Shown: piece after piece, positions 1-64,000 of the stretch | How positions within the stretch are numbered: position 1 is the first letter of the stretch | Layout of the letters: each line of letters starts with the position of its first letter | Source: Candidatus Obscuribacterales bacterium | Lineage (GTDB): Bacteria; Cyanobacteriota; Vampirovibrionia; Obscuribacterales; Obscuribacteraceae | Length of the DNA stretch: 64,000 nucleotides | Reading direction: 5' to 3' | Assembly: GCA_965228855.1 (NCBI GenBank) | Contig: CBDDIJ010000002.1 | Span: 1,120,001 to 1,184,000 of the forward strand | Translations under genes and position numbers: made by a program | Notes under the pieces: generated by a model | Databases searched by the model: none | Seen by the model: the letters and a program-made list of their open reading frames with translations, nothing else | What the model was told of the DNA's origin: nothing

Positions 1-2
1 GT

Positions 3-113
3 CTTCCAACAACGGCAGTTGAAAAATTGCGCTCAACAGACCGTCGTCTGCTGACCGCAATGCTCCAAGTAACGCGTAAGCTCGCGCTAGTTATTCCAGA
101 ACTCGTTGATTAA
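3..113 (+). CDS. Possible 3' end of a CDS entering from the left edge (LPTTAVEK...VIPELVD*)
   Basis: The only + frame open from the window start to TAA at 111-113; product cannot be assigned. Confidence 0.35.
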   Translation, partial: LPTTAVEKLRSTDRRLLTAMLQVTRKLALVIPELVD

Positions 114-456
114 AACTGGTTTGCAACGCGTTCAGCTCGCACAAGTCTGTCACCACCCGTGATACCGTCCCTGTCCGTGAAGGAAGGAGAAGTTTACTGA
201 AGTGATGAGGAGAGCAGGTGTTAGCTGGAATAATGCCTTGTTTTAGGTGGCTAGAGAAATGTATCTCGACCGTACTCTTATAGCTTTGGCTAAGCAAGAA
301 ATGAGTCGATGGACTATATCTTCTGAGATTAGATCTCTTCGTATTTCCCCTACTCGCCCGCGCGCGCGTAATAGCGCGGTTCGCGAGAGCAGATTGACTA
401 CTAAACCGACTAGCTACTAGATAGTATAAAAAGTCTATGTGACGGCGAGCGGCGTT

Positions 457-648
457 CGGCAAGGCATTCCGGATCGACGCTTGGCTTAAGGTCTGTTTTG
501 GCTACGGCTCGTAGACGCTTTTTCGAAAATCCGGCATCGTGGCGTAGACAAGCGGGGTTTCTCTCAGCCCTGGCGAGATGGTGAATTGCTCGAAAGTCTG
601 TCTGGGAGCGGGCTGTGCTCCCAAGAAGACTACGGAAAAATATAGTAG
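457..648. repeat. ~190-bp non-coding repeat, copy 1 (uninterrupted; holds an empty IS110 target-like site, core AG at 546-547)
   Basis: 457-547 is near identical to 674-765 (one indel, one substitution). 548-648 aligns colinearly but more loosely with 2022-2121. Confidence 0.85.
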
Positions 649-778
649 GCATGGAGTGGTGGCGGCGCTTGTCCGGCAAGGCATTCCCGGATCGACGCTT
701 GGCTTGAGGTCTGTTTTGGCTACGGCTCGTAGACGCTTTTTCGAAAATCCGGCATCGTGGCGTAGATAGTGTGTTAGG

Positions 779-784
779 TGTCAA
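779..784 (-). promoter_or_regulatory. Outward-facing -35 box (TTGACA) at the IS right end; half of a circle-junction promoter
   Basis: Perfect TTGACA overlapping the transposase stop codon. After circularisation it lies 17 nt from TACGTT (2012-2017). Confidence 0.8.
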
Positions 785-1743
785 GCCAGAGTGCTGTTAA
801 ACCTGGAATCGAATGGTTGTTTCGAGCGATATACAGCGACCATCATACGGAGAAGTTTGCGTGAGGCGGCACAAACAATTACTTTTCTGTTTTTTCCCTT
901 TGCTGCCAGTCGTTTAGCGAATTCAGCCACTGGCGGATTAAACCGAGTGGCGGTAAGGGCGGCCATGTACAACATGCTGCGGATCACTGGATTTCCCATC
1001 TTCGAAATTCTGGAACGTCCTCGGACTGAAGAACCGGACTCACGGATCATGGGATTCAGACCACAGAATGCTTCGATCTGGCGCAAGCTCGTAAACGAGT
1101 CCATCATCGACAGTTCTGAGAGAAACGTGAATGCTGTTCTCCAGCCGACGCCCTTAATCGTCTGGAGTAATTTAGCGTTGCTTTTCAAAGCAGGATTCTC
1201 GGAGACCAGCGTCTTCGCCAGCTTTTCCAGTGTTTGAATTTCGTTGGTAATGAACTTCAACATACGCATCTGAGAGTCTAAAGCGCGCTGGTCCAGGCGT
1301 CCCGATTTCATTCGATTTGTGACTTGGGTTTTGGTTTTCTTTAGCGCAGCGAGCTCTCTACAAATGTCTCTCAGGGAGCGAATGTCAGGATCCATCGGAG
1401 ACCAAGGAAGGGGCTCCATTTTAAAACAAAAGTCGGCGATGATTTCCGCATCGATTGCGTCGGTTTTTGAACGTCTAAATTGGCTCTTGCCGAAGGCGTG
1501 TATCAGCGCTGGATTTACCACGCTGACTCGATAGCCAAGTTTGTGTAGAAACTCCGCAAGGGGCTCCCAGAGCTTCCCCGTAGCTTCCATGCAAAAGTGA
1601 ACATCCTTACCGGATGCTTGAATCCATTTGACTATTCTCTTGAACCCAGCTGGGTTATTGCTGACGTGCAGCTTCGAATTCTTCCTGTCCTGGCGATGGC
1701 AGTCTAACGTCTCCTTCGATACGTCGATTCCAACAAAGATCAT
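781..1743 (-). CDS. IS110 family DEDD recombinase/transposase (bridge recombinase)
   Basis: 320 aa. RuvC-like DEDD motifs VGIDVSK, MEATG, KTDAIDA; Tnp domain GLNP..RESGSS (catalytic Ser) and SKMGN; RBS AGGAGG/AGGAG upstream. Confidence 0.96.
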   Translation of the reverse strand: MIFVGIDVSKETLDCHRQDRKNSKLHVSNNPAGFKRIVKWIQASGKDVHFCMEATGKLWEPLAEFLHKLGYRVSVVNPALIHAFGKSQFRRSKTDAIDAEIIADFCFKMEPLPWSPMDPDIRSLRDICRELAALKKTKTQVTNRMKSGRLDQRALDSQMRMLKFITNEIQTLEKLAKTLVSENPALKSNAKLLQTIKGVGWRTAFTFLSELSMMDSFTSLRQIEAFCGLNPMIRESGSSVRGRSRISKMGNPVIRSMLYMAALTATRFNPPVAEFAKRLAAKGKNRKVIVCAASRKLLRMMVAVYRSKQPFDSRFNSTLA

Positions 1744-1769
1744 TGCTCCTACCTCCTGTTGCTGGTTCG

Positions 1770-2005
1770 CTTGGACGCGGATAGAATCTTGTCAGGGCGA
1801 GCCTTGTTTACACGTGCTAAATCGGTCAGGATTTGCTGTAGATAGTGTTCAGCCTTAGAGGACAAGACAGGAGCGGAAGTCCGAAATCTACGCCTCTGAC
1901 TTTCTAGCCGGAGACAAAATACTGGTTTCTTCCGCTCCTCTATCCTCGCGTCCTCGGATAGCCTTGCCGACTGCACGCTCCTGGTCAACAGCAACGTACC
2001 AGTCA
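1770..2005 (-). ncRNA. Predicted bridge RNA (5' hairpin, target-binding loop, donor-binding loop); ends approximate
   Basis: 11-bp stem 1869-1879/1929-1939 encloses TTTGTCT (1912-1918) and GGCGTAG (1888-1894), matching the target. 7-bp stem 1787-1793/1861-1867 encloses ACACTATCT (1840-1848) and ACAAG (1803-1807), matching the donor junction. Confidence 0.85.
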
Positions 2006-2011
2006 ACATCT

Positions 2012-2017
2012 AACGTA
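2012..2017 (-). promoter_or_regulatory. -10 box (TACGTT) at the IS left end; half of a circle-junction promoter
   Basis: The junction reads TTGACA-cctaacacactatcttg (17 nt)-TACGTT, directly upstream of the predicted bridge RNA. Confidence 0.75.
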
Positions 2018-2183
2018 CAAGACAAACGGAGCGTCCTAGGTCTGGACGGGATGATGAATCGCTGGAAAGTCTCTCTGTGACAGGGTCTTGGTTTCGATGG
2101 CAGTACGAAGGAATATAGTAGTGGTTCTCTTAGGGGGTTTTGGTGGGGAAGGTGGAATAAGGTGTTGGGACCTCGAAACTTGA

Positions 2184-3476
2184 TTGGAAACCTTGATGAC
2201 GCACAGTGAATTTGCCGAAAGGACCACGCAGCCGATCTACAAACGGCCGCGGGTGCTCATCGCCGATTGCTCCGAAGAGTTGCGCAACTCGATTGTGGGC
2301 TGGCAAAACGAATTGCTCTGCGAGATGTTTATCTGCGACGATCCGGACAGCTCGCTGATGATGGCTGCCGGAAAGAAATTCGAGGCGATCATCATCGGGG
2401 TGGAGGCGGGCGGCGAGGAGCGCGCCCTCAATCTGGCGAGCAAGCTGCATCAGCTTCCGGACAAGAAAAACGTTCCGGTCGCGTTTCTCTTGAGCGACAA
2501 AAGTTCCGAGTCGATTATCGAGAAGGCGCAGCCCAGGTGCTTCGTATGCTTCGAGCAGCCGGAAGACTTCGAGGCGATGGCGAAGATCTCGAATCGTTTG
2601 ATGATTTTCGAGCATTACAACGCGCTGGTGGTTTCATCGGTAGCGCCGGTCACGGCAAAGCTTTCCGGTGCGCTCAAAGATGCGAGCATCAACGCCCGCT
2701 GTTCCTTGCACCCGCACAGATATCTTGAATTTCTCTACGATTTCGAGCCCGAAGTGTTTCTGATCGATGCTGAACTCAAATCGCCAACGCCTGTCGAAAT
2801 CTGCGAGAAGCTTCATCGCTCGAAGAGATGGAATTCGATGGCGGTAATTCTGTTCAGTTCATCAGGTCGAGAGATTGAAACCGAAACGCTTGATCGCTGT
2901 CAGGCAGCGGCGTCGATAGACCTGACCGACGTCGAGAAAACTGGTGCGATCGTCAAAGGCATCGCTCGCGATGTTCGCGAAAAAGCGCAGAAAGGCACTG
3001 AAAATGACTATCTCACCGGACTGCCGTTGTCCAATCAACTGTACGAGAAATATGTTCCGTTGATGGCAGAATCCAAGGGAAGCCCATTAACACTTACTCT
3101 TGCGTTGATTGACATAAAACAGCTGAAGGATGTAAACGACAGCGCCGGTCACGTTGTCGGCGACAGGGTGCTGACTGCCGTAAGCAATTTCTTGATGCAG
3201 CGCGTCGATGGAACACCCGCGATGATTTGTCGATGGGACGAGGATGAATTCGTTGTTGTGCTCAAAGCCACTACTGAAGCTGCGAAATCGTTGATCAAAA
3301 ATGCGATTCTCGATTTTAGTTTGATCAAAATCCCGTCCTACGATCAGCCCGTGAGGCTGCGTGCAGGTGTTTCATCCTTCCCGGATGATGCGGCTTCACT
3401 TGACGCCCTTCTCGACCTGGCGGCATGGCGATTGCATACCGCCAAGAAAGAACCCGATGGGGTGTGCTTCAAGTAA
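2184..3476 (+). CDS. Receiver-like domains plus degenerate GGDEF domain protein
   Basis: Two REC-like segments; DYLTGL, IDIKQLKDVNDSAGHVVGD; active-site loop RWDEDEF. Start may be ATG 2196. Confidence 0.85.
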   Translation: METLMTHSEFAERTTQPIYKRPRVLIADCSEELRNSIVGWQNELLCEMFICDDPDSSLMMAAGKKFEAIIIGVEAGGEERALNLASKLHQLPDKKNVPVAFLLSDKSSESIIEKAQPRCFVCFEQPEDFEAMAKISNRLMIFEHYNALVVSSVAPVTAKLSGALKDASINARCSLHPHRYLEFLYDFEPEVFLIDAELKSPTPVEICEKLHRSKRWNSMAVILFSSSGREIETETLDRCQAAASIDLTDVEKTGAIVKGIARDVREKAQKGTENDYLTGLPLSNQLYEKYVPLMAESKGSPLTLTLALIDIKQLKDVNDSAGHVVGDRVLTAVSNFLMQRVDGTPAMICRWDEDEFVVVLKATTEAAKSLIKNAILDFSLIKIPSYDQPVRLRAGVSSFPDDAASLDALLDLAAWRLHTAKKEPDGVCFK

Positions 3477-3519
3477 GTAACTGACTTAGCGAGGCTATCG
3501 AGAGCTTCGCTAGCGAGGA

Positions 3520-4104
3520 CTATTTGTCGCTGGGCGGCCGCATCACGGATACGAACTTACTGGACCACTGTTCGCGTCCTTCGAAGTTTTTGGTTCGGAA
3601 GTTGTGAGAGTAGATTTTTCCGTCCTCTCCGACGATTCCAACGTTTCGTCCCGGCCGGCGGTCGGTGTTTGTGAAAATGATATCGCCGGGTTTGGCCTGC
3701 TCGGCGGATGTGATGTCGACTTTTTCCCAGCCTGCCTTCTCGAGTTGGTTCGCCAGATTCTCCACGTTCATCGTGGGGGCAATTTCGGCACCACTTGCTT
3801 TCAGCAGCGAACTGACCGCAGTGGCAGAAGATAAGCCATTATCCGAGCGAACACCAAGATTTTGACCATCAAACAGTTGCGCTGCCTTGGCGACGGTCGC
3901 CGGAACGCCTGCCTGATCCATCGAGGGCATCATGCCATTGCCCAACATCTGTTCGTTTATCGAGCCCAGCCTGGAGCTTAAATCGGCAGATCCAGCTTTA
4001 GTTGCTTCCTGATTGTCAACTGAAAGTCGTTGCCCGCTTTCAGGCGTTTTTTCAATAACAGGAATTTCAGCTGCTTTGTCGCTGTTACTGTTTCTCTCGG
4101 TCAT
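3520..4104 (-). CDS. NlpC/P60 (papain-fold amidase)-like protein, probably catalytically inactive
   Basis: AKPGDIIF...GRNVGIVGEDGKIYSHN pattern; Ser at the expected Cys position (LSSATAVS) and Asn at the His position. Confidence 0.6.
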   Translation of the reverse strand: MTERNSNSDKAAEIPVIEKTPESGQRLSVDNQEATKAGSADLSSRLGSINEQMLGNGMMPSMDQAGVPATVAKAAQLFDGQNLGVRSDNGLSSATAVSSLLKASGAEIAPTMNVENLANQLEKAGWEKVDITSAEQAKPGDIIFTNTDRRPGRNVGIVGEDGKIYSHNFRTKNFEGREQWSSKFVSVMRPPSDK

Positions 4105-4302
4105 GGATTCAACCTCAAAATGCCTGCTCTATGACACTATGCCCAGGACCGGTCGGCTCGAACCCCTTGACTACTAGCCCTGAGTAGGAACCTGAGCAGT
4201 GGCGCAGAGCCACACCTCAGCTCAGAGCGAAACAGGAGCCATAGCAGACCCAGGAGCCAAAATCAGATCCAGATCCAGATCCAGAGCCGCGGAAACGGGC
4301 GC

Positions 4303-5172
4303 CTAACGACGCGGGAGAATGTACAGCGACATGTTCTTGTACTGCGGCTTTCCGTTTTCGTCGTAGAACTTCTCGTTTATGTTCTGGTCTACAACCGCGC
4401 CGGTGCGCCAGTTGTTGTGAATTACGCGAACTTCGCCGTTGCGTTTTTCGATGAAACCAATGTGATTTGAGCCATCGGAAACGTTTTTTGTCCCGGCGAT
4501 GAAACCGATCGGCCCATCAGGAAATTTGCTGATGTCGAAATCTCCGCTTAACGGAACTCGCCTGAAGCCGTGCTCTCCGAGCCATTGGCTGAGACCGGTG
4601 ACACTGATTTTGTAGTCGCGTTCGCGCATGAAGCCGGATTGCATCAGCCAGTCGCTCGATGTAGAAGCGCACTGAACGTTCTGTTCGATGACCATACCGG
4701 CAAATTCACTCGCGCCTTTCGGCACCCGATTGCCGAGCTTGGATTCGCCGACACTGTCGCGTGCCGCGCTCATCAACGCGTCCGCTGTTCCCCCGCTTCT
4801 GTTTGACGTGCGGCGGTCTGCGACCTGAATGAGTTCCGGCTGTCCATCGCCCTGGAGACTGAGATTGCCGAGTGACATCGACGCAACTTCGATAGGCGCA
4901 TTGTCCGACGGGCTTGTTCGCATTGATGCAGCCTGTACCAGATCTTTGCCGGATAAACTGCTGCCGTCACCGTTGACGAATGTTGGTGTCGACAACGAAT
5001 CTGCAATTTTCGAGTCAGGAGGCGCGCTACTGACGTCCGTGACCGACGCGCTACTAGTGTCGGTCGTCGTCGAGCTGGGTTGCGGTTTGTTCCAGGTCCC
5101 CTCCAGGAGCGCGCTTTGAACATCCGTGTTTTTGCCAGTTACGGCGTGAGCGTCGTGTGATTCTAGTCCCAT
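4303..5172 (-). CDS. Protein with low-complexity N-terminus and C-terminal NlpC/P60/CHAP-like Cys-His domain
   Basis: NVQCASTSSDWL...GSNHIGFIE...VIHNN. Start placed at ATG 5172 (MGLESHD) rather than the longest-ORF start 5322. Confidence 0.6.
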   Translation of the reverse strand: MGLESHDAHAVTGKNTDVQSALLEGTWNKPQPSSTTTDTSSASVTDVSSAPPDSKIADSLSTPTFVNGDGSSLSGKDLVQAASMRTSPSDNAPIEVASMSLGNLSLQGDGQPELIQVADRRTSNRSGGTADALMSAARDSVGESKLGNRVPKGASEFAGMVIEQNVQCASTSSDWLMQSGFMRERDYKISVTGLSQWLGEHGFRRVPLSGDFDISKFPDGPIGFIAGTKNVSDGSNHIGFIEKRNGEVRVIHNNWRTGAVVDQNINEKFYDENGKPQYKNMSLYILPRR

Positions 5173-5442
5173 GGGTTCTATAACTTCAGCGAGAAAGCGA
5201 GTGGTTTTAGTAAGTTTCTCTTTTATACGCCGCCAATGTGACGTGCGCGTGACCGATATCAATATGCCCGAAACGCCGCCAATCAAACTGCTACAGCGAT
5301 TGCAGACGTTCTCTCCCATCAAGTTTCAGTGGTCTCGGATAAATTGATCGTCCTACAGATGAAACAGACTGGGTAGAAAGATTCAAGGAAGTCACCGGCC
5401 GACACTTCAACAGGTCAGCAGTCAAACTTCGGCAGGAAAGAC

Positions 5443-6600
5443 ATGCAGTTAATTCGTAGCAGCTTGTTAATAGGAGTGGTATCGCATTCGGTGTTGCTGT
5501 TTTCTGCTGCGAACTTGCCCTGTCACGCCAACGCCACCTCGGCTGCACTCGTTAAACATGCCAACCAGCTGTGCTCTGCCAAGCGATACAAGGCGAGCGC
5601 TGATGAGTTGCGCCGCGCAGTAGCTGCCGATCCCAAAGACTATGACGCTCGCGTTGCTCTCGCGACCGTTCTAACAACACTCGGTGACAAAGATGGCGCT
5701 CTGGAGCACGCTACTGCAGCGATAAAAATGAGACCGGATCGAGTCGAAGGTTATAAGTGCAGAGCGGACATATATTTCAAAAAGAAGCAACCACAGATGG
5801 TGATTGATGACGCCACTAAGGCCATCAAGCTGGATTCCAAAGACCCGCATCTATACTTGCTCAGAGCAAGCGGCTACTTCTTTCTGACTGAGTTTGCAAA
5901 GGATAACGCGGACGATTCAAAACGTTCTCAAGCTGATTTAGATATGGCTTTAAAGCTAAATCCAAAATCTGCTCAGGCTCACTATTACAGGGGCTGCTGG
6001 TATGTGATGCAGAAAAACCTTCCACAAGCTATCGCGTGTTTTACAAAAGCCAACGAGCTGGACCCGAAGGATTCGGCGCCTTTGCGATATCGAAGCATGG
6101 CTTACAGTGCGACGAAGCAGTATGCGAAAGCCGCAAAGGATCTTGACCGCGTCATTGCGTTGAGCCCCAAGTCGGCCGAAGGCTGGCAGGCGAGAGCCGG
6201 TAACTATGAGCTTATGGGAGAATATCAGAAGGCATTTGACGATTACACTCAATCTTTAGCTCTTGCCAGCAAGAAGTTTAGAACTCGTTATTCCCGAGCG
6301 GCAGTGGCGATTAAGCTGAAACGGTTTCGCGATGCAATCGCAGATTATGATGCAATTCTTGCTGCAAATGCGCTTGATGACGAAGCTTTGAAACTGCGCG
6401 GTGATTGCTTTGTCAAGTTGAATGAATATAGCAAGGCTGTTGCTGACTACAATGAGGCGATCGATTTGTCCCCTGAGGCAGCTAGTTATTACGAGGCTCG
6501 CAGTCGGGTTCACAGCCTTCTGAGAAACGCGGGGGCTGCTAAGAAGGATGCCGAAAAGGCGAAGGCTTTGCGCTCAAGACCAGCGGAACTGAAAATCTAA
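5443..6600 (+). CDS. Exported TPR-repeat protein
   Basis: Signal-peptide-like N-terminus; many tandem TPRs (e.g. AHYYRG..AIACFTKANELDP). Confidence 0.9.
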   Translation: MQLIRSSLLIGVVSHSVLLFSAANLPCHANATSAALVKHANQLCSAKRYKASADELRRAVAADPKDYDARVALATVLTTLGDKDGALEHATAAIKMRPDRVEGYKCRADIYFKKKQPQMVIDDATKAIKLDSKDPHLYLLRASGYFFLTEFAKDNADDSKRSQADLDMALKLNPKSAQAHYYRGCWYVMQKNLPQAIACFTKANELDPKDSAPLRYRSMAYSATKQYAKAAKDLDRVIALSPKSAEGWQARAGNYELMGEYQKAFDDYTQSLALASKKFRTRYSRAAVAIKLKRFRDAIADYDAILAANALDDEALKLRGDCFVKLNEYSKAVADYNEAIDLSPEAASYYEARSRVHSLLRNAGAAKKDAEKAKALRSRPAELKI

Positions 6601-6711
6601 CGAGCTCTCGGTCGCCGACTCAGTTTCTCGATCTGTCACTGAATTTAAGAACATAAGATCAAACTGTTTGTGATCAGTCCCTATATACTGTGTGTGTAGA
6701 GCGGAATTACC

Positions 6712-9700
6712 ATGGCGTTTAAGAAGCGAGACAAAGGTGGCGAGGAGCGTGACCCGGCGGACATTGATGCGTCCCGGGCGGCTCGGCGTGCTGCCCGCGA
6801 CAAAGCGCTCGGGCGCAATCCGTCTGAGAATCAAAGTTCCTCGTCCGGGTCGGGGCGTCGCGACGACATAGAACAAGAGCCGCCTCGGCGCGAAATGCCC
6901 ATGACCGGTTCTGCTCGCGAGGTCAGGCGGCTGCGTCGAACCGGTCCAGACGTTGCCGCGCAAGTTGCTCAAATCAATTGTGACGAACTCGCTGCTGAGA
7001 TTGGCAAGAAGCGTCGACTGCTCTATATTGCGCTGGCGATTGTCGGCGCTGCGCTGGCTCTCTGTCTGGCGGCGAGTGTGTTTGGTTGGAAGCAAGTTTA
7101 TAGCGTTACCAGATTTTCGATAATTGCGATGCCAATCTGCATAGCGTTTGGCATGAACGATCTTTGTCTCTACATTGCAAAATCAAATCCTGTTCTTGCG
7201 CGGCGAATACTCACGGTGTTTTCGTTTGGAAACCCACACACCATCAGGACTCTAGCCTGGTTGTACATCGACACCGGTGATTACACGAAGGCGGAAAAAA
7301 TTATTGCTTCCGCTGTTCGCACCATCGATGCGAAGAAGAAGCTGCGTGATTATATTCTGATGCACGCTTTCCTCGCGAATCTTCGCGCGCACGTAGCGCG
7401 TATGGCCGAAGCCGAAGCATTGGTGCGGGAAGTCCTCACTGCTGCTGAGGATCACGATAATAACTTCCAGACTGATGGCTCTGCATTTCTGCTTGCGAAT
7501 ACTCTCAACTATGCCGCGCAACTCTGCGATCAGAAGGATAAGATCCAGGATGCGCTCGCCCTATCGCGGCGCGCGGTCAAGCTTTTGTGCGATCATAAAA
7601 AACCGCCGGCTGATGTTTGTCTCGTTGCTTTGTCGAATGCAGGCTACTATTGCAATGTTCTTGGAGAGTATCAAGACGCGCTTGTTTACTTGACCAAGGC
7701 GCATGAGCTGGCGACCAAAACCAATATCGCCCGCGACGGGCAGTGGGCATTTATTCTTTCAAATCTAGCGATCGCGAATCTCGGCATCGGTCGAAGCACG
7801 ATGTGCAAGCGCGCTCTCAATGATGCGGAAACAAGAGCTATGGCTCCTCTCGGCTTGTCGGAGCGCCCCCATCTTTACCAATGTTGGGCGATTTACCACT
7901 TTGCCAACGATCGTCTGGAGTACGCCTTGCAATCGTACGAACAGGCTATTGAATATTGCAGCTTGCAAAAACCGCGCGATAGTGTCGCTTTGCTGCGAAT
8001 CATCAAAGAATACTCCGTGCTCCTGCGTGAGGTTGGAAAAGTCGGAGAGGCTAGTGTGAATGAACAGCGCGTCACGCAGATTCGCGATACATTGTTCGTA
8101 AATGCGCTTGAGAAAAAGGACAAGAAAAGCAAAAAGTCCGGCAAGAAGAAAAAGGAATTGTCGGTGCCGACGGGTAAAGGGCGATTTCCTGCGCTATCTC
8201 TTATCATGGCGGGGTTGCTGGGCTTCGAAGTTTGGAGTTTCGGATTGCGCGTGGCGCCGTTCACGATGTGGGTTTTGTTTCTAGCATTTAGCGTAGTGTT
8301 TCTGATCAAAGTGGCCGCGAAGTATGGTCCCACCGTCAAGGAAGAAAGTTCGCAAGGCGCAATCAGCACAATTGTATCGGTGTTACCGTATGTCCGTTCA
8401 ATCGCGCCGGAAGTCAGAGTGTTGCCTCAAGCCGTTAGCGGTGCCATATTTGGTATTGCGATTGCGATTGGAGTGTTTGTCAACTTCACCAGTCCGGCAC
8501 CGAATATGGTGCCGCAGGAAGGGTTGCTTCCTTTTGAATACTTGCGTCTGGGTGATGAACTTTCAAGAAAACAAGTTTTCGACAAAGCTAAGGATGCGTT
8601 TGAACTCGCTATCAAGGGTGGTGAACAGCGCGCAGCCGTAAGACTCTTATTAGAGACGCCGCGAAATATGCCTTCAGCGGAAGCTCTCGATGATAATGCC
8701 AGAGCAGTGGAGATAGCTCAGGCTCAGCCGAAAGAGGCGGCCGCGCTCTGGCAAGCTTGTATTCGGCGTTATCCTGATTTCGAGTTTCCTTACATAAACT
8801 TGGCGAATATGTCGAGCCAGAAAGGCGAGGAAGGTGCGCTTGGATTGAGCATGACAGTGAGCAAAGCGGGGACTGAAGACAAGAGTGAAAGCACTGATGC
8901 ACGCCAATCTGCTAAATCCGACGAAGCGGAAAAACTGCTGAAGAAAGCGTTGCTAATAAATCCGAACTGCGAATTGGCGCTTACCAACATGGCTTTGTTG
9001 CAGACTCGACGGGGGCGCCATAAGGCGGGATTGAAATACCTCAATCGTATAACAGCGCTGAAGAACGGCGAGACGCCTGAAGACTTGGAGTTTGAGAACG
9101 TCGATGTTTCTGTCCATTCAGAGACGCGCGAGGACGAGGATACACCGGATTCGGATTCCAAATCCGCACTTGTCGGACCGGAGAAAGCTGAGAATAGACA
9201 GTCTGCAACCGAGCGAGCCAAAGTTGAGAAGTCGAATGCCGGGATGAAGAACGAGGCCACGAAAGTTGAGCAGCGCCTTCAACCAAAGACCGAGCCTAAA
9301 GCTGCAATCATCGTAACTAAAAAAGGCGATGTGGTTCCGAAACCAGATCCGAAGCCCGCTGCGGTTGTTCCGAAAGTGGATACGCCTCAGAAATCGGACT
9401 CGAAGAAAGTCATTCCACCATCTAAAGCGGTCTCGTCGCCAGCATCATCGGAGCATGGCGATTTGCGAAAGACATCAAAAGCTGCCGATGACGACGGCTG
9501 GGAAACGACGCCGCTCAAATCCGTTCCAATCAAAAAGCCGGCGGCGGCAGTTGAACAAAAGAACTGGTTGCAGAAGGCTGAAGATGACGCAAAAGCGAAG
9601 GCTAAGAGCGAGAACGGAAACGCTGGTACTGGTCGCTTAAATGATACAAAAGCGAAAGCAGACAAGGCACATGCTGACAAAGCACAAGGCAATCAGGCAA

Positions 9701-9909
9701 AAGCTGAAGTAAAAACCGACAAAGCAAAGGTCAGTCAGGCAAAGGCTGAGCAACTAAAAGCCGACAAAGCAAAAACCGAGAAGGCGAACCTTGAGAAAGC
9801 CTTAGCTGACAAAGCGAAAGCTGATAAGGAAAAGGCGCGGAAAAAACGATACGCCGAGCGGCACAAAGACGACTGGATGAAGCTCAGCCCTGACGATACG
9901 GACTGGTGA
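6712..9909 (+). CDS. Large membrane protein with TPRs and Lys/Ala-rich C-terminal tail
   Basis: 1065 aa; two hydrophobic clusters, TPR arrays, KADKA-type repeats near the C-terminus. Confidence 0.8.
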   Translation: MAFKKRDKGGEERDPADIDASRAARRAARDKALGRNPSENQSSSSGSGRRDDIEQEPPRREMPMTGSAREVRRLRRTGPDVAAQVAQINCDELAAEIGKKRRLLYIALAIVGAALALCLAASVFGWKQVYSVTRFSIIAMPICIAFGMNDLCLYIAKSNPVLARRILTVFSFGNPHTIRTLAWLYIDTGDYTKAEKIIASAVRTIDAKKKLRDYILMHAFLANLRAHVARMAEAEALVREVLTAAEDHDNNFQTDGSAFLLANTLNYAAQLCDQKDKIQDALALSRRAVKLLCDHKKPPADVCLVALSNAGYYCNVLGEYQDALVYLTKAHELATKTNIARDGQWAFILSNLAIANLGIGRSTMCKRALNDAETRAMAPLGLSERPHLYQCWAIYHFANDRLEYALQSYEQAIEYCSLQKPRDSVALLRIIKEYSVLLREVGKVGEASVNEQRVTQIRDTLFVNALEKKDKKSKKSGKKKKELSVPTGKGRFPALSLIMAGLLGFEVWSFGLRVAPFTMWVLFLAFSVVFLIKVAAKYGPTVKEESSQGAISTIVSVLPYVRSIAPEVRVLPQAVSGAIFGIAIAIGVFVNFTSPAPNMVPQEGLLPFEYLRLGDELSRKQVFDKAKDAFELAIKGGEQRAAVRLLLETPRNMPSAEALDDNARAVEIAQAQPKEAAALWQACIRRYPDFEFPYINLANMSSQKGEEGALGLSMTVSKAGTEDKSESTDARQSAKSDEAEKLLKKALLINPNCELALTNMALLQTRRGRHKAGLKYLNRITALKNGETPEDLEFENVDVSVHSETREDEDTPDSDSKSALVGPEKAENRQSATERAKVEKSNAGMKNEATKVEQRLQPKTEPKAAIIVTKKGDVVPKPDPKPAAVVPKVDTPQKSDSKKVIPPSKAVSSPASSEHGDLRKTSKAADDDGWETTPLKSVPIKKPAAAVEQKNWLQKAEDDAKAKAKSENGNAGTGRLNDTKAKADKAHADKAQGNQAKAEVKTDKAKVSQAKAEQLKADKAKTEKANLEKALADKAKADKEKARKKRYAERHKDDWMKLSPDDTDW

Positions 9910-9965
9910 CGGCATTTTCTGTTCCTGGTTGATAAGATGTGCCACTACTGCTGGTATGACAATCT

Positions 9966-11507
9966 CTACGGCAGATTTGCAATGTTCGCGCGCTTCATGG
10001 CGGTCAGCCGCTCGCGTTGAGCGACGAGATGCTCGACGTTGACGAAAGAATTACCGCTTGCTACGGCAACGAGATATCCATCGTCGGTAATTCGTGGCGG
10101 CGCGTTACGCCCCAGTTTTTCCTGAAAGACACGCTGCAGTGCTTCGTCTTCGCGCGGCACTGCTTCTCCGCTGATGCTTACGGTCTGTTGTGTGTTGAGA
10201 TTGCCAAATTCTGAGCCACTGAATGTAATACCAGTGCCGTCTACAGTGTAACGTCCCTCGCGTCTACCGCCTTGCTCAGCGCCCGGCTGGAAGCGGATCG
10301 GAAGTACGCCGTTGCCTGGTGTAATGCCGGCGTGTGACGTCGTGAATTTATCAGGCTTGCCGGTTTTCGGATCGACCGATGATAGTTCATGGTTTGCCAG
10401 AAGGAACTCAACGCCAACTGTATTTGCACCGTCATTTGCGGCGGCATGCCAAACCTCCACGCCCATGCCTTTAAGTCTCTCTATTGATTTGTTCGTTTCT
10501 AGAGCATTCTGTGCCCAGTTTCTAATCACTTCGCTTTTACCGTTATCAGAGGCTACTCCTCCGAGTCTTTTCAGGACATCTTTTTGCATGTCCGGATTTT
10601 TGATGTTTTCCGGTGTTATCTTATTTTCCGCGTTAGAGCCTAAGAGATAATTGAGCTGGTCGAAGGTCAGGTCCGGATTGCCGACGCTCGCATTGATTAC
10701 ATCGCCCTTGCCGAGCTGGAGTTTGCCGGCATCAATCATGTCGGCCATGCCATTGAGAGTTTGTGCAAAACCGTACGCTGAGCTGTTTGGTTCTACTCGC
10801 AGTGTATTGAAACCGTTTTTCTCTGCCATCCTGGCGCTGAATTCGCCATGTGTGAAGCCCGTTTCGGTATCTGTGCGAACGCCTTTCTCGGTGACGCCGC
10901 TAACGCGATTGACCGGCAATTCGATTTTTTGACCGATCACGAGGCTGTTTGTCCGCTTATCGAACTGCAGGCTGGGCGAACTTGTGTTCTTGAAATAGTC
11001 GACGAATGCTACTGTCGGTCGGCTTTGATCGAATTTTGTCGGGTCGCCCTGAATTTGGAACGGCTCGGTCTTGGCTGCGTCGGCAGGTTGCGGCGGCACC
11101 TCCGCTTTTCGCTCTTGTGGAGGCTTTCGCTCGCCCTCGACTCCACCGTGACGAACTTCGCCTTTTGCTTTCGGTTTTGTTTTTCGAGTAGCATCAAACG
11201 TGCCGTCGCCCGAATCATCGCGATTGAGCGCCTGCTCGATATCGGGTTGACCTGGGCGGCCGGCTGTCGTTGTGGATTCTGGTTTTAGTTCCTTTTGCTC
11301 AAATCCGTTTGACCCAGACCCGGAGAGTGGATCGTTTTGGCTGAAGTCGAGAACGCCTGGTTCGCTTCCAGCCTTTGTCGCCGGAGATAGAGCAGAACGG
11401 CTTGAATCCGACTTGAACAGATCGATTCTGTCGATCTGAGGATGAGCGGAATCGTTAGCAGCGCTGAGCCGTTCCGGCTCGATTCCCGAGTCATTTCTGT
11501 CAGACAT
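9966..11507 (-). CDS. Divergent subtilisin-like (S8) serine protease with disordered N-terminus
   Basis: Motifs in S8 order: VAFVD (Asp), THGEF (His), VINASVG, AAAND (oxyanion Asn), SGNSF (Ser). Confidence 0.7.
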   Translation of the reverse strand: MSDRNDSGIEPERLSAANDSAHPQIDRIDLFKSDSSRSALSPATKAGSEPGVLDFSQNDPLSGSGSNGFEQKELKPESTTTAGRPGQPDIEQALNRDDSGDGTFDATRKTKPKAKGEVRHGGVEGERKPPQERKAEVPPQPADAAKTEPFQIQGDPTKFDQSRPTVAFVDYFKNTSSPSLQFDKRTNSLVIGQKIELPVNRVSGVTEKGVRTDTETGFTHGEFSARMAEKNGFNTLRVEPNSSAYGFAQTLNGMADMIDAGKLQLGKGDVINASVGNPDLTFDQLNYLLGSNAENKITPENIKNPDMQKDVLKRLGGVASDNGKSEVIRNWAQNALETNKSIERLKGMGVEVWHAAANDGANTVGVEFLLANHELSSVDPKTGKPDKFTTSHAGITPGNGVLPIRFQPGAEQGGRREGRYTVDGTGITFSGSEFGNLNTQQTVSISGEAVPREDEALQRVFQEKLGRNAPPRITDDGYLVAVASGNSFVNVEHLVAQRERLTAMKRANIANLP

Positions 11508-11653
11508 AATTAGTAAGGTGAACCAGCGGTATCAGTAACGTATCATCACTGCGTTACCGCTTCGTGACAGACCGAGGGGGCGTGTTCGAACTCGCTATCT
11601 CGGTCAAAAGTTGGTCGAAGGCGAACTTCTTGGTTGGGTTGGGTTGGGGTCGC

Positions 11654-12742
11654 TCACTTCGTCAAATCCACGACTATCGATTCAACGGGCGTGACGTCTT
11701 TCAGCTTGGCGTGCGGATCCAGATTATTGGAATGCAAAACTACAGTGTAGACGCCAGGTTTCTGATATCGATGTGCAAAAGTTTTCTCTGTCATTTTGAG
11801 AAGCGCCTTTCCATCGTATTTTTCAGCGGCATCTTTCGTTCCGTCTCCCCAGTCCAAACTGTAAGAAAAGCATGAAGGGTGATTGACCGTGTACTTGAGC
11901 GCGACTGCTAAACGGTCGTTGCTTTGTGGTTCTTGCTTCAATCCGCCGTGGGACGAAACATATCGCTTCGTCATAGTAAATTCGCGAGTGGAGCGCGCCA
12001 AAATTGTTTTGCCTTGCGCGTCGAGCATTTGCAAAACCATTCGGAACTTCGTGTTGCCCTCCCGCAAAGCTCTTTCGTATCCATCAAACGATGGGGTGCT
12101 AAACCGTCTTTCGCTGTTTGAATTGTTGTGTGCGATGTTTTTCACTACATCCTCTGCAACCACTTTGTCTCCGCAAACCAACTGAAGGTGCAGATCAACG
12201 CGCCGATCCGTAGTCATGCTCCATCGAACGACTGGGAAATCTTGGTAATTAAACGTTTCCCCACCTCGAGGCTCTTGAATTTGCAGCGTGCAGCTTTGTG
12301 TTGCAGCACCGCCGACGGTGACATTGGTCCAGCTCTTCCAATTGTAGATGGGCGCGTCAGTTGGGCCCGGCGTGTACGTCGATGCGCTGACCGTATAGGT
12401 TCCTGGAACTGTGTATGTGTGCGTGAACAAAGACTCTCGATTTTGATTAGTCGAGTCGTAACTCTCCCTCAGTTGTTTTTGTCCATCGCCCCAATTGATA
12501 CTAAAGCCGGTGCCTCCTATTGAGGCGCGTCCGTTCCAATTCCTGACTTTTGTCAGCAAAACATCAGGTCCGGTAATTGTCACCCTGAGCGGTGCTGCAC
12601 CGGACTCCGGAGTTACTTGAATTGGCTGCCCTCCGTCCGCAACACCATTCTTGTAGCGAGTGAAACCCTGAGCCCAGCACATCTGAGTGTAACTCAGTGA
12701 GCTGAGCATTAGCAGGAAGATGATGACACGAAGCAGGTTCAT
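11654..12742 (-). CDS. Secreted protein with two PKD (Ig-like) domains
   Basis: Signal peptide; INWGDG..HTYTVPGTYTV and LDWGDG..HRYQKPGVYTV. Confidence 0.85.
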   Translation of the reverse strand: MNLLRVIIFLLMLSSLSYTQMCWAQGFTRYKNGVADGGQPIQVTPESGAAPLRVTITGPDVLLTKVRNWNGRASIGGTGFSINWGDGQKQLRESYDSTNQNRESLFTHTYTVPGTYTVSASTYTPGPTDAPIYNWKSWTNVTVGGAATQSCTLQIQEPRGGETFNYQDFPVVRWSMTTDRRVDLHLQLVCGDKVVAEDVVKNIAHNNSNSERRFSTPSFDGYERALREGNTKFRMVLQMLDAQGKTILARSTREFTMTKRYVSSHGGLKQEPQSNDRLAVALKYTVNHPSCFSYSLDWGDGTKDAAEKYDGKALLKMTEKTFAHRYQKPGVYTVVLHSNNLDPHAKLKDVTPVESIVVDLTK

Positions 12743-12935
12743 TGATTAATCGTGAAAGAAGACGACGCGAGTGAGACTGAAATTCCATTGAAGCACAAAA
12801 TTCAAAATCTTCGTTCAGTTTCCTGCTTGCGGGTTGCATCTGCGCTACGTGGGAGCTGGAATTCGTATGGGACTACGCGCATGATCCTCGAAGCCAGAAG
12901 GAGTAGCCGGCTGGCACCTCCTTCTGTTTCGCCGG

Positions 12936-13463
12936 TTAGATGCTCACCGTTGCTCTGTCAATCCAGGGAGCCGGATCGTTTCTTTTGAAGCCGTCCGATT
13001 CGTAGCCGTGCTTGCTCAGCTCTTCTCTAAAAGCTTCCGGATTGTCTGCGGCTTCTATCATCGTTTTTGCCACTACTCCGATTGCAGCCTGCCACGTATC
13101 AGCCATCGATTGAGTCCACTCACCCTCCTTACTCAAGTGTTCAGCCAGAACAGCCATTAGGTTCTCGCCGACGGCGTCGTAATGCGCGTTCTCTGTTTTG
13201 TATTTCAGGTGTCTGATTCCCATGGCGTGAAGGTACGGTAAAAGTCGCTCCGGTTGCTCGACTCCGGCTACGATAGCGCCAAGCGAAGCCATCAGTTTTT
13301 TATGCTGCTCCTCAGGAGGCGTGTTAAACAGCGGTCTGACCGAAGGATATTTTTCGAACAACCTTTTATAGAAGCTCATCCCTAGTGCCTTCGTGCCACC
13401 ATTTTCCTCTTTGGCGCGATTGAAGGTTTCTCTCAAAAGTGCAACATCTAACGACATAATCAA
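12936..13463 (-). CDS. Single-domain globin (flavohaemoglobin/Vgb-type globin domain)
   Basis: FYKRLF (TyrB10), PLF (PheCD1), Gln E7, GIRHLKY (HisF8), HYDAVG; no reductase domain. Confidence 0.9.
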   Translation of the reverse strand: MIMSLDVALLRETFNRAKEENGGTKALGMSFYKRLFEKYPSVRPLFNTPPEEQHKKLMASLGAIVAGVEQPERLLPYLHAMGIRHLKYKTENAHYDAVGENLMAVLAEHLSKEGEWTQSMADTWQAAIGVVAKTMIEAADNPEAFREELSKHGYESDGFKRNDPAPWIDRATVSI

Positions 13464-13675
13464 ACTCCTTTGTTTTCCGTAAACAGCTGTAAGTCGCGCA
13501 TCAACGCTTCTAAATCATCTATGTGGCACATGCTGTCGCAGATGCCTAACTCGGTGTCCAGAATGCTTTCGTCGCATTCGCAAGGAACATTGACTCCGTG
13601 ATTCTCGAAAACCCGCACTGCATCTGGATATGCGTCCAGAATGCTTTTCACCGTGGTCTCTTCTGTAATAATCAT
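13460..13675 (-). CDS. Small DUF1858/ScdA-N-like Cys-containing protein
   Basis: ITEETTVKSILDAYPDAVRVFENHG..C pattern; stop overlaps the globin start (ATGA). Confidence 0.75.
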   Translation of the reverse strand: MIITEETTVKSILDAYPDAVRVFENHGVNVPCECDESILDTELGICDSMCHIDDLEALMRDLQLFTENKGV

Positions 13676-13716
13676 GTGCTTCCATCCTTTTAAAAACCGC
13701 CAGCGCGCTTTGCGCT

Positions 13717-13782
13717 CTAGCGCTTATTGCCTTTGAAAAACGAATTGAGACTGTCGTTGCATAACGTGCAAATGACTTTCAT
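13717..13782 (-). CDS. 21-aa CxxC micro-ORF MKVICTLCNDSLNSFFKGNKR
   Basis: Strong RBS AAAGGAGG (13791-13798) 8 nt before the ATG; first ORF after a consensus promoter; below the ORF-track cutoff. Confidence 0.6.
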   Translation of the reverse strand: MKVICTLCNDSLNSFFKGNKR

Positions 13783-13827
13783 GTTTTCGTCCTCCTTTGA
13801 ATTGTCGGCAAAAAGACCTTTATGTCC

Positions 13828-13855
13828 ATAATAGCACTGGCGGAAGGTCTGTCAA
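13828..13855 (-). promoter_or_regulatory. Sigma70-type promoter of the micro-ORF/DUF1858/globin operon
   Basis: TTGACA-16 nt-TATTAT with an extended TGn element. Confidence 0.7.
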
Positions 13856-13918
13856 GGCTCGAAAGCCCCATTGTGTGGTATTATGTACAAAAGGATATAT
13901 TTGTTGGGAAGAGGCGGT

Positions 13919-14353
13919 ATGATCTCACAAACTGCGGAATATGCCTTGCGTGCAATGGTCTTTTTGGCGATGCAAAAATCGCCCGCGGTTGGCCACGAGA
14001 TAGCTGCCGTGACCAAGGTGCCGCCGGGTTACTTGAGTAAACTCATGCAGCAGCTCGTAAAATCCAAGCTCGTAAATTCTCAGCGCGGCATCGGCGGCGG
14101 GTTTGTTTTGGCGAAAGCTCCCGTCGATATCTCGATACTGGACGTCGTAAACGCTGTGGATCCAATCGAGAAAATCACAAGCTGCCCTCTCGACATTATG
14201 TCTCACGGACTGAATCTCTGCCCATTACATAAACGGCTCTCTTTAGCTACTGCGCAGGTAGAACAAGCGTTTGCCCAATCCAACCTGAGTGAACTGGTTG
14301 AAGAGTCGAGGAGTCCTCTCTGTACAAGTGTGCCGTTAGAGTCCGGTGGCTGA
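13919..14353 (+). CDS. Rrf2 family transcriptional regulator
   Basis: SQTAEYALRA, VPPGYLSKLMQQL, SQRGIGGGFVL, CPL..H...LCPLH; divergent from the globin operon. Confidence 0.92.
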   Translation: MISQTAEYALRAMVFLAMQKSPAVGHEIAAVTKVPPGYLSKLMQQLVKSKLVNSQRGIGGGFVLAKAPVDISILDVVNAVDPIEKITSCPLDIMSHGLNLCPLHKRLSLATAQVEQAFAQSNLSELVEESRSPLCTSVPLESGG

Positions 14354-14384
14354 GTTAAAGGAAGGCCGTTCTCGAGAATGATGT

Positions 14385-14642
14385 TTAGTCATCGTTTATT
14401 ATCTGAAACGTACATGGTCCGTAGGCTTTCTGGGCTAACTCCGGTCCAACGATTCGGTCGGCCATCAGTCTCCGTATTTCATCAGCGGACGCCTGGGGAT
14501 AGCGACTCTCCAGATCGCTTCGGACAAAAAGTAGCATTGCCTCCCGCATTTCTCCTGCTATCTCCAACTTGCGCCAGGCGGGTGCTTCTCGGAAGAATTT
14601 GAATTGAATTTTCTCGACTGAAGGAGAGGTGTCGGCATTCAT
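14385..14642 (-). CDS. Small helical hypothetical protein (DTSP...RYPQAS..EIRR type)
   Basis: Resembles small proteins often found beside nucleotidyltransferase genes; start placed at ATG 14642. Confidence 0.55.
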   Translation of the reverse strand: MNADTSPSVEKIQFKFFREAPAWRKLEIAGEMREAMLLFVRSDLESRYPQASADEIRRLMADRIVGPELAQKAYGPCTFQIINDD

Positions 14643-14926
14643 GGAGCGCCAACTAGGCGGCTGGTTGCTTTTGTTTTCTTCCTTATGAATGGATGGACTC
14701 ATTGCCGCTCTAACTCAACTTTGAACAATTGATCGTGTCGCATCTATAAATTTTGCGCTAAGGACGATGATTATAGCAGTTCCAGATATCCCGATGAAAA
14801 CCTGCGCTGCACAAGCCTTTCAATGAATCGCCCGTTCCAGGATTCCAGGTCCGAAAATAGCGAGCCCTAAAATTTCGAACGTGATTCAATTTACTGACTG
14901 AACTTCCGAATTCTCGAGGTGAAAAA

Positions 14927-16354
14927 ATGCCAAGTTCGTCGACGCTGGATCTCGCCGTTATCGCAGCCAAAAGCTGGCTTGAAGAAATCAACGAAAGACC
15001 TGTCGGTGCCAGCGACGATGTTGAAACTTTGCGTGCCAAGTTGATCTCCAACCTGAGTGACGAGGGCTCGTCGCCTGAAGAAGTCGTCAGCGATTTAGTC
15101 GAAGCAACAAAGGGCGGTCTTCTAGGAAGTGCCGGCGGTAGGTTTTTCGCATGGGTTATCGGCGGGTCCTTGCCTTCTGCTTTAGCAGCAGATTGGCTTA
15201 CTTCAACCTGGGATCAGAACGCTGCTCTTTACGCCTGTGGTCCGGCCGCAAGCGTGGTCGAAGAAATCGCAGGTGAGTGGATCAAAGAACTCTTGCATTT
15301 GCCGCGACAGTCATCATTCGCCTTTACGACCGGCTGCCAACTAGCGCACTTTACTTGCCTCGCTGCGGCACGAGCTGCGCAGCTGAAGAAGGTCGGTTGG
15401 AACATCAATGAAGACGGACTGTTCGGTGCGCCCATAATCCGCGTGCTAACGTCCGAACATCGGCACGCATCAATTGACCGTGCTGTTAGATACTTGGGCC
15501 TGGGAAATAGATCTCTCGTCTCTATTGAGACGGATAGCGAAGGACGAATTCGACCTGAAAATCTAAAACGTACTCTGAGTGCGTCAAGTGCGCCCACGAT
15601 CCTGGTTCTTAATGCAGCAGATCTAAACATCGCAGCGTTTGATCCGTTTGAGGAACTCATTCCGATAGCGAAAGAAACCGGTGCGTGGGTTCATATTGAC
15701 GGCGCGTTTGGATTGTTTGCACGAGCAAGCAAACAAAAATTTCATTTAACCGCAGGTTTGGAACTCGCTGATAGCTGGGCAACCGACGGTCATAAATGGC
15801 TCAACGTGCCGTTCGATTGCGGTATCGCGATTGTAAAAGATCGGGATGCTCATCGCGAAGCGATGACAATTAGTGCCTCGTACATTGCTCCGGAAAATCA
15901 GGCGCGCGATCAGATTGATTGGAATCCTGAGTGGTCGCGGCGGGCTCGTGGAATTCCTGTTTATGCCGCTCTCCGAGAGTTGGGTAAGGATGGAGTTGCG
16001 GATTTGGTCGATCGCACTTCGCGATACTGTCACACGATAGTCACCGAGATCGACAAAATTCCAGGCGCAAAAATGATGTGGGAACCTCAACTCAATCAAG
16101 GTCTGCTTCGCTTTCTCGACCTTCGCCCAGGCGCTACTGAAGCGGATCATGATAGAAGAACAGATGCAGTTATCGCCGAAGTAAATGCTAGTGGCGAAGC
16201 ATTCTTCTCGGGTACAACCTGGAACGGTTTGAAAGCGATGAGAGTAAGCGTCGTGAATTGGCGCACAAATGATGAAGACGTCAAACGTACTATCCGCGCT
16301 GTAGAAAACGTTGTCCGCGAACTACAGAAAACCGAGTCGGAGCCGGCTTGCTAG
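14927..16354 (+). CDS. Group II PLP-dependent decarboxylase (aromatic amino acid/glutamate decarboxylase family)
   Basis: WVHIDGAFG, ADSWATDGHKWLNVPFDCG (PLP Lys), EWSRRARG. Confidence 0.92.
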   Translation: MPSSSTLDLAVIAAKSWLEEINERPVGASDDVETLRAKLISNLSDEGSSPEEVVSDLVEATKGGLLGSAGGRFFAWVIGGSLPSALAADWLTSTWDQNAALYACGPAASVVEEIAGEWIKELLHLPRQSSFAFTTGCQLAHFTCLAAARAAQLKKVGWNINEDGLFGAPIIRVLTSEHRHASIDRAVRYLGLGNRSLVSIETDSEGRIRPENLKRTLSASSAPTILVLNAADLNIAAFDPFEELIPIAKETGAWVHIDGAFGLFARASKQKFHLTAGLELADSWATDGHKWLNVPFDCGIAIVKDRDAHREAMTISASYIAPENQARDQIDWNPEWSRRARGIPVYAALRELGKDGVADLVDRTSRYCHTIVTEIDKIPGAKMMWEPQLNQGLLRFLDLRPGATEADHDRRTDAVIAEVNASGEAFFSGTTWNGLKAMRVSVVNWRTNDEDVKRTIRAVENVVRELQKTESEPAC

Positions 16355-16425
16355 AGTAATTGGTTAGTCGCGATGTATGCCACGCCTAAGATGTACGGCG
16401 ATCCGGTCTTGTTGAAATTGTCCCT

Positions 16426-16611
16426 TTACAACGGATCTCTTCGCCTTGCGGAAAGAAGCAGTTCGATAGCCTCGTTCTCGGTATAACGCTGAGCTCCGAG
16501 TTCCATCTCTGACAACTGCACATCAACTTCATTCACGGTAGAGGCGCCGGTTGCGCATGCCAACACAAGGGAAACCATAATAAGTGACGTCGAAAAAATA
16601 CCGACCTTCAT
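16426..16611 (-). CDS. Possible small exported protein
   Basis: 61 aa, hydrophobic N-terminus with LAC; GGAG upstream; no recognisable family. Confidence 0.3.
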   Translation of the reverse strand: MKVGIFSTSLIMVSLVLACATGASTVNEVDVQLSEMELGAQRYTENEAIELLLSARRRDPL

Positions 16612-16737
16612 GACTGGCGCTCCGAGTTGCCGTACATCATTAGTATCAGTTCAGAGTAAAATCTGCAACTGTATTGCTGTATCTACACTGCGAAACACAG
16701 AGGGCTATCGCGGCTGAAGACAAGTTATGAGGAATCA

Positions 16738-17115
16738 TTGAATATGAAATTCGCGACTCAGTTTTGTTTAGGTTTGATACTAGCGGGTTCCGTTTGCGGA
16801 CCGGCTTTTGCGGAAGGAGCCAAGGTGGATATTAGAGGAAACATTTCGAGTGTTCAGAAAACGAACCCCAACAACCAGGGTGTGTTCGGGACGGTTTTGA
16901 TAGAAGGCAAAATCGAGAAGGACACAGGCTTTGACAAGGCTAGCGTTCGCATCACCAAGAGTACGAAACTGCTGGAGCGAAAAGACGGACGCGAGGTCGC
17001 GATCAAGTTCGAAGATCTGAAAGTTGGTCAAAGAGTGGAAGCGGCATTCGACGGTCCGGTGGCGGAATCTTACCCCGTTCAGACCAATGCGGGTCGGCTG
17101 GTTGTGCTGAAGTAG
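16738..17115 (+). CDS. Secreted small beta-barrel protein (DUF3221/YobA-like)
   Basis: Signal peptide AFA; FEDLKVGQRVEAAFDGPVAESYPVQ. Confidence 0.75.
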   Translation: MNMKFATQFCLGLILAGSVCGPAFAEGAKVDIRGNISSVQKTNPNNQGVFGTVLIEGKIEKDTGFDKASVRITKSTKLLERKDGREVAIKFEDLKVGQRVEAAFDGPVAESYPVQTNAGRLVVLK

Positions 17116-17329
17116 GCGCGATAAGCTCGCCTGCAACTAAGCTGGAGTCCGAGCTGCGTTGAGCAGGGCTCTAGGAACGATTTGGAATTTGAGAACGGGT
17201 GGCTGTCAAGAGTTGCTCGCTAAATGTTTTAACACGAATTTCCTGCTAGTCTGTCTGGATGCTTTCAAATTGCTGCCGTTTCGAACGTCCAATTTTGAGC
17301 GTACTCGACTGCAGCACAGCTCCTGATGG

Positions 17330-20300
17330 GTGAAAAATTCAATGACTTCTCAAAACTCCAGACTGTATCTTTTGACCAGCCTTGCGTCATCGCTAGTCGC
17401 CGCCTCATTGCCGCTCACAGCGGGTAGCGCGCACGCTGACAACGACCGGTCCGCGATTCGCATTGACAATTTACAGGCTAGAGAAACCTTGCGTATGATG
17501 CGCGTGGAAGCCCATCAACAGCGCATCCAGCAGCGCATCGAGAGTCGCTCTGAGCGCGCAAATGTTTCACATCACCTCGCACTTCCCAATGTTAGCGGTG
17601 TGCTTCATGAGCGACATCAGGGCAGAACGACACGCCTTGAGCATGCCGACAATCTGCGATTACAACGCCATTCGAATCCTGTCACGAGAAACACTGCAGT
17701 TTTGTTTCCGGGTCAGGTGTCGACATTTCATACGCAGCGACCGCTCGGTACTGGAAGTACTTTCATCAACGACGCAGGCAAAAGCCGGCAATTGACGCGA
17801 GGTCTTTCACTCGACCTTTCGTCCACCAATGAAAACATAACCGTCGGCGAAGGATTGTTTGATGGCACCATAACTATCACTGTCGGTGGCGCGGATAAAA
17901 CCATTGCAGCCGGCAGCAAGGTAACCGCAGCTGAATATGCGGCTTTGACTCAAAAACTATCTACCGGTACCCAAACACTTTTGCTTGGTACTAATGGTGC
18001 TGCCGATGGTGGTAGCCTCAACCTCAATTCGGTGAGCGACGGCGGTTCAACAATTCGCGCTTCGGGACTGGTGGTCCCTGCTAACGTGACAGTGACCGGG
18101 GATTTCGCAAGATCCGCCGATGGTTTGCGCGTCACCAAAGATGTTGTGAACTTCGGCTCGATTGTGGCAACCTCCTCAGACGAGAAAACCAACACCGCGA
18201 TTATCTCCGCCCGAGATGTCGACAACGGGCTGGGCGCGTCAATCTCGTCGCAATCCAGTGCCACAAATCCGACTCTCAACCTGGCAGTCCGAGCTGATCG
18301 CGATCTAAACAATGATGGTTCAATCACAAGCGCCGGAAGTTTGGAAATCTCAGCAGGCAGATTGATCAATAACACGGGACTTCTGAGCGCCACTGCAGGT
18401 GATATCACCTTCTCGACCCCGGACAACACGATTCTGAGCATAAACAGTTCCGGCGGAACCGTAAGTGCGCTCAACGGCGCAATCAACATTCGTGGCGCTG
18501 ACTACACTGGAAATTCGGACAGCAACGTCTTCGGTGGCAACTTCTATTCGCGTGATTTGAACATCAACGCGGGGCAAGCGACCGCAAACTTGAAGGTTGG
18601 CGAAGTTACAGGTAAAGTGAATTCCACCGGTCTCGCCGCTCATGTCAGCACTGATACCGATACACTCGTAATCGGAACGCAATGTCTAACAGGTGACCCG
18701 ACTTATTACAACACTGGGGACATCGTCCTGGGCGGAGACATATCCGTTGGTGAGGACCTGGCGATCATTGCCGGGGGCGATATCACCACCAACCAAACAA
18801 CGCTGAATATCAGTACGACCGATCTCCTCGGCTTAGCTCACAATATCTACATTGTCGCTGGCGCCAATATCACCGCCGGAGCGGGACCGACTCCCAATCC
18901 GCTGCCGGGGCAACCGTTCGGCTCTCCCACCGGTAACGCTACGTCGCCTGTCACCATATCCGGTGGCGATGTGGACGGTGGAAGCATTGATCTAACCGGC
19001 GCCACCGGAGGAGTATCCATTTCCGCGATTGCGACCAACGCTGGCTCTGCAGGCGGCAACGTTGTGATTGCTGCATTCAATGGCGGCGGCACCGGTGGTC
19101 AGGTGTCACTGCCCACTAACTCAAGTGTCAATTCGTCCGGCGCCGGCAGTGGCAACAATGGCAATATCACAGTGGTAGCCGGTTCGCAGACTGGCACCGG
19201 GATTCAACTTGGTGCAATAAACGCTCATGACGGCTCAGGCATCAACGCCAATACCGGCGTTGTCTCTATCGTGAACGCTCAACCGACCTCTAGCGATGGG
19301 CTACCGATCACATTTGGCACCAATGGCAGCATCACTAGCGGAAACAGCATCACGGGCTCGTCCACTCTTACCGGTGGTAATACCATTTTAGGACAAATCG
19401 ACGCGAGGGAAGCGAGAATATCTGCGGGTAACAGTCTTAGTGTCTCCCAAATCACTGCTTCCTCGACTTCGTTAACAGCACTGGGACCGATTTCGTTGAC
19501 CGGCAATTTAGACGCCATTCAATCGCTCATCGTAGTCTCTTCGAAAGGAATTTCAACGGGCTCTATAACAATCGATACCAGCAACCTCGTGTCCGGTCCC
19601 GCGGGAAATATCGTTATGGCCGCAGGCGCGACTTTCACGGAGACCGCGACCGGAGTAACAATCACTGGCGCTTCGAGTTTTGCTAGTGAGCTCGATTTGA
19701 ACAACGTCACATCAATTGATTCGAGAAGCACCACGAGCTCCGGCGGCAGCTTGACGTTGCTTGCATTTGAAAACGGTGGCGGTGGTCACGTTGCATATTC
19801 GGGCGCGGCGGTGTCGACAGCGGGAGGAGGAACTGGCGGTAGTGTCACCATAATTGGCGGCGCCAATTCCGGTAACTCAGTGGCGTTCAATGCAGCTTTG
19901 ACTACATCGAGTTCAGTTGCAGGAGCGGGAGCGGTAACCCTGCTTTCGGCGACACCGCAGTCCGCTGGACCAATTTCGAAGACGACGGGTTTGTATAGCG
20001 GCACGTTCGCCGACGAGAGTGCCCTCACAGGTGGTGCTATCCAGGCGCTGGATATTTCGACCAACGCGAATATCGTCGTTAAGACCAACGGCGATTTGCA
20101 GACGCAAAATCTGAATTCAAATATTGGTGGGGGTCAGGCCAATGCTGGAAACATCAATCTAGTTTCTGGTGTCGCCAGCGACTTTTCCGTTTCCAACATT
20201 TCTGCCAATGGAAGTGGTACCGGTAATGGGGGCTCCGTTAACATTTCCGCGGGAAGCGGAGCTTCTTTCGGATTGGGTAACATTTCCGCAAATAGCGGTA

Positions 20301-23300
20301 GCACAGGCGTTGGTGGAACCGCAGGAAACATATTCATCTCTGCAAACAGAAGTACTGCGTTGACCTTTCCGAGTTCAGTTACCGCACAGGGGCTAGGGAC
20401 GAGTGGCTCCGGTGGGTTTGTCTCTCTGCAAAACACCGGATCTGGTGGGATTAGCTTAAACTCGAGTGCTGTAAACTTTCACGGCAATGGCAATAGTGGA
20501 AGTGTCATAGTCAATGCTGGGACCGGAGCAATCACAAATCTTGGCGGCATCAATTTCAATGCGCAAGCTGGTTCTGCGGGCTTCAGCGACGGCTCGATCA
20601 GCTTATCCGGTTCTACTATCACGGTGACAGGCGGAAACCTGATTCTAGATGCGTCAGGACACACAAATGGTTTCATCCAGGTAGCGACCAGCACCGGCAA
20701 TGTTTCGGTGGGTGGAGTATTCTCCGCCCTCTCAAGCGATATCGTTGACCTTCAACTCAACAACCACTCTCTGACCGTTGGCGGTGCCATCGCAGGCTCA
20801 ATAACCGTAACGGCTGGTAACTTGATTAATGTTGCAGGGACTCTCAGCTCGAAGCCTACAGGCACCAATGCCGGTGGCGGAGATATTTTCCTCACTTCCG
20901 GCGATCAAGTATCGGTGAACAATATCGTAGCGGATGGAGATGGTAGCGGTACTGGTGGCACAGTCGACATAACCTCCGGCGCCTCGGGAATGACGATTAA
21001 TACAATCTCTTCCAACAGCACGGGTACAAGGGGAACGGTGCATCTCACGGCCAACGATGGCGATATCGAAATATTCTCAGGAGTTACGTCCGACGTTCTG
21101 ACTGTCGCCTTGAACGGTACCACTGGCGGTACTGCCACAATCGGCAGTAGCAACGTCCTCAGACTCGGCGCCTCGGGTACTGGTGAGTTAGTTTTCAGCA
21201 ATGGCAACAATGCGTTAAGCATCGCCTCGCCCGGAATCAGCGGGACCATGAACGTTTCGTTGACCACCAACAGTCCCGCTGGAATTACGAATGACAACTC
21301 AATAAACATCACTGGCACAGTTTCGATGTTTACTTCAAAGTTGACGAACACCGGAAGCATTTCGGCTGATTCAATCCTCGTTCAAAGTGTTGGTGATTTG
21401 ACAATCGACGGCGGCGCTGGTTCGCCTGGAACAATGACCGGCACCGTACCATCTGCCGGCTCTCCAGGTAACCCAAGCTCTCCGGCGGCGATTCAATTTA
21501 TCACCGGCACTGGTGCCAATCTGAATCTGCAAAACAAGATAACCTTTACCGGAGACGTTCTGCTGAGCAATACCGGTGGCACGACCACATCTGCCAATAA
21601 CTCGCTGTTTACCGGAACAAACAACATCTCTCTCGACACGCTTTTCTACAATCAAACCGGCAATGGAACGATCGTCGCCAACGCCTTTATCTTCTCCGGA
21701 ATTTCCATCATTAACACGAGCGGCGATGTGACACTTCTTAGCGATGCTGTTTTCACCGGACGCGATTTGGTTATAGCCGCTAGCGGCAATGTCAATCTGG
21801 GCAATTTTTCGATAAACACATCCAGTAATTCCGGTAACGGCGGAGACGTTGCAATAATCGCCGGCTTCACAATTACTCCGGCATTGGCTGGAGGGCAGCA
21901 GTTCTCGCAAGGTGACTTCTTTGTCGATACGCCATCAGGAAGCGGTGTTGGCAACATTACGATCACAGGCGGCGGCAACATCAACACCAGCGCTACCGGC
22001 GCAAGCGGCGATGCGGGGAGCGTCCTTGTCGTCGCACGAGGCTCGATTGATCTCAAGGACATTACAGCAACATCCAATGCTGGAAGCGGCAGCGCAGTTA
22101 CAATCATTGGACAGGGGGTCACTACTGGTAGTATCGACTCGAGAGGCGCTACCGGAGACGGTGCCGTATTGATCGACTCCTCGACACCAGTACCTGCCAA
22201 TTCGACTCCGGTAGAATTCAATGCAGGTGCCATCGTCGACGGCTCCTTCGTGCCAAGCTTCGCCAATCGTGGTGACATTAGCGTTGCGAGCATTTCAGCC
22301 GACCAGGCGAGCATCAGTTTAAACACAGCCGCTCATGCAACTACGGTTTCCGGCACTTTAAGTGCGCATGCGATTTCGTTGAGTTCAGGCACTATTACAT
22401 TCACAAATACCGATACCCTTGCCGCTCTTACTGACGCGTCCGGAAATGGTGGCTCTGTTGGCGTGTTCGTTGACAGTTCCGTCATCGTAAATGGACCAAC
22501 CTTCAAAGTTCAGGCAAATGGAACTGGCACCGGTGATGGTGGCACTATCAACTACTACAACAAATCGGCATTTGTTATCAGTGACTCGGGCGATGTTCAA
22601 TTTGCCGCAAGCGCCCCAGGAGCGGGTGGCAGTCTCTTTGTCACCTCGGAATCGGATATAACGGTTGGCAGTAACGGAATAGTTCTCCTGGGTAGTAACG
22701 GGAATGGTTCAAATATTCAGCTAGAAGCCAGCCCATTCAGTGCGCCTGGAAATCTGATTATTACCGATACTAACTTCCTCGCTGCTGCAGATGCGCACGG
22801 AGCTCAGGGAGACGGTGGCTCGATTTATCTGGGTGGTCGGACGATAACATCCCCGAACAGCTTCTCGTCGCCGCTCCAACTGTCCGCTAATGGCGTTGGT
22901 ACCGGAAATGGTGGGTCCATAACCTATAACGTCCTCAACGATCTAACGCCGCTATACATCGGCGCGCCATCGAAACAGCCGAAGTCCGGAAACTTCCTTG
23001 CAATCAGCGCTGAGAGCGGAATAAACGGTGGAGATGGCGGCGACGTTCAGGTTGTGACCGGCGGAAGTTTGTACGTAGACACTTCGGCTATGACCATCGC
23101 TCCGCGCTCGAGTGTCGGTAACTGGGACGGCTCCAATATCAATCTACAAGCCGGCTTCACGGTGGCGCCGAAGGATGGATCTTTGAGAATCCTCGGCGAT
23201 ATCAGTACAAGCGGCGTAAATAATGGCGACGCTGGTTTCCTCAATTTGACTTCAAACAGCAAAAAAGCGTTCGAAATTGGAACATCCAAATTGCCCAAGA

Positions 23301-24931
23301 ACGGGATTCAAGGAACGATCTCGGCTAACTACATAGCAAATAGCGCTTTCGTCAGCATCACCAACAACGGCGGTAGTATTGCCTTTGACCGAAGCGATGC
23401 GCTCAATACCAACTATGCGATCATCGACGTCAATGGCAAAGGCACAATCACCGCAGGCAAAGGCGTCACGGTGACCGTGGCTCGGCTCGAACTCGTTTCC
23501 GAGAACGGAAATATCGGAAAGAAACCCCTCATGGTGGACTCGTCAGAGCTTACATTGAATAGTTCAGGAGCCTCGATAAATGTTATGGACGTTCACAGCG
23601 GCAACGTCACGCTACAAAACGCTCACGCTGCCGGAGATTTCACGCTAAACACCGCGAACGGTTTGCGCGTAACGCAGGACATTGATACTGATGCCGGCGA
23701 CATTAGTCTCACGACAAACAACAATGCGATTGAAATCGAAACTCAGACAATTACGGCGAATAACGGTTCGCTAACGCTTGCAGCTTTGAGCACCACTAAT
23801 GGTTCCATCGACATCGCTGGTGGTTCTGTGATCGAGACTCAAGGTAAGGGCGGACAGGTTGTAATCGCAATCGGTGCACCTCCGAAAAAGGGCGTCGGGC
23901 CGAATACATTAGCGGGTTTCACGGTGACTCCGACGGGCAAAGGTAACGCGTACTTCGGTCTCGACACGAGCAACATCATCAGTGGTGGAACTGTTGATGT
24001 TCTCGCGACTAACAAGAACGTTGTTTTCAGCAATCTAACCACAACCGGCGGACAAATTACGATTGGCGATGCAACAACCATCGAGGCGGACCCGCCGTCA
24101 AAAATCATGACAGCGCCCATAACTGCCACCTTGAACTTGTTGCCTCAAGACAACGTTGCTTCAACTTTGAGTTTGCCGGTGGCTTCTACACCGGAGGTCG
24201 CTCTCGGTCACCCTCAAATTGAAACAAATAACGTCAACATGCTCACCGCGATCATCGGCACCATCGGCGGTTTTATGGAAACTAGCGCTGCTGGCCAAAC
24301 GAACGGCGCTATACTCAACGGTGGAATAGCAGTTCAAGATGGAACCGCTGGGATGGGGTCTCCTCTAACTGTGAACGCTAGAGTTGTCGCCAACTCAAGT
24401 GATTTGACCGGCTCCGAGTTGAGTGAAAACATCCTGTTCGCACCCACCTCAGACGTTTCAATTGAAACCGGATACGGTGCCCTTACCGTTTCCGCCGGCT
24501 CGGTTGTGATTATGGCGAAGACGAGACATGGTGTTGCGGTTTACGATTTGCATGACCATGGACGAAACAGCGTGGTTGTTCACACAGCAGGTAAGCGCAT
24601 CAGTCTATCGCCAGGAAGGCATCTGACCATCGACAGTCGCGTCACGCACAATTTCGCAAGCGTAAACGCCCTCGAACTTGTTCAGCACCGTGGACTCGAG
24701 CAAACAAAGCTACAAAATGGATGGAATGTTTTCGCTTCGGAGTTTTCGCTTCCATCAGCATGCTATGCCGTAAAACCGCTGAGTGAACTGATGAATTCTA
24801 CTGACGCAAACGGTCTCAAACTTGCGAAGAAGATTATCAAAACGACTGCTGTTTTGATGATGCTAAATCCGGACAGAGGGGATTTCGTTCAACACTTCAA
24901 CCCAAGCGTAACGGCGATGCAAACCAGATAG
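17330..24931 (+). CDS. Giant secreted Gly/Asn/Thr-rich beta-solenoid (haemagglutinin-like) protein with a distinct C-terminal globular domain
   Basis: 2533 aa; Sec signal ending AHA; recurring GNGGxV/I turns; compositionally different last ~200 aa. Confidence 0.8.
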   Translation: MKNSMTSQNSRLYLLTSLASSLVAASLPLTAGSAHADNDRSAIRIDNLQARETLRMMRVEAHQQRIQQRIESRSERANVSHHLALPNVSGVLHERHQGRTTRLEHADNLRLQRHSNPVTRNTAVLFPGQVSTFHTQRPLGTGSTFINDAGKSRQLTRGLSLDLSSTNENITVGEGLFDGTITITVGGADKTIAAGSKVTAAEYAALTQKLSTGTQTLLLGTNGAADGGSLNLNSVSDGGSTIRASGLVVPANVTVTGDFARSADGLRVTKDVVNFGSIVATSSDEKTNTAIISARDVDNGLGASISSQSSATNPTLNLAVRADRDLNNDGSITSAGSLEISAGRLINNTGLLSATAGDITFSTPDNTILSINSSGGTVSALNGAINIRGADYTGNSDSNVFGGNFYSRDLNINAGQATANLKVGEVTGKVNSTGLAAHVSTDTDTLVIGTQCLTGDPTYYNTGDIVLGGDISVGEDLAIIAGGDITTNQTTLNISTTDLLGLAHNIYIVAGANITAGAGPTPNPLPGQPFGSPTGNATSPVTISGGDVDGGSIDLTGATGGVSISAIATNAGSAGGNVVIAAFNGGGTGGQVSLPTNSSVNSSGAGSGNNGNITVVAGSQTGTGIQLGAINAHDGSGINANTGVVSIVNAQPTSSDGLPITFGTNGSITSGNSITGSSTLTGGNTILGQIDAREARISAGNSLSVSQITASSTSLTALGPISLTGNLDAIQSLIVVSSKGISTGSITIDTSNLVSGPAGNIVMAAGATFTETATGVTITGASSFASELDLNNVTSIDSRSTTSSGGSLTLLAFENGGGGHVAYSGAAVSTAGGGTGGSVTIIGGANSGNSVAFNAALTTSSSVAGAGAVTLLSATPQSAGPISKTTGLYSGTFADESALTGGAIQALDISTNANIVVKTNGDLQTQNLNSNIGGGQANAGNINLVSGVASDFSVSNISANGSGTGNGGSVNISAGSGASFGLGNISANSGSTGVGGTAGNIFISANRSTALTFPSSVTAQGLGTSGSGGFVSLQNTGSGGISLNSSAVNFHGNGNSGSVIVNAGTGAITNLGGINFNAQAGSAGFSDGSISLSGSTITVTGGNLILDASGHTNGFIQVATSTGNVSVGGVFSALSSDIVDLQLNNHSLTVGGAIAGSITVTAGNLINVAGTLSSKPTGTNAGGGDIFLTSGDQVSVNNIVADGDGSGTGGTVDITSGASGMTINTISSNSTGTRGTVHLTANDGDIEIFSGVTSDVLTVALNGTTGGTATIGSSNVLRLGASGTGELVFSNGNNALSIASPGISGTMNVSLTTNSPAGITNDNSINITGTVSMFTSKLTNTGSISADSILVQSVGDLTIDGGAGSPGTMTGTVPSAGSPGNPSSPAAIQFITGTGANLNLQNKITFTGDVLLSNTGGTTTSANNSLFTGTNNISLDTLFYNQTGNGTIVANAFIFSGISIINTSGDVTLLSDAVFTGRDLVIAASGNVNLGNFSINTSSNSGNGGDVAIIAGFTITPALAGGQQFSQGDFFVDTPSGSGVGNITITGGGNINTSATGASGDAGSVLVVARGSIDLKDITATSNAGSGSAVTIIGQGVTTGSIDSRGATGDGAVLIDSSTPVPANSTPVEFNAGAIVDGSFVPSFANRGDISVASISADQASISLNTAAHATTVSGTLSAHAISLSSGTITFTNTDTLAALTDASGNGGSVGVFVDSSVIVNGPTFKVQANGTGTGDGGTINYYNKSAFVISDSGDVQFAASAPGAGGSLFVTSESDITVGSNGIVLLGSNGNGSNIQLEASPFSAPGNLIITDTNFLAAADAHGAQGDGGSIYLGGRTITSPNSFSSPLQLSANGVGTGNGGSITYNVLNDLTPLYIGAPSKQPKSGNFLAISAESGINGGDGGDVQVVTGGSLYVDTSAMTIAPRSSVGNWDGSNINLQAGFTVAPKDGSLRILGDISTSGVNNGDAGFLNLTSNSKKAFEIGTSKLPKNGIQGTISANYIANSAFVSITNNGGSIAFDRSDALNTNYAIIDVNGKGTITAGKGVTVTVARLELVSENGNIGKKPLMVDSSELTLNSSGASINVMDVHSGNVTLQNAHAAGDFTLNTANGLRVTQDIDTDAGDISLTTNNNAIEIETQTITANNGSLTLAALSTTNGSIDIAGGSVIETQGKGGQVVIAIGAPPKKGVGPNTLAGFTVTPTGKGNAYFGLDTSNIISGGTVDVLATNKNVVFSNLTTTGGQITIGDATTIEADPPSKIMTAPITATLNLLPQDNVASTLSLPVASTPEVALGHPQIETNNVNMLTAIIGTIGGFMETSAAGQTNGAILNGGIAVQDGTAGMGSPLTVNARVVANSSDLTGSELSENILFAPTSDVSIETGYGALTVSAGSVVIMAKTRHGVAVYDLHDHGRNSVVVHTAGKRISLSPGRHLTIDSRVTHNFASVNALELVQHRGLEQTKLQNGWNVFASEFSLPSACYAVKPLSELMNSTDANGLKLAKKIIKTTAVLMMLNPDRGDFVQHFNPSVTAMQTR

Positions 24932-24979
24932 CGCGCTTGTTAGAATTAAGAGATGGGACGGTACGCGTAGCGTGAGGAT

Positions 24980-25561
24980 ATGGAGCCTGTAAAAGTTGCT
25001 GCCGGCAAAATTTATACTGTCGGGCACTCAAATCACAGTACTGAAAGGTTTTTAGACCTTCTAGCCGAGCATGGAATCGATGTGCTGGTTGATGTGCGTT
25101 CAGCTCCGTATACGAAATACTCGGTGCATTTTAATCGCGAATTTCTGGAACGTTCGATTAAAACCGCCGGTCTGAAGTACCTTTTCTTTGGCAATGAGTT
25201 GGGTGGGATGCCCAAGAATTCAGCGTTTTACGATGAAGACGGATACGTGCTTTATTGGAAAATCGCGGAGTCGAAACCGTTTATTGAAACAATCGAAAGA
25301 TTGAAAAAGGGCGCTTCACTATATACAGTGGCATTGATGTGCGGTGAGGAGAATCCAACGCATTGCCACCGGCGGTTGTTGATCGGGCGTGTCCTGGAAG
25401 AGAGCGGTATCGAGGTTCTGCATATCAGGGCGAATGGCTCGATAGAGACCGAGAAAGAAATTACGGAAAAAGACGAACCCAAAGCGATTCAGATGACATT
25501 CTTTTCCGAACCGGTGGAGGAAACCCCCTGGCGTTCTTCCCACGCAGTTCGACGGGATTGA
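24980..25561 (+). CDS. DUF488 family protein
   Basis: IYTVGHSNH, LVDVRSAP, LGG, LMCGEE...CHRRLL. Confidence 0.9.
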   Translation: MEPVKVAAGKIYTVGHSNHSTERFLDLLAEHGIDVLVDVRSAPYTKYSVHFNREFLERSIKTAGLKYLFFGNELGGMPKNSAFYDEDGYVLYWKIAESKPFIETIERLKKGASLYTVALMCGEENPTHCHRRLLIGRVLEESGIEVLHIRANGSIETEKEITEKDEPKAIQMTFFSEPVEETPWRSSHAVRRD

Positions 25562-25788
25562 GCGTCGAGGTGCGTGGGGAAGCCCTCGAATCAGGACCTC
25601 TTATGGTTTCGAGTCTTCTGCACTGTCCTTAACCCCAGTTTTTGTTCGGTATGAATGAGCTGGATTCGGATCGATCTTTGAGGAATGCTTAATTAAACGA
25701 CTGGATGTCAAGCGGTCGCATACAATCGTGCAATCGATGATTCAAGAAACATCGAACGTTGCTATAAAAGTCCGGAGGTCGGCGCGAT

Positions 25789-26574
25789 ATGAGTGGATTA
25801 TCCAATTATTCTTTGATGATGGATGTGATTTCCCGGCTGGCAGCGGAGGACGAAGCTGCGTCTAAGGTCGGCATGACGCCTGCATTTGCGCCCGTCCCTG
25901 CGCACCCCTTTGCGGAAAAACTGCCTCGTCGCGAGTCAGATCTTTGCGCCAAGTCCAACGAACTGAGCTTCGCTCCACCGCCCAGCACTGCCCATGCCGT
26001 CAGCCTGTCGACTGATGACGCTAGCGTGCAGGTGAAGTTGTTTGACATGGGAATGAATAGACGACCCGCGAGGACCGCGCGCACAACACTGGTTTCAACA
26101 CCCAGTCTTGTTGATACCACGATGCAAGAGCGAAGAGTTGCACAGATCGATCAGGTCATGCGCGATCTTGAAAGCACGCCTGGGTTCTGGAATAACGCGG
26201 AATTGCTGCTGCAAGACTCTTGGCTAAACGGATATCGCGGAACCTTTTTCGAACAGAAAGAAGATTTCGGCGGTGCTTCAGAGTGCTATCAGCGAGCCCT
26301 CAAGCTATACGCCCTGGCACTGAGGGCAGATCGTCTAACGGCAAAATCGAGTCCGCATATCGTCTCCTACTATTTCCTTTTGAAGAGATACGCCAGTGTT
26401 CTTTGTGATTCGCGCTTGCCGCAAGAGCTCGTCGATATGCGGATAGTTAGCCGGATTCACCAGCAATTGGAAATCATTCGAGCCGAACGTGAGAAGTGGG
26501 GAATGAAGAATATCGAGCTTGAAGATGAGCCGTTTATCTATGCCGATACGATAATGAAAGTGCTCAGTCTCTAG
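25789..26574 (+). CDS. Hypothetical protein with helical, TPR-like C-terminal half
   Basis: 261-aa ORF with GGAGG upstream; ASECYQRALKLY. Confidence 0.7.
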   Translation: MSGLSNYSLMMDVISRLAAEDEAASKVGMTPAFAPVPAHPFAEKLPRRESDLCAKSNELSFAPPPSTAHAVSLSTDDASVQVKLFDMGMNRRPARTARTTLVSTPSLVDTTMQERRVAQIDQVMRDLESTPGFWNNAELLLQDSWLNGYRGTFFEQKEDFGGASECYQRALKLYALALRADRLTAKSSPHIVSYYFLLKRYASVLCDSRLPQELVDMRIVSRIHQQLEIIRAEREKWGMKNIELEDEPFIYADTIMKVLSL

Positions 26575-26647
26575 TTTCGCACGCAAAGGTTTGACAGGTA
26601 AGGGTAACGAGGTTCGCGAAAGCGACCTCGTTTTACAAGTCATCAAT

Positions 26648-27751
26648 TTACTGGTGCGCAGGTTTGATTGGTGGTGCTACAGGTGGTGCGCCATCCGCCG
26701 GTGGAGCGCCGATTGACGGCGCACTATTTGTGGTTTTCGGCGAGGACGCAGGCGCGTTTCGCTTCTGAACCGCGATCGCCGCTTTAATCATTGCCGGACC
26801 GTCGTCCATGAGAGTGATGCCTGTTTTGCCCGGTGCGAATTTCAGCGCTTCGTTCAATTGTTCGAGCCGTTTCGTCAAGTGCATTGCCGGTGTCGTAGTT
26901 CCAAACACCTGCACCTCGCACCAGGCTACTTTGGTCAGGAACTTCGCGCTGTCCGGCGGCGGGTCTTTCTGGTAAATGGCCGGATCTTCCGGAGGCGGCG
27001 CGGGTTGTTGCGATTGTTGATTTGCCGGATCGTCCGGCGGAAGGTCCGCCCGATTGCGAACTCTGACACCACCAAATCCAGGAACACCAAAGCCGGCAAG
27101 ATTCAACAATCCTGTGCCCACCATTGTTCCGTACTTGCGCAGGTTGTTGGTACCGCCACTGGTGCCACCTCCGCCGCTACCACCCCCGCCACTTCCGTCG
27201 TCGACGTTCTCGCCGCTCATCCCCATCGCTTTGTATGTTTGTTCCTGCTGTTCTTCCAGCTTTTGCGCCGGTTTGATGTGCAACTTCTTTTCTGCGTAAC
27301 TGTCAAGCGCATCTGTTCGAGCGCTTAAGTCAGGATTCTTGGAAGCGGCTCCGAACGCCGCTGTTTCAAGCCGGCTCAAGCGCGCTTCGATTGTGTCGTT
27401 GAGATAGGTCTTATGCAGAATTGCGTTTTCCAGTTCCGTAATATGCGGATAGTCGCCGCGGTCCGCCTGCGCCTGGTCGGGGTCGACATCATCCTGCGAG
27501 TAATCCTGTCCCTGATCCGCGTTCTGATCTTGCGAACTGTTTTGCGTCTGCGAATTGTCAGTCGATTGCGGATAGTCCGGCGCTTGATTGCGGTAGTCGT
27601 TGTGTTCGACGCCGGCGCTTTTGTCGACAGTGGTTGCGTCGGCTTGTGGTCCGGAGAACAAGTCGGTATCCGCCGTCGCCGCGGGCGGGTGGAATGACTG
27701 ATGAAGGAGACCGACGCTGAGACCGAGAACCAACCAATTGAGTTTTCGCAT
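26648..27751 (-). CDS. Exported hypothetical protein with low-complexity linkers
   Basis: Signal peptide; two helical RLxxLE..FG-type units; Gln/Asp-, Gly- and Pro-rich linkers. Confidence 0.75.
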   Translation of the reverse strand: MRKLNWLVLGLSVGLLHQSFHPPAATADTDLFSGPQADATTVDKSAGVEHNDYRNQAPDYPQSTDNSQTQNSSQDQNADQGQDYSQDDVDPDQAQADRGDYPHITELENAILHKTYLNDTIEARLSRLETAAFGAASKNPDLSARTDALDSYAEKKLHIKPAQKLEEQQEQTYKAMGMSGENVDDGSGGGGSGGGGTSGGTNNLRKYGTMVGTGLLNLAGFGVPGFGGVRVRNRADLPPDDPANQQSQQPAPPPEDPAIYQKDPPPDSAKFLTKVAWCEVQVFGTTTPAMHLTKRLEQLNEALKFAPGKTGITLMDDGPAMIKAAIAVQKRNAPASSPKTTNSAPSIGAPPADGAPPVAPPIKPAHQ

Positions 27752-27906
27752 ATTCGCCTGCAGACCGTGTTATCGCGCGTGAGGCATCTATTTTAGACCA
27801 TCAGAGGTTGGATTAAAGGTGTCGGTTATGTATCATATGTCTTACAAATATAGGCGAATCGCCTGGCGTCTTTGGCATTTTTCAATAGCATTCAACGGTT
27901 TCGGGC

Positions 27907-29352
27907 ATGAGAGATTACATTCTTTTGTACATAAACGGTCGAGAGCACCGGGTTTCCGGCGAGAAGGTTTTCGCGCCTGTGACGGATTATTTGCGCTACG
28001 ATTTGGGTTTGTGCGGCACCAAGGTGGTTTGCGCTGAAGGCGACTGTGGCGCTTGCACGGTCATGCTGGGACGATTGCATGGCGAAGACCTTGATTACAA
28101 GCCGATAAACAGTTGCATTCAGTATGTTTTTCAACTTGATTGTTCGCACCTGATCACTGTCGAAGGGCTTAAACACAACGCGCAGCTCAATCCCGTTCAA
28201 GAGGCGATGGTGGAGTGTCATGGCGCTCAATGCGGTTATTGCACACCGGGATTTGTTGTTGCGATGTGTTCGATGTTCGACGATGGGAAACCGAAAACTG
28301 CTTGCCAGATCAAAGACGGACTGACAGGCAATCTATGCCGGTGCACCGGATATGAGGCGATTGTGAAAGCCGGGCTTGAAGTCGACTTGTCGCAGTGGGA
28401 GCCGATTGCGAAGCGTTATCCTGCCGGTGAGTTCGTCAAGGCGTTCAAATCGCACTTGAAAGAATCGGTGAGCATCACCTGGGATGGAAAGCAATTGTTT
28501 GTGCCGGCTGATGTGAAAGCGGCGTGCGAATTCAAAGCCCGGAACCCGGAAACCGTCATTGTGACGGGAGGCACGGATGTCGCGGTCAATATGAACAAGC
28601 GCGGCTTAGTTCCGGACTTTGTTATGGCGACCAGCAATTTGACCGGTTTGTCTGACATCGTCACGCGTAAGGATGGTGAACGCACGGTTCTCGAAATTGG
28701 CGGACGGGTTACGCTGAAGGCGCTCGAGGACTTTGTTTCGGACCTTAGCGGCGATATGAAGTACGTGATGTGGGTGTTCGGTTCTCCTCAAATTCGATAT
28801 GCCGGTACGCTAGCCGGCAACATCGCAAATGCTTCTCCTATTGCAGACACGCCGCCGATGTTGTTTACGATGGACGCTGAAATCGAGGCCACAGGCGTCA
28901 ATGGCGTTCGTAAAATCAAGATGACAGATTTCTATCTCGGCTATAAAAAGCTGGCATTGCAGTCGGACGAATTGATCACGAAGATCCACCTTCCCCTTCC
29001 AATGAGTGACGAAATCGTTCGCCTGTACAAAGTCTCTCGGAGGCAACATCTCGATATTTCCGCATTCACAGCCGCGATTCGTTTAAAAGTAACCAGAGGC
29101 AAGATTGAGACCGCTGCCGTCACATATGGTGGCGTCGCTGCCGTCGTTATGCGTTTGCCGAAGGTCGAGCAGTTTCTGATCGGCAAGGAATTTTCACTGG
29201 AAACTTGCCGGGAGGCGGGTAGGATAGCACGCTCCGAAGTTGCACCGATCTCAGACGTAAGAGGAAGCCGTGACTATCGGCTTGCGCTTGCCGAAAATAT
29301 TTTTTCCAAGTTCTATCACGAAACCGCAGAGAGGGAGCTTGTATGTCAGTAG
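27907..29352 (+). CDS. xdhA: Xanthine dehydrogenase small subunit (2x[2Fe-2S] + FAD)
   Basis: GTKVVCAEGDCGACTV, QCGYCTPG, GNLCRCTGY, GGTD, GTLAGNIANASPIAD. Confidence 0.93.
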   Translation: MRDYILLYINGREHRVSGEKVFAPVTDYLRYDLGLCGTKVVCAEGDCGACTVMLGRLHGEDLDYKPINSCIQYVFQLDCSHLITVEGLKHNAQLNPVQEAMVECHGAQCGYCTPGFVVAMCSMFDDGKPKTACQIKDGLTGNLCRCTGYEAIVKAGLEVDLSQWEPIAKRYPAGEFVKAFKSHLKESVSITWDGKQLFVPADVKAACEFKARNPETVIVTGGTDVAVNMNKRGLVPDFVMATSNLTGLSDIVTRKDGERTVLEIGGRVTLKALEDFVSDLSGDMKYVMWVFGSPQIRYAGTLAGNIANASPIADTPPMLFTMDAEIEATGVNGVRKIKMTDFYLGYKKLALQSDELITKIHLPLPMSDEIVRLYKVSRRQHLDISAFTAAIRLKVTRGKIETAAVTYGGVAAVVMRLPKVEQFLIGKEFSLETCREAGRIARSEVAPISDVRGSRDYRLALAENIFSKFYHETAERELVCQ

Positions 29353-31859
29353 TCGGAAGAAACATACCGCACGATTCCGCGGAAGGTCACGTTGCAGGCG
29401 AGTCGATTTATATCGACGATATGCCAGCTCTGCGTAACGAGCTGATTGTAGATTACGTCGGTAGTCCATTCGCGCACGGCAAGCTTAAATCGATCGACTG
29501 TTCCGAAGCATTGAAGATACCGGGAGTGGTGGCATGTTACACGCATGAGGACCTCGCGCACAATCGCCTTGGTCCGATTATTCAGGACGAGCCGTTGCTC
29601 GTCGACGATGAGGCGATGTTTCTCGGTCAGCCGGTTGTGGTAATTGCTGCGGAGACAAGAAGCGCTCTCGCTCGAGCCAAGAAAGCGGTCAAGATCGAGA
29701 TGGAAGAGCTTGTTGCAACGCTCACAATCAACGAGGCCAAAGAGCGCAACGAATATCTAGACAGGGAATACACGGTTGCTCGTGGAGATGTTGAGACTGC
29801 GTTCAAGAATTCGAAACACATGATCGAAGGCACTATCGTTGTCGGTGGCGCGGATCACTTCTATCTCGAATCTCAGGCTTGTTTAGCCGTTCCTGGCGAG
29901 TACGACCAGATGACGTTGCATTCTTCCACTCAGGCTCCGAGTGAAATTCAACATACGACCGCGCATGTTTTGGGGCTGATGCAAAATCAGGTTGTCTGTA
30001 TAACGAAGCGCATGGGTGGTGGTTTTGGAGGTAAGGAGAGTCAGGCGACTCATCCTGCGGCGATGGCTGCGCTTGTCGCGCACAAGACGAAACGACCGGC
30101 GCGATTGGTTTATATCAAAGACGATGATATGAAATACACCGGTAAGCGTCATCCATTTCAAAACGACTACAAAGTTTCCTTCAATGATGATGGTGTGATA
30201 ACCGGGCTACAGGTGCGCTATTTCGCTGATGGTGGTGCGTACAATGACCTCTCGATTGCAGTGCTTGGTCGTGCAATCACGCACTCCGATAATGCGTATT
30301 TCATCGAGAACGCTCACCTGACCGGTCGGATTTGTCGCACGAATTTGCCGCCCAACACAGCGTTTCGAGGATTTGGCGGACCGCAGGGTGTGATTACTAT
30401 CGAGAACATTCTCGAGGAAATCGCCGCGTATCTCGGTAAAGATGCGTTCGATGTGCGGCGTGTGAATCTTTACGGCATTGACGAGCGCAACACCACTCCG
30501 TATGGGCAAGTGGTGCAGAACAACACGCTTCATCGGATTTTCGAGCGCATTGAAAAATCTGCAGACTATCGTTCTAGAGTGAAAGCGGTTCGCGATTTCA
30601 ACGCGACTTCGAAGACTCACCTCAAGGGTATCGCGGTTACTTCAGTCAAGTTCGGAATTTCGTTTACCAATACGATGTTGAACCAGGCGAACGCGCTGGT
30701 CAACGTCTACCTGGACGGTACTGTGCAGGTTTCCACCGGAGCGACCGAAATGGGCCAGGGCGTGAACACCAACATCAAAATGCTTGTTGCCGACGAGCTC
30801 GGAATCGATCCGGCGACCGTTATCGCTATGCCCACATCGACTGAGAAGAACAACAACACCTCGGCTACAGCGGCGTCTTCAGCGACTGATTTAAATGGAA
30901 GTGCTGCAGTCGATGCGTGCTCGAAAATCAAATCGCGCCTTGCAGAGGTAGCTGCGCGTTATTTTGCATCGCGTGAAGCCGGTATTGGAGCCTATCCGGA
31001 CAGTATCAAATTTGACGACGGTTATGTGTGGGACGAGCGCCGGCCGGAAATTAAGCTCCCGTTCAAAGATATCGTGGGTATGGCTTACCGCGCGAGAGTC
31101 AGTCTGGGTGAGCGCGGGCACTATGCTACAAAAGGAATTGAATTCGATTGGGTTGCCGGTAAGGGCGCGCCGTTTTTGTATTTCACGATGGGCGCTGCGG
31201 TTTCTGAAGTGACGATTGACCGATTCACAGGCAACATGAAGGTTGAAGGCGTCGACATCGTCATGGATATCGGTAAATCCATCAACCCGGGAATCAACCG
31301 AGGTCAAATTGCGGGCGCGTTTTTCCAGGGCATGGGCTGGATGACGAATGAAGAACTGAAGTATACGGACAAAGGAAATCTTCTCAACTACTCGCCAACG
31401 ACTTACAAAATTCCGAACATTCAAGATTTGCCACTGCGGTTCAACATCGAGACCGTCGAAAATCACAACACGCCTAACGTTCGCGGCACCAAAGCTGTCG
31501 GTGAACCTCCGCTCCTTCTGGGCATTTCTGTTTACGCCGCTGTGAAGAATGCGCTCTCGTATCTCTCCGGCGATGAGATTCCGTGCCTAACCGCGCCTGC
31601 TACCAATGAGGAAATCCTCGGCAGGTTGATGTACTACGAAACCGCCGATAGTGCCGCAAACAACGATGGTAAACAGGCTGCACCGATCGGCTGGACCGGC
31701 GACAGCATGAATGGAACGTCTTATTCGAATGACGCAGGCATGCTTGTTCCAACAATTAAACACGGCTCGCTTCGTCCGGTGAGCGAATCCATCGCGCGCG
31801 GCTTTTCGGTCGCATCGAATAAAGCTGGCTCGCCAAAAGCGAAGGTCGCGCAAAAGTAG
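29343..31859 (+). CDS. xdhB: Xanthine dehydrogenase molybdopterin-binding subunit
   Basis: HFYLE, RMGGGFGGKESQ, AFRGFGGPQG, EMGQG, TAAS, KAVGEPP. Confidence 0.95.
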   Translation: MSVVGRNIPHDSAEGHVAGESIYIDDMPALRNELIVDYVGSPFAHGKLKSIDCSEALKIPGVVACYTHEDLAHNRLGPIIQDEPLLVDDEAMFLGQPVVVIAAETRSALARAKKAVKIEMEELVATLTINEAKERNEYLDREYTVARGDVETAFKNSKHMIEGTIVVGGADHFYLESQACLAVPGEYDQMTLHSSTQAPSEIQHTTAHVLGLMQNQVVCITKRMGGGFGGKESQATHPAAMAALVAHKTKRPARLVYIKDDDMKYTGKRHPFQNDYKVSFNDDGVITGLQVRYFADGGAYNDLSIAVLGRAITHSDNAYFIENAHLTGRICRTNLPPNTAFRGFGGPQGVITIENILEEIAAYLGKDAFDVRRVNLYGIDERNTTPYGQVVQNNTLHRIFERIEKSADYRSRVKAVRDFNATSKTHLKGIAVTSVKFGISFTNTMLNQANALVNVYLDGTVQVSTGATEMGQGVNTNIKMLVADELGIDPATVIAMPTSTEKNNNTSATAASSATDLNGSAAVDACSKIKSRLAEVAARYFASREAGIGAYPDSIKFDDGYVWDERRPEIKLPFKDIVGMAYRARVSLGERGHYATKGIEFDWVAGKGAPFLYFTMGAAVSEVTIDRFTGNMKVEGVDIVMDIGKSINPGINRGQIAGAFFQGMGWMTNEELKYTDKGNLLNYSPTTYKIPNIQDLPLRFNIETVENHNTPNVRGTKAVGEPPLLLGISVYAAVKNALSYLSGDEIPCLTAPATNEEILGRLMYYETADSAANNDGKQAAPIGWTGDSMNGTSYSNDAGMLVPTIKHGSLRPVSESIARGFSVASNKAGSPKAKVAQK

Positions 31860-31888
31860 GGACGCTCTCAAATTGCGAAAGGTATCTC

Positions 31889-32686
31889 GTGGTTCTCGAG
31901 TTCTATGAAAAACTGCAAGAGTTGCTTCACGGCAATGTTCCGTTCGTGTCGGTCACGATTGTGGACACGATTGGAAGTGTCCCGCAAAACGCCGGCAGCA
32001 AAATGCTGGTGACTGAGGAAGGTTTATATTACGGCACTGTAGGTGGTGGCAAGATTGAAAAACGTGCGATTGAGGAAGCGCAAGCGTTTCTCTCATCCGA
32101 CGAAATCAAGGTGGCGGACGCACGCACCAAGTTTGTAAATTGGAGCCTGGAAAAGGACGTCGGGATGACGTGTGGCGGTTCCACCAAACTGTATTTCGAG
32201 GTGTTCAACACTCACGCATGGAACATAGTTGTGTTCGGAGCGGGTCATTGTGCAAATGCTTTAATCGATTTGCTTTTGAAACTAGATTGTCGCGTAACTT
32301 GTTTTGACCAGCGCCAGGAATGGCTCGATAAGCTGCCGTCTTCTTCTAAGCTAAAGAAGGTGCGTTGCGACGAGCTACCGGATATGGTGTCACAGTTGCC
32401 GGCAAAATCGTTCGTCCTGCTCATGACTATGGGGCACACAACGGATAAGCCTATTCTTTTGGAAATCTTGAAAAACTGGGAGCAGAAACCTTTTCCATAC
32501 CTCGGTGTGATCGGGAGCAAAGCTAAAGCCGTTCGCCTGTACCAAGACATCGCGGAAGCGGGCTTACCGTCAAAATACAACGATTTGTTTTACTGTCCGA
32601 TGGGTCTTTCGGTCGGAAACAACCATCCGCAAGAGATCGCCATAAGTATCGTTTCTCAACTGCTCCAAATCCGCGACTCTGCGTAA
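31889..32686 (+). CDS. xdhC: Xanthine dehydrogenase accessory protein
   Basis: GSVPQNAGSKM, GTVGGG, GMTCGG, FGAGH, YLGVIGSKAK; follows xdhAB. Confidence 0.93.
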   Translation: MVLEFYEKLQELLHGNVPFVSVTIVDTIGSVPQNAGSKMLVTEEGLYYGTVGGGKIEKRAIEEAQAFLSSDEIKVADARTKFVNWSLEKDVGMTCGGSTKLYFEVFNTHAWNIVVFGAGHCANALIDLLLKLDCRVTCFDQRQEWLDKLPSSSKLKKVRCDELPDMVSQLPAKSFVLLMTMGHTTDKPILLEILKNWEQKPFPYLGVIGSKAKAVRLYQDIAEAGLPSKYNDLFYCPMGLSVGNNHPQEIAISIVSQLLQIRDSA

Positions 32687-32704
32687 TACTAAACTTTGGT
32701 TGGT

Positions 32705-33082
32705 TCAGGTTGCTTTTGCGAGTAGCGGGAGGCGAGCCAAAATTTCATCCCAGGGCACCGTAAACCGCCGGTCATCGGTCTCTTCAACGAGACCGATGTG
32801 GGTCAATTCAGAAACATCTGTATGGACGTTCTTGTAATCACGTCCTAGTGATAGAGCCAGCTGTCGAATGTTCACTGGGCCAATAGCGCGGAGTCGCTGC
32901 ATTAATTCAATGCGTCGAGGTGACAGATATTTCAATAGAGTCGCCATGTCGGCAAAATGCAATTGGTTAACTGGTTCCTCAGGAGGTAGACCCTCTTCGG
33001 CGCGCTTCCATGCTCGGATTGCATCTTCGGCGGCTTCCTGTCCCGATTGAATGCCTATCAAAATGTTTTTCTTGTTCTTCAT
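32705..33082 (-). CDS. HVO_A0114-like HTH regulator/putative antitoxin
   Basis: LSPRRIELMQRL..GPVNIRQLA..LGRDYKNVHTDV..L..GLV...VPWDEI. Confidence 0.85.
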   Translation of the reverse strand: MKNKKNILIGIQSGQEAAEDAIRAWKRAEEGLPPEEPVNQLHFADMATLLKYLSPRRIELMQRLRAIGPVNIRQLALSLGRDYKNVHTDVSELTHIGLVEETDDRRFTVPWDEILARLPLLAKAT

Positions 33083-33132
33083 TGATTCCCTTCCCGAGCG
33101 CTTTTCTCATCTTGCAAGAAGGTAGACTTCAT
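33079..33132 (-). pseudogene. 17-aa ORF coupled to the HTH gene; possible internally deleted toxin remnant
   Basis: MKSTFLQDEKSAREGNQ*; stop overlaps the next start (ATGA); starts at an inverted repeat. Confidence 0.4.
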
Positions 33133-33152
33133 TATGGTAACCATACCATAAT
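33131..33152. promoter_or_regulatory. Inverted repeat ATTATGGT-N6-ACCATAAT, candidate autoregulatory operator
   Basis: Perfect 8-bp arms directly upstream of the HTH unit. Confidence 0.6.
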
Positions 33153-33252
33153 CGCTACCGAAGAGTTTTAGAGAAAGACATGCTCGGACTGCTTCCTTGG
33201 CGCGGGTGAATCAAAATGAAGTATCTCAGTGTTGAGGTTTTTGGGAAAATTT

Positions 33253-33278
33253 GATATGGTTTCCTAGGAAACTATATC
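33253..33278. promoter_or_regulatory. Palindromic operator upstream of the MarR gene
   Basis: gatatgGTTTCCTAGGAAACtatatc: perfect 14-bp core palindrome with extended arms, 10 nt before the ATG. Confidence 0.75.
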
Positions 33279-33288
33279 GGAGAGGAAG

Positions 33289-33759
33289 ATGACCGGAAGT
33301 GTGAGCAATCTGGAAGACCATGTCGGTTACTGGCTTCGGTTCGTTTCAAATCACGTCTCTCACTCATTTGCTGCAAAGGTTGAAACTGAAGGAGTAACAG
33401 TGGCTGAGTGGGTCGTGCTGAGGGAGATGTTCGCGCAGTCGTCGGTCAATCCGAGTCAATTGGCTGAGCGGCTGGGGTTAAGTCGTGGGGCTGTATCTAA
33501 ATTAATAGATAGACTTGTCTCGAAACGCCTTGTGGAAAAGCAGGTGGGAAAAGCTATCGCGTCGAATCTGGATGGTCGATATCAAACGGTTGATCTGACA
33601 CCTGCTGGTCGGCGGTTGGTTCCAAAGCTCGCTAAGCTTGCCGACAAAAACGATGAAGACTTCTTTGGTCATCTGTCGACGAAGCAGAAGGCTGACCTGG
33701 TAAGGATTCTCAAGGACATCGTAAAGGCGAATGGTCTGAAGAGCACGCCAGTCAAGTGA
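33289..33759 (+). CDS. MarR family transcriptional regulator
   Basis: GVTVAEWVVL, SQLAERLGLSRGAVSKLIDRLV, DGR...LTPAGR. Confidence 0.92.
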   Translation: MTGSVSNLEDHVGYWLRFVSNHVSHSFAAKVETEGVTVAEWVVLREMFAQSSVNPSQLAERLGLSRGAVSKLIDRLVSKRLVEKQVGKAIASNLDGRYQTVDLTPAGRRLVPKLAKLADKNDEDFFGHLSTKQKADLVRILKDIVKANGLKSTPVK

Positions 33760-33797
33760 CTACAAATCGGTTTAATTGCGTTGAAGGAGTGTGCTAG

Positions 33798-34202
33798 ATG
33801 AATATGATCAGCGAAGATGCGGCGGCGAAAATGGAAACTTGTGTTCAGGGTTCGCTCTCCGGAACGATGTCTTTTCCTGAGGTGCTCGGGCTGTTGCGAA
33901 GTGTTGGTGTCGAGCGCTATCACGCCGATTTCTCAAGAGAGGAGAATACTTACTACTTGAAGAATGGGCAGTCTCACGTGGTCAAGTCCCCTCATCCGAC
34001 CCACGAGTCTGCGCAGGAATTCTCGGCAGATGGGGTTGCTGCGGCGGTCGGTCGAAGTCAACGAGGCGAGCACTCTTACTTAGATTTTGTTCGAGACACG
34101 ATGAAAGCGGGTTGTGTCGGATACTTTGTGCAATTAGATGGATGTCGCGTTCAATATTTTGGACGGAAAGGCGAAATCCATACCGAGACGTTCCCTGTTT
34201 GA
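33798..34202 (+). CDS. DUF1398 family protein
   Basis: SFPEVLGLLRSVGVERYHAD, AGCVGYFV, YFGRKGEIHTETFP. Confidence 0.8.
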   Translation: MNMISEDAAAKMETCVQGSLSGTMSFPEVLGLLRSVGVERYHADFSREENTYYLKNGQSHVVKSPHPTHESAQEFSADGVAAAVGRSQRGEHSYLDFVRDTMKAGCVGYFVQLDGCRVQYFGRKGEIHTETFPV

Positions 34203-34283
34203 TCTCCCATTTTCGACTCTGGCAGGGTGAAGCCGGCAATGGTCTATAATTTCAGTCGGTGGAAGTCGCGGAAGGTTTTTGAT

Positions 34284-34931
34284 ATGGGTTTGACAGTGAG
34301 TACCGGAATGCTGGCTGATTATCTCGAGGCTGGCGATGATGAGGCTGCTGAATGGATTCGAAACGACATTCGGGTCATAAATGAAATCCTCAAAGCTCAC
34401 AATTTGCCTGCCCACGAGGAATCGGAAACGGTTCCAGAGATGGAAACTCAACTAGAAATCGATGGTTGCCCGTATTCTGCTGTTCATTATCTAAGAAGAT
34501 TTTACGCGCACGTCGTCAAAGATCCTGCTTGGGTTCCAACGCGAGTTCCATCCGGAGAGGATGCGAGCGAGGACCCTGTACTGGACGACGAGGAATTGGT
34601 CGTGGGCAGCCATTTGCTGTGCCATTCAGATTGCGAGGGGTATTACGTTCCGCTTGAATTCGACGAGGTCTTGATCACTGAGGACCTTTTAGAGGAGCCT
34701 GCTGGAATGATTGGGTCTTCATACAGGCTAAAATCCGAGCTTGAATTGGTCGCTCCGAAACTTGGGATTTCGCTGATTAACGGCGATTTGAGTCCCGAGG
34801 AAGGCGCTCGGCTTAATGACGAGATTTGCTCTGATGAGGGCGAATTTGTAACTGAGAAACATGTATGGCTTATGTTGTACGAGTGCGCCAGGTTTAGCAT
34901 CGAGCACAAGACTTTGATCGTTTTCAACTAA
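34284..34931 (+). CDS. Acidic hypothetical protein
   Basis: HYLRR, SHLLCHSDCEGYYVP, GSSYRL; start placed at ATG 34284 (MGLTV). Confidence 0.7.
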   Translation: MGLTVSTGMLADYLEAGDDEAAEWIRNDIRVINEILKAHNLPAHEESETVPEMETQLEIDGCPYSAVHYLRRFYAHVVKDPAWVPTRVPSGEDASEDPVLDDEELVVGSHLLCHSDCEGYYVPLEFDEVLITEDLLEEPAGMIGSSYRLKSELELVAPKLGISLINGDLSPEEGARLNDEICSDEGEFVTEKHVWLMLYECARFSIEHKTLIVFN

Positions 34932-35929
34932 ATACTGCGGTCATATAAAAGTTCCCGAGCTTCTCGGAGTGCGGTGCCTAATTCTTGAACGGATTGGTAG
35001 CGCTCATCGGGATTTCGGCGCAGCGCTTTCGCTACGACTCTCTCAAGTTCTATTGGAAATTCAAGACCCTCGTAGATCTCGTTGATCGATGGTGCATCGT
35101 TTTGCACTCTCAATAACAGTGTTTCCATCGCATTGGAACCCTTTAGACATGGGCTTCCGGTGAGCGACTCGAACATTACGCAGCCCAGAGTGTACACTTC
35201 CGATCGGCAATCTGCTTCTTCTCCGATGCATTGCTCCGGGCTCAAATAAAGGGGACTTCCGAAAATCTCGCCAGGTTGTGTAAGGTCTTGCAAGACCGAC
35301 GAGCCTTCTTGAGACATGAGAACCTTTATTGTCTCTTCTATCGAAGTCGAGCTCTGGTCGCCGGTGAGCGCATGGCTCGGTTGTACCATGGACTTGATTG
35401 CGGATGCGGTTTCTGGGCAGACCTCGCCTGTTTGTTTGCAGACTTTGGCGATACCGAAGTCCACGATTTTTGATTGTTTAAAGTCGCCGGCTACCAACAT
35501 TATGTTGCTTGGTTTGATGTCGCGGTGCACGACATTCGATTCATGCGCGTGACTCAATCCATCGCAAACTCCGTCGAAGGCTTCAAAAAATTCCGGCAGA
35601 TTCAATCGTAGTTTTTGTTTCAGCACATCCTGTAGCGAGACTCCTTCGAGAAATTCCATGACGATGAAAGGCTCGTTGTTGTCCGTAAATCCAAACGCTG
35701 TCACTTCGACGATATTTTTGTGATGCAGGTCGATCGCCACTTTCGCCTCGCGCTCAAAACGCATCCGATTGGTCGGATCGTTCTTGAGATGGTTGTGCAT
35801 GACCTTGAGCGCCAACACTTTGTTCGAATTGTGTTCCACTGCCTGAAAAACTTTTCCCATGCCTCCGACACCTACTTCGGACAATATTCTGAAGCGATCC
35901 ATGGTGAGGTTTTGTCCACTATTGCTCAT
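34928..35929 (-). CDS. Hanks-type Ser/Thr protein kinase (soluble, long activation-loop insert)
   Basis: GVGGMGKV, ALK, HRDIKPSN, DFG, GSPLYLSPE. Confidence 0.93.
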   Translation of the reverse strand: MSNSGQNLTMDRFRILSEVGVGGMGKVFQAVEHNSNKVLALKVMHNHLKNDPTNRMRFEREAKVAIDLHHKNIVEVTAFGFTDNNEPFIVMEFLEGVSLQDVLKQKLRLNLPEFFEAFDGVCDGLSHAHESNVVHRDIKPSNIMLVAGDFKQSKIVDFGIAKVCKQTGEVCPETASAIKSMVQPSHALTGDQSSTSIEETIKVLMSQEGSSVLQDLTQPGEIFGSPLYLSPEQCIGEEADCRSEVYTLGCVMFESLTGSPCLKGSNAMETLLLRVQNDAPSINEIYEGLEFPIELERVVAKALRRNPDERYQSVQELGTALREARELLYDRSI

Positions 35930-36084
35930 ATATTCCTGCTGACGGTCATGATGAATTTATCCGTGTTACGAATATTCCCGTCTGTCGACTCAGGTGTGTT
36001 CGATGGCGACTATTTGTCATGAAACCTTACTTTGTATCACGCGGTCCAGGAACTTAGAATCGAGCTTGGCTTGAGGCACCGATT

Positions 36085-36450
36085 TCAGCCCCTCAAGATT
36101 TTATTCATCGCTTTGCCTTTCGCTAACTCATCGATCAACTTGTCGAGGTAGCGAATCTCCCGCATGATCGGATCTTCAATATCTTCGACGCGGACGCCGC
36201 AGACAACGCCTTTAATCAGATGTCGCGAAGGATTTGCGCCCGGAGTTTGGGCAAAAAATGTTTCGAAGTCGATCTGACTTTGCACAATGGATTGAAGTTC
36301 TTGCTGGCTATAGCCGGTCAACCAGCAAATAATTTCGTCCACTTCGGTTTTCGAGCGACCTTTCTTCTCAGCCTTCGCGACGTATAAAGGATAAACGCTG
36401 GCAAAAGGCATTGTGTAAATGCGATGCTTGGCTGGGCTTTGTTTGGGCAT
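36085..36450 (-). CDS. DUF2200 family protein
   Basis: [46 protein letters not shown]. Confidence 0.88.
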
Positions 36451-36537
36451 GTCTTCGTGTCCTTTGATTTTTGAACCGATTTGATGGTTTATTTTAATTT
36501 CGATCGTCAGAGAAAACCGACAACCAAAGTTCGCATC

Positions 36538-37122
36538 TTAGATGCTTTTGAACTCTGCTTCAATTGCCCGCATCGTTTTTACAACTCTGCGCGGATTGGC
36601 TGTTAATGCGACAAATCCGTATTTTTCGTAGAACCGTATCGGATCTCTGGCTCCCTGGTTTTGCTCTTCTTTGCTGGGCTTTTCAGCGTCAATAACAAAT
36701 AGCGCGCTGCCAACGTTTTTAGACGCCTTAAGGCTGCGTAATTGCGCGTCAGTCAAAAGCAGCTCCCCGAGCCGAGGTTTGGAGCCGGTAGTGTCGAAGA
36801 GCGTTTGACTGAAATTCATATCGACGCCTAGCCGACCTAGCAAGATGGCGCTGGTCTCTGTATAACGTGGCAATTTTCTTTGAATCTTCTCGGGTAGCTC
36901 TTTAAAGACGATGCTAAGGCTGGATAGCGAATAATGGCCCCTGATCACCATTGTCCCTGGTTCTGTCAGCACAAAAACTGACGATGTACGGCTCGATACG
37001 TCTCTGTGAGCTTGTTCTTGAATATATCTTTTGATGCTCGCCAAATTCGATGTGAATTGCGAGGCGTCATGGTCTTTGGTCCACGGCACAATCGCCAAAG
37101 ACAAATCGGCAGCATTTTGCAC
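36538..37122 (-). CDS. GNAT acetyltransferase toxin (TacT/AtaT-like)
   Basis: HDASQF, LPRY, AILLGRLGVD, LGELLLTDA, FYEKYGF; directly downstream of a DUF1778 gene; GTG start. Confidence 0.85.
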   Translation of the reverse strand: MQNAADLSLAIVPWTKDHDASQFTSNLASIKRYIQEQAHRDVSSRTSSVFVLTEPGTMVIRGHYSLSSLSIVFKELPEKIQRKLPRYTETSAILLGRLGVDMNFSQTLFDTTGSKPRLGELLLTDAQLRSLKASKNVGSALFVIDAEKPSKEEQNQGARDPIRFYEKYGFVALTANPRRVVKTMRAIEAEFKSI

Positions 37123-37123
37123 C

Positions 37124-37405
37124 CTAGCTGCCTACGATCTTTTTGTGTCGACGCATTGCAGCAACTGACGTCTCGTTAACCTCAGGCCGGCTGTTCATGA
37201 GTTCGGCCAGAGCAACGCTTTCTTCCACTGTAAGACGAACAATGCGTTGCTTTTCGATTACTTCAGAGGCTTCCTTAAGCGCCGCCTGAACCATAAAATC
37301 CGAGGTTGAGCGGCCTTGCAGAGCGGCCGCCTGGTCGATCTGCTGTTTTGCTTCAGCCGTCAACCTGGCATCGATACGCTCTTCCTTTTTGTCTTTTATT
37401 GCCAT
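37124..37405 (-). CDS. DUF1778 RHH antitoxin (TacA/AtaR-like)
   Basis: ERIDARLTAEAKQQIDQAAALQGRSTSDFMVQAA; RBS GAGG before ATG 37405. Confidence 0.9.
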   Translation of the reverse strand: MAIKDKKEERIDARLTAEAKQQIDQAAALQGRSTSDFMVQAALKEASEVIEKQRIVRLTVEESVALAELMNSRPEVNETSVAAMRRHKKIVGS

Positions 37406-37426
37406 GTTCAACACCTCTTGTAGAAT

Positions 37427-37447
37427 TGTACTGCGAAGTTCCGTACA
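37427..37447. promoter_or_regulatory. TGTAC-N11-GTACA candidate operator of the GNAT-RHH module
   Basis: Inverted repeat just upstream of the antitoxin RBS. Confidence 0.55.
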
Positions 37448-37664
37448 CGGCAATGGCGACTGAACAACATTCTTTCGGTCTAGCCCAAACTTGTTTGTAG
37501 TTCCTGTTTAGCTTCAGTGCTGAAGGCTAGTGCGTCCGGGTTGGGCTGTCTCGCTTCGCAAATTCCGCTCGGTCTAGTCAGGAGCGGTATGATAGGGTGG
37601 TTGAAATTCACCGCAGCAATGCAATTGGTCAGTAAGAACATCGGGCAGAGTAAAGGAAATCCGC

Positions 37665-38783
37665 TTGCCGAAAGACGAGAAGCTGGACCAGGAGCCGTTG
37701 ACGTACGCCGAGCTGAAGAAGAGCTTGGACGATACGCGGTATGAGTTGGAATTGTTCAAGAAAAACCATTCGGCGCTGTCGGCTCGGATTCAAAAAATCA
37801 TCACGAGCTTTCCGCTTGGTCTGATTATCGTCAATACGGATCAGCGGATCGAAGCGTTGAATTCGCGCGCGGTCGCGGCGTTTCACTTCGAGCCGGCAGA
37901 GTTGGCGAAGGCTCCAGTGTCGACGATATTTCCGGACTTCGAGTCCTTCGAACTGTCGACGGAGCCGACTCGCGTGATTGGGAAGCGCAAAAACGGCGAG
38001 CTGTTTCAGTGCGAAATCTGTGTCAACAAGTTGATGATGCATGGCGAGGAGCGTTATTTCGTGAACGTGCAGGATGTCACTGAGCGGCATCGATTAGAAC
38101 AGTTGCGGCGCGACCTTGTTGCAATGGTCAGTCATGATATTCGGCAGCCCCTTACGGCGATTCGTCTGGTATTGGATATGGTGCTGCGTGGCTCGTATGG
38201 TGAGATGAACGCTCGCGGCGAGAAGAACGTGAACACTGCGGTTACATCAATCGACTATTTGATCTCGCTAGTCAAGAATTTGCTTGACTCTGAAAAAGTG
38301 GATAGCGGGACAATTGAAATCATTCCTGCGGAAACCACAGTAGGCGCCATAATCAACAAGGCGCTAGTCACCGCCAATGGTGCAAAACAGAAGGCGTCCG
38401 TTTCCATTGAAAGCGATTTTACGAACGATGTCATTGTTGCAGACGAAGATCGCGTAGCGCAGGTGCTCATCAACCTGATCTCGAACGCTGTTAAGTATTC
38501 ACCGGAAAATTCTACAGTGAAAGTTCTTGCCGGCATTGAGGGTTTAAACGCCAAGTTTCGGGTAGTGGATTCCGGTCCAGGTGTCCCGAAAGAGTCCCAG
38601 TATCTGATATTTGAGCGCTACCAGCAATTGGAGCAGCATAAGTCGATTAAGACTCAAGGTTTTGGATTGGGGCTGGCGATCTGCAAAGCCTTTGTTGAAA
38701 AGCATGGCGGAAAGATTTGGGTCGAGAGTGAAGAGGGAAAGGGAAGCTGTTTCTGTTTCACAATCCCGACGTCCCCCGCCTGA
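37665..38783 (+). CDS. Cytoplasmic PAS sensor histidine kinase
   Basis: PAS domain; MVSHDIRQPL (H-box), NLISNAVKYS, DSGPG, GFGLGLAI; no transmembrane segment. Confidence 0.92.
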   Translation: MPKDEKLDQEPLTYAELKKSLDDTRYELELFKKNHSALSARIQKIITSFPLGLIIVNTDQRIEALNSRAVAAFHFEPAELAKAPVSTIFPDFESFELSTEPTRVIGKRKNGELFQCEICVNKLMMHGEERYFVNVQDVTERHRLEQLRRDLVAMVSHDIRQPLTAIRLVLDMVLRGSYGEMNARGEKNVNTAVTSIDYLISLVKNLLDSEKVDSGTIEIIPAETTVGAIINKALVTANGAKQKASVSIESDFTNDVIVADEDRVAQVLINLISNAVKYSPENSTVKVLAGIEGLNAKFRVVDSGPGVPKESQYLIFERYQQLEQHKSIKTQGFGLGLAICKAFVEKHGGKIWVESEEGKGSCFCFTIPTSPA

Positions 38784-38862
38784 GCGATGTGTGTGACAGA
38801 AGTTTTGCGCGCGTCCTTGCGTGGTATTCTTTACGTGGTTTCCTTCTGCAAGGAAAGCACGC

Positions 38863-39537
38863 ATGGGACGCATTTTACTAGTCGAAGATGATGAGATGAT
38901 CGCCTCTGTTGTCGAGGATGTGTTGTCCGAGCATAACCACGTCGTCGACCTGGTCTCAACCGGACCCGATGCGCTCGATCAGTTACTTCATTATCACTAT
39001 GACATGGCGATCATCGATTGGGGATTGCCCGGAATGCCTGGTTATACAGTGACTGAGCAGTACAGAGGCAAAGGCGGAAAGATTCCGATCCTTTTTCTTA
39101 CCGGTCAAACCGATGTCGTGAAGAAGGTCCAGGCGCTTGATGTTGGCGCCGATGATTATATCTGCAAACCATTTGCCGTTGACGAACTCATTGCTCGTGT
39201 TACTGCGCTTCTGCGAAGACCGCCTGTGGAAGATGAGAAGGTGGTGAAGTCCGGCAGTCTTCAATTGGATCTTGCCACCTGCCAAGTCACCATATCCGGT
39301 GCGCCGCTCACGTTGACTGCCGGCGAGTTTGCCCTTCTCAAGCTATTTATGCAGAACCCGGGCAAGGTCTTTTCGATTAGTTCGATTGTCGACAAGATTT
39401 TTCAGTCGGATGCCGAGTTCGCGGAGAAAGCGGTCCGGCAGCGTGTCATGGTGTTGCGCAAGAAGCTGTCGGTAGATGGTCATGAAGAGTCAATTGTTAC
39501 TGTAACCGGTCAAGGCTACAAATTTGAAGCGCGCTGA
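38863..39537 (+). CDS. OmpR family response regulator
   Basis: ILLVEDD, IIDWGLP, GADDYICKPF, winged-helix TVTGQGY. Confidence 0.92.
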   Translation: MGRILLVEDDEMIASVVEDVLSEHNHVVDLVSTGPDALDQLLHYHYDMAIIDWGLPGMPGYTVTEQYRGKGGKIPILFLTGQTDVVKKVQALDVGADDYICKPFAVDELIARVTALLRRPPVEDEKVVKSGSLQLDLATCQVTISGAPLTLTAGEFALLKLFMQNPGKVFSISSIVDKIFQSDAEFAEKAVRQRVMVLRKKLSVDGHEESIVTVTGQGYKFEAR

Positions 39538-39658
39538 TGGTTTAAAGCCCTCATAAGTTGATGTCTCAAACAAGCGCCGCAGAAGTCTGTTAAACATCTC
39601 CAAATGTTCGATTCGGCCCCTGGCTGTATGATCCTCCCATCGAGATGGGAGCGTACAG

Positions 39659-42600
39659 ATGAAGATTCAAACCCGCCGGGCTTTCGCGCTCGGCCTTGCG
39701 ACGTTAGCATTGCCGTTCGTTTCGACCTGTTGTCCTGCTTGGGCGGGCTCTGACGATAGGTTGAACTTTCGCGAATTCCGCGACCTCAATCCGGAACTGG
39801 ACAAGCAGGTCGCTCGGCAGATGTTTCGGGAGTTCCGTCAGAATGATGGTCCTCGAAACTCCGGTCTTCAGCATGCGGCGATTGTTGTGCCCAGTTTCAA
39901 TTCGAGCGCTCCTGACGTCGCAGCAACGGTTTCGATCGTTCAAAGTCGAAAGAGGGATCGTTTTCTTGAAACACCTCGCGTTCGGCATCAGTCGCTGCAG
40001 TCTCTCAACAACAGTGTCGTCCGTTTAGAAAACGGCGTTAACCTTGATCTGACCTCATCGGAGCGAAATATCGTTCTTGGACGTAATCTTTTCAACCAGG
40101 ACGTCGACTCGATTACAATCAAAATTGGAAATGAAACCAAAACAGTCGCTGCCGGAAATCAGGTAACGGCTGCCGAATATGTCGCGGTGAAGCAAGTTTT
40201 AAGCGGCGGAAATCAGTCGCTCGATCTGGGCAAGAATGGTGCGGCGATTGGCGGTAGCGTCGATCTCGCCGCGCTCACTGACGGCAATGCTGTGATGAGG
40301 GCGTCAGCGCTTACGGTTGCTTCCGGGGTCACCGCCTATGGTGACTTTGGCAAGGGCTCGGATTTCAAGCTTGCCGGTAACCTGAATAATTTTGGAAGTG
40401 TGGAAACGTTTTCATCTAACTCGCGCAATGATGGCGCTATCCGCGCTGACGATATCAACAACTATCGCGGTGCGACCATCAGTTCTACTACAAACTTGAC
40501 GCTCGATGCCGCTGGCAATTTGACGAACGATGGCGCCATCGTCTCTCTGCAAGGGCTGTCTTTAACAGCGGGAGGCGAAATCCGTAATAGTGGCACCGTC
40601 TCGAGTGTCTCTCATTTGAATCTGGAAAGTTCGTCCATCGTAAATCGAGGTTTATTGCAGTCCGTTTCCGGAGACGTGAATCTGGACGCCGACCCGACGA
40701 TTCAAATGACGGTTGTGAATTCCCGCGGGACTATCAGTGCTGCCAATGGCGCCATTAATGTTCGCGCGGCTGATTACGCCGGTAGCGCAGACAGCACCGT
40801 ATTCGGTGGCGATTTATTGAGTAGAGAGCTCAATTTGCACGCCGGAAACGGACTTGCTGAAGTGAATGTCGGAAAGCTCACTGGTGTGTTGAATGAGACG
40901 GGCAAAGCTGCGCACGTTTTTGCCAGCACTGATGTTTTAAACCTGGGGAATATCTGTCTGACGGGCGACCCTACCTATTACAATTCGCTGGGTGATATCA
41001 ACATAACCGCTAACATGGCAGCCGATGAGGCTCTCGTCATCATTGCGGCTGGAAATATAACGGTTGCAAATGGCGTGAATATTGCCGCTCGCAATGACAC
41101 ACGCGGATTTAACATCACGTTCATAGCCGGAGCTGACATCGAGCCGGTCACAGGCTCCAACTCGCCGACACTGCCGCCTCTTACCGATACCAGCGGTGAG
41201 GTGATTTTGTCGGGGAAGGCGTCAAAGACTGGCGGAAGTATTGTCTTTGACGGCGCAAATGTCGTGACCAGTCGTAGTGTCGCCGGCGGTGGCGCTGAGA
41301 ATGCGGGCAATATTTGGTTTTACGCGTTTGCCGGCAAAAATGACAACAGCGGTAGCGTCGACCTCGGTGACGACTCCGTGGATATTGTTCAAATCCTTGC
41401 TGGCGGGCGGCAGGGCGGTTCGGGCGGTTTCGTCACAGTGGTAGCGGGTGGAGAACGAGCCATCAACATGGGAACCGGCGTGGTGGATACAAATGGTGGC
41501 GTTGGTGGTGGTTTAACCATAATCACCGCGCAACCTGTATCAAGCGACAAGAAGCTGGATATCCGCTACTTCGCAGATGGATCGCTCGATCCGGCTGGCG
41601 CCTGGCTGATTAATGGCGATAAATTCACCAAGAACGCGGTCGCGAATGTCGGCAATTTCATCGGCGAATCAATCGATGTCATTGCTACGAATATTAATGT
41701 CACGGGAGCTTTAGTCGCCGATTCCACGCTCGAGTTTTTCGCTGACTCCAACATCACCTTTGCTCCGGGAGCTACTCCGATAGAGGTTTCTACCGCCTCG
41801 CTGACGGCTGGCGGAAACATCGGAACACGTACCGAATTTGTGCAATTCGGTGCCTCACTGGATTCAATCACAACACAGTCGGTCCAGACTTACATAGAGG
41901 TGACAGCTGGTTCTAATCCGTTGATGGCTGGAGGCAGCGCGGGAGAATCCTACTCGCTTCGAGCATCTACGCGTCCGGTAGACGCTCTCAATCTCGGGTA
42001 CTCTCCAATTTACAGCTTCGACGTGCTTAAGTTGAATTCATTGAGTTTCTCCTCATTTACTCAGATTATCCATGAATTCAGCCTTCGGACGCACTCCACC
42101 GACACTTTGTTTGGCGCTTTCACCAACATCGAGAGAGTTTCAGTTGATGCAGAGGGGGCGATCGGAACATTGCTCAATCCCTTTGTGACGACGGACGTGG
42201 AGACGGTCGACTTGCGATCTAGAACTGGTGCAGTCTTTTACGAGAAAAACGGCGACAAGACAAAGACTTCTCTGCGCGCCAATGCGGCGACGCACCTGGG
42301 TGTTGAGGCCAACGGCAGTTTGAATGTGACAGAGGCGTACGTGCTCAATGGAGACGCCAACATCTTCGGCAACGGCGGCACTCTCTCAATCGGTATAGTC
42401 GAGGCTACTGCTCAAGTGACGGTGGCACATGACGGCGAGAAGGCTAAGTTGATTTTGAATCCGGACGCCAGAATCTTTGGAAAGTCAGGCGTTACTGACG
42501 CGGCGCCTGTCACTATCAGCCTCGGTCCAACATCCAGTACTGTAATTCCCGCAAGCAGCATCAAAAATTTGACTGTAGCCGAAAGTGGTGTCGGAGATGA

Positions 42601-42739
42601 CACTATCACCGGAAGCGGATTCAAGGCCAAAAAGGGAGCATATTTGAGCATCGGAAATTCAGATATCCGGATTAATAACGGGCTCAAGGCCGGCTCATTG
42701 TCGTTTGGCAAGAATGCTGGAGCTATCACCGGACTATAG
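39659..42739 (+). CDS. Large secreted beta-solenoid protein, paralogue of 17330..24931
   Basis: 1026 aa; signal peptide with TRRAF; shares VTAAEY, AANGAINVR, AAHV, CLTGDPTYYN and AQP.SSD blocks with the giant protein. Confidence 0.82.
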   Translation: MKIQTRRAFALGLATLALPFVSTCCPAWAGSDDRLNFREFRDLNPELDKQVARQMFREFRQNDGPRNSGLQHAAIVVPSFNSSAPDVAATVSIVQSRKRDRFLETPRVRHQSLQSLNNSVVRLENGVNLDLTSSERNIVLGRNLFNQDVDSITIKIGNETKTVAAGNQVTAAEYVAVKQVLSGGNQSLDLGKNGAAIGGSVDLAALTDGNAVMRASALTVASGVTAYGDFGKGSDFKLAGNLNNFGSVETFSSNSRNDGAIRADDINNYRGATISSTTNLTLDAAGNLTNDGAIVSLQGLSLTAGGEIRNSGTVSSVSHLNLESSSIVNRGLLQSVSGDVNLDADPTIQMTVVNSRGTISAANGAINVRAADYAGSADSTVFGGDLLSRELNLHAGNGLAEVNVGKLTGVLNETGKAAHVFASTDVLNLGNICLTGDPTYYNSLGDINITANMAADEALVIIAAGNITVANGVNIAARNDTRGFNITFIAGADIEPVTGSNSPTLPPLTDTSGEVILSGKASKTGGSIVFDGANVVTSRSVAGGGAENAGNIWFYAFAGKNDNSGSVDLGDDSVDIVQILAGGRQGGSGGFVTVVAGGERAINMGTGVVDTNGGVGGGLTIITAQPVSSDKKLDIRYFADGSLDPAGAWLINGDKFTKNAVANVGNFIGESIDVIATNINVTGALVADSTLEFFADSNITFAPGATPIEVSTASLTAGGNIGTRTEFVQFGASLDSITTQSVQTYIEVTAGSNPLMAGGSAGESYSLRASTRPVDALNLGYSPIYSFDVLKLNSLSFSSFTQIIHEFSLRTHSTDTLFGAFTNIERVSVDAEGAIGTLLNPFVTTDVETVDLRSRTGAVFYEKNGDKTKTSLRANAATHLGVEANGSLNVTEAYVLNGDANIFGNGGTLSIGIVEATAQVTVAHDGEKAKLILNPDARIFGKSGVTDAAPVTISLGPTSSTVIPASSIKNLTVAESGVGDDTITGSGFKAKKGAYLSIGNSDIRINNGLKAGSLSFGKNAGAITGL

Positions 42740-42759
42740 GATGCAATTCTGTGGCCCTT

Positions 42760-43662
42760 TTAAACCGAATACAGGAGCCTAAACGTATTCAGATCTCGCT
42801 TCGATAAATTGAGAAGCGGCGATTTCCAATACATGAGATCTGTCGCGTGAGGCGAGTGTCCGTCGAGACCGAAGGCGTGACCGGCTTCGTGAATGGCAAG
42901 TGCTCGCAGCGCTCTTAACTGCGCTTCCTCGTATTGAGTGGAGTCGGGGCTATGCATCGAAATTCGGATGGTTGCCGTTTGGAGCTGGGGCTCTCCCGTA
43001 TCGTCGACGGCGTCTTCGAATGCCGTGTGACCGCCGGCACTGCCTAAGCCGTCCGACACACGCGTCACAAAAATATCTGCTTCGTCGGCGGATGTTCCCT
43101 TGACCCACTGCAGGCAGTTTTCGCCCGCAGTCCAGGCGTGAAAACCATCCAGAATAATCTCGCTCAGTGTGGTATCAAACCCGGTGTCATCACTATTGTC
43201 GACGGTGATCTTAAGCGGCATCTTTGCGTCACTCCATCTGCGTTTTGTGATGAAGTCCAGGTAATGTTCGTCGTTGACGTTTGCGGTTTCCCACAGTGAA
43301 AGATAGTCGTTGACTCCCCAGAGGAGTCCGGCAAAACCTTCTACCGCCGGATCCTCAGGGTAATCGGTGCAGAAGTGATGATACATTGCCGCGGTTTTCT
43401 TGAATAGAACAATCGCGCGTTTTGTGTTCCCCGCGAGATCGTAGGCAAGCGCCATATCGTACGTAAATGCGATGAGCAGCGGAATCCCTGTATCGAGCGT
43501 CTCGAAGAGTTTATTCGCTTGCTCGAATAAACCGATAGCGCGTTCAAACTCGAGTGCATCCCGCGTTCTCATCGCGCTTTCGTAAAGCGCAACGGCGTTC
43601 GTGAAGTCTTCTTGTGAATCGGACAGAACTGTGATCCTCGCTAGTGTCGAAGATGGTAGCAT
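42760..43662 (-). CDS. TPR plus matrixin-like (metzincin) zinc metalloprotease
   Basis: HEAGHAFGLDGHS, Met-turn DLMY, LSKRD; helical TPR-like N-terminus. Confidence 0.88.
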   Translation of the reverse strand: MLPSSTLARITVLSDSQEDFTNAVALYESAMRTRDALEFERAIGLFEQANKLFETLDTGIPLLIAFTYDMALAYDLAGNTKRAIVLFKKTAAMYHHFCTDYPEDPAVEGFAGLLWGVNDYLSLWETANVNDEHYLDFITKRRWSDAKMPLKITVDNSDDTGFDTTLSEIILDGFHAWTAGENCLQWVKGTSADEADIFVTRVSDGLGSAGGHTAFEDAVDDTGEPQLQTATIRISMHSPDSTQYEEAQLRALRALAIHEAGHAFGLDGHSPHATDLMYWKSPLLNLSKRDLNTFRLLYSV

Positions 43663-43735
43663 TTTTATAAAATCGAAAGTGATTGGAAAGAATAAAACAT
43701 ATAACCTTAAGTCAGGGATTGCGTGAGTTCGGACT

Positions 43736-44404
43736 ATGCGTGTTTTGCTTGTAGAAGATGACGAGTACTTGCTGTCAGCGCTGCTGCTCGCTTTGAAGCA
43801 TAAAGGGTATGCGGTCGACAGCGTGCAGAACGGTGTGGACGCGCAAGCGGCGCTAATGACCGTGCCTTACGATCTGGTCTTGCTGGATCTGGGCTTGCCG
43901 GGCATGGACGGCACTAAGGTACTGGCCGACCTGCGCTCCAAGGGGCAGAATATGCCCGTGATTATTATGACCGCGCGTGATGGAGTCGACGACCGAATTC
44001 ACGGTCTGGACATTGGCGCCAATGATTATCTGGTTAAACCTTTTGATATTCGCGAACTCGAAGCTCGCATGCGCGCTGCGTTGCGGAAGAGTCACTGGAG
44101 CAACAAGCTCGATATCGAAATGGGCGAGTTGGTTTTAAACACAAACAGTGGTCGTATTTTGCTAAAGGACAAGCAACTTGATTTGACTCCTAAGGAGACG
44201 GTGATTTTGAAGATGCTCATGGCCAAAGGCGGTCAGGTCGTCAGCAAGCGTCAATTGATGGAACAGTTGTCGGACTGGGTGGAAGAGTCAAGCGAGAACG
44301 CCGTTGAAATTCTCGTACATAGACTGCGCAAGAAGCTCGAACCGACAGGTGTTCTCATAAGCACCGTTAGAGGCTTTGGATATAAATTAGAGCAGAGCGC
44401 ATGA
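43736..44404 (+). CDS. OmpR family response regulator (QseB/TctD-like)
   Basis: MRVLLVEDD, LLDLGLP, NAVEILVHRLRKKL, TVRGFGY. Confidence 0.93.
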   Translation: MRVLLVEDDEYLLSALLLALKHKGYAVDSVQNGVDAQAALMTVPYDLVLLDLGLPGMDGTKVLADLRSKGQNMPVIIMTARDGVDDRIHGLDIGANDYLVKPFDIRELEARMRAALRKSHWSNKLDIEMGELVLNTNSGRILLKDKQLDLTPKETVILKMLMAKGGQVVSKRQLMEQLSDWVEESSENAVEILVHRLRKKLEPTGVLISTVRGFGYKLEQSA

Positions 44405-45774
44405 GAGCTTCGATTCGGAAACAGCTATTGACGCTGTTCATGCCGTTTTTGTTCGGTCTGTGGATCTGCAGTGCGATTGTCAGTTATTACCTGGTCTCGT
44501 CGTTTGCGCAGGAGTCTTTTAACCGGGACTTGATCAACTCTGCCGACTCCGTGGTCGCACGTCTCAAGCGGCAACCGGACGGTGCCATATCAATCGACCT
44601 TCCGCCTGCCGCGCAAGCCATTCTCAAGCGTGCTGAGTCTGACAAAATTTACTATCGAGTTCTGTCGGACAAAGGCGTAAGAATTTCAGGCGACGCAGTT
44701 CTGCCCGATCCGCTAGAACATCACGAGTTGGAGACGCCCTCTCTACGGACGTCTTCGATTGGTGGGCTGGATATCGTTATCGCTGAAATAGAAACCGACG
44801 TTGACGGCGTCAGTGTAATTGTGCAAGTCGCGGAAACCACCAATGTGCGAAAACGCTTCATGGATAACATGCTTCTGAGCATTGCCGGTCCGCAGTTTTT
44901 CGTCATCGCGATGGGGCTTTGCGCTGTCTGGTACGGTGTCGCCAAAATTCTGACGCCGTTGCGACTGCTTCAGCGGCAGCTCGGAAGCCGCACTACGTCA
45001 GACTTGAGTTCACTATCAGACGATGGTGTTCCAGAAGAAGTCTTGCCTCTCGTAAATGCGATAAACAAACTTTTGAGTCGTTTGCGTGAGGAGATTAAGG
45101 CACATCAACGGTTTATTGCAAACGCTGCACACCAGCTGCGGACGCCGCTTGCCGGGTTGAAAACCTATTCGAGTATCGGGACGGAAATGTCCGATCCAAA
45201 AGACATGAAGCATATTATCCACGAAGTCGATCAGGGTTTGGACCGGGCTACCCGCATGGTTACTCAGTTGCTGGCGCTCGCGCGCGCTGATGGAAATGAG
45301 CAGGCAAAATCGCCCGTTCATTCTCAAATCGACATGAACTTCGTGGTTTCCGATGTGACGGCGGAGCTCATCGAGCAGGCCGTGCGGAAAGACCTTGAAC
45401 TGGTGTACGAATCGTGTTCGGAGCCTGCCATCATATATGGTGAGCCAACAGGTTTGCGTCATTTAGTCACCAATCTTGTGGAGAACGCGATCGCATATAC
45501 TCCCGCTGGAGGCTCCGTTCAGGTGAAAGTGCGCGCGGATTCGGGCGTCGTTCTGTCTGTTCTCGATTCAGGCAACGGTATACCGGAAGAAGAGCGCGAT
45601 AAGGTCTTCGAGCGCTTCTACCGAGTAGTGGGCACAAAGGGTGAGGGCAGCGGTTTGGGTTTGTCAATAGTAAAAGAAGTTGCTAATGCGCATAATGCCC
45701 GCATCTCGATCGCTGATGGGTTGGGTGTTTCGGGGACTTCGATTACTGTGGAATTTTCGCCGAATGGCAACTAG
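44401..45774 (+). CDS. Membrane sensor histidine kinase (QseC/TctE-like)
   Basis: Two transmembrane helices; FIANAAHQLRTPL, NLVENA, FERFYR, GSGLGL; ATGA overlap with the regulator. Confidence 0.93.
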   Translation: MRASIRKQLLTLFMPFLFGLWICSAIVSYYLVSSFAQESFNRDLINSADSVVARLKRQPDGAISIDLPPAAQAILKRAESDKIYYRVLSDKGVRISGDAVLPDPLEHHELETPSLRTSSIGGLDIVIAEIETDVDGVSVIVQVAETTNVRKRFMDNMLLSIAGPQFFVIAMGLCAVWYGVAKILTPLRLLQRQLGSRTTSDLSSLSDDGVPEEVLPLVNAINKLLSRLREEIKAHQRFIANAAHQLRTPLAGLKTYSSIGTEMSDPKDMKHIIHEVDQGLDRATRMVTQLLALARADGNEQAKSPVHSQIDMNFVVSDVTAELIEQAVRKDLELVYESCSEPAIIYGEPTGLRHLVTNLVENAIAYTPAGGSVQVKVRADSGVVLSVLDSGNGIPEEERDKVFERFYRVVGTKGEGSGLGLSIVKEVANAHNARISIADGLGVSGTSITVEFSPNGN

Positions 45775-46019
45775 TCTTACGAAAGCATTTTGTAAGGTCT
45801 AATTGAAGATAATAAGTCAGGGAGAACTCGAGGTGTTCTGTTCGTCTCCTTCTCGCCGAACTGTCAGTTGCTAGGCAAAGCCGAGAGTCTCCCTAAAGCT
45901 AAGGTTTTTATCGAAAACACCAGCAAGGTGCGCCGGAAAATCCGAAAGGGTATCTGGCGCACCGAGCATATTCGAGTGCTGGTATCGTTTACTTCGAAAT
46001 ATTTGGAAAGGACCTGAAC

Positions 46020-46280
46020 ATGATTACTAAAAAACAGATCGCTACGACCATGGCACTATGCGCCTTCCTGCTTTCTGCATGCGGCGGTGGGGCTCCTGAG
46101 ACTCCTGCAACTGAAACGCCTGCGGCAACGGACACCAGTGCCGAAACCGACGCAGAGACCACCACGGAGACCACCGAAGAATCGGTAGAGAAGACCGAAG
46201 ATGCGAGCGCCGAGGAGCCTGCAGAAGAGACCAAAGTCGAAACTAAGAAGACGACTAAAACAACAAAGAAGAAGCACTAA
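46020..46280 (+). CDS. Small lipoprotein, Thr/Glu-rich and disordered with a basic tail
   Basis: Lipobox LSAC; AAGGA RBS. Confidence 0.8.
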   Translation: MITKKQIATTMALCAFLLSACGGGAPETPATETPAATDTSAETDAETTTETTEESVEKTEDASAEEPAEETKVETKKTTKTTKKKH

Positions 46281-46297
46281 TAGTAGAGCTTGGCGGT

Positions 46298-47560
46298 TTA
46301 AACCTGCTCTTTGTTTGAAACTTTCTCTTTCTCCTCTTGCGACTTAACGGTCGCGCCATCGGAATCACTTTTCTCCACAGTTTGTTTCGCGGAACCGGCT
46401 TCACTTCTCGTACCTGAGGTGGAGCTGGCTTCCGTTTCAGCGTTCGTTAAAGATTCTGCTGTGGCGCTCGCCGTCGCAGCGGTGGCTGAAACGTTGTTGC
46501 CTTCAGGTCTCGAGGACAGTGAGTCGGGTGTCGCTATGCTGGTCGCCGCAGGAGTCGCGGTCTCGATTGCGGGTTCTGTTATCGACTTGGGCAGTCTGAG
46601 GTTGTGCTTCTCTTGCTCGCGGGCGATGTAGTCCATCCACTTGACGAAAACCAGAACGGTGACGATTGCGCCGGCATTCCAGAGGACAAACTCATTGCTG
46701 CTCATCATCAGACGCGAGCCCGGACGCCACATTGAAATATGATTACTGATATTACCGATGGTGCCATAAAGACCGGCTAGCGCCATGACCGAAAAAGCCA
46801 ATTTCCACTTTTCCGCTCGGGGCCTGGTTTTGAACATGTAAAAACCGCCACCTATGTTTAAAACAATTTGCGCGGCAATGAAAAATGGAATCCACAGTGG
46901 AAATGTCGCTCCATTAGGCAAGTAACGTGAGTTGATCATCAGGACGGCAAAGATGACGACCGGCGTCGCGATTACGAGCGGAGTGATGGATCGCAAGGTA
47001 CTGAGCTTCGGTCCGGAATCCGCGAGCGATTCTTCGGAAACCTCGATTTTCGACCGTTTGATACGATAAAAGGATAGCGTCAAGGCGATCGCGAAAACGT
47101 TAATCAAGCCAACGACGAGGAAATCCGACGCCAATATTTTTGATGAAACCAGATATGTCGCCTGGTGGAAAATATTGCTGAGGACGCCGAAAGCCGAATA
47201 ACAGCAGATCTGAACGCCGATTATCTGAAGTTGGCGCTGCCGGCCGGTACCCATGTAGAAAAACATGACTGCGCCCGCCAGGAAGACTAATTGGAGCGCG
47301 ATTGCGAGGACCGGGTTGATAAAAATGGGCAGCTGGAGTTTGTATGGCGCATACATGATTACCGGCACGGCCGCTGCGAGGACCAGGAGCGAGCCTATTG
47401 ACGGTTTCCAGTGTGTTTCGTAGACGGTCTTAGCAACCATTCTTCTATACCAGTTAGCTAATTGAACTATACCCGCCGCCCTGCGCGTGTAGCGACCGAT
47501 ATTCATTATCGGCAGCTGTTCATGGGACTCTAAAGGTCCGGAGTTGGCGCATTTGAGCAT
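46298..47560 (-). CDS. Polytopic membrane protein with Ser/Thr/Ala-rich tail (true start probably ~47440)
   Basis: About eight hydrophobic segments in two similar halves. Confidence 0.75.
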   Translation of the reverse strand: MLKCANSGPLESHEQLPIMNIGRYTRRAAGIVQLANWYRRMVAKTVYETHWKPSIGSLLVLAAAVPVIMYAPYKLQLPIFINPVLAIALQLVFLAGAVMFFYMGTGRQRQLQIIGVQICCYSAFGVLSNIFHQATYLVSSKILASDFLVVGLINVFAIALTLSFYRIKRSKIEVSEESLADSGPKLSTLRSITPLVIATPVVIFAVLMINSRYLPNGATFPLWIPFFIAAQIVLNIGGGFYMFKTRPRAEKWKLAFSVMALAGLYGTIGNISNHISMWRPGSRLMMSSNEFVLWNAGAIVTVLVFVKWMDYIAREQEKHNLRLPKSITEPAIETATPAATSIATPDSLSSRPEGNNVSATAATASATAESLTNAETEASSTSGTRSEAGSAKQTVEKSDSDGATVKSQEEKEKVSNKEQV

Positions 47561-47634
47561 TGTTTGTATATTGGTAAAGGCAAAACCTTCACGATAATGT
47601 TAAATTACGCGGTCGGCAGCACGAAATTAGTCGA

Positions 47635-49383
47635 ATGGCGGACGAGACGACTATGGACCCGGAAAAGGTCAGTGAGTGGAATGAGCACATTCAGACGGCG
47701 GAGCGAGCTCAGCGCGCCGCCAAGTACGATTACGCCGAAGCGACCTGGATGCTGGCGGTCGAAGAGGCTGAGTCGTTTGGCACTCGCGATGCCCGGCTCG
47801 CTTATAGCTTAGAGAAGTTGACCGAATGTCTCTGGTTTCAAGGGCGGCTCGAAGAGGCGCTTCACTACGGCGCTCGCGGGCTGCAAATTTACGAGGCCGC
47901 TCTGGGGACGAGCCACAATGACGTAGGTTCTATGGCTTACAACGTGGCGATGATTTACCACATGCTCAGCTATTTCGATGAGGCTGAGAAGCATTACAAG
48001 CGCGCCCTGGCAATCAAGACGGGCACGCTTGGCGCCAAGCACCCGGATGTCGTGAAGGTCTTGAGTTCGTTCGCGGATTTGCTGGTCAAACTGGGACGGG
48101 AAGAAGAGGCAAGTCAGTTGCGCGCCACTGAGAAGGTCGTAACGGCGGCAAACTGGAGCCAGACTAACTCCGGGCGAGACGTGGGCGGGCAGGCTCTCGG
48201 CTTTGCGCAATCGCTGGGGGCGGTGTCCGGCAGCTATCCACCCTACCGGCCGGGGGCGGCAGTCTCCGGCTCGTATCCGCCTGTCCCTCCGCCCGGTGCT
48301 GTGTCGGGCGCTAACCCGCAGGTCTCCGGAGTCGCTTCCGGCGCGTATCCTCCGGTGCAGGGCGCGGTCTCCGGTGCTCACCCTCCGGTGCAAGCTCGGT
48401 CGAATGCGGACTCAGGGGTCTATCCGCAACCGGTTGTAGAAGGTCCGGTCAAGCCTGCGCACTCATCTTTGATAAAACAGATCAGGCGCGCCAGCGCAGA
48501 CAGCCCGTATGCACAGGGTATTCAGCCGCCACCTGGCGGTCTGGGAGCGCCAGGCTCCGCCGAAGGTTCGACTGTTTCGACCGGTGCTGCTGCCGCGGCG
48601 CCGGCCGCCCCGTCGACCTGGTATTCCAATGCCGCGACAGACAAATACCTGGCAAAAAGTGCGAGACTGGCGTTGCCGATTTCCGGTCACTACGGCAGAA
48701 CGTGGGAGGACCTGAAACGCCACGCTGAAGCTGGGCTTGCTGAAGGAAACCTGGTGCAAGCCGAAGGTGCCTGGAGAGAGGCGATGCCGCTTGCAAAAGG
48801 CGACAATCCCGACAACCCTTCGTATTGCTATGTGTTGGAAACGCTTGGCGAGGTCTATCTTCGCTTGAAAAATTACGAGCGTGCCGAGGATTGTCTTTGC
48901 ACCGCATACGGTATCAAGAAGCGAGTACTCGGCGATGAGCATGGCGCGGTCGCCGGTGGAGCGAGTAACCTGGCCAGGCTGTTTTACGTTATTCACCAGT
49001 TCGCCGAAGCTGAGGAGTATTCGCACGAGGCGGTCAAGATTCAGGAAAAACTGTTGGGTCCGAACAGCATCGAAGCTGCAACCGCTATGCACAATCTCGC
49101 CACTGTGTATCATGTGCAAAAGAAATACGCACAAGCAGAGCCGTTTTACGAACGAGCAATGAAGATCAAACAGCTGCAACTGGGCGGCGACCATCCTGAT
49201 ACTGTGCGGATTTTGAAAAGTTACGCCGCGCTTTTGCGCTCAACGCACCGCGAAGAACAGGCTGATATGTTGGATAACTGCGTCACCGGCATGATCAGTG
49301 GACGTTGGCGCGCGGTAGAGATCAAGCCGAAGGACACGCCGGAAGAAGGTTGGTGGAAGCAAGATCTGTTTGGTGACGAATAG
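47635..49383 (+). CDS. TPR protein (kinesin-light-chain-like) with central SGxYP repeat linker
   Basis: Two homologous TPR blocks (LGxxHPD) separated by GAVSGSYPP-type repeats. Confidence 0.88.
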   Translation: MADETTMDPEKVSEWNEHIQTAERAQRAAKYDYAEATWMLAVEEAESFGTRDARLAYSLEKLTECLWFQGRLEEALHYGARGLQIYEAALGTSHNDVGSMAYNVAMIYHMLSYFDEAEKHYKRALAIKTGTLGAKHPDVVKVLSSFADLLVKLGREEEASQLRATEKVVTAANWSQTNSGRDVGGQALGFAQSLGAVSGSYPPYRPGAAVSGSYPPVPPPGAVSGANPQVSGVASGAYPPVQGAVSGAHPPVQARSNADSGVYPQPVVEGPVKPAHSSLIKQIRRASADSPYAQGIQPPPGGLGAPGSAEGSTVSTGAAAAAPAAPSTWYSNAATDKYLAKSARLALPISGHYGRTWEDLKRHAEAGLAEGNLVQAEGAWREAMPLAKGDNPDNPSYCYVLETLGEVYLRLKNYERAEDCLCTAYGIKKRVLGDEHGAVAGGASNLARLFYVIHQFAEAEEYSHEAVKIQEKLLGPNSIEAATAMHNLATVYHVQKKYAQAEPFYERAMKIKQLQLGGDHPDTVRILKSYAALLRSTHREEQADMLDNCVTGMISGRWRAVEIKPKDTPEEGWWKQDLFGDE

Positions 49384-49384
49384 C

Positions 49385-50062
49385 CTAATCAGGCTTGCCG
49401 TGATTTCGGATTATTGAAACAACGATGGCGACAGCGGCTAAACCAAGCGCTGCCAGAGAAATCGTCCAGACGATATTGACGAAGCCGTGGACGGCCGGCG
49501 ATCGGGTCTGATCCAGATGTGACGCTGTCGCGCGTTTTGGTTCCACTTCAAATGATTTGAAGAACTCTGCGACATTCGGTTTATCCTCACCCGCGTTTGC
49601 GTAAAGGTTGTAGACGACATCGTCCGTATCGGCGATTGCCACGAGCAATGTCAGAACGACGCGATCAGATGTTTTAAACACAACGCGCTTGCCGTGCCAG
49701 CCTTTGCCTTTTACAGGAGTGATGTCTTTTGATACCTGCTTATCTTCTTTACTGGTGAACTTCGCTTCGGCTGCGGAAATTATCTGTTGGGTGATGTTGT
49801 CGTGAGAGGCGGGCTTCTTGTCCTTGTCGACGTAAATCCCGTCTGCAAGAGCATATGCGACCTTTTCGTCGTCTATCTGTTGGTATATTTTGGTTGTTTG
49901 CCCCATGAAGTTTTCGTACTTTTCATGCAGCTTGGCAGGCATGAGGACTCTAAAATCTTGCGCGGGAGAAACAAATTCTTTCCAGCCGTCAGGCGTTTGA
50001 GCAAACGCCGTAAGCGTCGCGAGGGCGAAAAGCACAACCAGCGTAGACAGTGTTTTTAGCAT
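49385..50062 (-). CDS. Exported protein with C-terminal membrane anchor
   Basis: Signal peptide AFA; WKEFVSP..FRVLMP; C-terminal TM helix; start placed at ATG 50062. Confidence 0.72.
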   Translation of the reverse strand: MLKTLSTLVVLFALATLTAFAQTPDGWKEFVSPAQDFRVLMPAKLHEKYENFMGQTTKIYQQIDDEKVAYALADGIYVDKDKKPASHDNITQQIISAAEAKFTSKEDKQVSKDITPVKGKGWHGKRVVFKTSDRVVLTLLVAIADTDDVVYNLYANAGEDKPNVAEFFKSFEVEPKRATASHLDQTRSPAVHGFVNIVWTISLAALGLAAVAIVVSIIRNHGKPD

Positions 50063-50191
50063 GTAGGCGTAGTCTATCACGAGCGCAATTCTTAGGGTTA
50101 TACAAAGGGTCGAACGTATTGCCGTTCGAGGTAATAGAATAGTCGAGATCAAAACGGCGGCGTTGTTCGGCACGGCGAACTGGAGGCTGGA

Positions 50192-50713
50192 ATGGGCAGA
50201 CTATCGACACTAAACTTCAAGCAGTGGATTGATGAAAATCGGCACCTATTGAAGCCGCCGGTGGGCAACAAGCTGATCTGGGAAGAGCGCGAATTTATCG
50301 TGATGGTCGTGGGCGGACCCAACTCTCGCACCGATTATCACGTCAATCAGGGTGAAGAGTTTTTCTATCAAGTTGAGGGCGACATTGTTCTCAAAGTTAT
50401 TGATGAGGGAAAGCCGGTCGACATCAACATTCGCCAGGGTGACATATTCCTTCTGCCGGGTGGCGTGCCGCACTCACCGCAACGTCCGGCAAACACCGTC
50501 GGTCTCGTGATCGAGCGGAAGAGGCTGCCTGACGAGAAAGACGGTTTCGAGTGGTACTGCGATAAGTGTGGGACAAAGCTCTACGAAGAGTATTTCGAAT
50601 TGACCAATATCGTCACTCAGTTCCAGCCTATTTTTGAACGTTTCTACAGCAACGAAGAAAATTGCACTTGCAAAAATTGCGGTCAGCGTATGCAAAAGCC
50701 GGAGAAAAAGTAG
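50192..50713 (+). CDS. nbaC: 3-hydroxyanthranilate 3,4-dioxygenase
   Basis: LKPPVGNK, GGPNSRTDYH, EEFFYQ, PHSPQR, two CxxC motifs. Confidence 0.96.
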   Translation: MGRLSTLNFKQWIDENRHLLKPPVGNKLIWEEREFIVMVVGGPNSRTDYHVNQGEEFFYQVEGDIVLKVIDEGKPVDINIRQGDIFLLPGGVPHSPQRPANTVGLVIERKRLPDEKDGFEWYCDKCGTKLYEEYFELTNIVTQFQPIFERFYSNEENCTCKNCGQRMQKPEKK

Positions 50714-50730
50714 TGATAACCAGCGCCGTT

Positions 50731-52035
50731 ATGTTTGAAAACAGCGAAGCTTTTGCGCGCGAATTGGACTCGAAGGACGAGTTATCATCGTTGAGAGAAG
50801 AGTTTTTCATACCGACGCGCGAATCGATGGCTGGGAAAACGAAGCCCGCGATTGCGCAGCCGGAGGGCGAAAAGTGTGTTTATCTTGCGGGCAATTCGCT
50901 TGGTTTGCAGCCGCGCAACGTTCATAAGTACATCAGTGAGGAACTGGAAGACTGGGCGAGCTTCGGTGTTGAAGGTCATTTCCATGGGCGACATCCCTGG
51001 TTGCCTTACCACGAATTTTTGACCGAGATGAGCGCGCGAATCGTGGGCGCTAAGCCGGTGGAAGTCGTCGTGATGAATACACTCACTACGAATCTGCACT
51101 TGATGATGGTTTCGTTTTACCGGCCGGACAAGAAGCGATTCAAGATTCTTGTCGAGCAGGGCGCGTTTCCATCGGATCAATATGCGGTTGCTTCGCAAGC
51201 AGATTTTCACGGTTTTAATTCTAAGGATGCAGTGATTGAGTTGAAACCGCGTGATGGCGAGGACCTTCTGCGAACGGAAGATATTCTCGATGTGATCGAG
51301 CGTGAAGGTGACACTATTGCACTGGTTCTTCTCGGCAACGTGAATTACTTGACCGGGCAGGCGTTCGAAGTTGTACCAATTGCCGAAAAGGCTCATGAGA
51401 AAGGTTGCTACATTGGTTTAAACCTGGCGCATGGTGCTGGTAATCTGCACCTTCAGCTGCATGACTGGAATGTGGATTTTGCGGTGTGGTGCAGTTACAA
51501 ATATCTGAATTCGGGTCCGGGCAGTCTGGCCGGATGTTTCGTTCATGAGCGCCACAGAGACAACTTTGATCTTCCCCGTTTTGCCGGTTGGTGGGGACAT
51601 AATAAGGAAACGCGATTCCGCATGGGACCAGAGTTTGAGCCGCTTCCAGGTGCCGAAGGCTGGCAATTGAGTAATCCGCCTATATTCCAGTTGGCTGCTC
51701 TGCGAGCCTCTCTCGAATTATTTGATAAGGCTGGCATGAAACAGTTGCGCGCCAAAGGCGACTTGTTGACGGGTTATCTGGAGTTTCTCCTCAAGGATAC
51801 ACCTGCCGGTTATCTATCGATCATTACACCTGCTGATCCGGCTCAGCGCGGATCACAACTATCCATCAGATTCTCCTCTAACCCAAAGGAGATGCTGAAG
51901 GCGTTCAAAGACGAGGGGGTTATTTGCGATTTCCGCGAACCCGACATTATTCGTGCGACTCCGGTGCCGATGTACAACACATTTTTAGATGTTTATCGCT
52001 TCGCATCAATCATTCGCCGTTTCGCCTCCAAATAA
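50731..52035 (+). CDS. kynU: Kynureninase
   Basis: YLAGNSLGLQP, FPSDQYA, WCSYKYLNSGPG, GWWGH, SNPP. Confidence 0.96.
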   Translation: MFENSEAFARELDSKDELSSLREEFFIPTRESMAGKTKPAIAQPEGEKCVYLAGNSLGLQPRNVHKYISEELEDWASFGVEGHFHGRHPWLPYHEFLTEMSARIVGAKPVEVVVMNTLTTNLHLMMVSFYRPDKKRFKILVEQGAFPSDQYAVASQADFHGFNSKDAVIELKPRDGEDLLRTEDILDVIEREGDTIALVLLGNVNYLTGQAFEVVPIAEKAHEKGCYIGLNLAHGAGNLHLQLHDWNVDFAVWCSYKYLNSGPGSLAGCFVHERHRDNFDLPRFAGWWGHNKETRFRMGPEFEPLPGAEGWQLSNPPIFQLAALRASLELFDKAGMKQLRAKGDLLTGYLEFLLKDTPAGYLSIITPADPAQRGSQLSIRFSSNPKEMLKAFKDEGVICDFREPDIIRATPVPMYNTFLDVYRFASIIRRFASK

Positions 52036-52100
52036 TAAACAGGCGAGAACGGCTAATAGAGCGCAGTTTAGAAACCAACAGCAGACCAGAGGAATAAAAT

Positions 52101-53588
52101 ATGAGCGACGCCGTTGAAACGAGAAACGTAGATGTTCTGATAGTCGGCGCCGGGCTGGTTGGCTCGCTGGCAGCGATCTACATGGCGAAGCGCGGGTTCA
52201 ACGTCGAAGTGTACGAGCGCAGACCGGACATGCGGACAGTTGAAATCAGCGCCGGGCGCTCGATAAACCTGAACCTCTCGTGCCGCGGTATCGAAGCTTT
52301 GAAGCGAATTGGTATCGCCGATGATGTCTTGGCGGAAGTCGTTCCTATGATGGGACGCATGATGCACGCTCGTGATGGAGCTCTCACGTATCAGCCCTAC
52401 GGCAAGGATGATACTGAATTTGGCAATTCAGTATCGCGCGGTGGGTTGAACAAAATGCTTATGGATATTGCCGAGGAGACCGGCACAGTCAAATTCCACT
52501 TCAACTGGAAAGCCGACGACGCAGATTTCGATTCGAATACCATGACGTTCACGAACGAGCAGGGTGAGAAAATCGAAGTGCGTGCGTCTGTGATTATCGG
52601 CACGGATGGAGCTGCTTCGGCTGTGCGTCGCGAGATGCTCAAGCTTGATGGCTACGAAAGTACTGTCGAACCTCTCGATTACGGCTATAAGGAACTGTAC
52701 ATCGCGCCCAATGCGGACGGCAGTTTCAAAATTGAGAAGAATGCTCTTCATATCTGGCCCCGTGGCACATACATGCTGATAGCCTTGCCGAACTTTGACG
52801 GCAGTTTTACGGTCACCTTGTTCTTGCCATACAAAGGGGAATTGAGTTTCGAGAAACTCACGACTGAGGAATCCGTTCGCGAGTTCTTCACTGAGCACTT
52901 TCACGATGCGACAGAGCTGATGCCGGATCTGGTCGAAACATTTATGAACAATCCGACCGGGCACATGGAGACGATCAAAACTTTTCCGTGGAATGTCGGT
53001 GGTCAATGCGTCCTCATGGGTGATGCCGCCCATGGTGTCGTGCCCTTCTTCGGGCAGGGCATGAATTGCGGTTTCGAAGACCTCACCGTTTTTGAGGAAT
53101 GCATTGCCGATCATCTGGCGAACGGCGGTTCTCTGTATGTTGAGCGCCGGTTGCGGACCGATGAAGAGCCTCGAAAAACCGCTCGCTTGCAATTGGAAGG
53201 TGAATCGAATTGGCAGAAACTGTTTGAAGACTTCGCCAATCGCCGTAAAGAAAATTGCGATGCGATTGCGGACATGGCTGTGGAAAACTTTATCGAGATG
53301 CGCGACAAAGTGGGAGATCCGAAGTTCTTGCTGGCGAAGGCCGTTGAGAAAATTCTTGAGAAACGATTCCCCGGACGATATGTTTCTCGCTATTCGCTGG
53401 TGACGTTCTCTAACGTTCCGTATAAACTGGCTAAGGACGCCGGAATTATCTGTGATGAAATTCTTGCTGAGTTGGTGAGCGGAATTGATAAGGCTGAGGA
53501 TGTAGACTTGAAAAAGGCAGAGAAGCTGATTGATGAGAGGCTTGCTCCGATGCTTTTGAAGCGTCCTGAACTGGCTCATCAAGCCTGA
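52101..53588 (+). CDS. kmo: Kynurenine 3-monooxygenase
   Basis: GAGLVG, GRSINL, NALHIWPRG, GDAAHGVVPFFGQGMNCGFED, NFIEMRD. Confidence 0.96.
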   Translation: MSDAVETRNVDVLIVGAGLVGSLAAIYMAKRGFNVEVYERRPDMRTVEISAGRSINLNLSCRGIEALKRIGIADDVLAEVVPMMGRMMHARDGALTYQPYGKDDTEFGNSVSRGGLNKMLMDIAEETGTVKFHFNWKADDADFDSNTMTFTNEQGEKIEVRASVIIGTDGAASAVRREMLKLDGYESTVEPLDYGYKELYIAPNADGSFKIEKNALHIWPRGTYMLIALPNFDGSFTVTLFLPYKGELSFEKLTTEESVREFFTEHFHDATELMPDLVETFMNNPTGHMETIKTFPWNVGGQCVLMGDAAHGVVPFFGQGMNCGFEDLTVFEECIADHLANGGSLYVERRLRTDEEPRKTARLQLEGESNWQKLFEDFANRRKENCDAIADMAVENFIEMRDKVGDPKFLLAKAVEKILEKRFPGRYVSRYSLVTFSNVPYKLAKDAGIICDEILAELVSGIDKAEDVDLKKAEKLIDERLAPMLLKRPELAHQA

Positions 53589-53599
53589 TTGCAGAGAGC

Positions 53600-54208
53600 G
53601 TGGTAAAAGACGACACCGCCGATAACATTTCGACTCCGATGGATTTTTCGCCATTCGATCCGCTTATGAACTTGGAAGCGGTTGCTGAGGTGATTAAGAC
53701 CATCCGCCACCTGTCCTGGTCTTACGCCGGTGATATTGCTCGCACTGTGATCAAGTGTGGCAAAACATTTCTTGCCGGTCGGTTTGTTGTTTGCGTTTGT
53801 TCAGATGACTGTATTGAAGTCTATGAGTACACGGACGGCACAGTGCCTCCGTTGCAGAAGTATTTTGAATCTGAGAGCGGTCAGGCGTTTTTGCGACATT
53901 GTCTGGAACTCGCACCGGATTACGTTTCGCTTGACAAGAATGAAACTGATGGAATTCCTGATGAACTCTGCGAACCGGCGAGTTATGTTTTCCCGCTGAG
54001 ACATCAATACGAGAAGCGTCATGTCGTGAAGCCGGGATTGCTCCTCATGCAGGAGCCGCTTGGATTGGCGCGTTGGAACAAGCGGTTTCTCGACAGCGTT
54101 CTGGTCGTTGCCGAATATCTTGCTATGGTGATCGAGTGCGAGCGGCTTTATAAACTGGTCAATGAGCCCGAGAAGCCTGATGAGAAGCTGGAAGATGTCG
54201 GGGGCTAG
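53600..54208 (+). CDS. Stand-alone GAF-like domain protein
   Basis: YVFPL...GLLLMQE...RW.....LVVAEYLAMVIE pattern; GTG start. Confidence 0.6.
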   Translation: MVKDDTADNISTPMDFSPFDPLMNLEAVAEVIKTIRHLSWSYAGDIARTVIKCGKTFLAGRFVVCVCSDDCIEVYEYTDGTVPPLQKYFESESGQAFLRHCLELAPDYVSLDKNETDGIPDELCEPASYVFPLRHQYEKRHVVKPGLLLMQEPLGLARWNKRFLDSVLVVAEYLAMVIECERLYKLVNEPEKPDEKLEDVGG

Positions 54209-55353
54209 ACGACGCGCTCTAGTTTGTTGAGTTTTTCGACGACATCTTTTGCTTCGACTCGAATGCGCCATTCATTATCGAGGAGTAGAACGGCATTACC
54301 CGTTATCGCCGAGCCAATCATGCCGATGCTGCTTTCGGCAAGGGCGCGGGGAAGGGTCTCAATCCACTTCAATTGTTCGTGTGAGAGTTTTGTAGTGGCA
54401 GTGACAATTGTTTCAACTAAAGTGAACAGATAAACAGGCATCTCAATGAGCCCGAGAAGCAGAGAAAGGAGAAAGACCGAGAACATTATCTGCATCGGTT
54501 TTCTAATAAAAATCACAATCATGTCCGCGAGACCTTTTCGGTAGGTCGATTCGGAAATCAGAAAGTGATAAGCCGCCACCAGGTTCGCGATCTTGATCAT
54601 GCGAAACGGCATGTACCAGGCGATCAAGAAACCTAGATATAAACCGGTGACGCCGAGCAACTCCTCCGTTTTTCGGACCTGTTGAGCCATTACATCCTGG
54701 CTCATGAGTACCAGAGCTGTAGCGCACGCGATTTCCAGGAGATCGATCATTATGGTCGGCCAGAAAAGCACGATGAGTTTAAACCGATACGCCGCTTTGA
54801 GCGCCGATTGCAAGGTCGGCTCTCGGCCGGACATATTCAGCCAATGCGCGTAACACGCTGCTCGAATCAGGAAGACGGAGCCGGTTATTGCAAGCATGCC
54901 GGCAATCATGATCGACGCGCGTACTGCGAAGGAGCCGGTCGGCGCCCATAAGTTCTCAACTGCTTCTACTAAAACTTCCCAGCAGAAAACATACAAAAAT
55001 TCGGGAAACAGATACAGTCCGGCAAATAATTTCCAGTTGGATCTCCAGATGCGCGCAGATCGACCGAGGATGTCTCCGATGGATAGTGACATTCTGGGCA
55101 GTTCATAATCGATTGTCGCCGTTGGTTTGAGTTTGGCGAATTGCATTGGTGATACCGCAAATGGTGGCAATCGTGGAATCGGTTTCGATCTATCATACTT
55201 GATTTGCGATGCCGAAGCTTTTTCGCGGTCCTGACCCAAATGCTGGTTTGGTTTCGGAACACTTGCACGGTTTGGACGTCGATTTCCGTGAAAGTGCATT
55301 GACGGGGCTTTGAGGCGGTCTGAGTCTGCTATATATGGGTGACGGCCGGGCAT
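54205..55353 (-). CDS. Integral membrane protein
   Basis: LSIGDILGRSARIWRSNW followed by several TM helices. Confidence 0.72.
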   Translation of the reverse strand: MPGRHPYIADSDRLKAPSMHFHGNRRPNRASVPKPNQHLGQDREKASASQIKYDRSKPIPRLPPFAVSPMQFAKLKPTATIDYELPRMSLSIGDILGRSARIWRSNWKLFAGLYLFPEFLYVFCWEVLVEAVENLWAPTGSFAVRASIMIAGMLAITGSVFLIRAACYAHWLNMSGREPTLQSALKAAYRFKLIVLFWPTIMIDLLEIACATALVLMSQDVMAQQVRKTEELLGVTGLYLGFLIAWYMPFRMIKIANLVAAYHFLISESTYRKGLADMIVIFIRKPMQIMFSVFLLSLLLGLIEMPVYLFTLVETIVTATTKLSHEQLKWIETLPRALAESSIGMIGSAITGNAVLLLDNEWRIRVEAKDVVEKLNKLERVV

Positions 55354-55457
55354 AAACTCACTATCAGCTCCCTGCGCCGTTGAAGCCGTCCAGTCAAGTC
55401 AACCGTCATCCAGCCAGTCAGAAACCCGGATACCCTTACTAGCTTCGAGCCTTCGCA

Positions 55458-57086
55458 ATGATTCCACACGAAGAGACTGTAGTCGCAGCCAGACCGGACC
55501 CCTACGTGGGGAAGGTCATCGACAAGTACAAACTTGTTGAACGGCTCGGCGCCGGCGGAATGGGGCTGGTTTATCGAGCGGAGCAGGCTCGCATGGACCG
55601 ATGTGTCGCGATAAAGCTCTTGCCGTTTACCCTTGTTAACGACGAGGTGAATGTCAAGCGTATTGAGCGTGAGGCGAAAGCGATGGGTAATTTACGCCAT
55701 CCCAACATCGCCACTATTTTCGATTTCGGTTTTTCAGAAGAGTATCAGCCGTATCTCGTTATGGAACTGATTGCCGGTCAGAGCCTCGGCAAACTTATTC
55801 ATCACCAGCGTTCGATCGAGCCTCAACGCGTCGTGCGCATAATGGCGCAGGCCGCCGACGCCATGGATTATGCGCATCGTCATAACATTATTCATCGCGA
55901 TTTGAAGCCGGATAACATCATGCTCGACAATGAGCATACCGAGGATTTCGTGAAGATTCTCGACTTCGGTATCGCCAAATCTGTTGATGAAGCTGTCAAC
56001 TTGTCGCAGTCATTGACGCGTCCGGGGACGGTGGTGGGCAGCCCGCTCTATATGAGCCCCGAGCAGTGTGTCGGTCAGAAATTAGACATCACGAGCGATA
56101 TTTATTCGCTTGGTGTAATCATGTACGAGATATTGACGGGAACGGTTCCCAGCAAAGGTGCCACCATATATGAAACCATTTGCAGAAAGACGACAGAGCC
56201 GCCGCCGCCATTTCCTGAACAGTTTGCCGAGTTTAGAGAATTGGAAGCGCTGACGCTGTCGTGTCTTGCCACGTTGAAAACGGACAGACCGGAGAGCATG
56301 GCTGAAGTGCGCGATCGTTTGCGGGCTATGAGTTCTACGACTCTGGACATGCCCTCTTCCATTACGATTTCTACATCCGCTGTGTCTGAGCCGGTTGTGG
56401 CGGAACCGCTTGTCGCGACTTCGTCTCCGGAGGACCAGCAAACCACGGAAGAGATGATGGCTCGGACCGCTCCGGTGAAGCTGGTTGAGGAAGTCACGGT
56501 TGTCGATGTGGTGAAGCTGGCTGGGACAACTGGACCGACGCGTATCCAGGCGATGTTGAAACCCAAGAGTCCAAAGTTGATTGCGGCTTTTCTGGGTTTT
56601 GCAGTAGTGTCGATAGCAGGTCTCTACGCGATTTTGCATCAGGGTTCCGACTCAGTGGTTAGTGATGGAACTCGAGCGCAATCTTCGGCGGCATCTCCGT
56701 CTGAACTGAGACGCTCTGGTCGACCCGCTGCCGCTGAGACTGTGTCGGTCGCCAAGCCCGCTGCGGAGGCAAAATTGAACGCCGCTAGCGGTTTGTCAGA
56801 AGAGCAGATTGGAAAGACGTCGTCTGGACCTGCAGGGAGAACGAATTCCGGTCAGGGTGTGGCGAAATTGCCCGCCGTGGCTCCTCAGGCAGCCGCTTCG
56901 AGCGTGCCCGCGAGGGCTCCGGCTCGTAAGATCAAGGCTGCGCCGAAAAGTGCTCCGAAAACTGCTCCCGCTCGAACTTCACGCGCTCGGCGAGAGAGCC
57001 GACCCGCAGAAAAGCAGAAACGGTTTCTAAAAGTGCCTCGCCCCGTCGGGCGGTTTTTCAGGCATTTGCGCGAGGGACGTTTTTAA
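55458..57086 (+). CDS. Membrane-anchored Hanks-type Ser/Thr kinase
   Basis: GAGGMG, HRDLKPDN, DFG, GSPLYMSPE; one TM helix, then a basic disordered tail. Confidence 0.94.
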   Translation: MIPHEETVVAARPDPYVGKVIDKYKLVERLGAGGMGLVYRAEQARMDRCVAIKLLPFTLVNDEVNVKRIEREAKAMGNLRHPNIATIFDFGFSEEYQPYLVMELIAGQSLGKLIHHQRSIEPQRVVRIMAQAADAMDYAHRHNIIHRDLKPDNIMLDNEHTEDFVKILDFGIAKSVDEAVNLSQSLTRPGTVVGSPLYMSPEQCVGQKLDITSDIYSLGVIMYEILTGTVPSKGATIYETICRKTTEPPPPFPEQFAEFRELEALTLSCLATLKTDRPESMAEVRDRLRAMSSTTLDMPSSITISTSAVSEPVVAEPLVATSSPEDQQTTEEMMARTAPVKLVEEVTVVDVVKLAGTTGPTRIQAMLKPKSPKLIAAFLGFAVVSIAGLYAILHQGSDSVVSDGTRAQSSAASPSELRRSGRPAAAETVSVAKPAAEAKLNAASGLSEEQIGKTSSGPAGRTNSGQGVAKLPAVAPQAAASSVPARAPARKIKAAPKSAPKTAPARTSRARRESRPAEKQKRFLKVPRPVGRFFRHLREGRF

Positions 57087-57093
57087 CTAAAGG

Positions 57094-57681
57094 CTATTGA
57101 ACGCCGAAGTACGAGGGTTCGTTACCGGCTTTCCATTTGATGTTGCAACCGGTGCTTGGTTTCTGTTCTTCGGAAACGGGCTTGTCGGCGAGCGCGGCAT
57201 CAACGGCAGCGCGCAAATCCTTACCGTTGATTGGCTCAGTGTTGCCTCTGCGACTGTCATCAAATTGGCCGCGGTAAATCAATTTGCGGTCTTTGTCGAA
57301 CAGGAAGAAATCTGGCGTGCATGCTGCCGTGTAGCGTTTGGCCACATCTTGAGTTGCATCGAAGCACAGAGGGAACTTGAAGTTCATTTTTTCAGCGTAC
57401 TCTTTCAATTTTTCCGGTGAGTCTTCCGGATAGGCTTCGGCATCGTTGCTTGAAATGCCGATGATGCCGATGTCTTTGGCTTCATAGTCGTGTGAGAATT
57501 TCGCCAGTTCGCTTTCGATGTGTACGATGTATGGGCAATGTTTGCACATGAAAATGACCAGCATGAGCTTCTTATCGGAGAAACTCTTGTCAGTAAATTC
57601 CTTACCTGTGACGACATCTTTCAAGGAAAATTCCGGGGCTTTTGTGCCCAGGGATAGCATTGTCGAGTATGTCAAAACCAT
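57094..57681 (-). CDS. Thioredoxin-fold (AhpC/TSA-like) protein
   Basis: APEFSL, CKHCPY, SSND, AACTPDFFLFD, YRGQFDD, GCNIKW; RBS GAGG before ATG 57681. Confidence 0.9.
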   Translation of the reverse strand: MVLTYSTMLSLGTKAPEFSLKDVVTGKEFTDKSFSDKKLMLVIFMCKHCPYIVHIESELAKFSHDYEAKDIGIIGISSNDAEAYPEDSPEKLKEYAEKMNFKFPLCFDATQDVAKRYTAACTPDFFLFDKDRKLIYRGQFDDSRRGNTEPINGKDLRAAVDAALADKPVSEEQKPSTGCNIKWKAGNEPSYFGVQ

Positions 57682-57715
57682 TGAGCGCACCTCTTTGAGA
57701 ACCGAATTAGAGATT

Positions 57716-59731
57716 TTATCGAACTGATGCATCAGGTTCAACCTGACGCGCCAGGTTTTCTATTTGCACCGGCTCCGTTTCATCTGCCGGTTTGTATCCG
57801 AAAATCTTGGCGAAGAAATAGAACTCTGCTTCGATTGTTCGCTTGATATTTTCCGCTTTTCGGAAGCCGTGTTGCTCGCCTTCGTAGGCGATGTAGGCAA
57901 CGGGCAGTCCTTTCTTCTTGATGGCTTCCACCATGGCTTCTGCTTGTGAAGGCGGCACCACTTTATCTTCCAAGCCCTGGAAGAAGATGACCGGGCAATT
58001 GAGTTTGTCGGTGAAGTTGATTGGCGAACGAGCGTAATAGTCCTGTTTCTTCTCAGGATAGGGTCCGAAGAGATAGTCGCCGTAGCGCGATTCGAATTTG
58101 TGTGTGTCAGCGCAAAGCGCCTCTACATCACCGATTCCGTAGTGGCTGGCGCCGGCCTTGAAGCGATCTGTAAAGGTGAGAGCGCAGAGCGTTGTGTAGC
58201 CTCCTGCGCTACCACCTGTGATGGCAAGGCGGTTGCCGTCGACTAGACCCTTTTCTACTAAATACTTTGCCGCGTTCTCGCAATCCTGCATGTCGACGAC
58301 GCCCCAGTTTAACTTCAATCGATTGCGATACTCTCGACCGAAGCCGGTGCTTCCGCCGTAGTTGACGTCTACCACTGCAACTCCACGGCTCGTCCAGTAT
58401 TGAGTTCCCAGGCTCAATACCGACGACGTACTGCCTGTCGGTCCACCGTGGCTTTCCACCACCAGTGGTGGCAGTTCTCCGGCTGGAGCTTCATAGTCTT
58501 TGTTGGCGGGAGGGTAGAAAAAGGCAAATGCCGTTTTGCCGTTGGCTGTTGGGAATTCGATGACTTGGGGAACCGAGACATAGCCCTTGTCCGGGACGAT
58601 GGAACTGCTTTCTTTAATAACTGTCCATTTGTCTTCTTTCAGGTCGAAGTGAACGATGGCGGTTTGCGAAGTCGGGCTTCCAGCCTGCATGCCGACATCC
58701 GTACCGTTGCTCGAGATGTACCAGAAGTCCGTGTAGGGGCATTGAATTTGTTTTAAAGAATATCTGTCCGTCGAGTCTTTGGTGATCAAGCCAAGCTTCC
58801 AGACTCCGTTTTCGCAATACTGGCAGATTATGCGACCGCCGCTTATAAATGCGAACGTGGTCATTCTGAAGACCCAAAGGGGCATGCCGAACTCAGCGTT
58901 CATGCGGATGACCGGCTTGGGTGTTGAGCTGTCAGCGAGCGCATCGGCCGGATTTTCGATAACTTCGAGATTCCACCAGCCAGTACTATCGTTGACGAAG
59001 AATAGTTTGCCTTCTGGCGACCAGACCGGCTGAAATACTGACTCTTCCTTGTTTCCAGCAACGACCTTGTCTTCTTTGATGGCGCCGGAACCATCAAATT
59101 GAATAAGGTGTAAGTCGGTTCCATCCCAGGGCATGTTAGGATGACGCCAGGCGATATAACTGAGGTACTGGGCATCAGGACTCAGTCTAGGGTATGAATA
59201 GAAGTCATATCCGGATGCTATTGTTGTCGGCTCGCCATGTTTGAACTCGTTAGTTCCAACTGCGGTTATGTCGATGGAAACTAGCTTGTTTTCCGGCTCC
59301 TTGCCACCTTTCGAGTGATCTTCACAGACGCAAATCAGGCGGTTGCGTTTTTCATCAATCACCATATCGGCATATCTAAGTTTGTTTTCCCTGGTAATTG
59401 CAACGGGCTCTGAACCAGGCTTTTGAAAGTAGATCAGTTGGTCTTTGAAGTTGACGAAGAAGATGTTTCCCTCGTGCAATGTGAATGAACCACCGCCGTA
59501 CTCGTGCACCAGAGTTCTCACGTTAAACGTCTTCGGCAGCGCATCTTCGAGTCTACCGTCTCTGTGTCGCACTACCAGCGCTGTTCGTCCGGCTTCCGAG
59601 GGACGCCCCTCCAGGTAATAGAGATCGTCGCCGTCGAATGCGACTTCGCCCAGGCGGAGCGAGTTGGACGCGATTTGCTCCGCATTGATTGGAGATTTCC
59701 AGGAGCCGTATGGCGCGGTGGTTTTCGACAT
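57716..59731 (-). CDS. S9 family peptidase (prolyl oligopeptidase/acylaminoacyl peptidase-like)
   Basis: APYGSWKSPI, HGGPT, GGSAGG (Ser), EDKVV (Asp), EQHGF (His); RBS AAGGAG before ATG 59731. Confidence 0.94.
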   Translation of the reverse strand: MSKTTAPYGSWKSPINAEQIASNSLRLGEVAFDGDDLYYLEGRPSEAGRTALVVRHRDGRLEDALPKTFNVRTLVHEYGGGSFTLHEGNIFFVNFKDQLIYFQKPGSEPVAITRENKLRYADMVIDEKRNRLICVCEDHSKGGKEPENKLVSIDITAVGTNEFKHGEPTTIASGYDFYSYPRLSPDAQYLSYIAWRHPNMPWDGTDLHLIQFDGSGAIKEDKVVAGNKEESVFQPVWSPEGKLFFVNDSTGWWNLEVIENPADALADSSTPKPVIRMNAEFGMPLWVFRMTTFAFISGGRIICQYCENGVWKLGLITKDSTDRYSLKQIQCPYTDFWYISSNGTDVGMQAGSPTSQTAIVHFDLKEDKWTVIKESSSIVPDKGYVSVPQVIEFPTANGKTAFAFFYPPANKDYEAPAGELPPLVVESHGGPTGSTSSVLSLGTQYWTSRGVAVVDVNYGGSTGFGREYRNRLKLNWGVVDMQDCENAAKYLVEKGLVDGNRLAITGGSAGGYTTLCALTFTDRFKAGASHYGIGDVEALCADTHKFESRYGDYLFGPYPEKKQDYYARSPINFTDKLNCPVIFFQGLEDKVVPPSQAEAMVEAIKKKGLPVAYIAYEGEQHGFRKAENIKRTIEAEFYFFAKIFGYKPADETEPVQIENLARQVEPDASVR

Positions 59732-59935
59732 GTTGTTCTCCTTGAAAGAGGGACTCGAACGATTGGAGTTTTCGTCTGAAATCAAGCGCTGCTTGTTTTG
59801 ATACTGGGCGTCAAATGCGACCACCGAATATGGCCGCGCGACGACGCCGAGCAGAAGCACCGAGGCGCTTAGCAGCACGTTTGCTGAGGTTCGAAACGGA
59901 TGATTTGGAATGCGCACCAGTTGTCCGAACGAAAT

Positions 59936-61159
59936 CTACTGCTCAAACTCCAGCCCATTCTGGCGAATGGTAAAGTTGACCACGGCTTGATCAAGCGTGA
60001 GCTTACCAGACTTGAGAAGCTCGTGCATGATCATGGCGGAGTCGATGAGTGCTCGGTCATCGGGTCTGGACTGGCGCAACAAGAAACCCAGCAGCTCGGT
60101 ATTTTTAAAGCTCAGTTTTATCGCCTCGCGCAAGTAGTCCTTCGAGACATTTCCTTCCTTGCGGGCATGTTTCATCACCGCGGCTATCAGCTCGGGATTG
60201 CCCATGACCATCTGGACTATGTTTTTCATCGAGTCCTTGTTGAGATATCCGCTCAGCCGCAGGAAGTCGCAGAAGGAAACTTGTTTTTGAAACTCGGACG
60301 GTTTCAGTCCAGCCTTCTCAAGACCCTCTTCGGCTGTCAGTCCTGATTTGTCGATATGCTTCAGAGCGCTCGATGCGCGGTAGACGCTGACGCCGCCGCT
60401 CCAGACCATCTCTTGCAATCTAAGCGCTGCGGTGAGCAATTCTTGCGAAACCCAGCCCATCTCGATTAAGACTTCACCCATCATTTTGTCGTTGGCTTTT
60501 GCCATCTCGACAGCGGACTGCACATCGGCTGCGCTGAGCAAATGCGATGCGATCAGGAGTTCGCCAATGCGAACCCGCTTGTCGTCTTTGTCGCCATCGC
60601 GTCCTTCAACGGGGATGTAGAGTTTCTCTTTGCGAAGTTGTTCGATGGCTAGTGAACGATCGATGCGTCCGAATCTCACATCGCGCTGAAGATTGAGGGC
60701 CAGGTCGAGCGACGGCTCCGACAGTTTACTCAGTAAAACCAGCACTCTGCCGAGCGGTAGACCGCTTCCGTCACTGGCTTTCAGGGCGAGGTCGACCTGC
60801 AATGGATTAACGTGCTCAGCGGACAGTAACAGCTCGCCGAGGCGAGTACCGCGTGTCGCATAGGCATCGACACCCAGCACTATGAGCGCGTCGGAAAGAG
60901 TCCAGCGTTTGCGATGGACGACACCCATCGCTTCCCGGGCGGCTTCCGCGTCCAGTAAGCCGTCTTTGATCATCGACTGGGCTTCGATAGAGGCGCGAAC
61001 AACTTCATTTGTGCAGAAGTCGAGCATGACCAGACATTTGCCGAGGGGCAGTCCGGTGTGCTTCGACAGTACAAGGCCCCTCTTGATGTCCTGGTCGGAG
61101 ACTACACCGAAATAGGTCAAGAGAGTTCCAAGTTTCAGATCTTCTGGCTCAGCCGCCAA
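59936..61159 (-). CDS. Tandem MshEN-like domain protein (putative c-di-GMP receptor)
   Basis: Three paired motifs: KLGTLL/LPLGKCL, RLGELL/LPLGRVL..LNLQ, RIGELL/MGEVL..LRLQ; TTG start. Confidence 0.75.
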   Translation of the reverse strand: MAAEPEDLKLGTLLTYFGVVSDQDIKRGLVLSKHTGLPLGKCLVMLDFCTNEVVRASIEAQSMIKDGLLDAEAAREAMGVVHRKRWTLSDALIVLGVDAYATRGTRLGELLLSAEHVNPLQVDLALKASDGSGLPLGRVLVLLSKLSEPSLDLALNLQRDVRFGRIDRSLAIEQLRKEKLYIPVEGRDGDKDDKRVRIGELLIASHLLSAADVQSAVEMAKANDKMMGEVLIEMGWVSQELLTAALRLQEMVWSGGVSVYRASSALKHIDKSGLTAEEGLEKAGLKPSEFQKQVSFCDFLRLSGYLNKDSMKNIVQMVMGNPELIAAVMKHARKEGNVSKDYLREAIKLSFKNTELLGFLLRQSRPDDRALIDSAMIMHELLKSGKLTLDQAVVNFTIRQNGLEFEQ

Positions 61160-61354
61160 ATTCTTCGTACCTGTTTCTTAACTCGCGCTTGGAGCACTGC
61201 TTGGCAATGCGCCATGAGAATGCAGACAATCGGATATTAGCAAGTTTTGCGACCGATCGGTTGACACAATCTTTGCATAGATCGACTTATCAGCTTAATT
61301 GCATGGTAAGAATGTCAGATATGTGCCAAAATCTGTGGTTGCAATGGGGTTGAA

Positions 61355-61615
61355 GTGATGTCCCTGGAAGGCAGCAAGACCGTCTACATCAAATATTTCG
61401 CGCTCCTCAGAGATGAGCGGGGGTTGGCGTCGGAAAATATTTCGACCGAAGCGGCGACGCTTGCGGATCTTTACAACGAAATTCGAAGCCGGCACGACTT
61501 GTCACTTCCGGTCGAACGCATGTCGGTTGCCGTTAATGACGACTTCGCCGAGTGGGACAACAGGGTCAACGACAGAGACGTGATTGTCTTCGTGCCGCCG
61601 GTCGCAGGTGGATAG
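61355..61615 (+). CDS. moaD: Molybdopterin synthase sulfur carrier subunit
   Basis: YFALLRD, VAVN, C-terminal PPVAGG. Confidence 0.93.
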   Translation: MMSLEGSKTVYIKYFALLRDERGLASENISTEAATLADLYNEIRSRHDLSLPVERMSVAVNDDFAEWDNRVNDRDVIVFVPPVAGG

Positions 61616-61618
61616 CCA

Positions 61619-62116
61619 ATGTTCTATTTGATGGAAACCGAAATCGCTGAATCGCCGCTCAGAGCCGCCGTCGAGGACGAGCGCGCCGGGGCAATTTGCA
61701 CTTTTGATGGACGTGTGCGAAACCATAACGATGGTAAGGCGGTGAGCAAGCTCTCTTACGAGGCGTATGCCGAGTTGGCGGAGAAGGAAGGAAACGTTGT
61801 CATCGCTGAGGCGCTGGAGAAGTTCAACATTATTCGCGCTGCTGCTGCCCACAGGACGGGCGATCTGAAGATCGGCGACGTGGCCGTTTTCGTCGCCGTG
61901 TCAGCGGCGCACCGCGAGGACGCGTTTAAAGCTTGTCGCTACATCATTGATGAGATCAAACTGCGCCTGCCTATCTGGAAGAAGGAAACATACGTCGACG
62001 GCGGCTCTATCTGGGTAAACTGCCAGTCCTGCTCATCACATGTTCATAAACAGGTCGCCGGTTCAGATCGACATTCAAACGAGGTTGCACACGCAAGTGA
62101 AAGCACTCGTGTCTGA
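61619..62116 (+). CDS. moaE: Molybdopterin synthase catalytic subunit
   Basis: GAICTFDGRVRNHN, YEAY, HRTG, AHREDAF, PIWKKE. Confidence 0.95.
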   Translation: MFYLMETEIAESPLRAAVEDERAGAICTFDGRVRNHNDGKAVSKLSYEAYAELAEKEGNVVIAEALEKFNIIRAAAAHRTGDLKIGDVAVFVAVSAAHREDAFKACRYIIDEIKLRLPIWKKETYVDGGSIWVNCQSCSSHVHKQVAGSDRHSNEVAHASESTRV

Positions 62117-63107
62117 AACGCGCATGAATACACTCGTTGACAGTTTTGGCAGGAAACATACATACCTGCGAATATCGGTTACTGATAAGTGCAATCTTCG
62201 CTGCTTTTACTGCATGCCTCTTGAAGGTATTGTCTGGAAGCGGCGTGAGGAGCTTCTCGACTTCGAAGAGATCGTTCGTGTCGCTGATATCTTCGTTCGC
62301 AAGGGGATCGATAAAATTCGATTGACCGGCGGAGAGCCGCTGATGAGGCGAGACTTGCATTTGCTCGTCGAGATGTTGTCCAAATTGGAAGGTTTGAACA
62401 CGATAGCAATGACGACCAACGCCACGTTGCTGGCAGAGAATGCGCAACGGCTGAAGGACGCGGGCATCACTCAATTGAACATAAGCATCGACAGCTTCAA
62501 ACAGGAGCGTTTTCAAACGCTGACGGGCAGGGATGATTTGCACCGAGTCATGCGCGGCATCGAAGAAGCGCAGCGGGTCGGTTTCTCCCAGATAAAATTG
62601 AATGTTGTTGCGATAGCAGGTGTCAACGAAGATGAGATTATCGACTTCGTCGACTATGTCAAAGACACACGTATGAACGTGCGATTCATCGAGTTCATGC
62701 CGTTTCGCGATAACGATTGGAACGTCGAGCGCGTTCTTACATACGCGGAAATGTTGAAAATGATCGGGGAGAAGTTTCAACTCGTTCCAATCGAGACTGA
62801 GCTATCGGCTGTCGCCAAGGACTTCTCCATAGTCGGTCATAGTGGAACGGTGAGCTTTATCACTTCTATGTCGGAGAGCTTTTGCTCAACTTGCAATCGC
62901 ATCCGGCTGACAGCGGACGGCTCGATCAAGTCTTGCCTTTTCTACCCGGCCGAGGTAAGCCTGCGGGATAGAATTCGCGGCGGAGCAACCGATGCGGATA
63001 TCGAAGAAATGATAATGTATTCGCTTGGGCAAAAGCCGGAGGCCCATCCGCCCGCGGAAGAAATCGCGGCTGAGCACAATCGCAGTATGATCGAGATTGG
63101 AGGATAA
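62109..63107 (+). CDS. moaA: GTP 3',8-cyclase (radical SAM)
   Basis: YLRISVTDKCNLRCFYCMP, LTGGEP, FCSTCNRIRLTADG, C-terminal IGG; start GTG 62109 or ATG 62124. Confidence 0.96.
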   Translation: MSETRMNTLVDSFGRKHTYLRISVTDKCNLRCFYCMPLEGIVWKRREELLDFEEIVRVADIFVRKGIDKIRLTGGEPLMRRDLHLLVEMLSKLEGLNTIAMTTNATLLAENAQRLKDAGITQLNISIDSFKQERFQTLTGRDDLHRVMRGIEEAQRVGFSQIKLNVVAIAGVNEDEIIDFVDYVKDTRMNVRFIEFMPFRDNDWNVERVLTYAEMLKMIGEKFQLVPIETELSAVAKDFSIVGHSGTVSFITSMSESFCSTCNRIRLTADGSIKSCLFYPAEVSLRDRIRGGATDADIEEMIMYSLGQKPEAHPPAEEIAAEHNRSMIEIGG

Positions 63108-64000
63108 ATGCGCGACATCTCACGCAAAGTAGTCAGCTTTCGCACCGCGCTTGCACAGGCGGTATTGAAAGTCGACCCCTCGACCATCGATCGTATCAGG
63201 AACGGTGAGGTGCCAAAAGGCGATCCGCTGCCAGTTGCTAAAGTAGCTGCTATTCAAGCGGCGAAGAACACCAGTCAAATTATTCCGTACTGTCATCAGA
63301 TCGCTTTAGAATTTGTCGGAGTCGAGTTTAAGCTCGAAGAAGACCAGATAACGATTGAGACGACTGTAAAAGCGGCGGAGAAAACGGGTGTCGAAATGGA
63401 GGCGCTCACTGCCGCATCGGTAGCTGCTCTCACCATTTACGACATGATCAAAATGTTCGACGAGAAGTGTGAGATTGGGTCCGTTGTTTTACTAAAGAAG
63501 ACGGGCGGTAAGTCCGATTTTAAACCGAAGCTCGATAGAGTGGCTCGCGCAGCTGTTTTCGTTATGTCCGATCGCGTGTCCGCGGGTAAGTCTGTCGACG
63601 AATCCGGGAAGATTATTTTGCAGCGCCTCAAAGATCAGGGAATTGATGTAGTCGAATTCAGTTGCGTTTCAGACGACGAAACCGAGATCGTGCCATCGAT
63701 CATCCGCTGTACGGACGAGTTGGAGGTAGATCTGGTTGTCACCACTGGTGGTACCGGCGTCGGTCCACGCGATGTTACGCCAGACTCGATCAACGGTTTG
63801 TTCGAGCGCGAGATGCCGGGTGTGGCCGAGGCAATTCGCAGCTACGGGCAAACTCATAATCCGTATGCGATGCTGTCTCGTTCGAGTGCCGGTGTTCGCA
63901 AGAAATCGATCATCGTTTGCCTGCCTGGTTCGCGTGGCGGTGTCAACGACGCTCTCGACGTTCTCCTCCCTTATGTGCTGCATGCCATACCTATGATGGA
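63108..64000 (+). CDS. moaCB: Bifunctional MoaC-MogA/MoaB fusion, runs off the window edge
   Basis: Translated by hand: PKGD, IPYCH, TGVEMEAL, IYDMIK (MoaC), then SDR, DESG, TTGGTGVGPRDVTP, LPGS (MogA/MoaB). Absent from the ORF track because it has no stop in the window. Confidence 0.9.
   Translation, partial: MRDISRKVVSFRTALAQAVLKVDPSTIDRIRNGEVPKGDPLPVAKVAAIQAAKNTSQIIPYCHQIALEFVGVEFKLEEDQITIETTVKAAEKTGVEMEALTAASVAALTIYDMIKMFDEKCEIGSVVLLKKTGGKSDFKPKLDRVARAAVFVMSDRVSAGKSVDESGKIILQRLKDQGIDVVEFSCVSDDETEIVPSIIRCTDELEVDLVVTTGGTGVGPRDVTPDSINGLFEREMPGVAEAIRSYGQTHNPYAMLSRSSAGVRKKSIIVCLPGSRGGVNDALDVLLPYVLHAIPMM

What the first reader, a model, noticed from the sequence alone, without database searches (positions are those of the whole stretch)
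764..2021. Complete IS110 bridge-recombinase system with all four RNA guide segments readable
Seen (minus strand): joining the element ends gives donor ACACTAT-CT-TGTAC, and joining the flanks gives target CGTTTGT-CT-ACGCC. The ~275-nt non-coding left end has two stem-enclosed loops. Loop 1 (stem 1869-1879/1929-1939) holds TTTGTCT, identical to the left target plus core, and GGCGTAG, the reverse complement of core plus right target. Loop 2 (stem 1787-1793/1861-1867) holds ACACTATCT, identical to the left donor plus core, and ACAAG, the reverse complement of core plus right donor. Established: this is the architecture of IS621-type bridge RNAs, which guide a DEDD/Ser recombinase to both DNA partners. 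Inference: an intact, naturally programmed RNA-guided recombinase with its own target specificity, a candidate new orthologue for programmable recombination.
Basis: partly seen in the sequence, partly recalled or inferred. Interest (0 to 1): 0.9.

Follow-up and report, generated by a model that had tools for sequence, protein, structure and literature searches.

The report
Intact IS110 bridge recombinase, repeat-targeted
This is an intact, three-copy bacterial jumping gene of the known IS110 (IS621-like) family whose upstream non-coding DNA carries guide segments matching both its own ends and its insertion site, so it likely moves as an RNA-guided recombinase; it is an ordinary new family member, though a sister element in the same genome appears to break the usual matching-core rule.

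Summary
Confirmed. Window 764-2021 (minus) is a 1,258-bp IS110-group element: 320-aa DEDD/Ser recombinase (41% identical to IS621, all five catalytic residues kept), a 278-nt left end, and a promoter (TTGACA-17-TACGTT) that forms only when the ends join. All four guides are at the stated places. The handshake dinucleotides give IS621's 1-before/3-after pairing. Three identical copies sit at matching sites of a 54-bp palindromic repeat (222 loci). Across 56 homologous loci, guides match their own flanks (9.8 of 12) better than foreign ones (6.2). Corrections: the left target guide matches 7 of 9 bases here, and the donor is 12 of 14 identical to IS621's. No expression or activity data. Verdict: new member of a known kind; this scan noted similar intact IS110s in other genomes. 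The more interesting lead lies outside the finding. A sister IS110 (4 copies, 52% identical) has the same 14-bp donor and cuts the same repeat at another box. Its target core is GT and its donor core CT. Seven of 38 well-matched homologues show such unequal cores, with the left guide tracking the target.

The parts
764..2021 (-). IS110-group element A, 1,258 bp, CT core at both ends
   Evidence: 3 copies in the genome, 0 differences over 1,258 bp, different flanks
781..1743 (-). 320-aa bridge recombinase; D7/E53/D95/D98 and S236; wedge Y259/M260/L263
   Evidence: PF01548 + PF02371; NF033542 233 bits vs cut-off 140; IS621 E 7e-63; residue mapping, 41% identity
1744..2021 (-). non-coding left end, predicted to encode the bridge RNA (about 2007 to 1787)
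   Evidence: fold of 1744-2010 z -3.36, 0 of 200 shuffles as stable; start and end inferred
2012..2017 (-). -10 box TACGTT
   Evidence: 17 nt from the -35 box once the ends are joined
779..784 (-). -35 box TTGACA, overlapping the stop codon
   Evidence: the same TTGA motif precedes the left donor in the homologues
1965..2008 (-). 5' stem-loop (predicted)
   Evidence: poorly conserved in the clade
1940..1961 (-). extra hairpin between 5' stem-loop and target loop; competes with a helix to 1773-1784 in a longer transcript
   Evidence: 2 of 6 pairs with both-side changes, 100% of cells paired in 10 clade left ends; alternative fold
1869..1939 (-). target-binding loop with 11-bp closing stem
   Evidence: 6 of 11 stem pairs with both-side changes
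1912..1920 (-). left target guide (9 nt; 7 of 9 match this site)
1886..1894 (-). right target guide (7 nt, 1894-1888) plus handshake AU (1887-1886)
   Evidence: 7 of 7 match here; changes with the flank in the 85% orthologue L016; handshake count
1787..1867 (-). donor-binding loop with 7-bp closing stem
   Evidence: 94% of cells paired, no both-side change
1840..1848 (-). left donor guide (9 of 9 match)
1801..1811 (-). right donor guide (discontinuous, 1811-1803) plus handshake GC (1802-1801)
   Evidence: IS621 precedent
1746..1757 (-). ribosome-binding site
   Evidence: sequence
764..780 (-). short right end with left donor (772-766) and core
2022..2028 (-). left target; its last 4 bases are the start of the split 54-bp repeat
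716..763 (-). right target (763-759) and remainder of the split 54-bp palindromic repeat
   Evidence: profile hit
498..551 (.). intact, empty copy of the 54-bp repeat in a tandem ~215-bp unit

Best explanation
This is an intact IS621-clade IS110 element whose left-end guide segments match its own ends and its insertion site, and it likely transposes as an RNA-guided recombinase into a 54-bp palindromic genome repeat. Shown: intact enzyme, four guides, junction promoter, three identical copies at guide-matching sites, and guide-flank covariation in homologues. Inferred from IS621: rare excision or copy-out joins the two ends. The joined TTGACA-17-TACGTT promoter then makes a ~220-nt bridge RNA and the recombinase mRNA. 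One recombinase dimer on the target loop opens TTTGT-CT-ACG(CC), another on the donor loop opens the end junction. S236 with D7/E53/D95/D98 cuts both top strands after the core T. Handshake pairing rises from 1 to 3 Watson-Crick pairs on exchange and favours insertion. Bottom-strand cuts resolve the junction.
For: Family scores and catalytic and wedge residues. Three copies identical over 1,258 bp, all at TTTGT-CT-ACG. 0 of 20,000 shuffles hold 3 or more segments. In 56 homologous loci with both junctions, own flanks score 9.8 of 12 and foreign flanks 6.2, with a permutation maximum of 6.9 in 10,000. The 85% orthologue L016 changes two right-guide bases together with its flank. Handshake 1 before/3 after, as in IS621; 29 of 38 homologues give 3 after. 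Stem covariation in 10 of 28 pairs. The 12-base guide-matched site occurs 11 times unoccupied, 9 of them in a repeat covering 0.14% of the genome.
Against: No RNA, circle or activity data. Guide positions 1-2 mismatch this site, and one copy has 2 mismatches in the right target. Position 7 is T in both target and donor (6 of 38 homologues), which Perry et al. avoid in design because it interferes with handshake pairing. The protein-free fold pairs the left and right guides with each other. Own target was strictly best in only 28 of 56 loci, since kin share targets. The donor-loop stem shows no both-side change.
Confidence: 0.9

Rival explanations
1. Guides are needed but not sufficient: the palindrome next to the target would form a DNA stem-loop that the recombinase also reads, as reported for ISPpu10.
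For: All 3 copies of A, all 4 of B and the orthologues L016 and L002 sit in the palindrome despite 1-4 guide mismatches. ISPpu10 precedent (abstract only).
Against: Base pairing alone already predicts this: 9 of 11 twelve-base and 45 of 67 ten-base matches lie in the repeat. A cuts at the repeat's edge and B inside it.
Confidence: 0.2
2. Element A is not autonomous now; its copies were moved in trans by the sister element B, which recognises the same donor.
For: A and B have the identical 14-bp donor and near-identical donor loops (90%).
Against: All 3 A copies sit at A's guide site and none at B's. The ORF and catalytic residues are intact.
Confidence: 0.05
3. The matches are chance or an assembly artefact.
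For: The 5-nt right donor segment alone occurs in 6,240 of 20,000 shuffles.
Against: 0 of 20,000 shuffles hold 3 segments; three copies in different flanks; covariation in 56 loci.
Confidence: 0.01

Closest known systems
IS621 of Escherichia coli and its bridge RNA (Durrant 2024 PMC11208160; Hiraizumi 2024 PMC11208158; Hiraizumi 2026 PMC13626964)
   Same: DEDD + serine recombinase (41% identical, catalytic residues kept); long left end; junction promoter; two guide loops; CT core; donor 12 of 14 identical; discontinuous right donor guide; handshake 1 to 3; inserts in an extragenic palindromic repeat at CT-AC.
   Different: Other target; naturally 7-nt right target guide (4 in IS621); longer left end (278 vs 193 nt to the CDS) with an extra conserved hairpin; T at position 7 in both partners; target repeat is a 54-bp four-box palindrome lying on the right of the cut.
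ISCro4 / IS622 (Perry 2025, 10.1101/2025.05.14.653916; PDB 9t56)
   Same: Same clade and architecture (E 2e-59).
   Different: ISCro4 is 88% identical to IS621 and shown active in human cells; this one is distant from both and untested.
ISPpu10 and ISPpu9 of Pseudomonas putida (10.64898/2026.03.19.712850, abstract; PMC12288879, search listing)
   Same: IS110 elements confined to copies of an intergenic palindromic repeat.
   Different: A role of target structure is not shown here; different repeat and guides.
IS1111 group (seekRNA)
   Same: Same recombinase family.
   Different: Their RNA lies downstream of the gene; here the right end is 17 nt and the RNA region is upstream.

Membership tests
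IS110 family, IS110 group (IS621 clade) | [quoted passage not shown] | tested here: met
   PF01548 E 3e-28, PF02371 E 7e-24, NF033542 above cut-off; D7/E53/D95/D98/S236
IS110 family, IS110 group (IS621 clade) | Element bounded by a short core, no further target duplication | tested here: met
   3 copies with CT at both ends; empty paralogous sites match the rejoined flanks
IS110 family, IS110 group (IS621 clade) | Long left end, short right end; sigma70 promoter formed at the joined ends | tested here: met
   278 vs 17 nt; TTGACA-17-TACGTT; sequence match only
IS110 family, IS110 group (IS621 clade) | Two loops with LTG/RTG and LDG/RDG complementary to target and donor, covarying among orthologues | tested here: met
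IS110 family, IS110 group (IS621 clade) | Handshake dinucleotides favouring the post-exchange state | tested here: met
   1 Watson-Crick pair before, 3 after, as in IS621
IS110 family, IS110 group (IS621 clade) | Bridge RNA is expressed and bound by the recombinase | not testable with these tools
   no RNA data available for this stretch
IS110 family, IS110 group (IS621 clade) | Circular intermediate; RNA-dependent, reprogrammable recombination | not testable with these tools
   needs PCR and a recombination assay; recent movement inferred from 3 identical copies
IS1111 group | Guide RNA in a long right end | tested here: not met
   right end is 17 nt; guides are in the left end
REP/REPIN (for the target repeat) | Abundant extragenic palindrome | tested here: met
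   222 loci, 203 of 221 outside ORFs of 150 aa or more
REP/REPIN (for the target repeat) | Associated Y1 (RAYT) transposase in the genome | tested here: not met
   no PF01797 match in G000, 95% complete

The most novel reading that the evidence does not exclude
This lineage shows that natural bridge recombination does not need matching cores. The sister element B (target core GT, donor core CT) and homologues with AT or TT target cores keep a CT donor, let the left target guide follow the target at position 8, and keep the right guide's G for the incoming donor C. Position 8 would then act as a third handshake base, and only the T at position 9 is the true shared core. This would widen bridge targeting from CT to any NT site without changing the donor. 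A and B would also be a natural pair that share one donor yet stay on separate sites of the same repeat.
Probability: 0.5. Interest if true: 0.55.

Novelty: new member of a known kind. Interest (0 to 1): 0.3.

Why it matters
As given, it adds one more intact, distant (41%) orthologue with a naturally extended right target guide to a family with thousands of catalogued members; useful for an orthologue screen, not surprising. The side result matters more. Current design filters for matching cores, and using different cores removed cross-reactivity between co-expressed bridge RNAs. Natural elements with unequal cores give a concrete guide design to test. Elements A and B offer a ready test of how two systems with one donor avoid cross-talk.

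Tried and rejected
Rfam: no family over 1-5000 except one sub-threshold hit elsewhere. Sequencing runs: no RNA holder listed among 24; says nothing on expression. Contigs of 4 runs showed no joint from right end to left end; contigs drop rare forms, and the best holders may be the source sample, so this is not evidence either way. The search for related loci on genome contigs gave only 2 distant loci. No RAYT found for the repeat. RNAalifold on 10 left ends recovered the target-loop stem and extra hairpin but mis-paired the donor loop with the DNA junction included in the alignment, so I counted a named structure instead. L061 was rejected as an unequal-core case because its junction call is doubtful. 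L003 (AT/CT by eye) fell below the 9-match filter. L041's automatic right-guide register was off by eye and its ORF has a stop. This element's donor and target and B's target were not found in Durrant's Supplementary Data 2. No paper held both Obscuribacterales and IS110. No structure prediction or covariance model was run; sequence evidence sufficed.

Full report
Observation. The element spans 764-2021, the ORF 781-1743, the left end 1744-2021 and the right end 764-780. In 20,000 dinucleotide shuffles of the left end none held three or more of the four guide segments. The genome (G000, 8.2 Mb) holds three copies with no difference over 1,258 bp, in different flanks, all at TTTGT-CT-ACG. Empty paralogous sites reproduce the rejoined flanks with a single CT. 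Two refinements: the left target guide is 9 nt and matches 7, 7 and 8 of 9 bases at the three sites; the right donor guide is best read as 9 nt pairing discontinuously with 7 bases, as in IS621.

Protein. It has PF01548 and PF02371 and passes the NF033542 cut-off (233 vs 140 bits). The only solved relatives at E 0.001 are IS621 and ISCro4. Against IS621 it is 41% identical, with D11/E60/D102/D105/S241 mapping to D7/E53/D95/D98/S236 and the wedge to Y259/M260/L263. The closest protein found (85%) is named as from Candidatus Obscuribacterales.

RNA. Joining the ends gives TTGACA, 17 nt, TACGTT. The left end folds better than 200 of 200 shuffles (z -3.36). On 10 clade left ends the named structure has both-side changes in 10 of 28 pairs: 6 of 11 in the target-loop stem, 2 of 6 in an extra hairpin at 1940-1961, 2 of 4 in the inner stem, 0 of 7 in the donor-loop stem (kin inflate such counts). 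Without protein, the fold pairs the guides with each other. The handshake dinucleotides (AU, GC) give 1 Watson-Crick pair before and 3 after strand exchange, the pattern reported for IS621. Position 7 is T in both partners, a state avoided in engineering and seen in 6 of 38 homologues.

Covariation. I fetched 118 loci, dropped 21 as duplicates or near-copies, and could call both junctions in 56 of the other 97. Guides matched their own flanks at 9.8 of 12 non-core positions and foreign flanks at 6.2; the best of 10,000 permutations was 6.9. Own target was strictly best in 28 of 56. For this element the score was 10, best foreign 9. The register was chosen by best match for own and foreign targets alike; where a locus had several left-junction candidates, the best-matching one was taken. 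The 85% orthologue L016 changes two right-guide bases together with its flank.

Target. The site is the edge of a 54-bp imperfect palindrome with four YGKC/GMCR boxes: 222 loci, 181 of them in the first 1.25 Mb of contig C2. Of 221 loci, 203 lie outside long ORFs and 165 have a CTAYTATA-type motif within 250 nt, mostly 70-90 nt away. An exact pattern was found in 3 of 61 genomes searched (129, 112 and 2 sites). No Y1 transposase was found. Nine of the 11 free twelve-base guide matches lie in this repeat. Insertion of IS110 elements into extragenic palindromes is known; the function of this repeat is unexplained.

Mechanism. The steps given in Best explanation are inferred from IS621. Whether exit is cut-out or single-strand copy-out is open in the literature. 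Nothing here shows expression or activity.

Sister element. Four copies of a second IS110 (B, 52% identical; C2 987926 and 198188, C5 1462393 and 861234) have the same 14-bp donor, a 90% identical donor loop and different target guides, and cut the same repeat about 30 bp further in. Their left junctions read GT and their right junctions CT, and intact neighbouring repeats show that the target core is GT. Among 38 of the 56 loci with 9 or more matches and normal spacing, target position 8 equals left-guide position 8 in 37. That position was not used in scoring. Seven of the 38 have a non-C base, all seven agreeing, and the right guide reads AG in 37. Two of the seven are B in two genomes. The right-junction core was CT in all 56. 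On a tree of 58 proteins the non-CT label needs 5 changes, counting one doubtful locus and leaving out L041. The structure paper notes a protein contact to the right-guide G, which would explain why it stays. All 3 A and all 4 B copies sit at their own site in spite of the shared donor. B's left guide also varies with its site: one copy and the G007 orthologue carry A-to-T changes that improve the match.

What is in print. Hiraizumi 2024 says the first core base is less conserved; Hiraizumi 2026 treats the core as invariant; Durrant changed both cores together and required concordant cores when extending element boundaries. I found no discussion of natural unequal cores in searches or in the passages read. 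Against novelty: Durrant's Supplementary Data 2 lists natural targets with GT, AT and TT cores. If its two lists pair by index, rows 1408 and 1410-1411 are TT target with CT donor, while rows 1462 and 1476 have matched non-CT cores. So the pattern is probably latent in published data. Subscription papers, bioRxiv supplements and one scanned Durrant supplement were not visible.

Papers seen: PMC11208160 sections 6, 7, 8, 10, 12, 19, 21, 43 (part 1), passages, supplement 5 parts 1 and 20 and searches; PMC11208158 sections 8, 12 and passages; PMC13626964 abstract, section 11 and passages; 10.1101/2025.05.14.653916, 10.64898/2026.08.31.748434, 10.64898/2026.04.29.721476, 10.64898/2026.08.14.744561, PMC13604230, PMC13396178 and PMC11187229 passages; 10.64898/2026.03.19.712850 abstract and outline; PMC12288879 search listing.

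Verdict. The finding is real and correctly interpreted, and it is a new member of a known kind: interest 0.3. The unequal-core rule seen in the sister element and homologues is the lead worth a bench test.

Noticed in passing
G000 C2:987926, C2:198188, C5:1462393, C5:861234 (L010-L013); G007 (L002): Second IS110 (B), 52% identical, same donor, different target guides, inserts in the same repeat; target core GT, donor core CT.
   Followed up: yes
L003, L005, L017, L023, L041, L046, L051, L059, L100: Homologues with AT, TT or GT at the left junction and CT at the right; left guide follows the target, right guide keeps AG.
   Followed up: partly
window 498-551 and 716-763; 222 loci, mostly C2 77 kb-1.12 Mb: 54-bp four-box palindromic repeat with a companion CTAYTATA motif 70-90 nt outside; abundant only in G000 and G007 of 61 genomes; no RAYT; more often between convergent (69) than divergent (30) genes. 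Function unexplained.
   Followed up: partly
G000 C2 0-1.25 Mb: GC content falls from 59% to 53% along the repeat-rich region, against about 50-51% elsewhere.
   Followed up: no
L012 (C5:861234) right junction: Left-donor position 7 reads C, the target's base, instead of T; could be patchy repair of the position 6-9 heteroduplex or a point change.
   Followed up: no
window 1940-1961 and 1773-1784: The extra hairpin's 3' strand can instead pair downstream of the donor loop in a longer transcript; this hairpin region is identical in A and B in spite of 51-52% protein identity.
   Followed up: partly
window 2184-3476 (+): 430-aa GGDEF protein next to the element's left flank.
   Followed up: no
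window 3520-4104 and 4303-5322 (-): Two ORFs without a Pfam match.
   Followed up: no
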